64,000 bases of DNA from Trueperaceae bacterium (lineage in GTDB: Bacteria > Deinococcota > Deinococci > Deinococcales > Trueperaceae), in NCBI GenBank assembly GCA_965213705.1, contig OZ243913.1, forward strand, positions 32,001 through 96,000. The letters are read 5' to 3'. Shown piece after piece: positions 1-64,000 of the stretch. Position numbers and translations under genes: made by a program. The notes beneath the pieces were generated by a model, which saw only the letters and a list, made by a program, of their open reading frames with translations, was not told where the DNA came from and ran no database searches. Each line of letters opens with the position of its first letter. The first letter of the stretch is position 1.

Positions 1-1
1 G

Positions 2-2077
2 CGCCGCTCGGGCGACCCCTACATCACCCACCCGGTCGCGGTGACCGAAATTTTGGCCGAGTTGCGCCTGGACGCGGACGCGCTGTTGGCCGGACTGCTC
101 CACGACACCGTCGAAGACACCGACGTGACCTTTGAACAAATCGAGGCGGAGTTCGGCGCATCGGTGCGCCGAATTGTCGAGGGTGAAACGAAAATCAGCA
201 AGCTCGCCGTGCGCGTCTATGAGGACGAGCAGGCCGAAAACCTGCGGCAGATGCTCTTGGCGATGGTCTCGGACGTGCGAATCATCATCGTCAAACTCGC
301 CGACCGGCTCCACAACATGAGGACTTTAGCGTTTCAGCCGCCCCACAAACAGCAGCGCATCGCCAAGGAAACGTTGGAGATTTTCGCCCCGCTGGCCCAC
401 CGCCTCGGCATCAGCAACTTAAAAAACGAACTCGAGGACCTGAGTTTTCACTACTTAGAGCCCGAGCGCTTTGAAGCGCTGCAGCGGCAAGTGCGGATGC
501 GCCACACCGAGCGCGAGGCTTACGTCAAGCAGTCGATACACCTGCTCGAGGACCGCCTCAAAACCGAAGGCCTCAAGTTCGAGGTGTCCGGGCGCAGCAA
601 ACACCTCTACAGCATCCACTACAAGATGCAGCGCGACAACAAAAACCTCGACCAAATTTTCGACCTCATGGCGATCCGGGCCACGGTCGACGCCCCGAAC
701 GGCAACGGCATGACCGACGAGGACAAGGAAAAAGCGGTCTGCTACCGCGCGCTCGGCATCGTCCACAGCCTCTGGACGCCGATTCCGGGCCGCTTCAAGG
801 ACTACGTGGCGGTGCCCAAACCCAACGGCTACCAGTCGCTCCACACGACCGTCATCGGCTTGCGCGGCCAGCCCATCGAGGTGCAGATTCGCACTTCACG
901 GATGCACAAGGTCGCCGAGTACGGGGTCGCCGCGCACTGGGCTTACAAACAGGGGTTGGAAGACGTCGCCGAAATCGAGAAGCGGCTCGAGTGGATGAAA
1001 CAACTTTTAGACGTCGACGACACCGCCGAGAGCGCAGGCGCGTTTATCGAAACGGTCAAACACGACCTCCTGAGCGAGCGCGTCTTGATGTTCACGCCCG
1101 CGGGCGACCTCATGAACCTGCCGCGCGGCTCGACGCCGGTCGACTTCGCTTACCAGGTTCACACCGAAATCGGCCACCGCTGCATCGGCGCGCGGGTCAA
1201 CGGGCAAATCGTGCCGCTGAGCTACGAACTGCAAACCGGCGACCGCGTCGAAATCCTGACCAACCGCTCGGCGCAGTATGGCCCGAGCAGCGACTGGCTG
1301 AACTTGGCCGTGACCCGGAGCGCCAAGCAGAAAATTCGGCACTACTTTCGGCAGCAGGAAAAACAAGGGCAGTTGGAGAGCGGCAAACGCTCGTTGGAGC
1401 GCGCCCTGCGCCGCAAACAGCTCGGCTTGGGGCAGTACATGACGCGGGCGAAGCTCGAGGGGGCCGCCAAAAAGCTGCTGCATTCGGACAGCGTGGACGA
1501 CCTGTACTCGGCGCTGAGCAGCCGCCGTATCGCCGCCCGGCAGGTTGTGGACCTCCTCGCGCCCGGTGCCGAAAAACCGCCCACAACGCCCACCAAACCG
1601 CCGACCCCCAAGTCGGGCATCGGCGGCGTCTTCGTCGACGAACTCGACACGCCCGCCAAGCTCGCGCAGTGCTGCTCGCCCGTGCGCGGCGACGACGTGG
1701 TCGGCTACATCACCCGCGGGCGCGGCGTGACCGTCCACCGGGCGCAGTGTCCGAACGTCAAACACCTCCTGCAAACACAAGAGGAGCGCTTCGTCAACGT
1801 CACCTGGGACGTGCCCTCGGGCGAGGTGTTCCCGGTCGACTTCGAGGTCGTCGGGGTCGACCGACCAGGTCTTTTGAAAGACGTGCTCGACGTTATCGGC
1901 GGCATGAACAAGTCGGCCTCGAGGGTCAGCGCCGACGTCCACAACACCTCCTCCGCCCATATCCACTTCCGCGTGGACGTCAAGGACCAAAACGAAATCG
2001 CTTACATAAAAGACAACGTCTTCAAAATCGCCGACGTGACGGATATTTACCGGGCCAAGCCGGGGATAAAGGCGTAG
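2..2077 (+). CDS. rel: Bifunctional (p)ppGpp synthetase/hydrolase RelA/SpoT, 5'-truncated by the window edge
   Basis: Frame is open from base 2 (RRSGDPYITHPVAV). HD motif LHDTVED, KLADRLHNMRTL, synthetase RFKDYVAVPKPNGYQSLHT, TGS (TPVDFAY..HTEIG), CCSPVRGD and C-terminal ACT (DRPGLL) are present. Confidence 0.97.
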   Translation, partial: RRSGDPYITHPVAVTEILAELRLDADALLAGLLHDTVEDTDVTFEQIEAEFGASVRRIVEGETKISKLAVRVYEDEQAENLRQMLLAMVSDVRIIIVKLADRLHNMRTLAFQPPHKQQRIAKETLEIFAPLAHRLGISNLKNELEDLSFHYLEPERFEALQRQVRMRHTEREAYVKQSIHLLEDRLKTEGLKFEVSGRSKHLYSIHYKMQRDNKNLDQIFDLMAIRATVDAPNGNGMTDEDKEKAVCYRALGIVHSLWTPIPGRFKDYVAVPKPNGYQSLHTTVIGLRGQPIEVQIRTSRMHKVAEYGVAAHWAYKQGLEDVAEIEKRLEWMKQLLDVDDTAESAGAFIETVKHDLLSERVLMFTPAGDLMNLPRGSTPVDFAYQVHTEIGHRCIGARVNGQIVPLSYELQTGDRVEILTNRSAQYGPSSDWLNLAVTRSAKQKIRHYFRQQEKQGQLESGKRSLERALRRKQLGLGQYMTRAKLEGAAKKLLHSDSVDDLYSALSSRRIAARQVVDLLAPGAEKPPTTPTKPPTPKSGIGGVFVDELDTPAKLAQCCSPVRGDDVVGYITRGRGVTVHRAQCPNVKHLLQTQEERFVNVTWDVPSGEVFPVDFEVVGVDRPGLLKDVLDVIGGMNKSASRVSADVHNTSSAHIHFRVDVKDQNEIAYIKDNVFKIADVTDIYRAKPGIKA

Positions 2078-2186
2078 AAAAGCGTGTAGAGCAGCCCCTT
2101 CTCTTTCTTGAAAACGTCTTTGGCGATAATGGATACTTGGACTGACTGCAAGTGTTGAGGGCGGTGGCATCTGAGGGGGAACGCCT

Positions 2187-3320
2187 TCACCCACCTGAGT
2201 GAGCCTGCGTTTCTTGTCTTGCTCGAGTGAGTTGCTCGAGGTGGTTGACGTGCTGACCTATGTTACTTGTGCTAAACGTTTTTAGAAAGTGCTCGCGCGC
2301 GTTGACGCCGAACTGCTCGCGCAGAGCGTCGTCCAGGAGTAAAACTTTTATTTTCTCAGCAAACGCGGCCGCGTCTTCGGGGGGTACCAAAAAGCCTGTT
2401 TTGCCGTCTATAACCACTTCTACTATCCCGTCGACCTCGGACGCTACAACCGGCGTGCCGACAGCTTGGGCTTCGGCACCGACGTAGCCGAAAGCTTCAT
2501 TTTTGCTGGTGACCACACAAACCGACGCCCTGGCGAGAGCTTCCATCACCTCCGGCAACGGTTTATAACCGTGGAAGGTACACAGGTCGGCAACACCCAG
2601 TTCGGCGGCTCGAGCTTCGCAAACGCTTTTCTGCGCTCCTGCACCGTAAAATTCAACGTGAACGTCAGGCACGTGTTCACGAATGAACGGAAGAGCCTCG
2701 ACAAGCACCTGCTGATTTTTAGAGGGTGTGAAGCGACCCACGCTGACCAGGCGGTTGGGAAACCTTGGTGTGGGTTCAATCTGCGGAGGGGGAATGAGGT
2801 TGTGGAGCACCGAAATTTTGTTGGAAGGCAGGTGATAAACAGTCTGCAAATCGTTCGCCGAAGCTTGTGAGTTGGCGACGAGGTGGGTAGCAAAAAGATA
2901 AACGAAGCGCTTGCGCAACAACTTCAAATCTTCAACCCAGCCCGGCCTTTTGGCGTCGGCTCGAGTCTGTTTATAAAGGGTGCGGTACCAAGCTACTCGG
3001 GTGGGAATACCGGTAAAAGCGCCGACGAGTACACAGACGTTCACAGTGTTGAATTGACTGATAAGACAGTCTGGTCGGTAATTTCGGGCAAAACGATGTA
3101 GAAATACAGCGTCACGCCAACTCGTGGCCGTTTTGGAAGGCCAGCTCAAAAATAGCAGGTTCGACTCGGCGTTTTCTGAATCAAGTTGGTTACCCAAAAA
3201 GGTGACGCGGTGCCCGCGCCTAACGAGTTCGTCAGCCAAAGCACTGTAATACAGGCTGTTCGCCTTACCTTTTTTTGATTGGAACGCGATGGCGAAATGC
3301 GACACACACCAAGTTACCAA
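2187..3320 (-). CDS. Glycosyltransferase family 4 (start uncertain)
   Basis: VGRFTPSKNQ, EAFGYVGAEAQAVGTPVVAS and GIVEVVIDGKTGFLVPP are GT-B motifs. Visibly more AT-rich than its neighbours. Confidence 0.88.
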   Translation of the reverse strand: MVTWCVSHFAIAFQSKKGKANSLYYSALADELVRRGHRVTFLGNQLDSENAESNLLFLSWPSKTATSWRDAVFLHRFARNYRPDCLISQFNTVNVCVLVGAFTGIPTRVAWYRTLYKQTRADAKRPGWVEDLKLLRKRFVYLFATHLVANSQASANDLQTVYHLPSNKISVLHNLIPPPQIEPTPRFPNRLVSVGRFTPSKNQQVLVEALPFIREHVPDVHVEFYGAGAQKSVCEARAAELGVADLCTFHGYKPLPEVMEALARASVCVVTSKNEAFGYVGAEAQAVGTPVVASEVDGIVEVVIDGKTGFLVPPEDAAAFAEKIKVLLLDDALREQFGVNAREHFLKTFSTSNIGQHVNHLEQLTRARQETQAHSGG

Positions 3321-3456
3321 ATCCTATGAAAGGTAACAAGGTTCTCAGTTTTACCTTATAGCTTTCTTCCAGACCAACATTCAAGCCCCACCCTGTAACG
3401 AGGCGCACATCGCGCCTCGTGGTTTGTTGACGGCTCGAGCCGTGCTAGATTGACAC

Positions 3457-3918
3457 ATGCCGAATCCCGACGCCCCCGACTACCAAGCCATGCTGCAGGT
3501 CGCCTTGGAAGAAGCTCGCCAGGGCCTCAGTGAGGGCGGCATTCCCATCGGAGCCGCCCTGTTTCATAAGGACGGCCGAATCTTGGGCCGCGGCCACAAC
3601 CGCCGCGTGCAAGACGGCGACCCGAGCATTCACGGGGAGACCGACGCGTTCCGAAAAGCCGGACGGCAGCGCAGTTACAAAGACACCATTATGGTGACTA
3701 CGCTCGAGCCCTGCTGGTACTGCAGCGGGCTGGTCAAGCAGTTCGGCATCGGCACGGTGGTTATCGGTGAATCCGAGAACTTTCAGGGCGGCGCGGCTTG
3801 GTTGCGGGAGCAAGGCGTCGAGGTTGTCAATTTGAATTCTGCCGAGTGTGTTGCCATGCTTGCAGACTTTATCGCCGCACATCCAAACCTCTGGCACGAG
3901 GATATAGGGCTCGAGTAA
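3457..3918 (+). CDS. Zinc-dependent cytosine/nucleoside deaminase (yeast FCY1-like)
   Basis: EGGIPIGA, GRGHNRRVQ, HGE and PCWYC zinc motifs, WHEDIG C-terminus. TGnTAGATT lies 5 nt before the ATG. Confidence 0.9.
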   Translation: MPNPDAPDYQAMLQVALEEARQGLSEGGIPIGAALFHKDGRILGRGHNRRVQDGDPSIHGETDAFRKAGRQRSYKDTIMVTTLEPCWYCSGLVKQFGIGTVVIGESENFQGGAAWLREQGVEVVNLNSAECVAMLADFIAAHPNLWHEDIGLE

Positions 3919-3921
3919 CCC

Positions 3922-4320
3922 TCACTCCATGTCCACGGCGACCCTGCGGCCCTTGAAAAACAGCGTGAGCTTCTCAAAATACTGCTCGAGGGCAAAAACG
4001 AGCGAGTAACCGACGATTTCTTCGGCACCCATAGCGCCCCAGCCGAGCAGCGAACCCAACCTACCAGCAAGGTAGAAAACGCCGACGAGGGTTGCAAAAT
4101 TTTCCACAAGTTTTGCCATGTTAGGACGCGGCTCCCCCACCCCGTCCCTCACGCCGCTCGCCGTCCTACCCCGGAAGACGTACCAGACAATGTAAAGAAC
4201 GACCAACAACAAACCGTACCGAAAAAGCAGTTCCGTCCACACCCTGTCCACCTGCCTTACAGCTACTTTAGAGGATGTAAAAGTGAAGATGTCGGCCGAA
4301 ACCGGCCTTTTCAACCCCAA
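3922..4320 (-). CDS. Hypothetical membrane protein (start uncertain)
   Basis: ORF with two or three hydrophobic segments that fills the gap downstream of the tRNA cluster. No family recognised. Confidence 0.45.
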   Translation of the reverse strand: MGLKRPVSADIFTFTSSKVAVRQVDRVWTELLFRYGLLLVVLYIVWYVFRGRTASGVRDGVGEPRPNMAKLVENFATLVGVFYLAGRLGSLLGWGAMGAEEIVGYSLVFALEQYFEKLTLFFKGRRVAVDME

Positions 4321-4321
4321 A

Positions 4322-4365
4322 GAAAAACCCGCGCTTGTCCAGGGCGCGGGTCAATCAGGGAGGTA
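4322..4365 (-). ncRNA. Candidate very short sRNA with a CCUCCC (anti-SD) 5' segment and an intrinsic terminator
   Basis: Minus strand reads TAAACT (-10-like, 4376-4371), then ACCTCCCTGATTG, then hairpin ACCCGCGC/GCGCGGGT followed by TTTTT. Confidence 0.3.
4323..4351 (-). terminator. Rho-independent terminator
   Basis: 8-bp GC stem (acccgcgc...gcgcgggt) followed by a T5 tract on the minus strand. Confidence 0.7.
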
Positions 4366-4547
4366 AGGACAGTTTAGGGCTGCACTCTTACAAAATTCTT
4401 ACAGGTTCGGGCGAGATGTTTGAGCCGCTGGAAATACCGGAAGCACCGGCAAACTTCGCAGGTGTAAATCAGGCGTGTACGACCAAAGCAAACAAGCCGG
4501 TGCAGAACACCCGGCTCCTCTTTTGCCGTTGCTGACTCTATTTTTAG

Positions 4548-4623
4548 TGGTGGGCGATGAGGGACTTGAACCCCCGACATCCTCCTTGTAAGGGAGGCGC
4601 TCTTCCAGCTGAGCTAATCGCCC
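4548..4623 (-). tRNA. tRNA-Val(TAC)
   Basis: Reverse complement GGGCGATTAGCTCAGCTGGAAGAGCGCCTCCCTTACAAGGAGGATGTCGGGGGTTCAAGTCCCTCATCGCCCACCA folds as a cloverleaf. Anticodon TAC, CCA end encoded. Confidence 0.97.
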
Positions 4624-4769
4624 ACGAGAGGTAACATCTTTCAACACACATCATTCAGCTCATCCAACAATACCGTCGCGCAAGAAAAGCATCATCTTCA
4701 ACAACCGGCAGCAGCCTCGAGAAGCTTCTAAGATTAAAGGTACCACCCACGCGGATGATACCTTCACCT

Positions 4770-4844
4770 TGGTGACCCCTACGAGATTCGAACTCGTGCC
4801 GCCACTGTGAAAGAGTGGTGACCTAACCGCTAGTCGAAGGGGCC
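4770..4844 (-). tRNA. tRNA-Glu(TTC)
   Basis: Reverse complement GGCCCCTTCGACTAGCGGTTAGG...CCACT-CTTTCAC-AGTGG...GTTCGAATC...GGGGTCACCA. Confidence 0.96.
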
Positions 4845-4848
4845 CTGC

Positions 4849-4924
4849 TGGTGGGTCGTACAGGGCTCGAACCTGTGACCCGCTGATTAAAAGTCAGCTG
4901 CTCTTCCAACTGAGCTAACGACCC
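4849..4924 (-). tRNA. tRNA-Lys(TTT)
   Basis: Reverse complement GGGTCGTTAGCTCAGTTGG...GCTGA-CTTTTAA-TCAGC...GTTCGAG...CGACCCACCA. Confidence 0.97.
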
Positions 4925-4989
4925 CTGCAGTACCTGGGCCGGAGCCCGCACCTTCGGCAAACCCCTCAGGGCTCGCCTACAGCCTGACC

Positions 4990-5019
4990 AGTATATGGAC
5001 TAAAGAGAGGACCTGTCAA
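4990..5019 (-). promoter_or_regulatory. Sigma-70-type promoter of the tRNA Lys-Glu-Val operon
   Basis: Minus strand TTGACA-N18-TATACT about 65 nt upstream of tRNA-Lys. Confidence 0.75.
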
Positions 5020-5243
5020 GGTGCTGGCGGACAAGTATTTCGCGGTGCAGACGGTCGTTGAAGAGGTCTTCTCTTAAACTTGGTTTCGTAAGGCGAGCCT
5101 CACTTCAAATCGAGGAGCGAACTGCAGAAAAGTTTTCGACTGCGTTTTATTTTTCCTACTCGTCACCCGGACAAATCGACCCGGACGAAGCGGATGACAC
5201 TTTCGTGACATACGAAATCCCCCTACGCTCTAAAATTTAGGTA

Positions 5244-6422
5244 GTGGAACGGTTAGCACTTATCGGCGTCTCACACAGGCGCGGCGGGGCGGCGGCGCTC
5301 GAGGCGTGGCAGCGAGGTTTCAAGGCGGCGGATTTTGAGCGCTATGGCTTGGAGGAGTGGGTACCTTTGGTGACCTGCAACCGCTGGGACCTCGTCACCG
5401 TGTTGCCTGCAGGGATGAACGTGGCGGAGGCGAGGGCGCAGCTTACCCCGCCGGGTTCAAAAGTGCGGCCCTACGCGTTTTTAGGCGACGGGGCCTTGGA
5501 ACAGCTCAGCCGCGTGGCCGCGTCGCTCGACTCGCTCAACCCCGGCGAGGACCAGATTATGGCGCAGGTGAGAGAGGCCTTCAGCGCGGCGCAGGCGTCG
5601 GGAACAACTGGTAAGACGACGATGTTCGCGTTTCACACGGCGCTGCGCATCGCCAAAAAGGTGCGGCGCGACGTCGACCTAGCGCCGCTGCACACGTCGC
5701 TCTTCAGCCTGGCGCGGCCGCAGTTGGAACGCAGCCTAGCGCCCGGTGACCGCGTCGCCGTCCTCGGCGCGGGCGAGATGGGCACGCTGGCGGCGAAGTC
5801 TTTGGCGGAGAACAAGAACCTGCACCTGACCATCGTCAACCGCACACCGGAGCGCGCGGCCCAGCTCGGCAAACACCTCGGGGTGGAGAGTTTAAGCCTG
5901 GCCGAGTTTTTAGCGTCGCCGCCCCCGCTCGAGGCCCTCGTCTGCGCACTGTCCGCAGGCGACGTGGTGGACGAGACCGTGCTCGAGAAGCTGCCCACGC
6001 TTAAAACGATTGTCGACTTAGGCGTGCCGCGCAACCTCAAGGCGGGGGCGGCGCGTGGGGTGTGCGTGCTCGACGTGGACACGCTGCAGGCGGCGGGAAA
6101 TATGCGCCGCACGGCGATGACCGACAAGCTCGCCCGCGCCGAACGGCTCATCCAGGACGAACTCGAACTCGCCCGCGTTGAGTGGACCGAGCGGCAGTTG
6201 GGGCCGTCCATCAAACGGCTGCGCGACTGGTACTTGGACACCATCGGCGACAGCCTGCCCGCCGCCGACGCCGCCAAACTCGCCCACAAGTTCGCGCACG
6301 TGCCTATCAAAGGCTTGCGGGCGGTGGCGCGGGAGTACGGGCTCGAGGCGGCGAAGGTGTTTTTGGAGGAAACCGGCTTGAACGATAGGGTAAATGACGG
6401 CTTGAACGACGGGGTTGAATGA
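5244..6422 (+). CDS. hemA: Glutamyl-tRNA reductase
   Basis: Catalytic TCNR, VAASLDSLNPGEDQIMAQV, NADPH motif GAGEMG and DLGVPRN. Confidence 0.93.
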   Translation: MERLALIGVSHRRGGAAALEAWQRGFKAADFERYGLEEWVPLVTCNRWDLVTVLPAGMNVAEARAQLTPPGSKVRPYAFLGDGALEQLSRVAASLDSLNPGEDQIMAQVREAFSAAQASGTTGKTTMFAFHTALRIAKKVRRDVDLAPLHTSLFSLARPQLERSLAPGDRVAVLGAGEMGTLAAKSLAENKNLHLTIVNRTPERAAQLGKHLGVESLSLAEFLASPPPLEALVCALSAGDVVDETVLEKLPTLKTIVDLGVPRNLKAGAARGVCVLDVDTLQAAGNMRRTAMTDKLARAERLIQDELELARVEWTERQLGPSIKRLRDWYLDTIGDSLPAADAAKLAHKFAHVPIKGLRAVAREYGLEAAKVFLEETGLNDRVNDGLNDGVE

Positions 6423-6516
6423 TGACCAGACTCAGCCAGTGGCTCGTAGCCGGTAGCCTGCAGTTCTCCTACAAGCCACAAACCACTGGCTACAAACTCC
6501 ATCCAGGGAGAGGACT

Positions 6517-7404
6517 ATGAACCTCATCCGCATCGCCACCCGCAAAAGTCAACTCGCCCTGTGGCAAGCGAACTTCGTCAAAAGTCGGCTCGAGGCCCTC
6601 GGCCACGGGGTCGAACTCGTTTTAATCGAAACGCAGGGTGACAAGGATTACCAGCCGTTCGCACTCATGCAAGGCCAAGGGTTTTTCACCAAGGCCGTGC
6701 AGGACGCGGTGTTGGCGGGCGAGGCCGACGTGGCCGTCCACTCGCACAAAGACCTGCCGAGCGCGCCCATGCCGATGTTGGAAATCGCCGCCGTGACCGA
6801 ACGCGCCGACCCGCGCGACGTGTTGCTGGTGCGACCGGAAAAGTTTGACTCGAGCGCGCAAAACTTGCCCCTGACAGAAGGTGCGACCGTCGGCACGAGC
6901 GCGGTGCGGCGGCAAAAACAGCTGCTCGCCTTACGCCCCGACCTCGTCACGAAAGAACTCCGCGGCAACGTGCCGACGCGGGTACAGAAACTGCGCGACG
7001 GCCTATATGACGCGATTGTTCTGGCGGCGGCGGGCCTGGAGCGCCTGGACCTCGACTTGTCCGGCTTGGAAACCCTCGTCCTCGAGCCCCACGTGATGGT
7101 GCCCGCCCCGGCGCAGGGCGCGCTGGCGCTCGAGACGCGCCGCGACGCTTACGAGGTCGCCTCCGTCCTGACCGACCTCCACGACCTCCGCAGCTACAAA
7201 GCCGTCGCCGCCGAACGCGGACTGATGGCGATGCTCCAGGGCGGCTGCCAACTCGCCCTCGGCGCGCACGCGGTTTATGAGGACGGCGTCGTCAAGCTTA
7301 AAGCCTGGTACGAAGGCCACTACATCGAGGTCGCCAACCCTTCTTCAGAAGGCGCGGCGATGCTCGCCTTCGAGGCGCTCGGGCGACCGACGGTAGAAAC
7401 TTAG
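6517..7404 (+). CDS. hemC: Hydroxymethylbilane synthase (porphobilinogen deaminase)
   Basis: IATRKSQLALWQA, AVHSHKDLP, RGNVPTR, PAPAQGAL and GGCQ (cofactor Cys). Confidence 0.96.
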   Translation: MNLIRIATRKSQLALWQANFVKSRLEALGHGVELVLIETQGDKDYQPFALMQGQGFFTKAVQDAVLAGEADVAVHSHKDLPSAPMPMLEIAAVTERADPRDVLLVRPEKFDSSAQNLPLTEGATVGTSAVRRQKQLLALRPDLVTKELRGNVPTRVQKLRDGLYDAIVLAAAGLERLDLDLSGLETLVLEPHVMVPAPAQGALALETRRDAYEVASVLTDLHDLRSYKAVAAERGLMAMLQGGCQLALGAHAVYEDGVVKLKAWYEGHYIEVANPSSEGAAMLAFEALGRPTVET

Positions 7405-7416
7405 AGGATGTTTTAG

Positions 7417-8106
7417 GTGAAGCTCAGGGTCGCGCTCACGCAGTCGCCGGGCAAGCTGGCAGGCTTGGAGGCAGGCTTGCTCGAGCGCGGTTTCGAGGTC
7501 GTGCGCAGCCCCTTGATAAAAACCGAGCCGCTTTTGACGCAAACCGTCAGGGAGCACGCCGAGGTTTTGTTAGGTTGCCCCTGGCTGCTGTTCACGAGCC
7601 CGAGCGGGGTCGAGGCTTGGGGCGCGCTCGAGCTGGGTTTCGGTGGGGCGCGGCTCGGCGCGGTCGGGGCCAAAACGGCGGCGGCGCTTGAAGGTTTGGG
7701 CGGTAGGGTCAGTCTCGTCGGCGAGCCGCAAACTTCGCTCGGACTGGCCGAGGCTTTTTTGCAAGATGCAAACGCCGCCGCGCCCGTCGGGCTGCCGCGC
7801 GGTGACCGGGCGCTGCCGACGTTGCAGGACGCGTTGGAGAAAAACGGCCTCGAGACCCGCCCGCTGGTGGTGTACCGAACAGTTACCAACGCCTTTAACG
7901 CCGATGATGTAGATGTGGTTGTCCTCAGCAGTCCCTCGGCGGTCGAAGCCCTGCCGCGCACTGTCGGGGCGCGCGCCAAGCTTGTCGCCCTCGGTCCCAG
8001 CACGGGCGCGGCCATTGCGGAGTACGGCTGGAGCTACGTCCAGGCCGACCGCCCCGACGCGGACGCCGTGCTTGACGCCCTCGAGACCCTGACGCCCTCA
8101 GCTTAG
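7417..8106 (+). CDS. hemD: Uroporphyrinogen-III synthase
   Basis: LFTSPSGV, AVGAKTA, VYRT, SSPSAV and LGPST motifs. Lies between hemC and hemB. Confidence 0.88.
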   Translation: MKLRVALTQSPGKLAGLEAGLLERGFEVVRSPLIKTEPLLTQTVREHAEVLLGCPWLLFTSPSGVEAWGALELGFGGARLGAVGAKTAAALEGLGGRVSLVGEPQTSLGLAEAFLQDANAAAPVGLPRGDRALPTLQDALEKNGLETRPLVVYRTVTNAFNADDVDVVVLSSPSAVEALPRTVGARAKLVALGPSTGAAIAEYGWSYVQADRPDADAVLDALETLTPSA

Positions 8107-8161
8107 ACACCTTTTACGACGCCACCAGTCCAGCCGCCGACCGGACCGCAAAAAGGAAACC

Positions 8162-9271
8162 ATGACCCTGACGAAAACGAAGCTCGAGCCCACCCTTACC
8201 AAGCGCCCGCGCCGCCTGCGGGCGACAGCCGCGCTCCGCACCCTCGTCGCCGACACCTTTTTGCGGCCCGAGGACTTCATCGCGCCCTACTTCGTGGTGC
8301 CGGGCCACAATGAGGTGCAGCCGGTCGGCGCGCTGCCCGGCGTGTCGCGCTTCAGCGTGGATAGGTTGATGGGGGAACTCGAGCGCGCCCTCAACTTGGG
8401 CGTCCGGGCGGCGGTGTTGTTCGGCGTCGTGCCGGAGAGCGGCAAGTCCGCCGACGCGAGCCTGGCCGACGACCCGCAAGGCCCCATCAACCGGGCGCTG
8501 CGCGAGGCGCGGGCCGCCTTTGGCGACGACATTGTGCTCGTCACCGACGTGTGTTTGTGCAGCTACACCGACCACGGCCACTGCGGGCTCCTCAAAACGA
8601 CGCCGCGGGGGACGGTGGTGGACAACGACTCGAGCTTGGGGCACCTTGCAAACATGGCGCTCTCTCACGCCCATTCCGGGGCCGACCTCGTCTCGCCGTC
8701 CGATATGATGGACGGGCGGGTTTCCGCGATTCGGCAAACCCTCGACGCCGAGGGGCACAGCGAGGTCGGGATTCTTTCTTACGCGGTGAAGTACGCTTCG
8801 GCCTTTTACGGGCCATTTCGGGAGGCGGCGGGGTCGGCCCCGAAGGAGGCCCCCCCTGTCGTCGCTGACGCCCAACAACCCCCCCTTTTAGGGGGGGACC
8901 GACCGAGCGAAGCGTTGGTCAGGGGAGGTCCGCCCAAAGACCGCAAGACGTACCAGATGGACTACCGCAACAGCTCGGAAGCCCTGCGCGAAGCCGCGCT
9001 CGACGAGGCCGAGGGCGCGGACATGCTGATGGTCAAGCCCGCGCTGCCCTACTTAGACGTGCTGGCACGACTGCGGGAGAAGACGGTTTTACCGCTGGTG
9101 GCCTACAACGTCTCGGGCGAATACGCCATGCTCAAGGCGGCGGTGAGCGCGGGCGCGCTTGAAGAAGCGCCTGCCGTGCTCGAGTCCCTGACCGCCATCA
9201 AGCGGGCCGGGGCCGACCTAATCGTCAGTTACCACGCCGTAGAGGCACTGGAAAAAGGCTGGTTGGCTTGA
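8162..9271 (+). CDS. hemB: Porphobilinogen synthase (Zn-type) with an in-frame insertion
   Basis: RPRRLR, DVCLCSYTDHGHCG, SPSDMMDGR, KYASAFYGPFREA, YQMD, MVKP and YNVSGEY. Confidence 0.96.
   Translation: MTLTKTKLEPTLTKRPRRLRATAALRTLVADTFLRPEDFIAPYFVVPGHNEVQPVGALPGVSRFSVDRLMGELERALNLGVRAAVLFGVVPESGKSADASLADDPQGPINRALREARAAFGDDIVLVTDVCLCSYTDHGHCGLLKTTPRGTVVDNDSSLGHLANMALSHAHSGADLVSPSDMMDGRVSAIRQTLDAEGHSEVGILSYAVKYASAFYGPFREAAGSAPKEAPPVVADAQQPPLLGGDRPSEALVRGGPPKDRKTYQMDYRNSSEALREAALDEAEGADMLMVKPALPYLDVLARLREKTVLPLVAYNVSGEYAMLKAAVSAGALEEAPAVLESLTAIKRAGADLIVSYHAVEALEKGWLA
8849..8929. repeat. Palindromic REP/MITE-like element inserted in-frame in hemB
   Basis: CCCCCCCTG...CCCCCCCTTTTAGGGGGGG...GACCGA-GCGAAGCG-TTGGTC...CAGGGGAGG: nested hairpins inside the loop between AAGSAP and DRKTYQMD. 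Confidence 0.6.
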
Positions 9272-10446
9272 AGCGCAGACCTTCTCTCACCTCCCGCACG
9301 GTCACGCGCGCGGCCTTCGGCGTCATCATCGTGTTCGTGCTGGCGCAAGTGGTGTGGTGGATTATTTTTCAGAACCGCTATATTTCCGGGGTCACGTGGG
9401 ACACGCTCGCGGCTTGGCAGCAAGACGCTCGAGCGGCGAACGACGCCTTCAGCGCCATCCCCGACCCCGCCCTCGTTCAGTCGCTGCAAGCGGACTACCC
9501 ACACCTCCTGTTCGACGAAACCACAGGTACATTCAAGCTCAATCCTGAAGTCGTGGCGGCGTTTACCAACAGGCAAAACGGCTTCGTCCGCATGGTCGCC
9601 TTCGAGGGGCCGTTTTTCGTGCTCGTCGTGCTGGGCGGGCTCTACATCATCGCCAAGAGTTTACGCACCGAGCGCGAACTCAAGCGGCGGCAGCAAAACT
9701 TTTTGTCGGCCATCACCCACGAGTTCAAGACGCCGCTCAGCACGCTGCGGCTCCTCGTCGAAACTGTCCTCATGCGGAGTTTGCCGCCGGAGAAACAGCG
9801 GGACTATTTGTCCCGGATGGAAGGCGAGCTGACGCGGCTCGAGAGCACCAGCGAGCAAGTCCTCGCGGCGGCGCGGCTCGAGCAGTCGCGCACAGCCCCG
9901 CTGTTGGAACCCCTGGAAATGAACAGTGTCGTGCAGGGCGTGGTCGGGAGGTTGCGGGCGGGCCTCGAGGCGCGCGGCGCGCGTTTGAGCGTCGTCTACA
10001 GCCCCGAGCCGTTGCCCGTTTCCATCGACAGCAGCGCCTTCGCCGTGGTGCTCGGCAACCTCCTCGACAACGCGGTGAAGTACAGTCCGGGAGCCGAGAA
10101 AACCGTGACGGTGCGGCTGGTGCGCCAACGCGACCTCGTGATGACCCACGTCGAAGACCACGGCGTCGGCATTTCGGAGGGTGAGCGCAAGCGCGTGTTC
10201 GAGCGCTTTTACCGCGTCGGCAGCGAGATGACGCGCCGCTCGACCGGCGTCGGCTTGGGCTTGCACCTGGTTCGCAGCATGACCGAGGCGATGAACGGGT
10301 GGGTAAGGCTCGAGGCCAACACCCCCCAGGGCAGCCGCTTCACCGTCGTGCTGCCGCGCCGCGTCGTGGCGACGGCAGACGAACAAACGGACGAGCGAAC
10401 GGACGAACAAGGGGCGGAAACCTTCACCGTGAGCGGCCGAGCGTGA
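9268..10446 (+). CDS. Sensor histidine kinase (two TM segments, HisKA, HATPase)
   Basis: ITHEFKTPL, NLLDNAVKYS, DHGVGI, FERFYR and GVGLGL. Start overlaps the hemB stop. Confidence 0.93.
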   Translation: MKRRPSLTSRTVTRAAFGVIIVFVLAQVVWWIIFQNRYISGVTWDTLAAWQQDARAANDAFSAIPDPALVQSLQADYPHLLFDETTGTFKLNPEVVAAFTNRQNGFVRMVAFEGPFFVLVVLGGLYIIAKSLRTERELKRRQQNFLSAITHEFKTPLSTLRLLVETVLMRSLPPEKQRDYLSRMEGELTRLESTSEQVLAAARLEQSRTAPLLEPLEMNSVVQGVVGRLRAGLEARGARLSVVYSPEPLPVSIDSSAFAVVLGNLLDNAVKYSPGAEKTVTVRLVRQRDLVMTHVEDHGVGISEGERKRVFERFYRVGSEMTRRSTGVGLGLHLVRSMTEAMNGWVRLEANTPQGSRFTVVLPRRVVATADEQTDERTDEQGAETFTVSGRA

Positions 10447-11204
10447 AGCCGACCGTTCTCATCATCGAAGACGAGGCGCTGCTGGCCGAGGTTTTGGTCG
10501 ACAACTTGGAGGCCGAGGGTTACGCTGTCACGGTCGCGCCGGACGGGCGGGCGGGTTTGGACGTGTGGCAACAGACGCGACCTAACCTCATCGTTTTGGA
10601 CGTGATGCTGCCTTTTATCGACGGCTACGAAGTGTGCCGGACGATGCGGGGTGCGGGCGACACGACGCCGGTTTTGTTCCTGAGCGCCAAGGGCCGGCCC
10701 GACGACCGGGTCGAGGGGCTCGCCGCCGGGGGTGACGACTACCTGCCCAAACCCTTTCACCTCCCCGAGTTTTTGCTGCGCGTGCAGAACATGTTGCGCC
10801 GTCAGGGTTGGGGACAGGATTGGAAACAGCGTTGGGGAGAGGCCGAGAAACAAGTGCCTACAGACTCGAGCTTCGCCTTCGGCGGACACCGGGTAGACTT
10901 TCGCACCTGGACGGCCGCGCTGGCGAGTGGCGCTGAGGAACCTTTGGGCGAGCGCGAACTCGGTATTTTTAGGTTGTTGGCGCACCGCGCGAACGAGGTT
11001 GTGAGCCGCGACGACATCCTGGACGCGGTCTGGGGCGACGACGCCTTCCCGAGCAGCCGCACGGTCGACAACTTCGTGGTTCGACTGCGCAAGCTGTTCG
11101 AGCCCGACCCCGGCCACCCGGTTTACTTTCACACGGTGTGGGGCGTGGGCTATAAATTTACGCCGGAAGGCGCGGGCGAACTGACCCTGAAAAACTCAAC
11201 TTAA
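10443..11204 (+). CDS. OmpR/PhoB-family response regulator
   Basis: IIEDE, LDVMLP, LSAK, KPF and winged helix RTVDNFVVRLRK..TVWGVGYKF. GTG start overlaps the kinase stop. Confidence 0.93.
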   Translation: MKPTVLIIEDEALLAEVLVDNLEAEGYAVTVAPDGRAGLDVWQQTRPNLIVLDVMLPFIDGYEVCRTMRGAGDTTPVLFLSAKGRPDDRVEGLAAGGDDYLPKPFHLPEFLLRVQNMLRRQGWGQDWKQRWGEAEKQVPTDSSFAFGGHRVDFRTWTAALASGAEEPLGERELGIFRLLAHRANEVVSRDDILDAVWGDDAFPSSRTVDNFVVRLRKLFEPDPGHPVYFHTVWGVGYKFTPEGAGELTLKNST

Positions 11205-12115
11205 ACGACGCTCGCTGAACGTTGTCCGCACGAGTCTTGTCCACAGGAGGCCAGGGGCGCGCCGCTCTCGAGCTGCAACGTCGTGTGGACGATTTCGAAC
11301 TCGTCGTGAAGCCCGCGCCGCGCCTGCACGATGAGGGCGTTGTTTTGCACCTCTTCCGGCACGACGAGGTGCGCGGTCAGCGCGGTCTCAGTCGTGCTCA
11401 TCGCCCAAATGTGCAGGTCGTGGACCTCGCTCACGCCGGGCAGGGTTTTCAGGTAGGCTCGCACCGCCTCCGGGTCGATGCCCTCGGGCACAGCGTCGAG
11501 CGACAGCCGCAGCGCGTCGCGGAACAAGCCCCAGGTGCTCCACAGCACCACCGCCACAATGACGAGGCTGATAACCGGGTCGAGCCAAACCGCGCCCGTG
11601 TAAAGGATGACGACTCCGGCGACCAGCACGCCCAGCGTCACGAGGCCGTCCGCCATCATGTGCAAAAACGCGCCGCGGATGTTGAGGTCGTCCTGGCCCT
11701 TGACGAACAGGTACGCCGTACCGAAGTTAACCACCAAGCCGACAAGCGTCACCCAGATAATCGTCGCGCCGGGTACGGGGGCGGGGTCTTGCAAGCGCCC
11801 GACGGCCTCCCACACGACCACGCCCATCGCGCCGAAGAGCAGCAGCGCGTTGAACAGCGAGGCGACGATGGGCGAACGTTTCAAGCCGTAGGTAAAGCGC
11901 TCCGAGGGCGGCCGCAGGGCCAAGCGCGCCCCCGCCCAGGCGATAATGAGGCTCAGCACGTCGCTGGCGTTGTGGCCCGCGTCGGCAATGAGTCCGAGCG
12001 AGCCGACCGACAAGCCCACCGCCGCCTCGACCATCACGTAAAGCGTGTTCAGACCGATGCCGACGGCAAAAGCCCGGCCGAAACTTTTGGGTGCGTGTGA
12101 GTGGTCGTGTGCTAT
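11201..12115 (-). CDS. czcD: Cation diffusion facilitator (CzcD/ZitB-like Zn/Co/Cd exporter); apparent ATA start
   Basis: ADAGHNASD, TYG, DLNIRGAFLHMMAD, VHDLHIW and HTTLQLE. The frame extends upstream of the track's start to ATA-GCA-CAC-GAC-CAC (xAHDHSHAPKSFGRAFAVGIGLN). Confidence 0.88.
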   Translation of the reverse strand: MAHDHSHAPKSFGRAFAVGIGLNTLYVMVEAAVGLSVGSLGLIADAGHNASDVLSLIIAWAGARLALRPPSERFTYGLKRSPIVASLFNALLLFGAMGVVVWEAVGRLQDPAPVPGATIIWVTLVGLVVNFGTAYLFVKGQDDLNIRGAFLHMMADGLVTLGVLVAGVVILYTGAVWLDPVISLVIVAVVLWSTWGLFRDALRLSLDAVPEGIDPEAVRAYLKTLPGVSEVHDLHIWAMSTTETALTAHLVVPEEVQNNALIVQARRGLHDEFEIVHTTLQLESGAPLASCGQDSCGQRSASVV

Positions 12116-12252
12116 GGGTCTTGCCCCCTTCGAAAATGCGACTTGCAGTATAGCCCGCGAGAGGGGGCTGACCTCCTCGAGCCGTCATCTTTTGACTCGC
12201 TTACTCACCTTATGCCGCAGCTATCAGCCTGGAAAATGGGCCGATGAGGTTG

Positions 12253-12312
12253 AGGAAACAGAATGCAGAACGGGTTTGGTCGATTCTCCCTTCTGCACTC
12301 TGTTTCCTTTTT
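12253..12312. terminator. Long hairpin, probable terminator downstream of tetR
   Basis: AGGAAACAGAATGCAGAA...TTCTGCACTCTGTTTCCT followed by a T run. Confidence 0.55.
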
Positions 12313-12359
12313 CTTCCCAGAATCCTCTGTAGAACAACGTGCTCGCGAAAGGTGCGTCA

Positions 12360-12953
12360 TCACTTGAGCCCCAGTGCTCCCAAAACGCTCGGTCTGATCA
12401 ACTTGTAAAACATCCTCGCCATCTCGTGTGGCGGGGTTTTCATGTCGTCCTCGAGCCAACCCGTGAGAACCGACAGCATCGCTCCGGCGACGAAGTCGGC
12501 TATGACGTTGGGCGGCACGGACGGTTTGACGCCGATGGTCTGAATCGCCTGGTGCGCGGTTTGCGACGCATAAAACCTCAAGCGTTGCAGCATGAGACCG
12601 CCGCCCTGGCCGTTCAGGACGACCCTGAAGAGGGCCGGGTCGCGCTGCACGACCTCGAACACGACCAGCGCGGGGTGCGGCGCGCCGCGCAGGAGGTCTT
12701 GGCTGGAGAATCCCTTGACCTCCTCGAGAATCCCCTCCACCAACGCATCGAACGAACTCAACAACAGGGCGTCTTTGTCGTCGAAATGCAAGTAAAAAGT
12801 CGCTCTCGCCACATCGGCCCGCTCGGTGATTTCGGTAACGGTGATGCTCTCGTAATTCTTTTCTAAAATCAGCGCCATCAGCGCGTCGAACAAGCGCCCC
12901 TGCGACCGCCGCACCCGCCGGTCCTTGGGGGTGGAACGTTCAGAAGTAGACAT
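12360..12953 (-). CDS. TetR/AcrR-family regulator
   Basis: DRRVRRS and ITVTEITERADVARATFYLHFDDK HTH. Divergent from the monooxygenase, with an AGACA-AC-TGTCT palindrome at 13046-13057 between them. Confidence 0.92.
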   Translation of the reverse strand: MSTSERSTPKDRRVRRSQGRLFDALMALILEKNYESITVTEITERADVARATFYLHFDDKDALLLSSFDALVEGILEEVKGFSSQDLLRGAPHPALVVFEVVQRDPALFRVVLNGQGGGLMLQRLRFYASQTAHQAIQTIGVKPSVPPNVIADFVAGAMLSVLTGWLEDDMKTPPHEMARMFYKLIRPSVLGALGLK

Positions 12954-13092
12954 ACACACCCTTCTGTCCAGTAGTAGACGTTTTCGCCCGGTTGTTCTTG
13001 ACGGGCCTTCCTTGCAGCCCCTACATTAACAGTGTGACCAATAGAAGACAACTGTCTATAAACTGACGCTCGTTTGCGAAAGGGGTTGGACC

Positions 13093-14769
13093 ATGACCGG
13101 AAAAGGAACAGGAACTCTTACAGAGACGGACGTGCTCATCGTCGGAGCCGGTCCTACCGGCCTTACCGCCGCTACACTTTTGGCCCGCTACGGGGTGAAG
13201 TTTCGCATCATCGACAAAAACGCTGCGGCGGCTGAGAAGTCCAGGGCGCTGGGTGTGCAGGCGCGCACCCTGGAGCTGTGGGACAAGCTCGGTTTGGCTG
13301 AAGGTGCAGTGGCGCGCGGGCAAGCCCTGCAAGCCCTCAACCTCATTACGAAAGGCACGGTTGATGAAGGCGGTAGGCCGTTTATAGCGTTGGGGCGCGA
13401 CGGGAAGGACATCTCGCCCTACCCCTACCTGCTCATCCACGAGCAGAACAAGACCGAAAAGATGCTCTTAGCCGACTTAGCCGCTCAAATCGGACCAAAG
13501 GGTGCCTACGGCGTCGAGCGGGGTACCGAAATCGTGGGCCTTGTGCCTGCCGAAGACAAGGTGACGGTCGTCTTGCGCCACGAGGACGAACAGCGAGAGA
13601 CTGTAGAAGCGAAGTGGCTGATTGCCGCCGACGGCGCGAGCAGCTTTGTACGCAAGACGCTGGCCTTAGAGTTTGACGGCGCGACCTACGCCGACCCGCT
13701 GTTCGTGGCCGACGTGGACCTCGAGTGGCCCCTGTCACGCGACAAGTTTTACGCCCAGGTGCCGCGCCAGGGAATGCTGACCTTTTTTCCGATGCGCGGG
13801 GACGGCTACTCAGACAACCAGTACCGCATCATCGCGCGTATTCCAAGAGAGTTGGAGAGCAAAGACGAGCTTACGGGTGAGGACATCCAACAAATCTTAG
13901 ACAAGCACAGCGTCGTGAGAGCGAAAATTACCGCCACGCGCTGGGTGTCCAAGTACCGCATCCACCGCCGCATGACCAGGGCGTTTCGTGTCGGGCGTGT
14001 TTTTTTAGCGGGCGACGCGGCGCACATCCACAGTCCAGCCGGAGGTCAAGGGATGAACACGGGCATTCAAGACGCCTGGAAACTCGCCTGGAAACTCGCG
14101 CTCGTGGTGAAGGGTCAAGCGGCTGAAGAACTTTTGGAGAGCTACGAACTCGAGCGTATCCCCGTCGCTAAAGCCGTGCTGAACGGCTCGGACAAAGGCT
14201 TTTCTTTCATCGGCTCACCGAACTACGTTTTTCACCTGCTCCGCAGTGCCCTCCTGCCGCGCCTCACCAGCCTCGCTTCACGCGAAAGTGTTGGCAAGGG
14301 CATCTTCAAGTTTCTCTCGCAGACCTGGATTAACTACCGCAAGAGTCCGGCAGTGGGCAGCGACAAGGGCGCCAAACGGGTCAAGCCCGGCGACCGTGCG
14401 CCCTACGCACGCTTCACCTTGGGTGAGAGCGTCTATTCGCTGCTGCACGGCGTAGACCACCACCTGCTGCTCTTTGCAGGCCGGGGTGCTGACGTGGAGG
14501 CGGAGCGTGCGCGGGCCGAGGCGCAGCTGAACGACTACGGCGTCACAACGCGAGTACACGTTGTCGGCGCTAAAGAGACTGCTTTGCGCGAGGCGTACGG
14601 CGTGGACGAGCCCAGTGCGTTTCTGGTGCGTCCCGACGGACACGTCGCGTGGCGCGGCGCTGTGAGCTTGGATGACTTGGCATCTTACATGGACAGGTTT
14701 TACACACGTTGTACCGAAGCCGAGCAAAAGACAGCGCCCGCGCAGCCGAAGTTTGAGGTCGCCGTCTGA
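13093..14769 (+). CDS. FAD-dependent monooxygenase (PheA/TfdB class A flavoprotein)
   Basis: GAGPTG, ADGASS, GRVFLAGDAAHIHSPAGGQGMNTGIQDA and C-terminal LVRPDGHVAWR. Confidence 0.92.
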   Translation: MTGKGTGTLTETDVLIVGAGPTGLTAATLLARYGVKFRIIDKNAAAAEKSRALGVQARTLELWDKLGLAEGAVARGQALQALNLITKGTVDEGGRPFIALGRDGKDISPYPYLLIHEQNKTEKMLLADLAAQIGPKGAYGVERGTEIVGLVPAEDKVTVVLRHEDEQRETVEAKWLIAADGASSFVRKTLALEFDGATYADPLFVADVDLEWPLSRDKFYAQVPRQGMLTFFPMRGDGYSDNQYRIIARIPRELESKDELTGEDIQQILDKHSVVRAKITATRWVSKYRIHRRMTRAFRVGRVFLAGDAAHIHSPAGGQGMNTGIQDAWKLAWKLALVVKGQAAEELLESYELERIPVAKAVLNGSDKGFSFIGSPNYVFHLLRSALLPRLTSLASRESVGKGIFKFLSQTWINYRKSPAVGSDKGAKRVKPGDRAPYARFTLGESVYSLLHGVDHHLLLFAGRGADVEAERARAEAQLNDYGVTTRVHVVGAKETALREAYGVDEPSAFLVRPDGHVAWRGAVSLDDLASYMDRFYTRCTEAEQKTAPAQPKFEVAV

Positions 14770-14985
14770 ATTTCGAGGGGCTTCAAGATTCCAAACCTTT
14801 CAAGCTCGAGCCCAGAAAGGACGTACCGTGTTAAGACAACTCGTCAGAATGATTACAGGCGGTGACGGCGAAGCCGGGGGGCCGTGCGTGGGCGTCTTCC
14901 CCGCCAATGCAAGCCAGGGCTTCGTGGTACGTGAAAAGCTTGTGATATAGTGGCGCGTTGCGTACCACACGCTCGGAGGCCTCTC

Positions 14986-16266
14986 TTGTCAGATTCTCAG
15001 ACGTCAGACCCAATCCGCCAGCGCACCGTCTCGAGAACCACTCTGGGCGTCGTTGAAAAACCCAGTCCCGCCCGCGTCGACGACGTGTTCGCAAAAGCGT
15101 TCAACTTCACCCGCGCCGACGAGGCGGTGGCGGCAGGGATGCACCCCTACTTCAAACCTATCGCCTCGCAAAACGGCGGCACGGTCGTGGTGGGTGGTCG
15201 CGAAATGATCATCACCGGCTCGAACGACTACCTGGGTTTGACCCAGGACGGTCGCTTGAAAGAGTCCTCACGGCGCGCGCTCGACGACTTCGGGACGAGC
15301 TGCACGGGCTCGCGCTTTTTGACGGGCACCTTGACGTTTCACGACGACTTGGAACTGCGCCTCGCCAAGTTTTTGCAAAAGGAAACCGCGCTGACCTTCA
15401 GCGCCGGGTTTTTGGGCTGCTTGTCTGTCGTGAGCGTGCTGGCGGGTCGCCACGATATTTTGTACTTCGACCGCGAGAACCACGCCTGTCTTTACGACGG
15501 CGCGCGACTGTCGTTCGCCGCGCTGCGCAAGTACGAGCACAACGACGTCGCGGACTTAGAACGGCTGCTCGAGAAAGACAAAGATAAACCCGGCGGCCGG
15601 TTAATTGTCACCGACGGCGTGTTTTCGATGAGCGGACACATCGCCAAGTTACCGGAACTTGTCAAAGTCGCCCGCAAGTACGGCGCGCGAATTATCGTCG
15701 ACGACGCGCACGCGACCGGCGTTTTGGGCAAACACGGCCGCGGCAGCGCCGAGCACTTCGGGTTGAACGAAGAAGTCGACGTCATCGTCGGCACCTTTTC
15801 GAAGTCGTTCGCCTCGGTCGGCGGCTTTATGGCCGGGCCGCGCGAAGTGGTGAACTACGTCAAGCACAAGGCGCGGCCGTTTATTTTCACGGCGGCCTTG
15901 CCCGCCATGCAGATGGCGGCGGCCCTGAAAGCCTTAGACATCATGGAGACCGAGCCGCAGCACCGCGACCAGTTGTGGCGCAACGTGCGGCACTACCACC
16001 GGGGCATGAACGCTCTCGGCTTCGACACGCTGGGCACGCAAACACCAATCGTCCCCGTCGTCATCGGCGACGACGACATGACGCTGCTGTTCTGGCGCGA
16101 ACTGTGGGAAGAGGGCATTTTCACCACGCCGTCGGTGCCGCCCGCGGTGCCGCTGGGACAGAGCATCATCCGCACCTCGGTCAACGCCAACCACGAACCC
16201 CAGCACATCGACGGCATTTTGAGCGCGTTCGAGAAGGTCGGGAAGCGTCTGGGCGTCATCGGCTAG
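14986..16266 (+). CDS. spt: Serine palmitoyltransferase-like alpha-oxoamine synthase (PLP class II)
   Basis: GSNDYLGL, GTSCTGSRFLTGT, DRENHA, DGVFSMSG, DDAH, PLP lysine in GTFSKSFASVGG, RPFIFTA and PPAVP..IIRTS. TTG start chosen from the GGAGG RBS. Confidence 0.8.
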   Translation: MSDSQTSDPIRQRTVSRTTLGVVEKPSPARVDDVFAKAFNFTRADEAVAAGMHPYFKPIASQNGGTVVVGGREMIITGSNDYLGLTQDGRLKESSRRALDDFGTSCTGSRFLTGTLTFHDDLELRLAKFLQKETALTFSAGFLGCLSVVSVLAGRHDILYFDRENHACLYDGARLSFAALRKYEHNDVADLERLLEKDKDKPGGRLIVTDGVFSMSGHIAKLPELVKVARKYGARIIVDDAHATGVLGKHGRGSAEHFGLNEEVDVIVGTFSKSFASVGGFMAGPREVVNYVKHKARPFIFTAALPAMQMAAALKALDIMETEPQHRDQLWRNVRHYHRGMNALGFDTLGTQTPIVPVVIGDDDMTLLFWRELWEEGIFTTPSVPPAVPLGQSIIRTSVNANHEPQHIDGILSAFEKVGKRLGVIG

Positions 16267-16278
16267 CCCGGCCGTCTT

Positions 16279-17388
16279 ATGCTCGCCGTCCGTCCCGTCA
16301 AGGCCAAAGCCGACTTAATCAGGTTCATCGAGTACCCGTACCGAAAGTACCGCACCGACCCCCATTGGGTGCCGCCCTTACGCATGAGCGAGCGCGAGCG
16401 CTTCGACGAGAAGAAAAACCCGTTTTTCGAGCACGGCTGCATGGAGCTGTTTTTAGCTGAGCGTGACGGTCACGTCGTGGGGCGCGTCGCGGGCATCGAC
16501 GACGACCTTCACAACGAGACGCACGGTGACAACACGGCTTTTTTCGGCTTTTTCGAGGCGGAGGACGCGGGGGTGGCTCGAGCCCTCTTAACACAAGTCG
16601 AAACCTGGGCCGCAAGCTTGTCGCGCAGCGCCCTACGCGGCCCCACCAACCCCACCATGAACGACGGCGCGGGCTTTCAAATCAACGCCTTCGACACCGA
16701 CCCCTACGTCATGATGCCCTACAACCCGCCCGAGTACCCGGCTTTTGTCGAGGCGGCGGGCTACCGCAAAATCAAAGACCTCTACGCCTGGTACTTGGGC
16801 TCCGACGTGGGTCCGAGCGAGCGGCTGCTGCGCCTCGCCGACCGCGCCGCGAAACGGTACAGCTTTACGATTCGCCCCGTGCAGATGAAACATTTCGACA
16901 AAGAGGTCGAGCGCGTGCTCGGTTTTTACAACGACGTCTGGGAAAAGAACTGGGGCCAGACGAAGTACACGCCCAAGGAAGCCGAAATCCTCGCCAAAGA
17001 ACTTAAACTTATCGTCGACCCCGAAATGGTGCTGATGTTGGAAATAGAGGGCGAGCTGGCGGGCGTCGCGGTGGGCTTTCCCAACGCCAACCAGCTGTTC
17101 AAAAAAATGAACGGACGACTCTTGCCCTTCGGTATATTTTACGCGCTGCGAGCTAAAAAAATCATGAACGAGATGCGCCTGCCGATTTTGGGCGTCAGGC
17201 CCGAGTACCGCAACAAGGGTTTGGAGCTGGCCCTCATCGCCGAGTTTTGCCGCCGGGGCATCGCGCGGGGCTACACCGGGGCCGAGTGCTCGTGGATTTT
17301 GGAGGACAACGAAGCCATGAACAAGGGCATCGCCGCGGCGGGCGCGGAGCTTTACAAGACGTACCGGCTTTATCAGAAAGAGCTATGA
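16279..17388 (+). CDS. Tandem-GNAT acyltransferase resembling bacterial ceramide synthase (bCerS)
   Basis: FIEYPY..Y..DPHWVPPL, NPFFEH, GRVAGI, FFGFFE, PYNPPEY, WEKNWG, LGVRPEYRNKG and ECSWILEDN..M. Starts 12 nt after spt. Confidence 0.78.
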   Translation: MLAVRPVKAKADLIRFIEYPYRKYRTDPHWVPPLRMSERERFDEKKNPFFEHGCMELFLAERDGHVVGRVAGIDDDLHNETHGDNTAFFGFFEAEDAGVARALLTQVETWAASLSRSALRGPTNPTMNDGAGFQINAFDTDPYVMMPYNPPEYPAFVEAAGYRKIKDLYAWYLGSDVGPSERLLRLADRAAKRYSFTIRPVQMKHFDKEVERVLGFYNDVWEKNWGQTKYTPKEAEILAKELKLIVDPEMVLMLEIEGELAGVAVGFPNANQLFKKMNGRLLPFGIFYALRAKKIMNEMRLPILGVRPEYRNKGLELALIAEFCRRGIARGYTGAECSWILEDNEAMNKGIAAAGAELYKTYRLYQKEL

Positions 17389-17500
17389 CAGGAGGAAGGA
17401 GAAAGGAGAAAGGAGAAAGTGAAGTCACAAACTTTTTCCCCTCTGCTTCTCGGCTCCCCTGCTCCTCCGCCCTGCTACTTGAAGGTGCAGCGACTCAGCT

Positions 17501-18448
17501 GTGAAGCCCCGCGTTCTCCTTACCGGCGCGTCGGGGTTTGTGGGCAGCCACGTCGCCCACAGCTTGGTCGAGGCGGGCTACGCGCTGCGCTGCGGCTTGC
17601 GGCCGACGAGCGCGCGGCGCTGGCTGGAGGGGCTGGACTACGAGCCGGTTTCGCTCGACTTGCAAGACTTAGGCGGGCTCGAGCGCGCCTGCGGCCGCGT
17701 CGACTTAGTCGTCCACGCGGCCGGGGTCACGCGGGCCAAGGACGACGCGACCTTTTTTCGGGTCAACACCGAGGGCACCCTGAACTTGGCGCGGGCGGCG
17801 CAGCGCGCGGGCGTGAGCCGGTTCGTTTTTGTGAGCAGTTTAGAAGCGCGCGGGCCGGACCATGCGAGCGGGCCGGACAGCCCTTACGGACACAGTAAAC
17901 TGGACGCCGAAGGTGGGTTGCGGGCGTTTGGTGAGGGCCTCGAGGTCGTCGTACTGCGACCGGCCGGAGTCTACGGGCCGCGCGACACCGACTTGCTGCC
18001 CCTGTTCAAACTGGCAAAGCTAGGTTATTTGCCCGCCCCCGCGGGCGGCGGCGTGTTGCAACCGGTTCACGCCCACGACGTGGCCGGGGCGGTGATAGCC
18101 GCGGCTTCACGCGCCGCGCGTTTCGGGCCGTTTCCGGTCGCCGAACCGCGCAGCTACACTTGGCCGGAAGTGGGGCAAGGTTTAGAAGCGGCGTTGGGGC
18201 GCAAGGTGAGGACGATAAAGGTGCCTCCGGCTGTTTTTTTGACGGCGGGGTACGGGTTGGAAAGCGTCGCCAAACTGCTCGGCCGGACGCCTCAACTCGA
18301 CAGCCGCCGGGCGCGCGCTCTCGCCGTCCACACCTACACCTGCGACGTGTTGACAACGCAGCGCGACCTCGCCTGGCAACCGCGCTACCCCTTGAGCGCA
18401 GGTCTGGCGCAAACAGCGCGGTGGTACGAACAAAAAAGCTGGCTCTAA
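17501..18448 (+). CDS. NAD(P)-dependent epimerase/dehydratase-family reductase, candidate ceramide reductase (CerR-like)
   Basis: TGASGFVG, VVHAAG, VNTEGT, VSSL, YGHSK (YxxxK) and RPAGVYGPRD. Third gene of the spt operon. Confidence 0.72.
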   Translation: MKPRVLLTGASGFVGSHVAHSLVEAGYALRCGLRPTSARRWLEGLDYEPVSLDLQDLGGLERACGRVDLVVHAAGVTRAKDDATFFRVNTEGTLNLARAAQRAGVSRFVFVSSLEARGPDHASGPDSPYGHSKLDAEGGLRAFGEGLEVVVLRPAGVYGPRDTDLLPLFKLAKLGYLPAPAGGGVLQPVHAHDVAGAVIAAASRAARFGPFPVAEPRSYTWPEVGQGLEAALGRKVRTIKVPPAVFLTAGYGLESVAKLLGRTPQLDSRRARALAVHTYTCDVLTTQRDLAWQPRYPLSAGLAQTARWYEQKSWL

Positions 18449-18648
18449 AAAAGTTGGTGTGGGTGGGGACGGGCTTCATACCGATGGTAGTAACAAAACG
18501 GCGGCAAAACCGCGGTGACAAGGGCGCCTGTACCCAGGCTGGGTGCGCCAAACAAACGAGTTTTCGAGACGGAAACGGTGATAAACTCGCTCTAGGCCGG
18601 GGAAGAGCGGGGCGCTGAGCCCACGCCTACCGGTACGGTAGGGAAGCT

Positions 18649-19671
18649 ATGAAGTCTGCGGTTGTGATGGCAGGACTGAGCGTGGTGTTCGGGGTCGTCG
18701 GGCTGGTTCTGGTCGTCGGTGACGACGTGTTTCGCCCTGAAACCTACGTTCTCACTCACTACAGTCCCGGCTTGGCACTGCTGGCACTGTTGGCTTTTAT
18801 CACCGCTTGGTTGGCACCTGCGTTTAGAATCCAGCTGCTGTGCCGTGAGCGCGTCACCCTTCCCTTTTGGCGGGCACTGCTGGTCCAGCTTGCGACTTCG
18901 TTCGGGGCCGCCGTGACGCCGGGCAAGTCGGGGGCCGGGGTCGCCGGGACCGCGGCCCTGAGTACCTTGGGCTTTTCGGTCGGCCAAAGTTTCAACATCG
19001 CCGTTCAACAGGCTTTGCTCGACCTCGCGTTTTACAGCTGGGCGTTGCCGTTGAGCCTCGCCTACCTCGTTTTGAGCGACAAGTTTAAACTCCCTTTGAG
19101 CCTGGAACTTGCCGGCTTGGCGCTTGCGCTCGGTTTGGTTATAGCTTTGCTGTTTCGGCGAAAAGTGCCCGAGTTGCTGTTGCGCGTGGCTTTGACGGCG
19201 GCGCGGCTGCCCCTGCCGGGGCGCGTCAGGCTGTGGTTGCAGCGCGCAACCCACGACTACTACCGGAGCGCTCAAACCGAGTTCAGGCTCAGCCGCACAG
19301 GGTGGTTGGGCGCGCATGTAGCGACGGCGGTGGGCTGGCTGAGCAACTATGCGCTGCTGTGGGCGCTGCTCAAGTTGGACGGGGCCGAGGCCGCGTTGTC
19401 GGGCGTGGTGGCGGTGTTGACGCTGGTGTCCGTTACCGCCAACATCGTGCCGACGCCGGGCGGCTCCGGTTTTATAGAAGTGGCGGTGGGTTTGGCGACG
19501 CAGGCGCAAAGTTCAAGCCGAGTCGCCGCCGCACTGTTGCTGTGGCGACTCGGTACCTTTTACATCATCTTTTTTATCGGTCCTTTCGCGAGTTGGTTGC
19601 TGTACCGTAACCGCTCCGCACAGTTGACGCGGCCCCGCGCCGGAGTCAGGTTGAACGAGCGAGATGTTTGA
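18649..19671 (+). CDS. Lysylphosphatidylglycerol-synthase TM / flippase-like membrane protein (UPF0104)
   Basis: Multi-TM protein with AAVTPGKSG, PTPGGSGFIE and LLWRLGTFY. Confidence 0.82.
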   Translation: MKSAVVMAGLSVVFGVVGLVLVVGDDVFRPETYVLTHYSPGLALLALLAFITAWLAPAFRIQLLCRERVTLPFWRALLVQLATSFGAAVTPGKSGAGVAGTAALSTLGFSVGQSFNIAVQQALLDLAFYSWALPLSLAYLVLSDKFKLPLSLELAGLALALGLVIALLFRRKVPELLLRVALTAARLPLPGRVRLWLQRATHDYYRSAQTEFRLSRTGWLGAHVATAVGWLSNYALLWALLKLDGAEAALSGVVAVLTLVSVTANIVPTPGGSGFIEVAVGLATQAQSSSRVAAALLLWRLGTFYIIFFIGPFASWLLYRNRSAQLTRPRAGVRLNERDV

Positions 19672-20917
19672 CGTGCCGAGCGTTCACTTAGAGGACGCCG
19701 TGAGCGTGACCGGTTTGACCTCGCCCGTTCGCGTCGCCCTGTTTACCGGCGCTTACAACCACATTGCCGACGGGGTGTCTCTGACCCTCAACCGCTTGGT
19801 CCATTACCTAGAAACGCAAGGACACAGCGTGCGCGTGTTCGCGCCGACGGTTCGCGAACCCGAACTGAGCCACAAAGGCACCCTGATACCGGCGTGGTCC
19901 GTACCGGCCCCGGGCCGCCCCGACTACCGCTTGGCGTTGGGTTTGTCGCCGAAAGCGCGCCACGCCCTCAGCGGCTTCGACCCGGACTTGTACCACGTCG
20001 CCACCCCCGACCTGCTGGGCCACCAGGCGCTGCGCTTGGCGCGGCGCTCGGGCAAGCCCGTCGTCGCTTCTTATCACACGCACTTCAGTTCCTACCTGGG
20101 CTATTACGGCTTGGGCAGGCTCGAGCCCCCGCTGTGGTGGGCCTTGCGCCGCTTTTACCGCCGCTGCGACCAGGTTTACGTGCCGACGGCTTCGGTTGCC
20201 GCAAGCCTGCGCGACCACGGCGTCACCGAAGGGCTGCGTTTGTGGCCGCGCGGCGTCGACGCCGCGCGCTTCAACCCTGCTCGGCGCTCTTTTGCCTGGC
20301 GGCGCGCCCACGGAATCGCCGACGACGAGACCGTGCTGATTTTCGTCAGCCGCCTGGTCTGGGAAAAGGGTTTGGAAACGCTCGCTGAAACCGTCGAGGC
20401 GTTGCAACGGCGCGGCGTTCCCCACCGCAGCGTCGTCGTCGGCGACGGGCCGGCCGGTCCGTCGCTGCAACGTCGGCTTCAGCAAACGGTCTTTACGGGT
20501 CGCTTGGAAGGTGCCGAACTTGCAACCGCCTACGCCTCGGCCGACCTGTTTTTGTTTCCGAGCGAGACCGAGACGTTCGGCAACGTGGTTTTAGAGGCGA
20601 TGGCCTCCGGCTTGGCCGCCGTCTGCGCCGACGCGACCGGCAGCCGCGACCTGCAAGTGACGGGGGTAACCGGTTACCTCGTTCCCCCGGGCGACAGCTC
20701 CAGCTTTGCCGAAAAAACTGCGGCGCTCCTGACTCGGCCCAGCCTCCGCCGCGACTTGGCCGACGCTGCTTACGAGCGGTCACAAACCTACCACTGGGAG
20801 GCGGTGCTGGCGCGCGTTGCCGGGTACTACCAGCAGGTGTTGGCGGGACGGGCCACGGAGGGCCGAGCGCCGACCGAACGCGGCCCGGCGGTCAACCGAA
20901 ATAGTCCTCGAGGATGA
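19664..20917 (+). CDS. GT4 glycolipid glycosyltransferase (MgtA/Agt/Sgt1-like)
   Basis: RVALFTGAYNHIADGVSLTLNRL, SYHTHF, WPRGVD, SRLVWEKG and ETFGNVVLEAMASG. Confidence 0.88.
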   Translation: MFDVPSVHLEDAVSVTGLTSPVRVALFTGAYNHIADGVSLTLNRLVHYLETQGHSVRVFAPTVREPELSHKGTLIPAWSVPAPGRPDYRLALGLSPKARHALSGFDPDLYHVATPDLLGHQALRLARRSGKPVVASYHTHFSSYLGYYGLGRLEPPLWWALRRFYRRCDQVYVPTASVAASLRDHGVTEGLRLWPRGVDAARFNPARRSFAWRRAHGIADDETVLIFVSRLVWEKGLETLAETVEALQRRGVPHRSVVVGDGPAGPSLQRRLQQTVFTGRLEGAELATAYASADLFLFPSETETFGNVVLEAMASGLAAVCADATGSRDLQVTGVTGYLVPPGDSSSFAEKTAALLTRPSLRRDLADAAYERSQTYHWEAVLARVAGYYQQVLAGRATEGRAPTERGPAVNRNSPRG

Positions 20918-21761
20918 CTTTGGTGCTTTTGTACTTCCAGTGCCAGCGCCGCCGCGCACCTACGCCTGCGGTCGTCGCGTTTTGGTGATGGCGCACGACC
21001 AAGTCGGGCAGCCACCACACTTGCAAGTCGGCGTTGCGCGCTTGTTCTGCCAGGTGCACCTCTTCAAAGTACATAAAGCCGCGGTACTCGAGGGTCAGCG
21101 CCTCCAACAAGCGGTCTTTCAAAAACACGGCGCTGCCGTGAGGTGCGTAAATTTTCGCGGGTGCGGCGTTCAGGTGCGCACGTTTGAACGCGTCGAGCTT
21201 TTGCTTGGTCACGAAGCCCAAGTCCCAGAGTCGGCTCAGCGGCACGCTGCGCCACACCCACATATACAGGTAAAGCAAAAAACGGGCCGGGCGCGAGCGC
21301 ATAAACGGGTTTTGCCGCGCGCCGTTGTCCAGCAGCACGTTCGGAGCGACGATGCCCACGTCTTCAGGCAAAACGTGCGCGGCCAAACGGTAAAAAAAGT
21401 CGGCGGCGAACTCCAAGTCGGTGTTGACGACGCCCAGCCAAGTCGGGAGCGTTTTGTGCTCGGCCCGCCAGGCCCGGTAGGCGAAAGCGCAGCCGCCCAA
21501 GTAACCCACGTTGCGGCTTTTATAAACGCTCACGCCGGCCGGGAGCGGTTCTTCGTTCGTCCAGGAAGCGCTGCTGTCTGCAACGGCGACAGCCAAACGC
21601 CAACCCGGCGGCAGGGGAAGTCCCTGCAGGTGCGCGACAAAACGGCGCACCTGCGCCTCGTTGTGGTAGTGAACACAGCTCAGCAGGACGGTTACGGCTG
21701 GGTTGCCGTTCTGGTCACCGTTCGTGGCTGCGGCGTCCCGGGTTGAAAGGTCGTCACTCAA
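20892..21761 (-). CDS. Glycosyltransferase family 2
   Basis: VHYHN, NVGYLGG, VVNTDL, QNPF, YAPHGS, FMYFEE and VRHH. Convergent with the GT4 and overlaps its end. Confidence 0.75.
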   Translation of the reverse strand: MSDDLSTRDAAATNGDQNGNPAVTVLLSCVHYHNEAQVRRFVAHLQGLPLPPGWRLAVAVADSSASWTNEEPLPAGVSVYKSRNVGYLGGCAFAYRAWRAEHKTLPTWLGVVNTDLEFAADFFYRLAAHVLPEDVGIVAPNVLLDNGARQNPFMRSRPARFLLYLYMWVWRSVPLSRLWDLGFVTKQKLDAFKRAHLNAAPAKIYAPHGSAVFLKDRLLEALTLEYRGFMYFEEVHLAEQARNADLQVWWLPDLVVRHHQNATTAGVGARRRWHWKYKSTKVILEDYFG

Positions 21762-21965
21762 AGTCGGTCTCTTCCAGTCGCTCGCTTACATCGCTTTCGG
21801 CCGTGCGCCGCTTTGCTCCGGGCCGGGTCGAAAGCTCGAGCGCGTCGTAAAAACCCAGCCACTCTAGCACAGAACAGCGTTTTTTCTGAGCAGGGGCGGT
21901 ACTTGGGCGGTTCGTTGCCGGGGAGCGCGTTCGGGGGCGGCACGTTTGTGTCATGATAGCCAGGC

Positions 21966-23201
21966 ATGACCCCAGCGACGACCCTCTTGCCGACCCGCGC
22001 TTCGGCTCTCAAAGCCAAGCTGCTCTTCGCCACCATAGCAGCGGGCGGCGGTCACGTCGCGACGGCCGAGGCGATGGCGGCGGCTGTGACGCGCCACTAC
22101 CCAGGGCAGTTGGAGGCGGTTGTCACGGACTACATGAAAGAGGTCGGCAACCGCGAAGCCGCTGTCGCGGCGTTTGACGAGCGCCACAAAGAGTTGTGGA
22201 AAAGAGCCTTGCGTTTTCCCTTGTCGGCGCGCTTGGGCCAGCGGCTTATCGACGCGCTGCCCAACCTCACCGTAAAAGTGCAGCGGCGCTTTTTGGCCCG
22301 CTTTGCCGAGGTCGCCGCGGCCGACTTGGCGGAGCGACGCCCCGACTTGGTCGTTTCGAATCACGGGCTGATAACGACCGGTTTGGCACTTGCCAAACGC
22401 GACTACGGCCTCAGGGTTCCCGTACTGACTTTTGCAACCGAAACGCACAACATCAGCGCCTACTGGGCCGACCCCGAGGCGGACCACATGTTGGTACCGA
22501 ATAGGGGCGTGCTCGCCGACTTAAACCGCATGGGCGTGCCGCTTGACAAGATGGACGTGGTCGGCTACCCGGTGCAACAAGCGTTTTTGCAAGCTCCCGA
22601 CAAAACGGAGGCTCGAGCCCGCCTCGGCCTCTCAATCCGGTTTACCCTCCTCGTTTCGCTCGGCGGCGAGGGCATCGGCGGCGACCCGCTCCAAACGGTG
22701 CGGGTGCTCGCCGCCGCGCGGCCCCACGCCCAAATCCTGGTGATGTGTGGCCGCAACGAAACGCTGCAGCGTAAAGTCGCCGCGCTGCAAGCCCCCAACT
22801 TGCGCGCTTACGGCTTCAGCCGGGACATGGCCGTCTTTTTGGCGGCGAGCGACGTCGTGGTCGGCAAGGCCGGCCCGGCGTCGGTCTACGAAACGCTCGC
22901 GGTGGGCCGGCCCCTGCTGATTACGAGTTATGCCGGCCTCAACGAACAAGGCGTGACTCGGTTCGTCGCCGAACAGGGTCTGGGGCATTACGTTTCCTCG
23001 ACAGCTGCGCTTTTGAAAGCTTTGAGTCTTTACGAGCGAGGCGACCCGGACCAGGGCAATCCGCAAAGCGACAGGGTTCAAGACGTAGCAGCGCGTTGCC
23101 GCGCCCTCGACCTCAAGGGGCAGACCGACGCCGTAGCGCAAGCCATCTGGGGTTACCTGAACCGGTTCAAACCTACACCTTACCAGGACGTGTGGGTTTA
23201 A
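21966..23201 (+). CDS. MGDG-synthase/UgtP-like glycosyltransferase (GT28)
   Basis: GGGHVATAEA, GYPV, LGGEGIG, CGRNE, ASDVVVGKAGP and GLNEQG. Confidence 0.88.
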   Translation: MTPATTLLPTRASALKAKLLFATIAAGGGHVATAEAMAAAVTRHYPGQLEAVVTDYMKEVGNREAAVAAFDERHKELWKRALRFPLSARLGQRLIDALPNLTVKVQRRFLARFAEVAAADLAERRPDLVVSNHGLITTGLALAKRDYGLRVPVLTFATETHNISAYWADPEADHMLVPNRGVLADLNRMGVPLDKMDVVGYPVQQAFLQAPDKTEARARLGLSIRFTLLVSLGGEGIGGDPLQTVRVLAAARPHAQILVMCGRNETLQRKVAALQAPNLRAYGFSRDMAVFLAASDVVVGKAGPASVYETLAVGRPLLITSYAGLNEQGVTRFVAEQGLGHYVSSTAALLKALSLYERGDPDQGNPQSDRVQDVAARCRALDLKGQTDAVAQAIWGYLNRFKPTPYQDVWV

Positions 23202-23208
23202 GAAATCC

Positions 23209-24225
23209 ATGCGCAAAAGGTACTGGCTGACGGTCATCATCTCCGTCGTGTTCGGCGCATTCGCGCTGTGGCTGGTGTTGCCGGAGGCTTTCGCGCCGGC
23301 CAGCCTGGCAACATTGCGGCGTCTGACAAGTCATCACTACGCGGCCGTCGCACTCGTCATAACGGGCTGGTGGTCGGCGGCGGCCGTGCGCTTTATGCTG
23401 CTCAGCCACGCTGTCGGACGGCCCATCCGTTTTCACCAGGGCGTCCGGGTGACTTTAGCGGGTATTTTCGCCGCGACCGTCACGCCTTCGGGTGGGGGCA
23501 GCGGCGTGGGAGTAGCCCTCAGCCTGAACCGCTACGGCTTGTCGCTACACGAGGCCGTCGCCGTGACCACCCTCACCCTGACCCTCGACTTAGCTTTTTT
23601 CACCTGGGCGGTGCCCGCCTCGTTTTTTTACTTGTTGGCCGAGGGTGTGCGCTTGCCCGGCGAAAACTTAGGCGCCTTGGTCGTGGTCGTGTCGCTGGTT
23701 CTGCTGGCGCTGGGCTACCTCGTGACGTTTCGACTGGCGCTGTTGAGCCGAGGTTTGAAAAGAGTCGCGTTTTTGTCGCTTCTGCGCCCGTTGCGGCGGC
23801 GTTTGCTGCGCTTCGTGAACGAGCTGACGACGGCGCACGCGCTGTTCAATGGGCGGGGGGGTTTGGAACACCTGAGTTTTCACCTGTTGACCCTCCTGAC
23901 CTGGCTTTTCCACCTCGGGCTTTTGAACGTGGTGGCTTGGGCGCTCGAGCTGGGCATTCCCCCCCTGGAGTTGCTGGCGCTGCAACTGCTGATTTTAGTC
24001 TTGTCGTTTGCCATCCCCACGCCCGGCGGCAGCGGTTATTTGGAAGCCGCCCTCGCGCTGGCCCTCAGGGGCGACGCGCCCGCCCAGACCCTGTCGGTGG
24101 CGGTGGTGGTGTGGCGCGTGTTCGGCTACTACTTGTATTTTTTGGTCGGCCCCTTGAACAGCTTTACGCTGCTGGCCCGGCGGCGCGGGCCGCGGGCCGC
24201 ACGGGTCAGCCCACCTGATCGATAG
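23209..24225 (+). CDS. Second flippase-like (LPG synthase TM) membrane protein
   Basis: Multi-TM protein with AATVTPSGGG, PTPGGSGYLE and VWRVFGYY. Paralogous to 18649-19671. Confidence 0.82.
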   Translation: MRKRYWLTVIISVVFGAFALWLVLPEAFAPASLATLRRLTSHHYAAVALVITGWWSAAAVRFMLLSHAVGRPIRFHQGVRVTLAGIFAATVTPSGGGSGVGVALSLNRYGLSLHEAVAVTTLTLTLDLAFFTWAVPASFFYLLAEGVRLPGENLGALVVVVSLVLLALGYLVTFRLALLSRGLKRVAFLSLLRPLRRRLLRFVNELTTAHALFNGRGGLEHLSFHLLTLLTWLFHLGLLNVVAWALELGIPPLELLALQLLILVLSFAIPTPGGSGYLEAALALALRGDAPAQTLSVAVVVWRVFGYYLYFLVGPLNSFTLLARRRGPRAARVSPPDR

Positions 24226-25159
24226 GCAGCTTACCTAACGCGTAAGCGACCCTACGCCGGTTCGCTTCGGACAGAAAAGTCCGTAGCGTCGTGCCGGCAA
24301 AAGCCGGATACACCCGCGCGCGCGTGGCCTCGCTTACGTCGCGGCGGCCGAGTTTTGCAGCCAAACCGCGCGCGTCCCGCCCTACCTTGAAGACATCCTG
24401 GGGCCGACCCGCCGCGGCCAGGTGAAAAAAACCCGCCAGGTAGCGCCCGGCGAGCATCTCGAGCCGCTCCACCCCGCGAAAGTACCGCATGATTGTAACG
24501 AGGTCGTTGCGAAACGGCAGGTAAGCCTGGTGCGGCTTGATGCTGGCGCGCGCCTGGTAGAGGTGATAAACCGGGGCGTCCGGCAAAAAGTCGGCCTCCC
24601 AACCGTGCGCCAGCACTTCGATGGTCGTCGGAATTTCGGTGGCGTACATAAAGTAGCCCGGCGGGCTCAGCGGCACTTGCGACAAGACCGCGCGCCGAAA
24701 CACGACCGCGCCCGCGAAAAAACCGCGCGCGGGCGCATAGCTGTGGCCGGCGCGAACCTCCGGCAAGTACGGCGTGTAGGCCGTGCGCCCGGACACGGGT
24801 TCGACAAAAGGCAGCGCCACCATGCCGAGCCTTTCGCCCCGTTTTTCAAAGTGGGCGACGACCTTGGGCAGCGTGTCTTCGTGGGGGTAAGCGTCATCGT
24901 CGAGTTCGAACACGAGGTCGCCGGTCACGTGTCGGAGCGCGTCCCCCAACCCGTCGAAGCCGCGCGGCGCGTCGTGGCGGCACACTTTGACCCCCGGAAA
25001 GTCGTTCAGCATGGCGGCGGTGCCGTCTCGAGAGCCGTCGTCGACCACGACGACCTCGCGCGCAGGACCGGGCAACGTCTCCAGACGGGTCAGCAACCGC
25101 CGCAACGTGTCCCGCCGCGCGTGGGTCGGAATCAAAAAGGTAACGACGGGCTCGAGCAC
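24206..25159 (-). CDS. Glycosyltransferase family 2
   Basis: LIPTHAR, VVVDDGSRDGT, LDDD (DxD) and FMYATE. Confidence 0.85.
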   Translation of the reverse strand: MLEPVVTFLIPTHARRDTLRRLLTRLETLPGPAREVVVVDDGSRDGTAAMLNDFPGVKVCRHDAPRGFDGLGDALRHVTGDLVFELDDDAYPHEDTLPKVVAHFEKRGERLGMVALPFVEPVSGRTAYTPYLPEVRAGHSYAPARGFFAGAVVFRRAVLSQVPLSPPGYFMYATEIPTTIEVLAHGWEADFLPDAPVYHLYQARASIKPHQAYLPFRNDLVTIMRYFRGVERLEMLAGRYLAGFFHLAAAGRPQDVFKVGRDARGLAAKLGRRDVSEATRARVYPAFAGTTLRTFLSEANRRRVAYALGKLPIDQVG

Positions 25160-25211
25160 AAGGCTTAGATTATGGCACGGCCGCGCTCGTTCTCGGAACC
25201 CGCGGCTCGGT

Positions 25212-26231
25212 TCAGCTTTCCAGGACCGCTCGCACCGCCGCCAACACCCGCTTCGCGTTCGGACGGTAGTGGTGCTCTATCGAACTGAAAGGCGGGTAGG
25301 GCGCGTCCCAACCGGCCACGCGCAACACGGGAGCGTGAAGTGAGTAAAGTGCCTCCTCGGCCAGCCGCGCCGCGACTTCCGCGCCGAAACCGCTGTTCCG
25401 CATGGCCTCGTAAACGACGACCGCCCGACCCGTTTTTTCGACCGAGGCGAGCACCGTGTCCATGTCGAGCGGCGTGAGGGTTTCTAAGTCGATGATTTCG
25501 AGTTCCACACCTTCTTTCGAGGCGACCTCGGCGGCTTTCTCGCAAACCTCGACCATGCCGCCGTAACAAATCAACGTCGCCGCGTCACCGGGGCGCACCA
25601 CTCGAGCCCACCCAATCTCGTGCGTGTAGTACCCCGTAGGCACCGCCTCTTTGAGCGAGCGGTAAAGCTTGATGGCCTCGAAAAAAAACACCGGGTCGGG
25701 GTCGTCGATGGCGGCCAGCAGGAGGCCCTTGGCGCGCTCCGGCGTCGACGGGATAACGACTTTGACGCCCGGCACGTGCGTCAGAAAGCCTTCGGGCGAG
25801 TCGGCGTGTTGCTCGGGCGTGTGGACGCCGCCGCCGTAGGGCGCGCGCACGACCATCGGCACGGAAAAGCGCCCGCGCGTCCGGTGCCGATAGCGGCCCA
25901 GGTGCGACAAGATTTGGTCGAAGGCCGGATACAAAAATCCTGCAAACTGGATTTCGGCGACCGGTTTCATCCCGGCGAGCGCCAAACCGATGCCGTAACC
26001 GACGATGCCCGCCTCGGCCAGCGGCGTGTCGAAGACTCGAGCCTCGCCGTACTTTTGCTGCAAGCCGTCCGAGGCGCGGAACACGCCGCCCATGTGCCCG
26101 ACGTCCTCGCCGAAGAGCAGCACTTTGGGGTCGCGGCTCAGCGCCACGTCGAGCGCGTCGTTGACGGCCTGGACCATGTTCATCGTCTTCGAGGTTTGCA
26201 CCTCGTCGCGGCTTTTCTCTTCAACGCTCAT
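25212..26231 (-). CDS. pdhB: 2-oxoacid (pyruvate) dehydrogenase E1 beta subunit
   Basis: [27 protein letters not shown] and HADSPE. Confidence 0.92.
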
Positions 26232-27265
26232 GCAGGGCCTCTTTCATGCAAAGCCTCCCAAGCGCGGGTCTGTTCAGCCGTCATCGTTTCGAACACGTGC
26301 TCGACGATTTCCCACGGCTCGGGCTCGGGCGTTTCGTCGGCGATTCGCAACGCTTCGCCCAGTTCGGTTTTGAAACCGTCTTCCAGGGCGCGCTCCTGCT
26401 CGTCGTCCCACAGCTCGAGACCGTTGAGTAAGTTCCGCATCCGCACCACCGGGTCTTTTTTGCGCCAAGGGTCGCTGTCAAGCTCGTCCCGGTAACGCCC
26501 TGGGTCGTCCGAAGTCGTGTGCGGCGCGATGCGGTAGGTCAGGGCTTCTATGAGGGTGGGGCCGTCGCCACCCCTCGCCCGCGCCACCGCCTCCCGCGCC
26601 ACCGCCCACACCGCGACGAGGTCGTTGCCGTCCACCACCACGCCCGGCAGCCCGTAGCCCGCGGCGCGCTCGGCGATGCGCTGGTTTTTCATCTGTTTGG
26701 AGGTCGGCACGCTGATGGCCCAACCGTTGTTCTGCACCGTAAACACGACCGGCGCGCCAAACACGGCGGCGAAGTTCAGCGCCTCGTGAAAGTCGCCCTC
26801 GGACGTGCCGCCGTCGCCGATGTAGGTCCCGGCGACCCAGTCCTCACCCTGGTAACGCCCCGCCATCGCCACGCCGACCGCCTGCGGCAACTGCGTGGCG
26901 ATGGGAATGTAAAAGGGCAACATCCGCAACTCGTCCGGAAAGCGCCAGCCCGCCGGGTGCGCCCGCCAGTACAAGATGAGCTGCGCCACCGACAAACCGT
27001 GCGTGAGCGCCGCCGCACTCTCGCGGTAGCTCGGCACGAGCCAATCGCTTTTTTCCAGCGCCAGCGCCGTGCCGACCTGCGCGGCTTCTTGCCCGTAACA
27101 GGGCGGATACACGCCGAGCCGCCCCTGCCGGTGCAGCGTGACCGCCCGCTCGTCGAAAAAGCGGCTGCGCCGCAACGCCTCGTAACCCTTTACCAGTTCG
27201 TCGTTACCGAAAGGAAGCTCCTTTAGCGGCTCTCCGCTGTCACTCAAGTACTGAACTGTCTCCAT
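26228..27265 (-). CDS. pdhA: 2-oxoacid (pyruvate) dehydrogenase E1 alpha subunit
   Basis: RQGR, GQEA, TPP motif [10 protein letters not shown] and HTTSDD..YR. ATG at 27265 follows GGAGG. Confidence 0.92.
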
Positions 27266-27437
27266 GTGCCCTCCAAAGGTTTGTGAATAGAGAAGTGGAT
27301 GTATACAGGCTATTGTACTCGAGCCCGCTGAACTTGCGTATTTGTACTTGGGGTGCGGCGGGGTCTCGAGCTTGGGCACCTAAGCTCTATGACTCAACCG
27401 CTAGGCAGTCGCAGCTTTCCAGGCTAAACTCTGGTTT

Positions 27438-27644
27438 GTGAACGAAATCATCTTTCTTGTCCAAGAAGCTGTCGAGGGTGGCTTCGAAGCGAAAGCGCTC
27501 TCCGCCTCTATTTATACTGAGGCCGACACCCTGGATGAACTTAAAAACATGATTCGAGACGCCGTGGCTTGTCACTTCGAAAACGATGAAAAGCCTAAAA
27601 TCGTTCGTCTTCACTACGTTCGTGAAGAGACCATAGCTGCTTGA
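27438..27644 (+). CDS. Short HicB-like antitoxin
   Basis: EIIFLVQEA.EGGFEAKAL..SIYTEADTLDELK.MIRDAV.CHF is the HicB partial RNase H fold pattern. Confidence 0.75.
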   Translation: MNEIIFLVQEAVEGGFEAKALSASIYTEADTLDELKNMIRDAVACHFENDEKPKIVRLHYVREETIAA

Positions 27645-27723
27645 ATGCCGCGCTATTTTGACTGATATAGCTGGTCACATAGGCAAAGACAAAAGCACGC
27701 TCATAGCTGAACTATTTGGTTGA
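27641..27723 (+). pseudogene. Internally deleted hicA-like toxin remnant
   Basis: ATG CCG CGC (MPR) directly after the antitoxin stop, joined out of frame to AILTDIAGHIGKDKSTLIAELFG-stop, which resembles a HicA C-terminus. Confidence 0.55.
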
Positions 27724-27745
27724 CCTTCCAAGTCAGGGGCTCGAG

Positions 27746-28139
27746 CTACCCCGTCACCTCACCGAGCAGGTACTCGAGCCTCGTTTGCGCATTTTCCTGC
27801 GAGCCGTAAATGCTCCGTACCAGGTTGCCCGCGCGGTCGAACACGAACCAGTGCGGTGTACCCTCCACGCCCCACTTTTCGGCGAGCTTGCCTTCCAGGT
27901 CAAGGGCGATAGGAAAAGGGATGTCGGCGAAGATTTCGGCAAAGTGGATTAGGGTTGGCACAACCTCGTTTCTGGTGTAGGGCTTGTGGCCGAACGAGGT
28001 GTGAATCATCAAAATGACGAATTCGTCGCCGTAGGCTCGAGCCAACCTCTTCAAAAACGGCGCGCCGCGCGAGACGCATTCAAGGTTTTAGGGGCGGCAA
28101 CGTCGCCGCCCACACGAAGTCGTCAGCGCCGGGCCACAT
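27746..28139 (-). pseudogene. Frameshifted TlpA/redoxin-like thioredoxin gene
   Basis: MWPGADDFVWAATLPPL runs into TGA. A second frame continues NLECVSRGAPFLKRL...WGVEGTPHW with only one Cys where a CxxC is expected. Confidence 0.6.
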
Positions 28140-28182
28140 GCCTACACTTTTACCCTATAAAGTTTCCTACAGACAAAAACCC

Positions 28183-28626
28183 TCAAGCCCGGTCCGCTTC
28201 GGGTTGCGGCCAGAGGTCGTCGCGGTAGTCGTCGTTGAGCATGTGGCGGATTTCGTCGACCTGACCGGCGCTGACAAAGTGGTTGACCGTTTCGAACACG
28301 GCCCGCACCATGCGTTCGGTGTCGACCTCTTCTTGGGCGTACACAACCGCGACCCTGGCTAGGAACTCGTCCTTGTGCCGGTCGGTGACGGGTGTGTGCG
28401 CCGGGTTGAAACCCTCGAAGTAAAAGCCGCGCACGAGCATCGGCAACTGCGAGCCGAACTCGACCGCCTCTTTGGGCGGGATGCGGTCACGGAGCGCGTG
28501 CAAAGTAGCGCGCAGGGCCGCGTAGGCGGCGTCTTTGGTGGCTAGGTCTAAACTGGTTTGGATTTCGTTCAGCCACTGGTTCGTCTTTTGAACCGTGGCG
28601 TCGAAAACGTCTAAGCCGGTACTCAT
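28183..28626 (-). CDS. DUF2267-family protein
   Basis: TGLDVFDATVQKTNQWL, AYAALRATLHALRDR and QLPMLVRG. AGGAGG RBS before ATG 28626. Confidence 0.85.
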   Translation of the reverse strand: MSTGLDVFDATVQKTNQWLNEIQTSLDLATKDAAYAALRATLHALRDRIPPKEAVEFGSQLPMLVRGFYFEGFNPAHTPVTDRHKDEFLARVAVVYAQEEVDTERMVRAVFETVNHFVSAGQVDEIRHMLNDDYRDDLWPQPEADRA

Positions 28627-28715
28627 AACAGTCCTCCTGTCTTTACTTTTAGCAGGTGTCGAGAGTGTCGTTAAGTGCCCCAAGCCCTATTTCAGCCTGC
28701 GCTATAATGGCTTGA

Positions 28716-29105
28716 GTGAGTGACGACGCCCAACCAACCTACAGCGCGCGCGAGATTGTCCTCGAGCTGTTTCCCGCCACCGACGAACGCCTCGTGCCGA
28801 CGCCCCGAGCTTACCGACTTTTGCCCGACCCGGTGGGCAACTTGGTGCTCTACACACCCGCAGGCGAACAGCTGCTGACCTTTACCCCGGTGGCGATTGC
28901 CGGCAGCGCCGCCGCGCAACTCTGCTGCGACTTTTGTGCCCACAGCGCGCCCAGGTACTATTTGCAACCCTTCCGGGTCGAGGTGCCGGGCACGGCCGGG
29001 CGGCGCAGTCTTTACGTGACCCTGTGCCGCGACACGGAAAGCTGCGACCTGCGGCGCTTTAACGACCGCCCTGTACAAGCCCTGCTGGAACGGGTCTACG
29101 CTTAA
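28716..29105 (+). CDS. Hypothetical protein with a treble-clef zinc finger resembling the FusB/FBP C-terminal domain
   Basis: CCDFC...LC.D..C cysteine pattern. TATAAT lies 7 nt before the GTG. Confidence 0.55.
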   Translation: MSDDAQPTYSAREIVLELFPATDERLVPTPRAYRLLPDPVGNLVLYTPAGEQLLTFTPVAIAGSAAAQLCCDFCAHSAPRYYLQPFRVEVPGTAGRRSLYVTLCRDTESCDLRRFNDRPVQALLERVYA

Positions 29106-29167
29106 GTGGGTGGCCGCTTGAAAACCGAAACTCCAAACGTAACGAAGTTCCCGCCGGAACCGCTACT

Positions 29168-29914
29168 GTGAAAACCGCCGTCGTTACCGGCGGCGCGCAG
29201 GGCATCGGGCGGGCGGTCGTGCTCGAGCTGTTGCGAGAGGGTTACGCCGTCGTCGCCGCCGACCAGGACGCGGCGGCGGGGGCCGACCTCGTTGAGAGGT
29301 ACCGCGACGCGGGCGACCTTCACTTTGTCGAAACCGATGTCGCCGAGGAAAGAGATGTCGAAGGGCTCATCGCTGAAACCCTGGCCCGCTTCTCCCAACT
29401 CGACGCCCTGGTAAACAACGCGGGCGTCGGCGTCAGCAAACCTGTGACTGAATTGAGTTTGGACGAGTGGAACCGCGTGCTCGGCACGAACCTGACCGGC
29501 GCGTTTTTGTGCGCCAAACACGCCGCGCCGCACTTGAGCGCGAACAAGGGTGCCATCGTCAACATCGCCTCGACCCGCGCGCTGATGTCCGAAGCCGATA
29601 CCGAGGCTTACGCGGCCTCGAAGGGCGGGCTCGTCGCGCTGACGCACGCGCTCGCTATAAGTCTGGGTCCGGCGGTGCGGGTGAACGCCGTAAGCCCTGG
29701 CTGGATAGAGGTGCGCGACTGGCAAAAGGGTGACGCCCCAACCCCCGAGCACAGCGAAACCGACCGGGCGCAACACCCGGTCGGGCGGGTGGGCAAGCCC
29801 CAGGACGTGGCGGTGCTGGTGTACTTTTTACTCTCCGACGCGAGCGGTTTTACGACTGGGCAAAATTTTGTCGTGGACGGCGGCATGACGAAAAAGATGA
29901 TTTACGCGGAGTAG
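29168..29914 (+). CDS. Short-chain dehydrogenase/reductase
   Basis: TGGAQGIG, NNAG, YAASK, VSPGWI and VDGGMT. Confidence 0.93.
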   Translation: MKTAVVTGGAQGIGRAVVLELLREGYAVVAADQDAAAGADLVERYRDAGDLHFVETDVAEERDVEGLIAETLARFSQLDALVNNAGVGVSKPVTELSLDEWNRVLGTNLTGAFLCAKHAAPHLSANKGAIVNIASTRALMSEADTEAYAASKGGLVALTHALAISLGPAVRVNAVSPGWIEVRDWQKGDAPTPEHSETDRAQHPVGRVGKPQDVAVLVYFLLSDASGFTTGQNFVVDGGMTKKMIYAE

Positions 29915-30011
29915 TGGGTACCCGGCTCGAGCCTCCTGAAAACCCGGTAGACTTGAACCTGGCAAGCTTTGAACACAAAAACAAGGCTGAGAGCAGCGAT
30001 GGGGGACGAAC

Positions 30012-30500
30012 ATGACTGATACCCGAACCGAAATTGTCGACGAACTGGGCTTCGGCATTGTGCCGAACTTGTTTACGGCGGCGGACGCCAACCCGGAGGT
30101 GCAGACCGGACTCTGGAAAGCGTTCCGGCACGTCGTGCTGCGCGGCGTGTTGCCGCGAACCGTCAAGGAAATGATGGGCGTGGTGGTGTCGCGCGAGGCC
30201 GGCAGCAGCTACGCGGCCCAAGTCCACCTGCACGCGCTCACCCTGCAGGGTATCGACGCGCCGATCGTGGCGGCGCTCGACCGGGGTGACTTGCCCGCGG
30301 GCGTGCCGGAACGGGTGGGACAGTTGCTGAGGTTCGCCCAGGGCGCCGCGCGGCAGCCGCACGACAGCGCCCAGGTACAAAGTTTGCGCAGCGCCGGTTT
30401 CGACGACGCGGAAATCGCCGAAGCGGTCGCGGTCGTCGGCGTGTTCCGCATGGTCAACGCCTGGACCGACCTGATGGCGGTTCCCTTAGATGAATTGTAA
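30012..30500 (+). CDS. AhpD/carboxymuconolactone-decarboxylase-fold protein lacking cysteines
   Basis: GIVPNLF, LPRTVKEM.GVVVS...SSYAAQVH and LRSAGFDDAEIAEAV..V...N. SSYA stands where CxYC is expected. Confidence 0.75.
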   Translation: MTDTRTEIVDELGFGIVPNLFTAADANPEVQTGLWKAFRHVVLRGVLPRTVKEMMGVVVSREAGSSYAAQVHLHALTLQGIDAPIVAALDRGDLPAGVPERVGQLLRFAQGAARQPHDSAQVQSLRSAGFDDAEIAEAVAVVGVFRMVNAWTDLMAVPLDEL

Positions 30501-30547
30501 GGACGAGTTGTAAAGCGTGAGGGCCGAGCTTTAGTGGACGCGCTTTG

Positions 30548-31852
30548 ATGGACGAGGCGACCTGGGCGAGTCTTTCCAACCGCCTATTGACGCTGCAGGA
30601 GTTGTTCGTCGGGGTGAGCAAGCTGGCACCCGAGGCGCTGCTCGAGCGCTTGCGGCGCGGCGTCGGCTGGACGTTCGATAAGGCCGAACTGCTCGCCGTT
30701 GAGCCGGCCGACCTGAACCCGCCGCCGACGATCAACCGCGGGCGCTACCTGTTGGACGTGCAGGGCGACGTTTACCTCGCTTACTTCGAAGGCCCGCCCC
30801 GACCGCTGTATCTCGTGCTTGCCGGGGTGCGTTTGAGCGACCCGCAGGAGTACCGGCTGTGCGCGCTGTTTTTCGAACACTTGCTGGCGGCTTTGGAGGC
30901 TTCGGGCTACCGGCGGGAACTCGAGGCGCAGGCTCACTGTGACTGGTTGACCGGCCTGTACAACGGCCGCTTTTTGCGGGAGACGCTGGCGCAAGGCTTG
31001 CCTGCAGACCAGGTGCTCGGACTCGTCGAGCTGGAGCCGCGCCTGTTCGAAGGTGGTGCGACTGCGCAGCGCGACTTGGCGTTGCAGGCGTTCGCTCACG
31101 TGCTCGGTGCCGCCCTGCCCACCGAGGCTCGAGCCTTTCGCCTGGCCGACCGGCGCTTCGCCGTTGTGACAACTTCGGACTGCCAAGAGGCCGTCGACGC
31201 GGTCGTCCGGCAGAGCGACTCAGCCGGACACCTCGTGTGGGCGACCGCGGCCGAGGCGGCGGGGGCCGCGCTGCTCGAGCTGGCCGAAAAACGCCTCTTG
31301 GGCCTTATCGGGCCGCTCGTCGAACCGCGCCGCCCCAACGCGAATGTGCGGGTTCACAGCCGCTACGAGCAAATCCGCCTCGCTTACGAAGAGGTCGTCT
31401 CCGTCTGGGACATAGACACGCCCACACACCTCATCGTCGACGGTCCCAACGGCTTCGCCTTGGAAACCTTTGACGACACCTTGCGCCCGGCGCTCATCGT
31501 CACCGACAGCCGCTCGAACGCTTACCTGAGCGACCTCTGGAACTTAAACCCGGAGGGTTTGCTCGTCGGCGTCGAGGACAAAGCGCAGCTCGAGCGGGCC
31601 CTAAAGGGGGTCGCGGCGGGCGAAAAAGTCTACGTCGGCCCCGAGCTTTACGACGAAGGCCTCTACCCGCGCGAGCGCGAGGTGTGGCGGCTCTTGGCAC
31701 AGGGGCTCGACAACGCGCAAATCGCCGCGCGCCTGGGCGTGAGCGACAAGACGGTGGCGAACTACGTCAGCACCTTGCAGGACAAGCTGCACCTGAATAG
31801 CCGCGTCGCCCTCGTGCTGCACTACATGGGCCAGCTTCCCCCGACGGATTAG
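30548..31852 (+). CDS. Multidomain regulator: degenerate GGDEF, receiver-like domain and LuxR HTH
   Basis: DWLTGLYN, FRLADRRFAV in place of RxGGDEF, and C-terminal PREREVWRLLAQGLDNAQIAARLGVSDKTVANY..KL. Confidence 0.8.
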   Translation: MDEATWASLSNRLLTLQELFVGVSKLAPEALLERLRRGVGWTFDKAELLAVEPADLNPPPTINRGRYLLDVQGDVYLAYFEGPPRPLYLVLAGVRLSDPQEYRLCALFFEHLLAALEASGYRRELEAQAHCDWLTGLYNGRFLRETLAQGLPADQVLGLVELEPRLFEGGATAQRDLALQAFAHVLGAALPTEARAFRLADRRFAVVTTSDCQEAVDAVVRQSDSAGHLVWATAAEAAGAALLELAEKRLLGLIGPLVEPRRPNANVRVHSRYEQIRLAYEEVVSVWDIDTPTHLIVDGPNGFALETFDDTLRPALIVTDSRSNAYLSDLWNLNPEGLLVGVEDKAQLERALKGVAAGEKVYVGPELYDEGLYPREREVWRLLAQGLDNAQIAARLGVSDKTVANYVSTLQDKLHLNSRVALVLHYMGQLPPTD

Positions 31853-31854
31853 AG

Positions 31855-31877
31855 GACTTGGGAAAATCTCCCAAGTC
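31855..31877. promoter_or_regulatory. Perfect 9-bp inverted repeat, candidate operator upstream of the S8 peptidase
   Basis: GACTTGGGA-AAATC-TCCCAAGTC with no U-tract. Confidence 0.45.
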
Positions 31878-31982
31878 GGGTCGGAACCTGTCCCTAACAC
31901 CCTAACCTCGTCCTCACGTACTCTTAATCCAGCTTTCACAGCTTGGGTCGCCCTCCAGGGGCGAACACGAATGGAGGAGTAC

Positions 31983-33803
31983 ATGAGCAAGCGGTTGGGA
32001 ATCTTATTTAGCCTGGTGGTTTTACTGTTGGCGGCCTGTTCACAGGTCAGCGTTCCGGCGGCCCCGGCCAACCTCGAGACCCTGAAAAAAGGTAAAAAGC
32101 ACATCGTCGAAGCGCCCGTTGCAGAGCCGGTGAGCCAGTGTACGGCGCTGTACTCAGGTTCAAGCGCGCAGGCCGCGACCACCAACGCCGTCGTCGACCC
32201 GAGCCTGAGCTATGGCAGCGTCGGCACGCTTATTTTGTCGTTCAACTTTGAAGACGCGCTTCAACCCGCCGCCGACTTTATCAGCGGCACCCTGGGCATC
32301 GAGCAGGGCGAAGGCTTGGGTGTGTTCGAAAACCTGCCGATGCTGGCGGTCAAAGCGCCCATCACCCGGAGCTTCGTCGATACGCTTAAAACCAACCTGC
32401 AACCCTACGGCCTATTGTCCATCTATCAAGACGCGCCGCTCCAGTACTTCTTGAACGAGTCTGCGAACTTTATCGGCGCGCCGGCCGCCCGTGAAGCCTT
32501 CGGCGTGACGGGCAAGGGCGTGGGCGTCGCGGTCATCGACTCGGGCATCGACACCACCCAGGGCGACTTCGCAGGCGTGGTGCAGAACATCAAAATCATT
32601 GCGCCGGTTGTCGACGTGGGCGTCGGCGGTTACTTTTTCTTGGAAGACCAGGCGAACAGCGACCTCACCTCGGGCCACGGTACGCACGTTTCGGGCACCA
32701 TCGGCGGCAGCGGCGCAATGTCGGACGGCAAGTACGTGGGCATCGCTCCCGGCACGAGTTTGGTGGGCATCGGCGCGGGCGACGCGATTTCCATCCTCTA
32801 CGCCCTCGAGGGTTTCGACTACGCGCTCAACCCCGAGCACCTGGACGCTTACAACATCCGCGTGATTTCGAACTCCTGGGGCACCTCGGGCCAGCACTTC
32901 GCGCCCTTCAACCCCATCTCCATCGCCTCGAAGCGCGCCTACGATTTAGACGTGGTCGTGAACTTCGCGGCGGGCAACGACGGCCCCGACGCCGACACCC
33001 TCAACCCTTACAGCGCTTCGCCCTGCGTGATTTCGGTGGCGGCGGGCGACAAGAGCGGCTTCTTGGCGGACTTCTCGAGCCGCGGCGTTCCTGGTGACGA
33101 GTTCCACCACCCGGACATCACCGCGCCCGGCGTCAAAATTATCGCGCCCCGCGCCACGACCGGCGCGGTGACCCCGCCTTACACCAGCGACCTGGACTAC
33201 GGCGCGCACTACTCGTCGATTTCCGGCACCTCGATGGCGACCCCGCACATCTCGGGCGTGGTGGCGCTGATGCTCGAGGCCAACCCCGCGCTCAACTTGG
33301 ACGGCGTGCTCGGCATCATGGCCGACACCGCCAAGCCGATGTTCACCGCGGACGGCCGTCAGCTCAAGCTTTTTGAGGTCGGCGCGGGCTACGTGGACGC
33401 TTACGCTTCGGTGCAGCAGGCCGTCGCCACGGCGGGAACTCGCTACACGACCAGCACCTCAACGCTCGACACCTGGAACGGCAACGTTTCCTTGGCCGCT
33501 TCGGCTCCGGTGGGGGGCGACGTGGTCACGGCCGAGGACAACTACAGCTTGAGCGTGCCCGCAGGCGCTAGCGCGCTGCGCATCGTGACCGACTGGGGCA
33601 ACCCGGCGCTCGACCTGGACCTTTACGTCTACGACCCGAGCGGCAACTTGATTGCCTCGAGCGCCCAAGGTGCGAGCGTGTCCGAAGGCGTCGCCATTCC
33701 CAACCCGGCAGCCGGCAGCTACCGCGTGCAACTCAAGGGTTACCTCAATACTCCGACTAACTACACGGGTACGGCCGAAATCGACACGGTAACGGCTTTC
33801 TAA
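31983..33803 (+). CDS. Subtilisin-like S8 serine peptidase lipoprotein with a C-terminal PPC-like domain
   Basis: Lipobox LLAAC; triad motifs VIDSG, HGTHVSG and GTSMATP; AAGN; C-terminal DLDLYVYDPSG. Confidence 0.92.
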   Translation: MSKRLGILFSLVVLLLAACSQVSVPAAPANLETLKKGKKHIVEAPVAEPVSQCTALYSGSSAQAATTNAVVDPSLSYGSVGTLILSFNFEDALQPAADFISGTLGIEQGEGLGVFENLPMLAVKAPITRSFVDTLKTNLQPYGLLSIYQDAPLQYFLNESANFIGAPAAREAFGVTGKGVGVAVIDSGIDTTQGDFAGVVQNIKIIAPVVDVGVGGYFFLEDQANSDLTSGHGTHVSGTIGGSGAMSDGKYVGIAPGTSLVGIGAGDAISILYALEGFDYALNPEHLDAYNIRVISNSWGTSGQHFAPFNPISIASKRAYDLDVVVNFAAGNDGPDADTLNPYSASPCVISVAAGDKSGFLADFSSRGVPGDEFHHPDITAPGVKIIAPRATTGAVTPPYTSDLDYGAHYSSISGTSMATPHISGVVALMLEANPALNLDGVLGIMADTAKPMFTADGRQLKLFEVGAGYVDAYASVQQAVATAGTRYTTSTSTLDTWNGNVSLAASAPVGGDVVTAEDNYSLSVPAGASALRIVTDWGNPALDLDLYVYDPSGNLIASSAQGASVSEGVAIPNPAAGSYRVQLKGYLNTPTNYTGTAEIDTVTAF

Positions 33804-33828
33804 TTTCTAAAGGTTTTCCAAGAAAACG

Positions 33829-33856
33829 AAAGGGCTGGCCTCGGCTGGCCCTTTTT
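33829..33856. terminator. Bidirectional terminator between the S8 peptidase and the Crp/Fnr gene
   Basis: AAAGGGCTGGCC-TC-GGCTGGCCCTTTTT. Confidence 0.7.
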
Positions 33857-33859
33857 GCT

Positions 33860-34540
33860 TTACAGCTCGAGCCCCCGGCTGAGCGCGGGTGCGTTCAAGC
33901 GGTACTCGCCGCGGGTGCCTTCCAGCAAACCTTCGTCGCGCAACTCGGCAATCGCCATCGACACCGACACGCGGGTGGCGGTAATCATCGCGGCGAGTTC
34001 TTCGTGTTTGAGTTCGGTCGACAGTCGCAGCCAACCCCCTTCCTCGGGAACGCCGAAGCGGTCGGCTTGCTCTAAAAGCACCTTGGCGACGCGAGCCCGC
34101 ACGGGCGCGTAAGACGAGCTGAGCTGCTCGCGGCAGTCGAACAGGTGTGACGCCAAAATTTCGGCAAAGGTCAGTACAAAGGTCGGCGCTTTCAGGGCCA
34201 TTTCGGTAAACTGTTCACGGCTCACCGGGCAGGTCACGGCGTCGGTCAACGCGACCGCGTCGACGCGGTAGTGCGCGTTCTCGGACAAAAACGCCTCACC
34301 GAACAGGTCGTTGGGGCCGAGAATTGCCAGGATGCGTTCGCTGCCGTTGGCGCTCAAGGTGACGAGCTTGACTTGGCCCTGCGCCAGCACGTGTAAACTC
34401 GTGGCGGGGTCGCCGGCAAAAAAGACGGTGTCGCCCTTTTTGAAACGCTTGTCCGGACACACCCGCATAAAGACCGCCATGTCTTCTTCACTGACCCGCT
34501 GGGCGAAGGCGGTGTCCTTGACGTACCAGGGCTTGACCAT
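33860..34540 (-). CDS. Crp/Fnr-family transcriptional regulator
   Basis: cNMP domain (GQVKL..G.ERIL.ILGP.DLFGE) and HTH HEELAAMITATRVSVS. Confidence 0.92.
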   Translation of the reverse strand: MVKPWYVKDTAFAQRVSEEDMAVFMRVCPDKRFKKGDTVFFAGDPATSLHVLAQGQVKLVTLSANGSERILAILGPNDLFGEAFLSENAHYRVDAVALTDAVTCPVSREQFTEMALKAPTFVLTFAEILASHLFDCREQLSSSYAPVRARVAKVLLEQADRFGVPEEGGWLRLSTELKHEELAAMITATRVSVSMAIAELRDEGLLEGTRGEYRLNAPALSRGLEL

Positions 34541-34863
34541 AAACCTCTCCTTTACGCCAATTATATATAGCGCCCGAACCTCACGAATGTCTAACGGCAG
34601 GGTGGCAAAGGAAAAAGGCTCGGGAAAAAGGTCTCAGGAAAAAGGAGAAAGAGGGTTCGACCGAACGCGAGCGTGCCGCCCTTTTCCCTTTCCACTTTTT
34701 CCTTTCTCTTGTTTTCTCGCTTGACTCCCCCTCTCGTACAGCAGTTGACGGTGCGCGGGGAGCAAACTTCCTATCGTTACCAGGACGTGAGAGGTAACGA
34801 ATGGCGGCTTGCCAACAATCAAGGGTAAAGTGGCGGGGTACGGAAGGGATATTCGCTGCTTTT

Positions 34864-35469
34864 ATGGTTGACAAAGCTTTACGCGTTCCGAAAAGAAAAC
34901 TGCTCGAGCCCCTGGCAAAGCGTCTGAACGGCGTTTCGCCCACCACCCTGACGGTGCTGGGCCTCGGGGCGGGGTTGCTGTGCGCGGTTGCGGCGCTGGC
35001 GGGCCAGGGGGGATTGGCGTTTGTACTCTGGCTGGTCAACCGGCTGCTCGACGGTCTTGACGGCGAGTTGGCGCGCGTGTTCGACCGCCAAAGTGACTTG
35101 GGCGGCTACTTCGACATCATGGCCGACTTAGTGGTGTATGCCGCCGTGCCCGTCGGCCTGTATTACGGGTACGGCGGTCCCGGCACGCTGACAGCCCTCG
35201 TCGTGCTGCTGAGCAGCTACTACGTCAACGCGGGCTCGTGGATGTACCTGTCGAGCTTGCTCGAGAAACGCAGCCGGGGCGCATCCGCGCAGGGCGAGGC
35301 GACGAGCGTCACCATGCCGGGCGGACTGGTCGAGGGGGCGGAAACGGTGGTGTTTTACAGTTTGTTTTTGCTGTTCCCCGGTGCCCTGGCCCTTCTTTTT
35401 TGGACCATGAGCGCGCTCGTCGCCGTGACGATGGTGCAGCGTTTAGTATGGGCACGCCGCCACCTTTAG
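34864..35469 (+). CDS. CDP-alcohol phosphatidyltransferase family protein (YnjF-like)
   Basis: NRLLDGLDGELAR...SDLGGYFDIMAD signature and GLVEGAET. Confidence 0.88.
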   Translation: MVDKALRVPKRKLLEPLAKRLNGVSPTTLTVLGLGAGLLCAVAALAGQGGLAFVLWLVNRLLDGLDGELARVFDRQSDLGGYFDIMADLVVYAAVPVGLYYGYGGPGTLTALVVLLSSYYVNAGSWMYLSSLLEKRSRGASAQGEATSVTMPGGLVEGAETVVFYSLFLLFPGALALLFWTMSALVAVTMVQRLVWARRHL

Positions 35470-35470
35470 A

Positions 35471-35538
35471 GCAGCTTGGTTCAAACAGTGCAGCCTGATT
35501 CAAGTAGTGCAGCTTGATTCAAGGCAGTCCGGTTTAAG
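35471..35538 (+). repeat. Degenerate 15-19 bp tandem repeat (four units)
   Basis: gcagcttggttcaaacagt / gcagcctgattcaagtagt / gcagcttgattcaag / gcagtccggtttaag. Confidence 0.7.
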
Positions 35539-35631
35539 ACCGCGCAGAACGGGGCGAGTACCGAGTGCAAAAGAGTCGAAACGGCTCGAGCCCCCGCTCC
35601 TCCGCCGAGAAATTCTCGAGTAAGGAAAGCT

Positions 35632-36378
35632 ATGGAAGCCAGCCCCACCCCGGCCGCAACCGCTGACAAGGCGAACGCCTCTTTTTGGCACAAACACTGG
35701 CAAAAGGTGCTGGCGGCGCTGTTCTGGCTGCTGCTGACAGGCGCTTACCTGTTTTACACGCTGAGCCGCGGCGTGTCGCCGTTGTCGCTGGAGGCGTTGC
35801 GCCCGCTGCTGGACTTGGCGGACAACCGTTGGGGGCCGCTGCTGTTTATCGGGCTGTACACGGTGAGGCCGTTCGTGCTGTTCTCGTCGGTGCTGCTCAC
35901 CTTAGCCGCGGGCGCGCTGTTCGGCCCGGTGTGGGGTGTGGTGTACACGGTGGTGGGGGCGAACATCGGCTCGAGCCTGGCCTACCTCGTCGGGCGCACC
36001 TTCGGCGGGAATTTGCTGAACGTCGAAGAGGACGGCAAGGGCGTCGGCAAGTACGTCAAGCGGATGCGCGAAAACAGCTTCGAGACGATTCTCATCATGC
36101 GGCTTATTTACATTCCTTACGACCTGGTAACCTACCTGGCGGGTTTTTTGAAAATCAACTACGGCGCGTTTTTGTTGGCGACCGTGTTGGGCTCGTTGCC
36201 GGGGACGATTTCGGTGGCGCTGCTGGGCGCGTCGGCGGGTTTGGACGGCGGCGCGCCGAGTTTCGACCCGCGCGTGCTGCTCGTCTCGGTCGGGTTGTTC
36301 GTGGTGAGCATCGGGGTCTCGAGGCTCGTCAAACGTTCTGAGAACAAAGGGGGCGAAGATGGAGGCGAAAATGACTGA
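35632..36378 (+). CDS. TVP38/TMEM64 (DedA/VTT) membrane protein
   Basis: LTLAAGALFG..WG, AYLVGR, MRL..IPYD and LGSLPG. Confidence 0.88.
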   Translation: MEASPTPAATADKANASFWHKHWQKVLAALFWLLLTGAYLFYTLSRGVSPLSLEALRPLLDLADNRWGPLLFIGLYTVRPFVLFSSVLLTLAAGALFGPVWGVVYTVVGANIGSSLAYLVGRTFGGNLLNVEEDGKGVGKYVKRMRENSFETILIMRLIYIPYDLVTYLAGFLKINYGAFLLATVLGSLPGTISVALLGASAGLDGGAPSFDPRVLLVSVGLFVVSIGVSRLVKRSENKGGEDGGEND

Positions 36379-37828
36379 GTTGCATACCCGTGAATTTCAC
36401 ACGGCCGTCATCGGCGCGGGTTCGGGCGGCCTGACCGTGGCCGTAGGCTTGTCGGGCTTGGGCAAAAGCGTCGCGTTGGTCGAGAAAAAGTACGTCGGCG
36501 GCGACTGCACCAACGTGGGCTGCGTGCCCTCGAAAACGCTTATTCACCTGGCAAAGCACGCCGAAAACATGAGTCCCGCCGAAATTTTAGCCAAGGTGCG
36601 CGCGCACCGCGACGAACTGCGCATTGAAGAAACCGAGTGGGTCAAGGGGATGGAGCACGTCACTTTTTTCGAGGGCGAGGCGACTTTTCAAGACGCGAAC
36701 ACGCTCGCCGTCGCCCTGGACGGTGGCGGCACCGAATATTTGCGGGCGCGCAACATCGTCATCGCCACGGGCTCGGTGCCGGTGCGGATTCCCTTGGAGG
36801 GTCTGCCGGACGCAAAAACCCTGACCAACGAGAGTTTGTTCGATTTGGAAAGTTTGCCCGAGCATCTCGTCATCGTCGGCGGCGGCATTATCGGCTGTGA
36901 AATGGCGTTCGCGTTCGCCAAGCTCGGCAGTAAGGTGAGCGTGGTCGACTTGGCCGAGCGCGTCCTGAGCCCGCTCGAGCCCGAGGTCTCCGCGCTCGTC
37001 GCCAGGCGGTTCAACGCCCTGGGCGTGGACGTTTACCTCCGGGCCAAGGGCTCACGCTTTGAAGACGCCACGGGTACGCTTTTTTTGGACCAGGCGGGGC
37101 GCGAGGTGCGGCTCGAACGCGTCGACAAGGTCTTGCTCGCCATCGGGCGCAAACCGCAGCTCGACATAGGCCTGGACAAGATAGGCTTGACTCCGACCAA
37201 ACAGGGTTTGCCGACGAACGCCTGGGGCCGCACCGCGGTCAAAAGCGTCTACGCCATCGGCGACGTAAACCCAAACTCGGCCTTTACCCATTCGGCCAAC
37301 GCCGAGGGCCGCAGGCTCGTCCAGAAACTCGCGTTTCCTTACCTGCCGGTCGGCAAGGAACCCGTCTACCCGAGCGCGACCTTCACCAGTCCCGAAGTTT
37401 CGCAAGTCGGCCCGACCTTGGCCGAGCTGACCAAAAAACTTCACCCCAGCCTCGTCAAAAGTTACCGCGTCGACCTCAAAGACACCGACCGGGGCTACAC
37501 GCAATTTTTTGACAAAGACGACGGCTTTGTGTTGGTTCACGCGATGCGACTCACCGGGCGGGTGTTGTCCGCGACGGTCGTCGCTCATACCGCCTCTGAA
37601 ATGATTCCGCTCTTGACTTACGCCGTGAACAACCGCGTGAGCATGTACACACTCTCCGGCCACGTTTTTCCCTACCCGACCCTGTCCGAGGCCGTCAAAA
37701 AAGCCGCGACGAACTACCTGACCGAAACGCTGCCCGAGCTGCCGAGCGAACTGTTCGGTTACCTGCGGCACCGCTTTTTCAGGTACGAACCGGAGCCGCA
37801 AGCCAGGGCCGTCCCGGCAACGACCTGA
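36371..37828 (+). CDS. Pyridine nucleotide-disulfide oxidoreductase (Lpd/MerA-like)
   Basis: GAGSGG, GGDCTNVGCVPSK, IATGS, GGGIIGCE, YAIGD and C-terminal PYPTLSE. Confidence 0.88.
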   Translation: MTELHTREFHTAVIGAGSGGLTVAVGLSGLGKSVALVEKKYVGGDCTNVGCVPSKTLIHLAKHAENMSPAEILAKVRAHRDELRIEETEWVKGMEHVTFFEGEATFQDANTLAVALDGGGTEYLRARNIVIATGSVPVRIPLEGLPDAKTLTNESLFDLESLPEHLVIVGGGIIGCEMAFAFAKLGSKVSVVDLAERVLSPLEPEVSALVARRFNALGVDVYLRAKGSRFEDATGTLFLDQAGREVRLERVDKVLLAIGRKPQLDIGLDKIGLTPTKQGLPTNAWGRTAVKSVYAIGDVNPNSAFTHSANAEGRRLVQKLAFPYLPVGKEPVYPSATFTSPEVSQVGPTLAELTKKLHPSLVKSYRVDLKDTDRGYTQFFDKDDGFVLVHAMRLTGRVLSATVVAHTASEMIPLLTYAVNNRVSMYTLSGHVFPYPTLSEAVKKAATNYLTETLPELPSELFGYLRHRFFRYEPEPQARAVPATT

Positions 37829-37857
37829 AACGCCGGTAAAAACGAGCAGCCGCCGGC

Positions 37858-38625
37858 CTAGCGCGCTTTGTCCGCGAAGTGCTTTTTGAGTTGCCGCAAC
37901 CACACACCATTGTCACGGCGGTAAAGTCCGGACGAGCGCTGGAAGTATTTTTGGGCTTGCCCCACCACCTCGCGCGCTTCTTCAGTTCGTCCGGCTTTCT
38001 CGAGGGCGACGGCCAGGTGATAGCGGGGCTCTTCGCTCAGACCGCGCTGCACCAGACTGCGGTACTCGGCCACGGCCTCATCCAAAAAGCCCCGGCCTTC
38101 TAAGGCTCGAGCCCGCAACAGACGCACCCGGTCGGTCTCGAAACCGGGCGAGTCTTCTAAAATTTTGTCCAGCAGGGTTTGCGCTTGTGCAAACTCGCCT
38201 CTTTGCAAGTAGGCGCTCGCCAACACCGTCAACCCCTGGGGGTCGCTGGCGAAAACGCCCTTCAGGCCGCCTTTGAGCACGTCTATCGCCTCGTCGGTGC
38301 GCTCTGCGGCCAGCAACTCTTCGGCGTAGGCTTGGCGCACGACAAGCGTGTCTTGTTCTTGAAGTTGTTCTTCTAAGGCTTGTAAGCGGCGGCCCGGCCG
38401 CAGGGTGTCGGCAACCCGCACCCCGGCCCGCTGAAAACCGCCGCCCGAAAAACCGCGGCCGGCCTGCAGCGACGGCAACATCTCGGCGAAGAAGTAAATC
38501 AAAAAGCCGAGCACCGGCACGAACACGATAAAGGCAATCCACAAAAGCTTGCCCTGCCGGTACGCGTGAACCGCCGTGACAACTTGCGCGATAAGAATGA
38601 GGATTCCGGAAACTGAAAGGGTCAT
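37858..38625 (-). CDS. Membrane-anchored tetratricopeptide-repeat protein
   Basis: N-terminal TM hairpin (VHAYRQG..WI...VPVLG..IY..AE.LP) followed by TPR-like helices. Confidence 0.78.
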   Translation of the reverse strand: MTLSVSGILILIAQVVTAVHAYRQGKLLWIAFIVFVPVLGFLIYFFAEMLPSLQAGRGFSGGGFQRAGVRVADTLRPGRRLQALEEQLQEQDTLVVRQAYAEELLAAERTDEAIDVLKGGLKGVFASDPQGLTVLASAYLQRGEFAQAQTLLDKILEDSPGFETDRVRLLRARALEGRGFLDEAVAEYRSLVQRGLSEEPRYHLAVALEKAGRTEEAREVVGQAQKYFQRSSGLYRRDNGVWLRQLKKHFADKAR

Positions 38626-38703
38626 AGTTTGGGATGCGCTTTCACAGCCAGTTTACCCGTCTGTAGCCCGAAAAGGGGTGCGGCGGCGAACGTGGCCCTA
38701 AGC

Positions 38704-39903
38704 TCAGCGGCTTTCCAGGGCCCGCCGCTGCGCTTCTTTCAACACCGTCGCCGGGTCGGCCCCGCCCTTGGTCGCGCGCTCGACGGCTTCTTGCAAGTAA
38801 CCCTGCCACACCACGTAAGCGCCGACGCGCGGACGGTAGACGGCGTGCTCGAGCTGCGCCAAGGCCGCACCGCGGTTGGGCGCGGCGGCGTACCAAGGTT
38901 GCAAAATCTCCACCACGGAACGGCTCACCGGCAACGAGTAAGACGCTTCGACCCAGCGCGCCTGAACGTCGGGCCGCATCAGAAATTCCCAAAACGCGAA
39001 CGCCCCGCGCCGCTGCTCTTCGCTGGCGCTGTTCAACACGACGAGTTGCGAACCCATCAGCGGCACGGCTTGGCTGGCCCCCGTCGGCACCGGTGTCGAA
39101 GCGACTTCGAAAGCGACCGAAAACCGTTCCCCCTGCGGAAAAAACGCCTCGCTGGCGAGCGCCATCATACCTTTGGTACGGGCGAAGTCCACAAGGGCCT
39201 GGTCGAGTTCGCCCGCACCGCGCGGAATCGAGTGCCGCTCTTTAGCCAGACGTTGCAACATCGTAAGCGCGTCAATCGCTTCCGGGCTGTCGAAGTTGGG
39301 TCGGCCGTCGTCGGTGACGACCTGGCCGCCCCGCGTCGTCACCAAAGTTTCGAAGATAAAGGCTATCGCCACGTCGATGTAGCCTTTGGTGTTGCGGGTG
39401 GTCAGGCGCGCGGCCGCCGCCTCGAAGTCCGCCCAAGTGGTGGGCGGTGTGAGGTTGAACTGCTTGAACACGCTCGCGTTGTAAAACAGCACGGGCATCG
39501 ACATGCTCCAGGGCAAGCCGTAGCGCTCGCCGTCCAAGACGCCGTAACCCCACAGCGCTGGGTAAAAGTCGTTTGTCAGCGTTTCGGGCAGGGCGGCGCT
39601 CAAGTCGCTCAAGTCGGCCAGACTGCCCTCTTCAGCCAGACGCGGAAACACCGTGACCTCGGCGTCGAACAGCACCGGCACGTTGCCGCCGCCAAGCGCC
39701 GCCGCGAGTTTCAGCGCCGACTCCTGGTAACTGCCGGTATATTCCGGCACAATCCGGTACTCGCCCTGCGCGGCGTTGAACTCGTCGGCGAGGGTCTGGA
39801 GAAGCGTTTCAGACGTGTCTTGAGAGTGCCAAAAAGGAACGACGGTTTGGGCGCTCGCTAAACTCAGGCACAGCGCCGCGAGAAAAGCTACGAAAGGTTT
39901 CAT
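38704..39903 (-). CDS. ABC transporter substrate-binding protein (CUT1/UgpB-like)
   Basis: Signal peptide, FWHS, YGLPWSMSMPVLFYN and PPTTW. ATG 39903 lies 6 nt after TACACT. Confidence 0.88.
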   Translation of the reverse strand: MKPFVAFLAALCLSLASAQTVVPFWHSQDTSETLLQTLADEFNAAQGEYRIVPEYTGSYQESALKLAAALGGGNVPVLFDAEVTVFPRLAEEGSLADLSDLSAALPETLTNDFYPALWGYGVLDGERYGLPWSMSMPVLFYNASVFKQFNLTPPTTWADFEAAAARLTTRNTKGYIDVAIAFIFETLVTTRGGQVVTDDGRPNFDSPEAIDALTMLQRLAKERHSIPRGAGELDQALVDFARTKGMMALASEAFFPQGERFSVAFEVASTPVPTGASQAVPLMGSQLVVLNSASEEQRRGAFAFWEFLMRPDVQARWVEASYSLPVSRSVVEILQPWYAAAPNRGAALAQLEHAVYRPRVGAYVVWQGYLQEAVERATKGGADPATVLKEAQRRALESR

Positions 39904-40069
39904 GGTATCAGTGTAGCGAACCCCAAGGGGTGTGTTTGGGTCTTTCAACGCTTTGCCGAGGTTGGGGTGAGGATGTCGGGCTCGTGCAAGCCGCTTAGCG
40001 AAGTTGGTTTTAGTATGCAAAAAACATTTCGACAAGATTGAGGTGAGAGAGCCGTTTCTGCCTTTGATA

Positions 40070-40098
40070 AAGGTTTCAGTGAACGTCACTGAAACCTT
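40070..40098. terminator. Perfect 13-bp hairpin downstream of the lipoprotein gene
   Basis: AAGGTTTCAGTGA-ACG-TCACTGAAACCTT. Confidence 0.6.
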
Positions 40099-40131
40099 AT
40101 TGTAATATCTCCGGCCTAAGGTTCCTGGCCC

Positions 40132-40755
40132 TCAGTCGGACCAATCGAAGTCGTCGAAAAGTGGAGCCTCGGAAAAGCACAGATACCCGTACACGCTCGG
40201 ACCTCCCTCTGAACCTTCTTCGAACGTGCAATAGCGCGTGGGGACGCCGTTGGCGTAGACGACGCCCACGGCGCGGCTGAAGTCGGTTGTCAGTTCAATA
40301 CTGCGACCACCGGCGCTCGTGTAGGTTTGCAAGACGCCGTCCTGTGTGTTATTCACCAGGGCATCGGCGAGGATGAGGTGGCTCAACAGAAATTCGCGCA
40401 GTTTGGGATGTTTTAAGAACGCCTCTTCGCTCAGCCCTTGCGCGGCGATGTACTTTCTTAAAGCTGCGTCACCTACCCTGAAAACGGTTTCCGACGAACC
40501 ACAGGCCGAGTCTGCGCCAAAAGAGATGTTCCCCTCGTTAACAAAATAAAACGAGAGCGGGAAATGGTCGTCTGAAAGTTGCTCGATGACGCCCGAGGCA
40601 ATGACGGCTCGAGCGCTCAGGTCACCGACGGCAGCCAAGCGTTCGATGAGAGTAGTCAACCGAAACTGCTCTACCTCACATCCGTTGTCGGTGGCTTTAG
40701 CCGCGCAACCCGCCATCAGGAAAACGAGCACGATGCCGAGCAAAACGTTTCTCAT
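40132..40755 (-). CDS. Lipoprotein with weak fasciclin (FAS1)-like features
   Basis: GGAGG RBS, lipobox LMAGC, and LREFLLSHLI..YANG resembling FAS1 motifs. Confidence 0.55.
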   Translation of the reverse strand: MRNVLLGIVLVFLMAGCAAKATDNGCEVEQFRLTTLIERLAAVGDLSARAVIASGVIEQLSDDHFPLSFYFVNEGNISFGADSACGSSETVFRVGDAALRKYIAAQGLSEEAFLKHPKLREFLLSHLILADALVNNTQDGVLQTYTSAGGRSIELTTDFSRAVGVVYANGVPTRYCTFEEGSEGGPSVYGYLCFSEAPLFDDFDWSD

Positions 40756-40841
40756 CCGAACACCTCCGTCAGCATCAATAGTAGGTGTTGACGGCAGCAA
40801 TAGCAAGGCCGCTCGTTCGTCTTTTATTCTGGCTCGAGCCT

Positions 40842-41618
40842 TTACTTGAAGCTCGCCTCGAAAACTTTAACGATGCGCTCTTCAAACACCACGTAAAGAA
40901 TGACGATGGGCAGGGTCGTGACGAACGCTGCCGCGCCCAACAAACCCCAGTCGAGAGGGCGGCTTTTCAAGAGGTCGTTGAGAAAAACCTGCACCGTCCA
41001 CAGCTCTCTTTGCCCCGCCATCACCTTCGGGAACAGCACGAGGTTCCAGTGCGCGGCGAAACCCAAAATCCCGGCGGCGGCCAGTTCGGGCCGCAGCAGC
41101 GGCGCGACGACCCTGAAGAGCGTCGCGGTTTGCCCCGCCCCGTCCAGACTCGCCGCCTCGACGAGTTCCCAAGGGACGCGCTTTAGAGACTGGAACAGCA
41201 AAAAGATGACGAACGGGCTCGCCAGAAAGGGCACCACGAGCGCCCAAAAGGTGTTGAGCAGCCCGAACACCTGCAACTCCCGGTAGAGCGGCACCAGCAG
41301 CAACTCGGCCGGCAGCGCGAGGACGAGCAGAATGAGCGGTAAGATTCTAAGCCCGCTGCGCATTGCGTAAGCCGCCGCCAGCCCGATGAGAAGTTGCCCC
41401 GCCACCGTCAAGCCGCTCGCCAACAGCGATACAAGAAGCGCGCGCCACAGCCCGGTCCCGCTCAGCGCCGCAAAGTTCGCCAAACTCAAACCCGACGGCA
41501 CGAGGCGCGCGTTCAGCACCGCCTCGGGCGGCAAAAACGCCGAGTACAGCAGCCACAAAATCGGCAACGCGGCGAAGATGCAGAACACGAAAGTGACGAG
41601 GCGCTGGAAAGTTTTCAT
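40842..41618 (-). CDS. Carbohydrate ABC transporter permease
   Basis: EAA loop PWELVEAASLDGAG, six-TM pattern and WN..LFP. Confidence 0.92.
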   Translation of the reverse strand: MKTFQRLVTFVFCIFAALPILWLLYSAFLPPEAVLNARLVPSGLSLANFAALSGTGLWRALLVSLLASGLTVAGQLLIGLAAAYAMRSGLRILPLILLVLALPAELLLVPLYRELQVFGLLNTFWALVVPFLASPFVIFLLFQSLKRVPWELVEAASLDGAGQTATLFRVVAPLLRPELAAAGILGFAAHWNLVLFPKVMAGQRELWTVQVFLNDLLKSRPLDWGLLGAAAFVTTLPIVILYVVFEERIVKVFEASFK

Positions 41619-41721
41619 GCTTTTACGCCGGGTGAGGGAGGTGGGAAGTTGGAGAGGTAGGAAGACGGAGGGTAAGAGCTTTTGATTTTACTTTCAACTC
41701 GGTACTCGGCACTCGGTACTC

Positions 41722-42546
41722 TCATCCCTGCCGCCTCGAGACCGCCAACGCTACCCCCGACGTGACGACGAGCAGCAGCAAGGTCAGCGCCGCCGCGTAG
41801 CCGAACTGCAGGCGTTCGAAAGCGGTTTCGTAGAGGTAATAGCCGACGACGCGGGTACTCCCGTAGGGCCCGCCGCGCGTGAGCAAAAAGACCGCCGTGT
41901 ACGACTGCACCGCCGCGACCGTGCCGATGACGCTCAGAAAAACGAAGGTAGGGCGCAGCAGCGGCGACACGACGAAGCGCTGGACTTGGCTTTCGGTCGC
42001 GCCGTCGACCCGCGCCGCCTCTTTGACTTCGGCCGGGATGCCGCGCAGCGCCGCCGAGACGACCAACACGCCGTAGCCCACGTACTGCCAGAGCGTAAAC
42101 AGCACAACGAACACAAGAGCCGCCCACGGCTCGAAGTCCCAGGGAAGGGACAAGCCGGTCAGCTCTTTGACGAGCCCGTAACTCGGCTCGTAGAGCAGGT
42201 TCCAAGCGATGACCGAACCCGCGACGGTCATGAGTCCGGGCAAAAACAGCAGCGCCTTGACGAAGCGCTCCACGCGCGTGCCCGCGATACCCAGCGCGAT
42301 GACGCGCGACAACCACAAAAAACTGGGCAACAGCAGCGCGGCGAAAAAAAACGTCGTGCGGAGCGAGCGCCACAGGTCGGCGTCGCGCCACAGACGTGCA
42401 AAGTTAGCCAGGCCGACCGGTTGCGGGGCCGACAAGCCCGACCACTCCCAAGCGGAAAAACGGACCACGCTGACCAGCGGGAAAAGCGCGAACACCGCCA
42501 TCAGCAACAGGGCGGGCAGGGCGAAAAGCCGGGCGCGTTTGGACAT
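41722..42546 (-). CDS. Carbohydrate ABC transporter permease
   Basis: VGLANF, IPAEVKEAARVDGA, LTRGGP and FGYAAA. Confidence 0.92.
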   Translation of the reverse strand: MSKRARLFALPALLLMAVFALFPLVSVVRFSAWEWSGLSAPQPVGLANFARLWRDADLWRSLRTTFFFAALLLPSFLWLSRVIALGIAGTRVERFVKALLFLPGLMTVAGSVIAWNLLYEPSYGLVKELTGLSLPWDFEPWAALVFVVLFTLWQYVGYGVLVVSAALRGIPAEVKEAARVDGATESQVQRFVVSPLLRPTFVFLSVIGTVAAVQSYTAVFLLTRGGPYGSTRVVGYYLYETAFERLQFGYAAALTLLLLVVTSGVALAVSRRQG

Positions 42547-42662
42547 CAGGATTTAGACATCAGGTAGGGGTCGGACACGGGTCAACTCGGGCATGGGTCA
42601 GTGAAAACGGCGCGGTGACTGTGGGGGCCGCCGCGAAGGCGTGCGCCCTGAAAGGGTGAGCA

Positions 42663-43217
42663 TCAAAAAAGGTAGCGCACGCCTAAACTCAGGGGCAGGA
42701 GGTCGCTCGAGGCCAGCTCTACGGCCAGGGTGTCGAAGTAGTAGCGCACCTGCAGCGCCCAGGCGAGCGAAAAACTGCGGGGCGCGTAACCCAGCCCCAG
42801 GTAGGCTGACACCGTCATCGGCAGGTTGGCGACGAACAGCAGGTCGCTCCCCAACACCGGGCCGAGGTGAAAGTTCGCGCCCCGGCTGTCCACGCCGACG
42901 TCCGCGCCGAAACCCAGCGCCAGCGGCGGCGTGGTGCCGAACGCCGGAAAAACGAGGGCGGTGCCGCTCAACCGGGTTCCGAACCCGCCGTTCAAGTCGG
43001 CGTAAAGAGCGGCGTCAAGACTCGTGTCCAAGTAGGGTACGGGCAACGCCACCTCGCCACCCACCTGAACGGCGAGCGTGCTCGTGTAGCCCACGCTGAA
43101 ATAAACCGCGTTCTCCGGAAAGGTCGAGGGTGCGGCCATCCCGAAACTCGAGCCGAGCAACAGACCGACGAGGAAACTGCGCCATAAAAGACCATGCCAA
43201 AAAAGAGCACGCCACAT
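42663..43217 (-). CDS. Hypothetical exported protein, possible small outer-membrane beta-barrel
   Basis: Signal peptide, alternating beta-strand pattern and C-terminal GVRYLF. Confidence 0.55.
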   Translation of the reverse strand: MWRALFWHGLLWRSFLVGLLLGSSFGMAAPSTFPENAVYFSVGYTSTLAVQVGGEVALPVPYLDTSLDAALYADLNGGFGTRLSGTALVFPAFGTTPPLALGFGADVGVDSRGANFHLGPVLGSDLLFVANLPMTVSAYLGLGYAPRSFSLAWALQVRYYFDTLAVELASSDLLPLSLGVRYLF

Positions 43218-43550
43218 GCGTGCGAATGTAGCACGGAACCACCGGGCAAAGGGTAAAGTCTCCTAAAGTTCGCGTTTGGCCGCCTCGAGCCGAGAGCGAG
43301 GCCGCCCGTAAACCTCGTCAAAAGCGGGCGTCCAGACTTCGCACAAAGTAGAGTCGCACGAGTAGAGTCGCGCGAGTAGTGCAGCCCGGGTTCGGCCCCG
43401 TGCCGGTCAACGGCCGCCGAACCCGGGCCGCTCCAGTCATTCCGACCGAATTCAACATTGCGACCCAACCGTACCGGCCCGCTCGGCTCTTCTGCTCGGC
43501 TCTTCTGCGCGACACGTTCGGCCCAGACCAAAACAGCTAGACTTGAAACC

Positions 43551-46121
43551 ATGCTCCTGCGCCTCGCCTTTCGCAACCTGCTGCGCCACCCGTGGCGCAC
43601 GGCCGCGACGGTTACGGGTATCGCGCTCGGCATCGCCGTGATTTTAGCGACTTTGTCGGTCGGCGACAACGTGCGGGCCAACCTGAGAAGCGCGCTTCAA
43701 GCGGCGACGGGTCCGGCCGACCTCGTCGTGTCGCCGGGCGTGGCGGGCCGCGCCGTGTTGGAGGTCGCGGCCGCCGAAAGAGCCGTGACCGAGGCTGGCG
43801 GCGTGATGTACGTCACGCCGGTGCTGGAGTACCGCGCCGAGCCCGTGCGAGCCGTGACCGCGCGCCGCGACTCGGTGGTGCCGGGGGTGGGCTCGGGCTT
43901 TCAGCTCACCGGGCGCGACACGAGCGCGCCCCAACGGGTGCCGGCCAAGCTGCGCGCGGGGACGCTGCCCGAGAGCGGCTCCGGCGGCGTCGCCGTCGGC
44001 GCGGACTTCGCCGCGCAGCGGGGCTTCGAGCTGGGCAGCAGCGTCGAGTTCATCACCCGGTTCGGGCTCGTCTCACTCACGGTCACGGGGCTGCTCGAGA
44101 ACAACAGCGGCCTCGGCAGCACCAACGCCGGGCGGGTCGGTTTGGTCGCGCTGGACGACTTGCAAAAAGCGCTGCGCTTGAGTGGTCGAGCTTCTTTTTT
44201 AGAGGTCGCTGTGGTGGACGGCGCGAGCGTCCCGGAGGTGCAAACCGCCCTCGAAGCTGTCCTGGGCGAAAGCTACACGGTTACGCCGCCCGCCGGGACG
44301 GGCGACTTCAGCGCGGGCGTGGTCGACACCTTGCAGGCTGGGTTGCAGGTGCTCGCCGCGACGCTGATGGCTTTGGCGGGTTTTATGGCCTACAACACCT
44401 TCGCCGCGGCGAGCGTCGAACGGCGGCGCGAGTACGCGCTGCTCCGCACCGTGGCCCTGACCCGCGCGCAGGTGCAGCGCCTGGCGCTGTTGGAGGCGGG
44501 GCTGCTGAGCGTGGCCGGCATCGTGGCGGGCGTGGTGTTCGGTTTAGCGCTGTCGTACCTCATCACTTGGGTCAACGCGGGGCTGCTCGGCTACACCTTT
44601 CGCACGCTCGTGGTGCCGCTCAGGACGCTGCTGCTGGCGAGTGGGGTGGGCGCCGCGGTGTCGCTGGCGGCGGGATACTTGCCGGCTCGAGCGGCCTCGC
44701 AAACCCCGCCCATCGTCGCCGCGCGCAACGCGCAAGAGGCGCGGCCCCTCGAGCGGCCCCTGCTGGGAGCCGTTCTGCTCGGTGTCGGCGTGGTGAGCGC
44801 GCTCAGCCCGTGGCGCGGGGTTTTGGCCTTGCTCGGCAGCGCGCTGTCGATGGGGTTGGTGTTTTTGGGCGTGGTGTTTTTGGCGCCCGTGTTGCTGCGG
44901 CCTACAGTCGCCGCGCTGCGGCCCCTCCTGCGGCGCTTCGGGGTGCAGGGCAAGCTCGGCGCGGACTTCACCTTACGCAACGCGGCCCGCAACGGCGTCG
45001 CCATCGGCGCGGTCGTCGTCGGGGTCACGCTGACGGTCGGCGTCGGCGGCATGGTCGCGGGCATCAACAAGGCGATTGCCGACTGGGTGGCGACGACGGT
45101 CGTCGGCGACCTGTTCGTGACCGCGCCGCCGGGCTTTCCGCAAGGTTTCGGAGCTGAAGTGCTGCGCAAGGTGCCCGGTATCAGTGAGACGAGCGGCGTC
45201 GGGGTGCGCGTGGTGCGGTTTCAGCCGCAAGCTGCAGACGGTCAAACCGGGGAAGAAATGCGGGGCCGCAGCGTCGCCCTCGTCCTCGTCGACCCGGAAC
45301 GCTTCGACCCGACAACGGGCTTCGGCAGTTTTCAGTACCTCTCGGGTCAGGGCGACGCGGCGGCTGGTTACCAAACCCTAAAGGCGGGCGGCGTGCTCGC
45401 GGCCAACACCCTACGCGAACGCTTCGGCGTGGGCGCGGGCGACCGCGTGAGCCTGCGCACGAGCGAAGGCTTTCGCGACTTCGCGGTCGGCGGCGTCGTG
45501 GTGGACTTTACCGGCGGCGGCGAAGCCTTCATCGGCAGCTTGAACGACGTAGGGCGCTTCGGCGGCGGCACGCCCGACCTGTTCGTCATGAATTTAGAGC
45601 AAGGCAGCGACCCGGCCGAGGTGCGGGACGCGCTCCTGGCAACTTTCCCCGACCTTTATTTGGACGTGAGCTTAAACCAAGACTACCGCGAGCGGATTTT
45701 GAGCCTGACGAGCCAGACCTTTTACACCACCAACGCGCTTCTGGCATTGGCGGTGTTCATCGCCGCGTTGGGCGTCGCCAACACGCTCGGGATGAACCTG
45801 AGCGACCGGCAACGCGACATCGCAACCCTGCGCACCCTCGGGCTGACGCGGCGCGGGGTGCGCACGGTCATCGCGCTCGAGGGCGGTATTTTGGTGGTGT
45901 TGGGGACGCTGCTGGGCGTCGGCAGCGGCGCGCTGCTGTCGCGCGTCATCACCGCCGGAGCCAACGCGCTGACCGGTTTCGTGGTGACGCCGAGCTTTCC
46001 CTGGCCCCTGGTCTTGCTCGCGCTGGTCGCCTCGCCACTGGTCGGGTTGGTCGCCTCGCTGCTGCCCGCGCGCCGCGCCAGCAAACTTTCGCCCGTTGTG
46101 GCGCTGGGCGGCGCGGAATGA
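43551..46121 (+). CDS. MacB/FtsX-family ABC transporter permease (duplicated)
   Basis: RNLLRHPWRT..T..GIALG, ERRREYALLR, DRQRDIATLRTLG and LPARRA. ATG lies 7 nt after TAGACT. Confidence 0.9.
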   Translation: MLLRLAFRNLLRHPWRTAATVTGIALGIAVILATLSVGDNVRANLRSALQAATGPADLVVSPGVAGRAVLEVAAAERAVTEAGGVMYVTPVLEYRAEPVRAVTARRDSVVPGVGSGFQLTGRDTSAPQRVPAKLRAGTLPESGSGGVAVGADFAAQRGFELGSSVEFITRFGLVSLTVTGLLENNSGLGSTNAGRVGLVALDDLQKALRLSGRASFLEVAVVDGASVPEVQTALEAVLGESYTVTPPAGTGDFSAGVVDTLQAGLQVLAATLMALAGFMAYNTFAAASVERRREYALLRTVALTRAQVQRLALLEAGLLSVAGIVAGVVFGLALSYLITWVNAGLLGYTFRTLVVPLRTLLLASGVGAAVSLAAGYLPARAASQTPPIVAARNAQEARPLERPLLGAVLLGVGVVSALSPWRGVLALLGSALSMGLVFLGVVFLAPVLLRPTVAALRPLLRRFGVQGKLGADFTLRNAARNGVAIGAVVVGVTLTVGVGGMVAGINKAIADWVATTVVGDLFVTAPPGFPQGFGAEVLRKVPGISETSGVGVRVVRFQPQAADGQTGEEMRGRSVALVLVDPERFDPTTGFGSFQYLSGQGDAAAGYQTLKAGGVLAANTLRERFGVGAGDRVSLRTSEGFRDFAVGGVVVDFTGGGEAFIGSLNDVGRFGGGTPDLFVMNLEQGSDPAEVRDALLATFPDLYLDVSLNQDYRERILSLTSQTFYTTNALLALAVFIAALGVANTLGMNLSDRQRDIATLRTLGLTRRGVRTVIALEGGILVVLGTLLGVGSGALLSRVITAGANALTGFVVTPSFPWPLVLLALVASPLVGLVASLLPARRASKLSPVVALGGAE

Positions 46122-46131
46122 CGGCAGAATA

Positions 46132-46944
46132 ATGAAGGTGAACACCGCAAAGAACATGAAAAATGAGGTCGTCCTGCGGACCGAACGCGTCTCGCGAACC
46201 TACCCGATGGGCGACGAAACGGTTCACGCCCTCATCGACGTCACTTTTGAAGTGCGCCGCGGCGAGTTCGTGGCGGTGATGGGGCCGAGCGGCAGCGGCA
46301 AGAGCACCTTGCTCCACCTTCTGGGCCTCGTTGACCGGCCCGACGCGGGCGACGTGTTCGTCGAGGGACGCAGTACCAAGTCGCTCGACGACGACCAAGC
46401 AACGCTGTTGCGGCGCGACCGCTTGGGCTTCGTGTTTCAAAGTTTCGAACTCCTCCCGAGCTTGAACGCTCGCGAAAACATCCTCTTGCCCGCCGACATC
46501 GCCGGGCGGCGGCGGGCGGCTGAAACGCGCCTCGAGCCTCTAGCCCGGCAGCTCGGCCTACAGGAACGCTTAACGCACCGCCCCAGCGAACTCTCCGGCG
46601 GGCAGCGGCAGCGCGTGGCGCTGGCGCGCGCCCTCATCAACGAGCCCGCGGTGATTTTGGCCGACGAACCCACCGGCAATTTAGACACGCGCACCGGCGA
46701 CGAGGTGCTGGCGCTGCTGCGCGCGGGCGTCGATACGCACGGCTGGACGGTCGTCCTCGTCACCCACGACCGCCACGCCGCAGGCTACGCCGACCGCGTC
46801 GTCACGCTGCAAGATGGCCGGGTGGTGAGCGACGAACTGGTAAATGACGAAGCAGTGAGCGATGAAACGGTGAACGACGAAACGGTCGAGGACGAGCCTG
46901 CCGCCGGCCGCGCGGGCTCTCGTCAAGAAGCTCGAGCTTCTTGA
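46132..46944 (+). CDS. ABC transporter ATP-binding protein (LolD/MacB-like)
   Basis: [27 protein letters not shown] and VTHD. Confidence 0.93.
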
Positions 46945-47197
46945 CGGTGGGAAGTCTACTTTCACGCCGTCCCGGCGGTCCGGTGAGGGTTCTCGCGCAA
47001 AAAGCTCTTTTGCAAGTCGTGATGTGCTTTTTGCCACGGCCCGACCCCTTCATCAACGCGCCCACTTTCTCATGTGGTGGCGCTATACTTGAGCAGTTTG
47101 CGAGCCGCCAGGGTTTCAGGGCCGCGGGAAGCTGGACGGACCGCTCGCGGCTTCTTCGCCTTCAATCCAGGCTCGCCCTACTTCGCTACGGAGCTAG

Positions 47198-49492
47198 ATG
47201 GTCAAGATAGCCCAACTCTCTACACGCCGTCCTTGGCTCGTTTTGGGCATCTGGGGCCTTGTTTTACTCTCGGGTCTGCCGCTCGCTTTGCGCGTCGGCA
47301 CGGTGTTGACCAGCGACGTGGGCGCGGCCCCTAACAGCCAAGCCGTCAAGGTGCGCGCCCTGCTCGAGCAGAAGTTTGTCGGTTCGGGCGAGGCGGGGTC
47401 GCAAATCGTCCTCGTCGCGGACGGCCGCGACAGCGGCCTGAGTGCGGTGCGTCTCGAGCGAACCTTCGCCGCCCTGCTCGCCGACCTGCGCATCCTGCCG
47501 GGCGTAGTGGCGGTCCAGAGTTCCGCAGACAACCCGCTGCTGCCCGCTTTCGGTGCAGAAAAAGCCAGCCTCGCCCTTGTCGAGACGGACGCCGCCGACC
47601 GGGAAGCCTCGCTCCAGACCTACGCAACCCTGCGCGAACGCTTGCCCGCGGGGGACGGCGTCAGCTACTACCTGACCGGCGCGGTGGCGGTCGACCAGGA
47701 ACTGCAAAAAATAAGCAAACAAGACGCCCTGCGCGCTGAGGTTCTGGGCTTGAGCGTCAGCCTGGTCGTGCTGGCTTTGGTCTTCGGCGCGGTCGTCGCG
47801 GCGACGCTACCCTTGATTGTGGCGGTCGTGTCCATCACCTTGTCGCTGGCGGCGCTTTACCTGCTCGGCCTGGTCACGCCGGTCGCGAGCTTCGCGCTGT
47901 CGGTCGTGTCGCTGCTGGGCCTAGCGACCGGCATCGACTACGCGCTTCTAATCGTCAACCGCTACCGCGAGGAGTTGACGCAGCTCGCTCCTCAGCAGGG
48001 TGACGTTCGGCAGGATGGTATTCAGCAGAGCAGTATTCAGCAGGACGACGTTCGACAGGCCGTCCAGCGCACCACCCTGAGCGCGGGCAAGGCCGTCGTG
48101 GTGAGCGGTTTGACGGTTCTCGTCGCGCTCTCGGCGCTGCTGATTCCACCGCTGAGTTTTATCCGGAGTATCGGGGCGGCCAGCATCGTGGTGATGTTTT
48201 TCAGCGTGGCGGTGTCGGTCACCGCGCTGCCCGCGCTGCTGACGCTGTTGGGCACCCGCGTCAACCTCCTCAGGCTTACCCGCCGGGAGCCGGGTACGCG
48301 CTCTCGAGCTTTTTGGCGCGCCCGCGGCAGCGCCATCATGCGGCGGCCCGTGCTGTGGACGGTCCTGGGCGTCGCCGTCCTCCTCGCTATCGGCTGGCCC
48401 GCGCTCAACATGGAGTTGGGCATCTCCGGCATCAACGGCTTGACCGCCCAGACCGAGACGCGCCAGGCGCAAAACGTTTTGGAGCGCTTGGGTTTGGCCG
48501 ATTTGGAAGACTCGTTCGACGTGCTCGTCGACTTCGGCGAACGCGGGTTTTACTACCCGTCGTCGGTACGGGACGTGGCGCAACTCACCCGCGCGGTAGA
48601 AAAGCTCGGCGGCGTCGCCCAAGTCTACTCACCGACCACCGCGACCGGTGTGCCCGCCCTTATCACCTACCAGTACTACGCTACTCCCGACCTGGCCGCC
48701 GCCAGTCCGTTGGCCGACCTAGCGAAGGCCACCGTCAGCCGGGACGGCCGCTACGCCCTGCTGCGCGTGTTCCCCAACGAAATTTCACCCAAAACGCTCG
48801 GCACCTTGGCCGCAGGTTTGCGTGAAGCGACCGGCGTTTTGGGATTGAACGCCACGTTCGGCGGCAAACTCATCCAGGAGCAAGAATGGGCCAGCACCCT
48901 CTACGGCAGCTTCCCCTACGCGGTGATGTTCGTTTACCTGTCCACTTTCGTGCTGCTGGGTTTGGCGTTCAAGTCGGTGCTCATCCCCATAAAGTCGATT
49001 TTGCTCAACACCCTGACCGTGCTGGCCGCCTTCGGCGCGATTACCGCCGTGTTTCAAATGGGTTTTCTGGCCCCACTGTTCGGTCTCAGCGGCGGCCTCG
49101 GTTTTGTCGAAACGAGCGTGCCGGTGTTTATCTTCGCAGTCGTCTTCGGCCTCAGCATGGACTACGAGGTTTTTTTGGTCTCGCGCATCTACGAGGGCCA
49201 CCAGCGGGGCTTGAGCGACCGCGACGCCGTCCTGCACGCGCTGGTCTCGACCGGCAACGTTATCAGCAGCGCCGCTTTAATCATGGTCATCGTGTTCTCG
49301 ATTTTTATTTTCAGCCACATCGTCCTCATCAAAACCCTGAGTTTGGGCCTCAGCGTCGCGGTACTTCTCGACGCGACGCTGGTCCGTTCGGCGCTCGTTC
49401 CCGCGATGATGCTGCTGATGGGCAAGTGGAACTGGTGGTTGCCCAAACCCGTGGCGCGGATTGCCAAGCGGGTGGACTTTGGGCATGATTGA
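47198..49492 (+). CDS. MMPL-family (RND) transporter
   Basis: GLATGIDYAL...RYREE, FGLSMDYEVFL.SRI.E, LDATLVR..LVPA and WNWWLP. Confidence 0.93.
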   Translation: MVKIAQLSTRRPWLVLGIWGLVLLSGLPLALRVGTVLTSDVGAAPNSQAVKVRALLEQKFVGSGEAGSQIVLVADGRDSGLSAVRLERTFAALLADLRILPGVVAVQSSADNPLLPAFGAEKASLALVETDAADREASLQTYATLRERLPAGDGVSYYLTGAVAVDQELQKISKQDALRAEVLGLSVSLVVLALVFGAVVAATLPLIVAVVSITLSLAALYLLGLVTPVASFALSVVSLLGLATGIDYALLIVNRYREELTQLAPQQGDVRQDGIQQSSIQQDDVRQAVQRTTLSAGKAVVVSGLTVLVALSALLIPPLSFIRSIGAASIVVMFFSVAVSVTALPALLTLLGTRVNLLRLTRREPGTRSRAFWRARGSAIMRRPVLWTVLGVAVLLAIGWPALNMELGISGINGLTAQTETRQAQNVLERLGLADLEDSFDVLVDFGERGFYYPSSVRDVAQLTRAVEKLGGVAQVYSPTTATGVPALITYQYYATPDLAAASPLADLAKATVSRDGRYALLRVFPNEISPKTLGTLAAGLREATGVLGLNATFGGKLIQEQEWASTLYGSFPYAVMFVYLSTFVLLGLAFKSVLIPIKSILLNTLTVLAAFGAITAVFQMGFLAPLFGLSGGLGFVETSVPVFIFAVVFGLSMDYEVFLVSRIYEGHQRGLSDRDAVLHALVSTGNVISSAALIMVIVFSIFIFSHIVLIKTLSLGLSVAVLLDATLVRSALVPAMMLLMGKWNWWLPKPVARIAKRVDFGHD

Positions 49493-49494
49493 GG
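49283..49494 (+). repeat. Direct repeat copy 1: intact 3' end of mmpL
   Basis: Aligns by eye with 50266-50467. Confidence 0.9.
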
Positions 49495-49634
49495 ATAGAC
49501 GACAATTAACTTTGAGATTGGTTGGGCGAAGCAAATTCGATCTACGGGTCAAAGCAGTCAAACCTACGAGGGACATCTACGACCTCGGGCTTTTGATGAT
49601 TGACCCGGCTTCCAAAAACGCCTATCCTTGAAGT

Positions 49635-49919
49635 ATGTCTATCGAACTTCCCCAAGAAGCCGAGCAGTTTGTCAAGCAGCAGCTCGCCACCGGGCAATAC
49701 GCTGACGAGAGCGCGGTCGTGGCCGAAGCGCTGGCGCGCTGGCAGCAGCAGAAGGCGGTAGAAGCGGACATCCGTGCCGAGGTGCAACGCGGCCTTGATG
49801 ACTTAAATGCTGGACGCTACCGGACGGTCAGTACCTCCGAAGAAGCGAAGGCATTTGGCAATGAAATTAAGCAGCGTGCCAAGAAGCTGAAAGCCGAGCG
49901 TGAGCAACGCGCCCGCTGA
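49635..49919 (+). CDS. parD: ParD-like ribbon-helix-helix antitoxin
   Basis: MSIELP.E.EQFVKQQLATGQY..ESAVVAEAL, EVQRGLDD..AGR. Stop overlaps the toxin start (TGATG). Confidence 0.85.
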   Translation: MSIELPQEAEQFVKQQLATGQYADESAVVAEALARWQQQKAVEADIRAEVQRGLDDLNAGRYRTVSTSEEAKAFGNEIKQRAKKLKAEREQRAR

Positions 49920-50227
49920 TGGGTGTTTACCGCATATCCGATGAAGCCGCCGCAAACCTTGCCGAGCTGACGGATGGCATGATGGAGCGGGGCGCAAGTC
50001 CTGAGAGCACAGACCGTTTTGTTGATGGACTGTTGGAGAGCTTTCAAAACCTGGCCGATTTCCCCGACATTGGAACCCCTCGGGACTACCTCCCCGCCTC
50101 CGTTCTGGCTTTTCCTTACCGCAATCACATGATCTACTATCGTAAGACCGCTGAGGGCGTCGAAATTGCGCAGGTATTGTATGGCGGCAGGAATATGGAA
50201 ACCTATTTTTTAGGGCGGGATGAGTAA
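49919..50227 (+). CDS. parE: ParE/RelE-family toxin
   Basis: YRISDEA..NL, LADFPDIG..R, HMIYYR and VEIAQVLYG.R. Confidence 0.87.
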   Translation: MGVYRISDEAAANLAELTDGMMERGASPESTDRFVDGLLESFQNLADFPDIGTPRDYLPASVLAFPYRNHMIYYRKTAEGVEIAQVLYGGRNMETYFLGRDE

Positions 50228-50265
50228 GGCTCTTCGGCCCTTGTGTTCTACTGCGGACTAGGTAT

Positions 50266-50467
50266 ATGCTCATCACTTTTCTATTTTCAGCCCCATCATC
50301 TTCATCAGAACCCTGAGTTTGGGCCTCAGCGTGGCGTCGCGGTGCTCCTCCACGCTGGTCCGCTCGGCCCTCGTCCCCGCAATGATGCTGATGAGCAAGT
50401 GGAACTGGTGGTTGTCGAAGCCCGTGGCAAGAATCGACAAGTGGGTGGACTTTGGGTATGATTGAGG
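50266..50467 (+). pseudogene. Direct repeat copy 2: decayed duplicate of the mmpL 3' end
   Basis: Shares aaccctgagtttgggcctcagcgt, gcaagtggaactggtggttg and gggtggactttggg(c/t)atgattgagg with copy 1, with small indels. Confidence 0.88.
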
Positions 50468-50510
50468 CCACTTCATTGAAAGCTTGACTGAATTCAGTTA
50501 GATTAGTTGT

Positions 50511-51569
50511 GTGGACTTCAGTCAGCTAATGCTTGAGCCTGAGCAAATTGAGTTACTCGTATCGCTTGTTCAAACAGATAGGAAACTGCCTTATAAGAAT
50601 CGGGGTGAGTTCATATTTGTAAAAGATATGGATGGTAGCTCAGTGGGCCACGAAAAGTTACCTAACGGTGGCTTTGAAGTTTCCCGTGGTGATTTAGAAG
50701 CTCTTGAAGACGAAAAACTTATTAAATGCCGCCCATCAAACTCTAACCTAGAGTTTTCTTTCTCTATCACGCCACGCGGCTCAGCCTATTTTGACTTCCT
50801 CACTGCGCCAGACCAAACAGCCTCTTCTCAAAATATGTCAGAACAAGCCGTTCAAGTGGAGCAGCCGAAAGGTGGAGCATTGAAACCATTAACTAAGGAT
50901 GCGGTCTATAACGCTTCCTTACAGTTGATAAAGGAAATCGGTAGTATCACAACTCTGGACGTAAAGAACAGACTAAGAGAGCTGAATTATCACGCAATAC
51001 AATCAAATGTTTCTTCTCTAATGTTAGAAATAGCAATGGACAAGAGTTGGCAATGGGTAGTACAAGAGGATCACCGCGTTTACTCTCTGCCAACAGCCTC
51101 AAATAGAGAAATTATGAGTTCGTCAAAAAAGGTTTTTATCATTCACGGGCACGACAAATTGACATTGGATAAAGTCGAAAATACGTTGTGGCGTATTGGC
51201 TGCGAACCCATCGTTTTTTCGAGAATTCACAATCGGGGTGCAAAAACAAATATAGAAATTCTTGAGAGCGCCCTTCCTACATCTGATGCTGTCGTTGCCC
51301 TACTAACACCAGATGACGAGGGAAGAAAAAAAGGTATAGAGAAACTCGAGCTGCGAGCACGCCAAAATGTTTTAATTGAAGCTGGCTATGCTTTAATCTC
51401 GAGAAGGAAAACATCTCTGATTGTAGCGCTTGGTGGTGTCAGCATTCCTTCTGACCTTGATGGAATAAATCGGTTACAATTTGAGTCTTGGAACAGATCA
51501 GCAGAAATTGATTTATCTCGAGAGCTAGGTAGCATTCTTGAGTTTGAAGTAGACGTAAATCGTATATAA
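50511..51569 (+). CDS. TIR-domain protein (CAP12/Pycsar-type nucleotide-binding TIR) with N-terminal helical/wHTH-like domains
   Basis: KKVFIIHGHD, ALLTPDDEG, RARQNVLIEAG and IPSDLDGI. AT-rich. Confidence 0.85.
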   Translation: MDFSQLMLEPEQIELLVSLVQTDRKLPYKNRGEFIFVKDMDGSSVGHEKLPNGGFEVSRGDLEALEDEKLIKCRPSNSNLEFSFSITPRGSAYFDFLTAPDQTASSQNMSEQAVQVEQPKGGALKPLTKDAVYNASLQLIKEIGSITTLDVKNRLRELNYHAIQSNVSSLMLEIAMDKSWQWVVQEDHRVYSLPTASNREIMSSSKKVFIIHGHDKLTLDKVENTLWRIGCEPIVFSRIHNRGAKTNIEILESALPTSDAVVALLTPDDEGRKKGIEKLELRARQNVLIEAGYALISRRKTSLIVALGGVSIPSDLDGINRLQFESWNRSAEIDLSRELGSILEFEVDVNRI

Positions 51570-51618
51570 AACTTTGCCAACTTGGAAACGCTACACCAAT
51601 AATAATTTTCCCATCAAC

Positions 51619-52413
51619 CTAAGACCCCTCCGGCTTCACCAACCCCCGCGGCGTCAGCGCAACTTCCAAGCGGCTCAAGGCAAAGTCCACCACCAGCGCC
51701 AACAGCGCGACCGGCAACGCGCCCTCCAAAACAAGCGCCAAGTTCCGCACCGCCAACCCGGCGATAATCGGCACGCCCAAACCGCCCGCCCCGATAATCG
51801 GCGCGACCGTCGCCGTGCCGATGGTGTAGACGACGCTGATGCGCACGCCTGCCAAAATGACGCGGGTGGCTAGGGGCAGCTCGAGCTTGCGCAACATTGT
51901 CCACGGCCCCATGCCCATGCCTCGAGCCGCTTCTTTCAGGGTGGCGGGGACGGCCTCGAGCCCAGCAATCGTGTTGCGCGTGACCGGCAGCAACCCGTAA
52001 GCCACGAGCGCGATGAGGGTCGGTTGTAAGCCGAAGCCGAAAAAAGGCAGCGCCAGCGCCAGCACCGCAATCGGCGGAAAGGTCTGTCCGACTGAAAGAA
52101 GGTTCGAGGCCAGCGGCAAAAACGCCCGCCCGCTTGGGCGGGTGAGCCACACGCCCAAAGGCAGGCCGATAGCGAGGATAATCCCGACCGAGACGCCCAC
52201 GATGACGAGGTGTTGCAGGGTCAGGGCGAACAGGGTGGCGCGCTCGAACATGACGGTGCGCTGCTCGGGGAACAGCGCGCGCAGAAACGTCGCCCACAAA
52301 GTTTGTTGAGACAACAGGAACAGCAACGCGGCAAACAGTAAAACGGCGAGCCCAAAGCCGAGCCAGGGGTTTCTCGGTGGGCGCGCCGTCGTTTTTTGCG
52401 CTGTGGCCGTCAC
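51619..52413 (-). CDS. Osmoprotectant ABC transporter permease
   Basis: QTFPPIAVL, EAARGMGM, ELPLA and IGAGGLG. Confidence 0.92.
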   Translation of the reverse strand: MTATAQKTTARPPRNPWLGFGLAVLLFAALLFLLSQQTLWATFLRALFPEQRTVMFERATLFALTLQHLVIVGVSVGIILAIGLPLGVWLTRPSGRAFLPLASNLLSVGQTFPPIAVLALALPFFGFGLQPTLIALVAYGLLPVTRNTIAGLEAVPATLKEAARGMGMGPWTMLRKLELPLATRVILAGVRISVVYTIGTATVAPIIGAGGLGVPIIAGLAVRNLALVLEGALPVALLALVVDFALSRLEVALTPRGLVKPEGS

Positions 52414-53519
52414 AATTCCGTCCCACTGTCCTGGGTCTCCGCGGTGAGCGACACGACCTTGACGAGGTCCAAACAGCCGAGCAAATCGCCCTGGTTTGAC
52501 ACCACCGGCAGCGACACCACGCCTTGCGAGAGCATCCGGGAGAGGGCGTCGCGGGCGTCGTCGTCGTCGGTGACGGCGTAACTCGCTACGTCGATGTGGG
52601 TATAGGCCTGCTCGACGTTGCGTTCGTAGCGGAACGCCTTGCGGTCGAGCCAGCCGAGGAGTTTGCCGTTTTGGGTGATGTAGACGGTCGGGTGCTGTTT
52701 GAGGGCGGCGGCGGCTTCCTCAGCGCTCGAGTCCACGCTCAACATCGGAATCTCGCCCATCAGTTCGCGTACCGGGATGCGGCTGAGGCGCTTCAGCGCG
52801 CGGTCCGAGCCGACGAACTGCCGGACGAACCGCGTTTTGGGCTCGCTCAGGATGGTTTCGGGTGTGTCGTACTGCTCGACCCGCCCGGCGTTCATCACGC
52901 AGATTTTGTCGCCCAGTTTGATAGCCTCGTCGATGTCGTGCGTGACCATCACAATCGTTTTTTTGAGTTGCCGCTGCAAGCGCAAAAACTCGTCTTGCAG
53001 GCGTTCGCGCGTGAGCGGGTCGACCGCGCCGAAGGGCTCGTCCATCAGCAGCACGGGCGGGTCGACCGCGAGCGCCCGCGCCACCCCGACGCGCTGCTGC
53101 TGCCCGCCCGAGAGTTCGCGCGGGTAGCTGTCGCGGTAGCGGTCGGGCTCGAGCCCGATGAGTTCCAACAGCTCGTCCGCTCGAGCCGCGCTTTTCGCTT
53201 TCGGCCAACCCAACAAGTCCGGCACCACCTGGATATTTTGCTTCACCGTCATGTGCGGAAACAGGCCGATGCTCTGGATGACGTAGCCGATGCCGCGCCG
53301 CAACGTCTGCGGGTCGAGCGTCGTGGTGTCGTCCCCACCGATGTAAACCTTGCCCGCACTCGGCTCGATAAGGCGGTTGACCATCTTCAGTGTCGTGGTT
53401 TTGCCACAGCCCGACGGGCCGATGAGGACGACTAAGTCGCCTTCGTCCACCGTCAAACTGATGTCTTTGACCGCGTAAACTTCGCCGTAGGTTTTGCTTA
53501 GACCCTCGAGCTGTATCAC
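52410..53519 (-). CDS. Osmoprotectant ABC ATPase with CBS domains
   Basis: GPSGCGKTT, LSGGQQQR, MDEPFGAVDP and a C-terminal CBS pair. Confidence 0.94.
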   Translation of the reverse strand: MIQLEGLSKTYGEVYAVKDISLTVDEGDLVVLIGPSGCGKTTTLKMVNRLIEPSAGKVYIGGDDTTTLDPQTLRRGIGYVIQSIGLFPHMTVKQNIQVVPDLLGWPKAKSAARADELLELIGLEPDRYRDSYPRELSGGQQQRVGVARALAVDPPVLLMDEPFGAVDPLTRERLQDEFLRLQRQLKKTIVMVTHDIDEAIKLGDKICVMNAGRVEQYDTPETILSEPKTRFVRQFVGSDRALKRLSRIPVRELMGEIPMLSVDSSAEEAAAALKQHPTVYITQNGKLLGWLDRKAFRYERNVEQAYTHIDVASYAVTDDDDARDALSRMLSQGVVSLPVVSNQGDLLGCLDLVKVVSLTAETQDSGTEL

Positions 53520-53520
53520 C

Positions 53521-54951
53521 CTAACCTCGCAAGCCGCGCGGCGTGAGGAGAACGCCCGCCAGGCGTAACAGGCCGTCGACCAGCAGCGCCAACAAGATAA
53601 TCGGAATCGCGCCGAGGAGAATGAGGTCCGGCACGACCTGGTCGATGCCGCGTTGGATAAAGGTGCCGAGCCCGCCCGCGCCGATAAGGTAGGCGACCGT
53701 CGTGATGCCGATGGTCAAGACCGCAGAGGCGCGCAAGCCTTCGACGATTAACGGCAGCGCCAGCGGCAGCTCGACCCGCCGCAGGATTTGCCCCGTACTC
53801 ATGCCCATGCCGCGGCCCGCTTCGACGGCGGCGCGCGGCACCTCTTTGATGCCCGTGTAGGCGTTGCGGACAACCGGCAGCAGCGCGTACAGCGTGAGCG
53901 CGATGAGCGCCGGGGCCGTGCCGATGCCGCGCACACCTAAGCTTGAGAGCGGCGCGCCGAAACCCTGCCACAGGTCCAATTGCCCGAAATCGAGGCTGAA
54001 GAGTGCGACGATAATCTCGTTTAGAACTACCGCGAGAATCACCGTGAGGAGCGAAACCGGGATTAGAGCCAAGACGAGGATGAGGATAGTCACGCCGCCC
54101 CGCACTCGAGCCCCCCACCTCTCCCCCCAGCGCCACAGTACAAAACCGAGGATGAGCGCCGGCAGCCCGCCCAGCACCACCACCAGCGCGGCCCCGCCCA
54201 CCGTCAGCGTTTGCCCCAACCGCGCCAGCGGCCCGAGCATTATTCCGAACAGCGCGAGCGAGGGCAGCGTTTGCAGCAAACTTGCCGTCGGCAGCACGAC
54301 GGACGCGACCTCGTCGCGCCGCGCCGCGAAAATCGCCGCGGGCAGCCCTATCAGGGTTGCGAGCAGCACGCTCGTCCCCGATAACGCGAGGTGCCGCAAC
54401 GTCTCGGCGCGGAAGTCCCCGCCTTGGCTGGCGAGTTCTCGAGCCAGTCCTAACTCGCTCAAGGTGCCGGTCACTACCAAGAAAATCGCGACCAGCAAAC
54501 TTGGCGCGACCATCAGTGTTTTTGTCCAGACGTTGCCGCGCGCCTCGTTCAAGGCCCCAAAGACACACGTGTAGTACGCCAACAGCGTCAGCCACACGCC
54601 GCCGAGAAGGGAGACTCGAGCGCTCCGTGCCGCCTCATGGAGAAGCACCCCTGTTCCTTGAGAAACGGATAAAAGAGCGGCAATGAGTGCCGCCGCCGCA
54701 AAGCCGCTCACCAGCCAAGGCCGGAGAGGTATTTTTGCCAGCGCGACCACGCCGACCAGCAACCAACACGCCACCAACACCCACGTCCACAGCGGCGCCA
54801 AACCGAGCGCCCCGTACGCTTCGCCCTGCACGAGCCGGTTGGCCTTGAACAGCAACCAATCCGGACTGAAAAAAGGCAGTTGCAGCAGCGCCAATCCGCC
54901 CACGACCGCCCCGGCGAGGGCGACCGGGTTGACGCGGGCTCGAGCGTTCAC
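53521..54951 (-). CDS. Osmoprotectant ABC permease (YehY-like, extended)
   Basis: QTLPSLALFG, GIGTAPA, EAGRGMGM and IGAGGLG. Confidence 0.88.
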   Translation of the reverse strand: MNARARVNPVALAGAVVGGLALLQLPFFSPDWLLFKANRLVQGEAYGALGLAPLWTWVLVACWLLVGVVALAKIPLRPWLVSGFAAAALIAALLSVSQGTGVLLHEAARSARVSLLGGVWLTLLAYYTCVFGALNEARGNVWTKTLMVAPSLLVAIFLVVTGTLSELGLARELASQGGDFRAETLRHLALSGTSVLLATLIGLPAAIFAARRDEVASVVLPTASLLQTLPSLALFGIMLGPLARLGQTLTVGGAALVVVLGGLPALILGFVLWRWGERWGARVRGGVTILILVLALIPVSLLTVILAVVLNEIIVALFSLDFGQLDLWQGFGAPLSSLGVRGIGTAPALIALTLYALLPVVRNAYTGIKEVPRAAVEAGRGMGMSTGQILRRVELPLALPLIVEGLRASAVLTIGITTVAYLIGAGGLGTFIQRGIDQVVPDLILLGAIPIILLALLVDGLLRLAGVLLTPRGLRG

Positions 54952-55113
54952 GGGTTTGCGTTTTCTCTCACGACCGTCTCCTCAGCTGGAAAAGGTTTCG
55001 AGTCAGTTTGGCTCGAGCAAGGGCGCGGCAGCGCAGGGAAAAAATGTTTCGACTCGGTACTTTCAACTCGGCACTCGGTACTTCCTCCATCCCCCAAACT
55101 CAATCCCAAACTG

Positions 55114-55149
55114 AAAATGAGGTTGGGCTCAGTGCGCCAACCTCATTTT
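55114..55149. terminator. Hairpin after the binding-protein gene
   Basis: AAAATGAGGTTGG-N10-CCAACCTCATTTT. Confidence 0.7.
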
Positions 55150-55167
55150 GTCTCTAGCGAACGTCGC

Positions 55168-56082
55168 TTACTGCAAAAAACCTTGCGTCGTCAAAAAGTC
55201 CCGCGCCACGGCCTCGGGGTTCTCACCGTCGACGGCGACGCGGCCGTTGAGACTGGACAGGGTCGCCTCGTCGAGCGTGGCAAAAACGGGGTCCAGAATG
55301 TCGGCGAGTTCGGGGTACTGTTCAAACACGCTGGTGCGAACCGACGGGGCGGGTTGGTAAATGGCGACCGCGCCCTCGGGGTCGGTCAAGGCGACCAGTC
55401 CGAGCGCGCCAATCGCGCCGTCGGTGCCGTAGGCCATCGCCGCGTTCACGCCGTCGGTGCCCTGCGCCGCGGCGGTTTCGGTTTGCGTGGTGTTGCCGCC
55501 CGCCAAAATCACGAGCTGGTCGTCGGCGACGCTGAAGCCGTAGGTGGCTTCGAACGCCTTGAGCGCGTCTTCGCGGTCGACGAACTCTTGGCTGGCCGCG
55601 AGCTTGAACTCGCCGCCGTCGTTGATGTAACCGGCCAAGTCGGCGATGGTTGCGAGGTTGTTCTCTTGCGCTAAGCTTTCCGGCACGGCGATGGCCCAGG
55701 TGTTGTTCGCGGGTGAGCGACCGAGCCAGGTGACGCTGTTTTGCTCCCCGTCCAAGTTTTTAACCGTGTCGTACAGTTCTTCGGCGTTTGTCGCTACGCC
55801 TTCGGGCAGGTCCTGGTTTTCAAAAAAAGTGAGCGCGGTGCCCGTGTACTCGGGGTACAGGTCGATTTCGCCGGCCAGCAGCGCCTCGCGCACAACCGAG
55901 GTGGTGCCGAAACCCGAACGGTCGTTGACGGTAAAGTCGTTGGCCTCGAGCATCAGCCGAATGACCTGCGCCAACACCGAGCCTTCCGTGTCGATTTTCG
56001 AGCCGACGGTGACCGGTCCCTTTTGGGCGAAGCCGGAGCCTATCAGCAACGCCGCGAGAAGAATGAGCCCTAGTTTGCGCAC
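55168..56082 (-). CDS. Osmoprotectant/glycine betaine ABC substrate-binding protein (OsmF/YehZ-like)
   Basis: VGSKIDTEG, YPEYTGT, ANNTWAIAV and YGTDG. Confidence 0.92.
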   Translation of the reverse strand: MRKLGLILLAALLIGSGFAQKGPVTVGSKIDTEGSVLAQVIRLMLEANDFTVNDRSGFGTTSVVREALLAGEIDLYPEYTGTALTFFENQDLPEGVATNAEELYDTVKNLDGEQNSVTWLGRSPANNTWAIAVPESLAQENNLATIADLAGYINDGGEFKLAASQEFVDREDALKAFEATYGFSVADDQLVILAGGNTTQTETAAAQGTDGVNAAMAYGTDGAIGALGLVALTDPEGAVAIYQPAPSVRTSVFEQYPELADILDPVFATLDEATLSSLNGRVAVDGENPEAVARDFLTTQGFLQ

Positions 56083-56228
56083 GATGACCTCCCTTAGGTC
56101 TTTACGTGCCTCAACCTTACCGACTCAACTCCGCCACCCACTGTATAGCCGCTTACCTAAACGTTCAGACGTAAGGTTTGATGAAACGTTCAACCGCAGG
56201 GGTTTCATCGCTGAGTTTTTTTCGGCTT

Positions 56229-56483
56229 TTACGCCGCCCGCATCTGCGGCAGCATCGTTTTGGATGGAGCCAGGCTGACGCCGGCCGGCGCGAACTGGCG
56301 CTTGCAAGCGCGGCACTCGACGTAGTCGGCGACGAGGCCGTTTTTGAAAAGGCGCACGTTCAACAGGGTAAAGTAGGTCGGCACCTGAAAGTAGCGGTAG
56401 CGCCGCTGCCGCTCGCACTGAGGACATGAAAATACGCCTCGCTCGACCTCTTCTAAGCGCGCTTCGGTTGCCCATAAAGTCAT
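56229..56483 (-). CDS. Small zinc-ribbon protein
   Basis: CPQC...YFTL..V.LF...VECRAC, with a GAGGAG RBS. Confidence 0.7.
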   Translation of the reverse strand: MTLWATEARLEEVERGVFSCPQCERQRRYRYFQVPTYFTLLNVRLFKNGLVADYVECRACKRQFAPAGVSLAPSKTMLPQMRAA

Positions 56484-56595
56484 GCTGTACTCCTCGGTTA
56501 CAGGTTTCGTAACCAGCCCACTCTCTGAACCTCCATCTTAACGGCTGAAGCTCCAAATGGCCGGTCATCCGTCACGCTTCTCTTGACCGACTCTC

Positions 56596-56648
56596 TTGAC
56601 CGACGCAGCACAGCCGCTTTAGAATACACATGATGTGTAATTTACACA
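56596..56648 (+). promoter_or_regulatory. Promoter and overlapping palindromes upstream of ddl
   Basis: TTGACC-N18-TAGAAT, then TACACA-TGA-TGTGTA and TGTGTAA-T-TTACACA. Confidence 0.5.
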
Positions 56649-56700
56649 GACGAGACAGAAACAGACAAGACAGACACGAGGCGGGCGGAAACAAGCCCGT

Positions 56701-57714
<1,014 letters not shown>

Positions 57715-57956
57715 CAAAGGAGTCGGGAGGTAAGGAGGTAGGGGAAAGGCAAAAGCTTTTGACTCCCCACTCCCTCCCCCACCCCGTTACTTCCAAAGTG
57801 CCTTACGTCCGCCTGACACGCTTCCCGTAAGGTATACTCAGACCAACCACAGGAGGAAGCGCCGCCGACGACTTCGCTGACAACCCGACCGCCGACTCGT
57901 TTGAAGACCTCGTCGCCAACTTCGACGCGCTCGACCCGTTTATAACCGAGGCGGAA

Positions 57957-58496
57957 CTGCTGGCACTGGAGCCCCTAACCAACTTCGGGGCGGCGCGGGT
58001 TCTCATCCTCAACGCGAGTTACGAACCCATGCACGTCTGCAGCGTCAAGCGGGCGGTCGGGCTGCTCATGTTGGACGTCGCCGAGCGCGTCGAAGACAGC
58101 GACAAAGTGCTGCGCTCGCCGAGTCAAGTGTTTGCAGTTCCGAGCGTGGTCAAACTCAAAAAGTACGTCAAGCGCCCGCCGCACCAGAAAGTCGCCTTCA
58201 ACCGTAAAAACGTGTTTCGCCGCGACGACAACACCTGCCAGTACTGCGGGCTCCACTCGACCGACCTGACGCTCGACCACGTGTTGCCACGCTCGCGCGG
58301 CGGCGCGACGAGTTGGGAGAACGTCGTCGCCTGCTGCCGCCGTTGCAACGCCAAAAAGCGCGACCGCACGCCCGAAGAGGCGAACATGCTCCTAAACCGC
58401 AAACCCTACGGGCCGAGGTTCGTCTTCAGTTCGGCGTTCGGAATTTTGCCGAGCATCGACCCGGTGTGGCGCAAGTACCTACCCGAGGGCAGCTAG
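57957..58496 (+). CDS. HNH endonuclease (McrA-like); start non-canonical or uncertain
   Basis: RVLILNASYEP lies upstream of the first ATG (58029). RRDDNTCQYCG, TLDHVLPRSRGG and WENVVACC..CN..K are present. CTG 57957 is the tentative start. Confidence 0.85.
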   Translation: MLALEPLTNFGAARVLILNASYEPMHVCSVKRAVGLLMLDVAERVEDSDKVLRSPSQVFAVPSVVKLKKYVKRPPHQKVAFNRKNVFRRDDNTCQYCGLHSTDLTLDHVLPRSRGGATSWENVVACCRRCNAKKRDRTPEEANMLLNRKPYGPRFVFSSAFGILPSIDPVWRKYLPEGS

Positions 58497-58846
58497 CGCG
58501 CTTCACGCTCGCCGATAAGGCTCGAGAGCACCGTGCTGATGACCGTCAACACGAGCGCCCCCAGTACCGCTCCACCGAAACCGGTAACGTTCAGGGGCGT
58601 CAGCGCCGCCACGATACCCACTGAGAGCGCGTTCACGACGAGCAAAAACAAACCCAGGGTCAAAATCGTCAGGGGCAGCGTCAGAAAAATCATGACGGGC
58701 CGCACCACGGCGTTGACCAGACCCAGGAGGAGGGCGGCAACGAGCACCGCGCCCAGCGTCGGGGTGGTGAAGTACAGACCCACGTTCAGCAAGGTCGTCA
58801 GGTAGAGGGCCAGGGCGTTCAGACCCCAACGCAAAAGTAAACTCAT
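58493..58846 (-). CDS. YvlD-like four-TM membrane protein (phage holin superfamily IV)
   Basis: LLGLVNAVVRP...LTLPLTILTLGLF.LVVNA. TATACT lies 6 nt before the ATG. Confidence 0.88.
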   Translation of the reverse strand: MSLLLRWGLNALALYLTTLLNVGLYFTTPTLGAVLVAALLLGLVNAVVRPVMIFLTLPLTILTLGLFLLVVNALSVGIVAALTPLNVTGFGGAVLGALVLTVISTVLSSLIGEREAR

Positions 58847-59115
58847 GACAAAAGTATATCCAAAGCTTGCGGGGCCGCTCCACCTTCTAAAGACGGACCT
58901 GCGGCAACGACGCCCGAGCTGTGCAAACCGAAAACGGTAGGCGTACGCTCTCGACGGGTCGCCGAGGTCCAAACAACCTTACATCGTGCGAACCTCATCT
59001 TGACCCCGCCTGCTCGGGGTGCGACAATCTTGTCATCAACCACAGGCACGGTGTCGCCGACGTTCTCGAAAAGGTTGAGTGCGGCTGCAGGGCCGCGTCA
59101 TTCAGGAGGTTTGCG

Positions 59116-61203
59116 GTGCACTTGAAACTTTTTACGCTCGCGCTGGTCGTTTTACAGTTTTCATGGGGGACGGCTCAGCAAAGCCCCAACACGTTGATGC
59201 AGGAAAGCTACGGCCTTTACACGCTCGACAACAGCGAGGTCGACGGTGTGGTGCAAGTCCGGGAGTCGCCGAACGGCACGGCCGAACTCGTCCTTACGCT
59301 GAACGGCCTTCTGCCGGGCGACCTGCACGCGGCGGCGCTTTACGAGGGCGACTGCGCGCCCGAGCGACCGTTGGTAGCGGAACTCGAGACCGTCGGCGAC
59401 AGCGTCCCCGAAGACCCCTTCGCCAGCATCACGGCGACCGACTTACCCTACGAGACGGTCGTCACGGGCGACTACTTCGTGATGGTCTACGGCCCGAGTC
59501 TGGACACGCCCGCGCTGGCTTGCGGCGAGGTCGGCGTGGGCGCGAACCGGAGCGACCTCGGACAAACGACGAACCCAGGAGGAAGTCGAATGGGCGACCC
59601 TACCGCCAACTTATCTCAGCCCGAGCAGGTTTTGCTCGAGCGCGCCAAGGCACAGGTCGAGGCGGAAACGGCTCTTGCGGCGACCGACCTGACCCTCGTC
59701 AGCCTCGAGCCGGTCGAGTGGAACGACGCGAGTCTGGGCTGCCCCCAACCCGGCATGATGTACGCCCAGGTCGTCACGCCCGGCTATCAAATTAGGCTAC
59801 GGGGGCCGAATGGGGATTACAACGTCCACACAGGAAGCGCGCCCGACGGGAGCATCGTCTTGTGTGAGCAGGGCCAGACCTCGGCGGTAGGCTCGCCTGT
59901 GACGAGTCCGGTTATGACGCCTTCGCTGACGGGCGTCGTCTGGCAGTGGCGGACCGACAGGCTCGAGGACAGTTCGAACTACACCGTCGAATTTTTAGCG
60001 GACGGCCATATCGCCGTTCAGGCCGACTGCAACCGGGGCCGGGCGAGCTTTGAAACGTTCGGCGAAAACGGGCTGCGCGTCGGCCCGGTCGCCACGACGC
60101 GCGCCGCTTGCCCGCCGGGGACGCTGGAGGGGGCGTTTCTCGAGCAGGTCGTGAGCAGCAGTTCGTACGCGTTCGATGGCGAGAACCTGATGCTCTACCC
60201 CGTCGTCGAGCCGGGTACGATGAATTTCACGCCGGTTTCCACAGATGCGACGAGCCAAGGAACGAGCGAAGAAGAGAGGTCGGGCCGCTTGACGGGGGTC
60301 GTCACTTACCGCGAGCGCGTCGCGCTGCCGCCGGGGAGCGTGGTTCGGGTGACGTTGCAGGACGTGTCTCGAGCCGACGCCCCGGCGGACGTTATCGACA
60401 GCCAAACCGTCACCACTTCGGGCGAGAACGTGCCCATCCCCTTTGAGCTGAGCTACGACCCCGCGCACATCGACCCGCGGAACCGCTACGTGGTCCGGGC
60501 CGAGATTCGGGACGGCGCGGGCGGCCTCCTCTGGACCAGCGACACCGCCCATCCGGTCATCACGGAGGGTGCGCCCGGCGACCCTGTCGAAATCGTCGTC
60601 AAGCGCGTGATGGACCCGACCGGCGGGATGCCGCCCCTCGAGACGGGGCAAACCGTCGAGTTCACCTGCACGCCGCCCGACGAGGCGGCGTTTACTTTTA
60701 GCGTCACAACCGGCCCCGGCGAGGTCGGCCTGGTGTTGCCCGAGCGCTTCGGGGGGCGCAGCCTCGTTTTGCCCCAGGTGCGCGCCGGAGGCGGCGCGCG
60801 CTTCGAGGAGGGCGGCGTCACGTTTTGGAACAAGGGCGACGAGGCGCTTTTGCAGGTCGACGGCCGGACCTTCGAGGGCTGTGTGGTGCGAGCGGCCGGG
60901 GGCGAGGTCGTGTTCCGCGCGACCGGAACCGAGCCGTTCTGGCGGCTCGAGCTGACCAAAGCGGGCGACCTGCGCTTTGAGAACCTTGGCGAGCCGGAGA
61001 TAGTTGCCCCCGCCTCAGCTCCGGAGACCGACGCGGCCACGGGCGTCACGACGTACCGCGCGGTTGGCGCGGCCTACGACCTACGCGTCAGGCTCAACGA
61101 GACGAGCTGTACCGACCTGATGAGCGGCTTTACGTATGAGATGACTGTTACCGTAACGCTCGACGGCGCAACGTATCAGGGCTGCGGGCGACGGCTCGGG
61201 TAA
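59116..61203 (+). CDS. Exported multidomain protein (SOD/CHRD-like, SLGCP domain, META, YbaY, MliC, COG3650-like)
   Basis: AGGAGG RBS with GTG start and signal peptide. Motifs: LACGEV; WNDASLGCP..GMMYAQVVTPGY; ADCNRG..ATTRAAC; GVVTYRERVALP..LQDVSRADAPA; GARF....FWNKGDEA; ATGTEPFW..CTDLMSG..GC. Confidence 0.8.
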   Translation: MHLKLFTLALVVLQFSWGTAQQSPNTLMQESYGLYTLDNSEVDGVVQVRESPNGTAELVLTLNGLLPGDLHAAALYEGDCAPERPLVAELETVGDSVPEDPFASITATDLPYETVVTGDYFVMVYGPSLDTPALACGEVGVGANRSDLGQTTNPGGSRMGDPTANLSQPEQVLLERAKAQVEAETALAATDLTLVSLEPVEWNDASLGCPQPGMMYAQVVTPGYQIRLRGPNGDYNVHTGSAPDGSIVLCEQGQTSAVGSPVTSPVMTPSLTGVVWQWRTDRLEDSSNYTVEFLADGHIAVQADCNRGRASFETFGENGLRVGPVATTRAACPPGTLEGAFLEQVVSSSSYAFDGENLMLYPVVEPGTMNFTPVSTDATSQGTSEEERSGRLTGVVTYRERVALPPGSVVRVTLQDVSRADAPADVIDSQTVTTSGENVPIPFELSYDPAHIDPRNRYVVRAEIRDGAGGLLWTSDTAHPVITEGAPGDPVEIVVKRVMDPTGGMPPLETGQTVEFTCTPPDEAAFTFSVTTGPGEVGLVLPERFGGRSLVLPQVRAGGGARFEEGGVTFWNKGDEALLQVDGRTFEGCVVRAAGGEVVFRATGTEPFWRLELTKAGDLRFENLGEPEIVAPASAPETDAATGVTTYRAVGAAYDLRVRLNETSCTDLMSGFTYEMTVTVTLDGATYQGCGRRLG

Positions 61204-61247
61204 CGCCGGGCGGGCCCGGCCCAGGGCCTTCGGGTCGGTTGGTCACT

Positions 61248-62909
61248 TCAGGGCTCGTCGGGTTGTTCGATAGGGTAACCCAGCCCGTTCCAGAAACTGC
61301 ACCGCGACGCGTCCAAGGTTTGCACCTCTATAGGAATGTCCAGCTGCAGGTATCGGCCTAAGCGGTTGAAGTTCGGCCACACGGGCTCGTCCTGGCCGAC
61401 GCCGTTGGGGTTGTGAAAGATGCTGGCAAAACGGCCCCAGTAGTTTGCCATCTGTTGCGACAGCCGCTCTTCTTCGGGTGTGAAACTGAGCGTACCCGAG
61501 GCCGAGTGAAACACGAACGCCACCTCGTCGCCGTGACAACTCTCGCTGTCACACCGGGGAATGTCGGGCCAGATGCTTGACGAAGGCACGTGGGTATAGC
61601 GGTATAAGTACAGGGGCGCGTCCGCCCCCTGCGCGACAGTCCGGTTGCTGCACGTAAACAAGTAGTCGGTGCTGATACGGATGACCTGGTCGGTGTTGTC
61701 GCCCGAAGGGTTGCGCGGATAAACCGCCATGATGGGGGCGGCGTTGTCGGCCCCGAGCAGGGTGCGCAAAAACGACGCGTAGCCGAACAGCCCGACGGGT
61801 TTGGCACCCGGCATAGAGAAAAAAACTGTGCCTTCGTCCGCGTTGGTGCCCATCAGCGTGGGTTTTTGCAAACCTTCCTGCTGCGCGACGGTGATGGGCT
61901 GCGCCGTGACAAACTCGCCGTCGATGACGGGTGCCCAGTTCAGAAACGCGGCCAGACCGTAGTCGAGCAGCGCGTAGCTCAAAGACCCGCTCTGTTGCGC
62001 GGCGAGCAACTCGTCGACAGACTTCTCCCGCAAACAGCCCAGTTGGTCGAAGCGGAACTTGCAGCCCACCGCCAAGAGGTACAGCTCTGCCGTAGACTCA
62101 GCTTGCTCCAGGGTCTTGAACGGAATCCCGAACGGGTTGCTCTGCATGATGGCGGCTTCGAACAGAGGTTCGCTTGTCGGCACCGCCAGCAGGTGCAACC
62201 CCACCGACTGCGCTCCGGCGCTCTCGCCCGACAAGGTGACGAGGTTGGGGTTGCCGCCAAAAGCGGCGATGTTGTCCCGCACCCACTGCAGCGCGAGTTG
62301 CTGGTCTTTAAGGCCGTAGTTGCCCGTGCGCCCGGCACGCCCGGCGAACGAGCCCAGGACGCCGACGCGGTAGTTCATGCTCACCACGACGAGGTTTTGG
62401 GTCGCCGCCAAGTAAGCCCCGTCACGCAGCGGGCGGTTGGAACCCTCGTCGCCGGGCTGAGCGCTCGAGCCCTCCACAAAAGCGCCACCGTGGATGTTCA
62501 CCAGCACCGGCAAGGGGCTGCTCGGCTCTCGTAGCGGCCGCCACACGTTCAGCGACAAGCAGTCCTCGCCCTGAACACCCTGCTCGGGCGGTTTGTCCTG
62601 GGGGCAAACGGGGCCGAAGGCGGTCGCCTGCAAGGTGTCCGCCCAAGGCGCTTTGGGGAGAGGCGGCTCGAAGCGGTTGGTGCCCGCCGTAGACTCCGCG
62701 TAGGGAATACCCAGGTAAGCCTCGACCTGCTGGGCTTGGTCGGCTTCGACCCCGACCAGCCGCCCGCAGACCGGCCCGGCCGGGGTGGTGAGGTCGGCGG
62801 TGGTGCAAGCCTCCCGAACGAAGGTAAAAGGCGTGCCCTGAGCGAATCCCCAGGCCGTACCGAACAGCGCCACCAAACAGACCCACCCTAAAAAACGTTT
62901 CATCCACAC
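61248..62909 (-). CDS. Secreted carboxylesterase type B
   Basis: LGIPYA, EDCLSLNVW, HGGAF, GNYGLKDQ, GESAG nucleophile motif and HGDE. Confidence 0.93.
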   Translation of the reverse strand: MWMKRFLGWVCLVALFGTAWGFAQGTPFTFVREACTTADLTTPAGPVCGRLVGVEADQAQQVEAYLGIPYAESTAGTNRFEPPLPKAPWADTLQATAFGPVCPQDKPPEQGVQGEDCLSLNVWRPLREPSSPLPVLVNIHGGAFVEGSSAQPGDEGSNRPLRDGAYLAATQNLVVVSMNYRVGVLGSFAGRAGRTGNYGLKDQQLALQWVRDNIAAFGGNPNLVTLSGESAGAQSVGLHLLAVPTSEPLFEAAIMQSNPFGIPFKTLEQAESTAELYLLAVGCKFRFDQLGCLREKSVDELLAAQQSGSLSYALLDYGLAAFLNWAPVIDGEFVTAQPITVAQQEGLQKPTLMGTNADEGTVFFSMPGAKPVGLFGYASFLRTLLGADNAAPIMAVYPRNPSGDNTDQVIRISTDYLFTCSNRTVAQGADAPLYLYRYTHVPSSSIWPDIPRCDSESCHGDEVAFVFHSASGTLSFTPEEERLSQQMANYWGRFASIFHNPNGVGQDEPVWPNFNRLGRYLQLDIPIEVQTLDASRCSFWNGLGYPIEQPDEP

Positions 62910-63016
62910 TCTCCCTCGAGCCTCCTCATCATGTCACTCAACGTTACGACTTCGCTGGGGTACTGGCTCCAGACCCGAACACCGAGCGTGAACCGTTCTC
63001 GGTGACGGTTATAAGT

Positions 63017-63907
63017 TTAGTCCGGCCGCTTGATAAACCGCTCGTAGCGGTCGAACGTGTCAAAGCCGAGCAGTTCGAAGATTTGGATGAGTTTGGGGTC
63101 GCCGGTCGGCAGGGTCGTTTCGACGCGGCCCAGCGGGCTTACCGAGGCGAGTTCGTGCAAACTCGACAAGACGACGCGCCGCAGCATCTCGCTCGAGAAA
63201 CGGTACTCCTGCAACACGCCGACGGCCGTGAGGTAGTACACCCCGTCGATGCCCCCGTGTTCGGTACCGTAGAACGCGTAGCCAACCGGCGGCAGGTCAA
63301 GGGTTTCGCGGGTGATAAACCACAAACTCGGCAAAAAACGGCCGCGCCAGCGTTTCAACCAGGCCCAGCGCGCGTCGCTCACCTCGGTTTCGGCTTGTTC
63401 GAACACCTGCCGGAAGGCCTCGTCGCTGTCGTGGCTCCAGGCCTCGATGACGAGGGGCGAGCCCAGGGGCGGCAACTCCGACAGACTGAACGCCAGGTCG
63501 AACGCGCCCTCGAGCTTGAACCCCAAGTGTTCGAACACCGGCCTGAGCTGAGCGACGCGCGCGTTTGAAAAGTTGTAAAGCGGCACGTGCGCCGCCTCGT
63601 GCGGGTGACGTGACAGCATTTTGGTGACCAGGTGCTGCAGGTGGGCAACGTCGTCCTCGAACCAGAGGTTGCTCAAGTACAGGTTTTGGTCGTCCGCGTC
63701 TTGCTGCGGCGCGAGCACGTTCACCCCGGCTTTGGGCCGTTCGGTCGCGTCGTCGCTGTAAACGAACGAGCGCACCGCCTCGTGGTCTAAGTCTCGAGCG
63801 TGCTCCAGCACGCGCCGCGCCAAGCCGCGCGGGTCGCCGTGACCGATAAAACGGTAGTATTGGCTCAAAAACCAGGTGAGTTCATCGGGAGCGAGCGAGC
63901 GAATCAC
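63017..63907 (-). CDS. Hypothetical protein, probable tandem GNAT-like fold
   Basis: YLTAVGVLQEYR and two FE.LGF motifs. GC-typical codon use. Confidence 0.6.
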   Translation of the reverse strand: MIRSLAPDELTWFLSQYYRFIGHGDPRGLARRVLEHARDLDHEAVRSFVYSDDATERPKAGVNVLAPQQDADDQNLYLSNLWFEDDVAHLQHLVTKMLSRHPHEAAHVPLYNFSNARVAQLRPVFEHLGFKLEGAFDLAFSLSELPPLGSPLVIEAWSHDSDEAFRQVFEQAETEVSDARWAWLKRWRGRFLPSLWFITRETLDLPPVGYAFYGTEHGGIDGVYYLTAVGVLQEYRFSSEMLRRVVLSSLHELASVSPLGRVETTLPTGDPKLIQIFELLGFDTFDRYERFIKRPD

Positions 63908-64000
63908 AACGGACTACTCTAACCGATGGAGTCCTTGGGGGGAAAGCTTTGCAGTTTTAGGGTCGGCGCTGCGTCAGCTCAGGCGTCGAAAAACCTACTT

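Follow-up and report, generated by a model that had tools for sequence, protein, structure and literature searches.

Ceramide synthesis in bacteria has a founding paper, reportedly that of Stankeviciute in 2022 (Nat Chem Biol). As given in the parts of the literature drawn on here, the pathway of Caulobacter crescentus consists of Spt (CC_1162), CerS, also called bCerS (CC_1154), and CerR (CC_1164) (PMC11324152, PMC11087976). In E. coli a cluster with the order yghO-aasR-epi-acpR-spt is found at ECD_02850-02854, and yghO has been named an ortholog of aca/bCerS (PMC9386255). Spt-like genes have already been predicted in 40 phyla, according to the portion of the source used here, so the surprise of finding them in a further lineage is limited (PMC11334938).

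The window, by which we mean the whole 64,000-nucleotide stretch of DNA that was analysed, has a Trueperaceae MAG as its nearest named relative, in agreement with the earlier note, which had placed it as probable Deinococcota. The envelope of this phylum is a textbook oddity, and Deinococcus has alkylamine lipids. Three co-oriented genes lie on the + strand where they had been reported: spt, encoding an Spt-type alpha-oxoamine synthase (14986..16266, 426 aa); a gene for a bCerS/YghO-family tandem GNAT N-acyltransferase (16279..17388, 369 aa); and a gene for a type A extended SDR that falls in the CerR clade (17501..18448, 315 aa). The gaps between them are 12 and 112 bp. The start codon of spt is TTG, 6 nt downstream of GGAGG, and the longest ORF runs from 14950 and encodes 438 aa. 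The 112-bp spacer (17389..17500) has AGGAGAA repeats and is hairpin-capable, with a predicted fold of -39.5 kcal/mol, a value without a shuffle control; its core 12-mer occurs at 9 places in the genome. It is a dispersed element that probably has nothing to do with the pathway. The three core genes stand as described, but the cluster was thought to end at 18448 and likely reaches about 25159; linked glycosyltransferase and flippase genes had been overlooked. A scan for promoters and terminators gave one promoter-like site against 1.0 expected, and nothing usable. Upstream genes for a TetR regulator and an FAD monooxygenase (12360-14769) were considered as cluster parts and rejected; a close copy adjoins in one locus only (L021).

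The oxoamine synthase, the only one found in the genome and a single copy, appears to belong to the Spt family, with a putative role in the formation of 3-ketosphinganine from serine. All eight motifs quoted in the earlier note were found, and TLGKA is absent. The SPT-type motifs are present, but they are not diagnostic, since they or similar forms also occur among BioF/Kbl proteins: GTFSKS occurs in the BioF of a bio operon and RPFLFST in a Bacillus Kbl. In a quick tree of 54 rows, with anchors checked against NCBIfam cut-offs, the window protein falls in the Spt clade with SH-aLRT 100, together with four proteins above the NCBIfam Spt cut-offs, and BioF and Kbl stand apart. The best PDB match is Sphingobacterium Spt at 357 bits, followed by Thermus AONS/KBL at 310, and the best NCBIfam match is SerpalmtaseCFB, at 446 bits against a cut-off of 640. 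The protein scores below the cut-offs of all three NCBIfam Spt equivalogs, NF047599/600/603 (446/640, 388/500 and 308/670, score/cut-off), and is therefore not filed under them; these models are lineage-specific, and the enzymes of the Streptomyces and Aureispira clusters likewise fall below cut-off. The catalytic residues N92, H178, K285 and R408 are present (mapped by alignment and offset, numbered from 14950).

The second gene had been described as a double GNAT. Its predicted model (pLDDT 88) indeed has two domains, and its best PDB structure matches are tandem GNATs; by sequence, nothing in the PDB matched below E 0.09, and none of the curated NCBIfam models matched. Alignments to YghO-type references are near full length (about 370 aa), with E values down to 3e-73. 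The protein shares 36% identity with E. coli YghO, 31% with the N-acetyltransferase of the Sphingomonas cluster and 28% with a Bacteroides GNAT, and each of these queries matched only this gene in the genome. Its linkage to spt is kept in 15/17 family loci. We infer a member of the bCerS/YghO family, predicted to N-acylate the sphingoid base.

The assignment of the extended SDR as CerR was likewise upheld by a tree, a quick one with long branches, in which it joins the E. coli and Sphingomonas reductases with clade support of 97. It is the best genome match of these two cluster reductases (E 2e-27 and 5e-34), the next-best matches lying at 2e-7 and 3e-8. The TGxxGxxG and YxxxK motifs are intact, and no hydrophobic stretch was detected in the sequence; CerR of Caulobacter is periplasmic. 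Among 32 Spt-bearing family genomes, 7 have the CerR-type enzyme and 24 a different one, SDR-B, which is usually accompanied in Trueperaceae by an adjoining Rce1-like membrane protein; the two reductases were never found together. In most Trueperaceae, SDR-B would presumably take the step of CerR.

For each of the three genes, the tree partner or best match is the equivalent gene of a reference ceramide cluster, which supports the earlier proposal of a ceramide pathway with a presumed (dihydro)ceramide product; the identities are 28–39%, and the references used were the E. coli, Sphingomonas and Bacteroides orthologs, not the tested Caulobacter proteins. Three adjacent genes sharing families with the ceramide enzymes of other bacteria make it likely that a sphingolipid is produced, probably capped with a sugar. 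Our main reading, to which we give a probability of about 0.8, is that these family members likely build dihydroceramide, which would be glycosylated by a GT28 enzyme and moved across the inner membrane by a flippase. In the condensation by Spt, L-serine and a long acyl thioester would give a 3-keto-sphingoid base. Judging from the fatty acids of Truepera, the chains are probably of the iso/anteiso-branched kind. The tandem GNAT would then N-acylate the amine and the SDR reduce the 3-keto group. The order of these two reactions is disputed even in Caulobacter. As had been remarked, the cluster contains no dedicated ACP or acyl ligase, and the genome's one ACP match lies elsewhere. AcpR and AasR, as in the Rhodobacteria-type pathway, were not found beside spt, and AasR matches in the genome reach only 22–30%; either acyl-CoA or the one housekeeping ACP is therefore the likely donor.

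The ceramide genes are a family-wide trait, not a peculiarity of this genome. Close Spt proteins are present in 97 of 127 family genomes; a second family has them in 18 of its 19 genomes, and none occur in the 216 genomes of three other families, which, judging by family sizes, probably include Deinococcus and Thermus. The genes disappear as a set: five of 37 sampled family genomes had no close Spt, all five also lacked both reductases and GT28, and four lacked the GNAT. The spt-GNAT-SDR order is also found in Streptomyces, Rubrobacter, Acidobacteriota and Gemmatimonadota loci, the nearest relatives of the cluster outside Trueperaceae being in Rubrobacteraceae. Single-gene trees nest Rubrobacteraceae within Trueperaceae, but family monophyly was not rejected in an AU test (p 0.47) and was recovered in an Spt+GNAT tree with support of 98, and thus no direction of transfer is claimed.

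Downstream of the core, a first LPG_synthase_TM membrane protein with an MprF-type flippase domain (18649..19671, +; PF03706, 81 bits; TIGR00374), a predicted lipid flippase, is overlapped by 8 bp by a GT4 glycosyltransferase (19664..20917, +; PF13439/PF00534). The GT28 glycosyltransferase, of MGDG-synthase/UgtP type (21966..23201, +; PF06925/PF04101), is followed after 7 bp by a second LPG_synthase_TM protein (23209..24225, +; PF03706, 100 bits), a predicted glycolipid flippase. The GT28-flippase order is conserved; GT28 is present at 12 of 17 family loci examined and a flippase-domain gene at 14. The remaining genes are less constant. A close copy of the GT4 was found at 1/17 family loci, as was a 289-aa ORF (20892..21761, -) without a Pfam or NCBIfam match and with a GT2-type look by eye only; both are genus-level additions of uncertain connection with ceramide. 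A convergent GT2 (24206..25159, -; PF00535, 79 bits), at 4/17, is loosely linked to the cluster.

The co-occurrence of GT28 and the flippase domain with the core genes points to a glycosylceramide, and we consider it fairly probable, from linkage, that GT28 would place a hexose on the C1 hydroxyl and that an LPG_synthase_TM protein would flip the product. The most serious rival is that the core makes ceramide and that GT28 and the flippases are mere neighbours serving diacylglycerol or long-chain diols. Solved relatives of GT28 are diacylglycerol glycosyltransferases (its PDB match is MGD1, E 2e-25), and GT4 with its flippase looks like a module for glucosaminyl-PG (best NCBIfam match GlcN_PG_synth, 157 of 480 bits). 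A GT28 match is also missing from 4 of the 32 Spt-bearing family genomes and found at 3 of 11 Rubrobacteraceae-type loci, several of the loci being short. This rival is the less likely of the two: GT28 is present in the other 28 Spt-bearing genomes and adjoins the core genes in two phyla, and its type is absent from all five Spt-lacking family genomes and from 18 genomes of three other families.

Improbable, but worth weighing, is the same three-step chemistry with alanine, glycine or another amino acid, the product then being a 1-deoxy-ceramide or some new N-acyl aminolipid. Cys157 replaces an Asn conserved in 9/10 comparators, with C, S, A or M across the clade, so that specificity could differ; HAS has become HAC in part of the clade, the protein lies under every Spt cut-off, and Spt can accept alanine, according to the part of the source consulted (PMC11334938). 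GSRFL and Ala315, on the other hand, agree with Sphingobacterium Spt, and a linked glycosyltransferase fits a C1 hydroxyl, which requires serine.

It is very improbable that the enzyme is a BioF or Kbl in a chance neighbourhood. The genome has no other oxoamine synthase, and this one scores 369–388 bits with BioF/Kbl models, but the Spt tree excludes this, the linkage of spt to the GNAT is conserved, bioB, bioD and bioW have no matches in the genome (a BioY-like match is present), and the best Tdh match is below cut-off, at 225 of 458 bits. Just as improbable is an origin here for the phylum's long-chain diols or alkylamines. The chemotaxonomy of Truepera, in the portion of the source used, gives glycolipids, phospholipids and 1,2-diols and no sphingolipid, which also counts against our main reading, and its polar lipids include an uncharacterised 'complex mixture'; diols are also placed in Thermus and Meiothermus (PMC3072082). 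The three other families, however, have no Spt match in 216 genomes. Least probable is a capnine-type sulfonolipid made from cysteate: SulA-type enzymes share the fold and a cysteate-C-fatty acyltransferase in the PDB matches at 257 bits, but this is 100 bits under Spt, and position 315 (alignment-mapped) is Ala, the Spt state, where SulA has Lys281 (PMC9304779). The notion that a sphingolipid replaces a missing lipid A was weakened by an lpxD-lpxC-like-fabZ-lpxA-lpxB-like-msbA-like run and three LptF/G matches in the genome.

No report of a sphingolipid in Deinococcota was found in the literature searched, though taxon lists of Spt surveys may already contain Deinococcota or Rubrobacter; one paper mentions Truepera, Rubrobacter and sphingolipid genes without linking them (PMC6801134). 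If the main reading is true, the phylum gains a new lipid class, and a ceramide-type lipid could account for part of the Truepera 'complex mixture' (PMC3072082, in the portion used). Three testable candidates outside the known set emerge, namely a ceramide glycosyltransferase of GT28 type, a flippase and a reductase in place of CerR, and R. radiotolerans RSPS-4 and R. taiwanensis are named cultured carriers. More speculatively, and we hold this only tentatively, glycosphingolipids might be ancestral, overlooked lipids of Trueperaceae membranes, made by a lineage-specific module with GT28 as a new type of bacterial ceramide glycosyltransferase, a stand-alone MprF-type domain as its flippase and, in most genera, the non-orthologous SDR-B in place of CerR. 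The module would have crossed between this family and Rubrobacteraceae, which are monoderm; both groups tolerate radiation and desiccation and have habitats in common. In them it may make membranes stiffer and so protect against drying or oxidation.

The likeness to Caulobacter lies in three enzyme families, compared through E. coli and Sphingomonas orthologs. The window cluster differs in its order, spt-bcerS-cerR, in having no AcpR/AasR and no LptF2/G2 alongside, and in carrying GT28 and flippase-domain genes where Caulobacter has phosphoglycerate-type genes. Proteins of the E. coli yghO cluster are each matched best in the genome by the window's GNAT (36%), Spt (39%) and SDR (29%), but that cluster uses a dedicated acyl-ACP. 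Among Bacteroidota, the Spt of Sphingobacterium multivorum (PDB 3A2B) and the NF047600 family give the best PDB and NCBIfam matches and have active-site residues in common with the window enzyme, although Asn116 of the former is Cys in the window and the NF047600 cut-off was missed; the ceramide genes of Bacteroides are scattered, those of the window clustered. Closest are the uncharacterised loci of Rubrobacter radiotolerans RSPS-4 (plasmid 1, RRADSPS_RS14055-14065) and R. taiwanensis, with the same spt-GNAT-SDR order and identities of 70–71% (Spt), 58–59% (GNAT) and 53–54% (SDR), but without GT28 and flippase genes and in monoderm Actinomycetota. We regard the cluster as a known pathway, met here in a new lineage and with variant parts.

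The three-gene cluster in the window is well supported, by sequence comparison, as an Spt-bCerS-CerR ceramide pathway of a Trueperaceae genome, and the pathway is probably extended by genes for glycosylation and flipping. An earlier note had proposed that this organism makes (dihydro)ceramide, and we put the probability of a ceramide-type product at about 0.8. The three co-oriented genes of that note were confirmed as ORFs, all on the + strand: gene 1, an spt-type oxoamine synthase (14986-16266), whose TTG start at 14986 is preceded by a GGAGG site; gene 2, a GNAT (16279-17388); and gene 3, an SDR (17501-18448). All eight of the motifs quoted for these genes were found. The genome is a single 4.25 Mb contig, 98% complete. 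The nearest named locus is L021, from another Trueperaceae bacterium, whose GNAT is 95% identical and whose DNA aligns to the window at 84% identity along 10.6 kb and, in the upstream flank, at 88% along 4.0 kb. The interval 17389-17500 holds a hairpin element of AGGAGAA repeats, the core of which occurs at 9 places in the genome. Divergent genes for a TetR regulator and an FAD monooxygenase lie upstream of spt (12360-14769) and are not conserved with the cluster.

The motifs had been taken to mark gene 1 as an Spt, but they do not discriminate by themselves, since GTFSKS also occurs in a BioF. The phylogeny that had been called for bore out the assignment: in a quick tree of 54 rows, with 8 loci dropped as duplicates and long branches flagged, gene 1 fell in the Spt clade (support 100) with four proteins scoring over Spt cut-offs, and BioF and Kbl were separate. 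Among solved relatives, Sphingobacterium Spt scored highest (357 bits), followed by Thermus AONS/KBL (310) and Sphingomonas Spt (274); the top NCBIfam model was the Bacteroidota Spt, at 446 bits, under its cut-off of 640. Gene 1 is the sole oxoamine synthase found in the genome, where searches gave no match to bioB, bioD or bioW and no Tdh over cut-off. Spt and sulfonolipid synthase are reported to be told apart by one residue (PMC9304779), at which gene 1 carries Ala; one conserved Asn is substituted throughout its clade. A Spt-clade enzyme on a Priestia megaterium plasmid (L074:4998-6212; 525/640 bits) stands alone, neighboured by neither a GNAT nor an SDR.

Gene 2, predicted to fold as a tandem GNAT, shares 36% identity with E. 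coli YghO, 31% with the enzyme of the Sphingomonas cluster and 28% with a GNAT from Bacteroides; yghO has been described as the ortholog of Caulobacter CC_1154 (PMC9386255). When the cluster reductases of E. coli and Sphingomonas are searched against the genome, gene 3 is the top match, leading by at least 20 orders of magnitude, and it clusters with them in the tree (support 97). With a reductase of the CerR clade, the cluster corresponds to the known pathway in each of its three core genes.

The distribution was counted in 364 genomes of the phylum, excluding the window's own and including the unpublished G033; many are incomplete MAGs, and kin are not independent. Close Spt matches (E up to 1e-120) were found in 97 of 127 Trueperaceae and 18 of 19 genomes of a second family, f5, and in none of the remaining families (0/125, 0/23, 0/68 and 0/1). 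The GNAT (E up to 1e-10) was present in 105/127 Trueperaceae, about six of these being distant matches only, in 19/19 of f5 and in the single-genome family (1/1), with 0, 0 and 0 in the families of 125, 23 and 68 genomes. At two GNAT loci of f5 that were examined, spt was not adjacent. The GNAT of one genome, G032, has internal stops.

Close Spt was found in 32 genomes of a 37-genome Trueperaceae sample. Among these 32, the CerR-type SDR occurs in 7 and a different reductase, SDR-B, in 24, a count that includes one weak match (37%) and one with an internal stop; the two never occur together, and G036 lacks both. SDR-B forms a separate clade outside CerR (support 100). Never found with the CerR-type SDR in 31 genomes, it (L022:9828-10805) is a candidate non-orthologous 3-keto reductase. 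An Rce1-like membrane gene (PF02517; e.g., L022:9115-9831), placed between GNAT and reductase in most Trueperaceae, is present at 13 of 17 family loci, including 12/12 with SDR-B; a search of the window genome for it gave no match.

The core is followed 3′ by a flippase-domain gene (PF03706), a GT4, a convergent 289-aa ORF, a GT28, another flippase-domain gene and, as the last of the set, a convergent GT2, with the end at 25159. GT28 was found in 28/32 Spt-bearing Trueperaceae and 0/5 lacking Spt. In a tally of 17 larger family loci, which left out those of f5 and L087, a flippase-domain gene occurs in 14 and GT28 in 12. From this linkage, GT28 would glycosylate ceramide, a step we consider somewhat favored, and the flippase-domain protein would flip the product. 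The solved relatives of GT28 act on diacylglycerol. Bacterial ceramide glycosyltransferases known so far are GT4 enzymes. By eye, a UDP-galactopyranose mutase-like gene lies between GT28 and flippase at two loci (L080:13076-14185 and L027:13899-14999), a hint that the head group at these loci may be galactofuranose.

Deinococcota are usually said to lack LPS. A role of the predicted ceramide as a substitute for lipid A is weakened by a lipid A-type run outside the window in the same genome (G000:C1:229403-237277, equivalent to L079:7403-15277). It comprises, in order, lpxD (over cut-off), an lpxC-like gene (127/187 bits), a gene for a GnnA-like dehydrogenase, fabZ, lpxA (passing one cut-off), a weak lpxB-like gene and an msbA-like gene, and is similar to a four-enzyme cluster reported in Cyanobacteria (PMC3087551). 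Weak LpxB-family matches occur in 30/36 Trueperaceae, 6/6 of f5, 3/6 of f4, and 0/6 each of f2 and f3. No paper that treats lpxC and lipid A together for Truepera was found.

The closest relatives outside the phylum are in Rubrobacteraceae, including R. radiotolerans, with the cluster on a plasmid, and R. taiwanensis; the GNAT is present in 28/104 genomes of their class, 7 of the 28 unpublished. Trueperaceae and Rubrobacteraceae, which share radiation and drying tolerance, form one clade (support 98-100), which implies transfer from one phylum to the other; the trees disagree on direction. In 6/11 Rubrobacteraceae-type loci, spt is preceded by a gene for a 376-aa membrane protein that matches no Pfam family (e.g., L034:5462-6592). 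In an acidobacterial locus (L038:1821-6565), a gene for an outer-membrane efflux protein and one for an MlaC-like protein, possibly an export module, lie 5′ of spt. No report of sphingolipids or ceramide in Deinococcota, Truepera or Rubrobacter was found among the papers listed by literature searches. A Black Sea study raised predicted sphingolipid producers to 40 phyla, and 'Deinoc' is absent from its main text and preprint (PMC11334938).

In the proposed pathway, Spt would condense serine with an acyl thioester into a 3-keto base, which the GNAT would N-acylate and the SDR would reduce; the relative order of N-acylation and reduction has been disputed (PMC11087976). The single ACP match in the genome makes acyl-CoA or the housekeeping ACP the likely donor. 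The likeness to the Caulobacter pathway is drawn through counterparts of its experimentally tested proteins in E. coli, Sphingomonas and Bacteroides.
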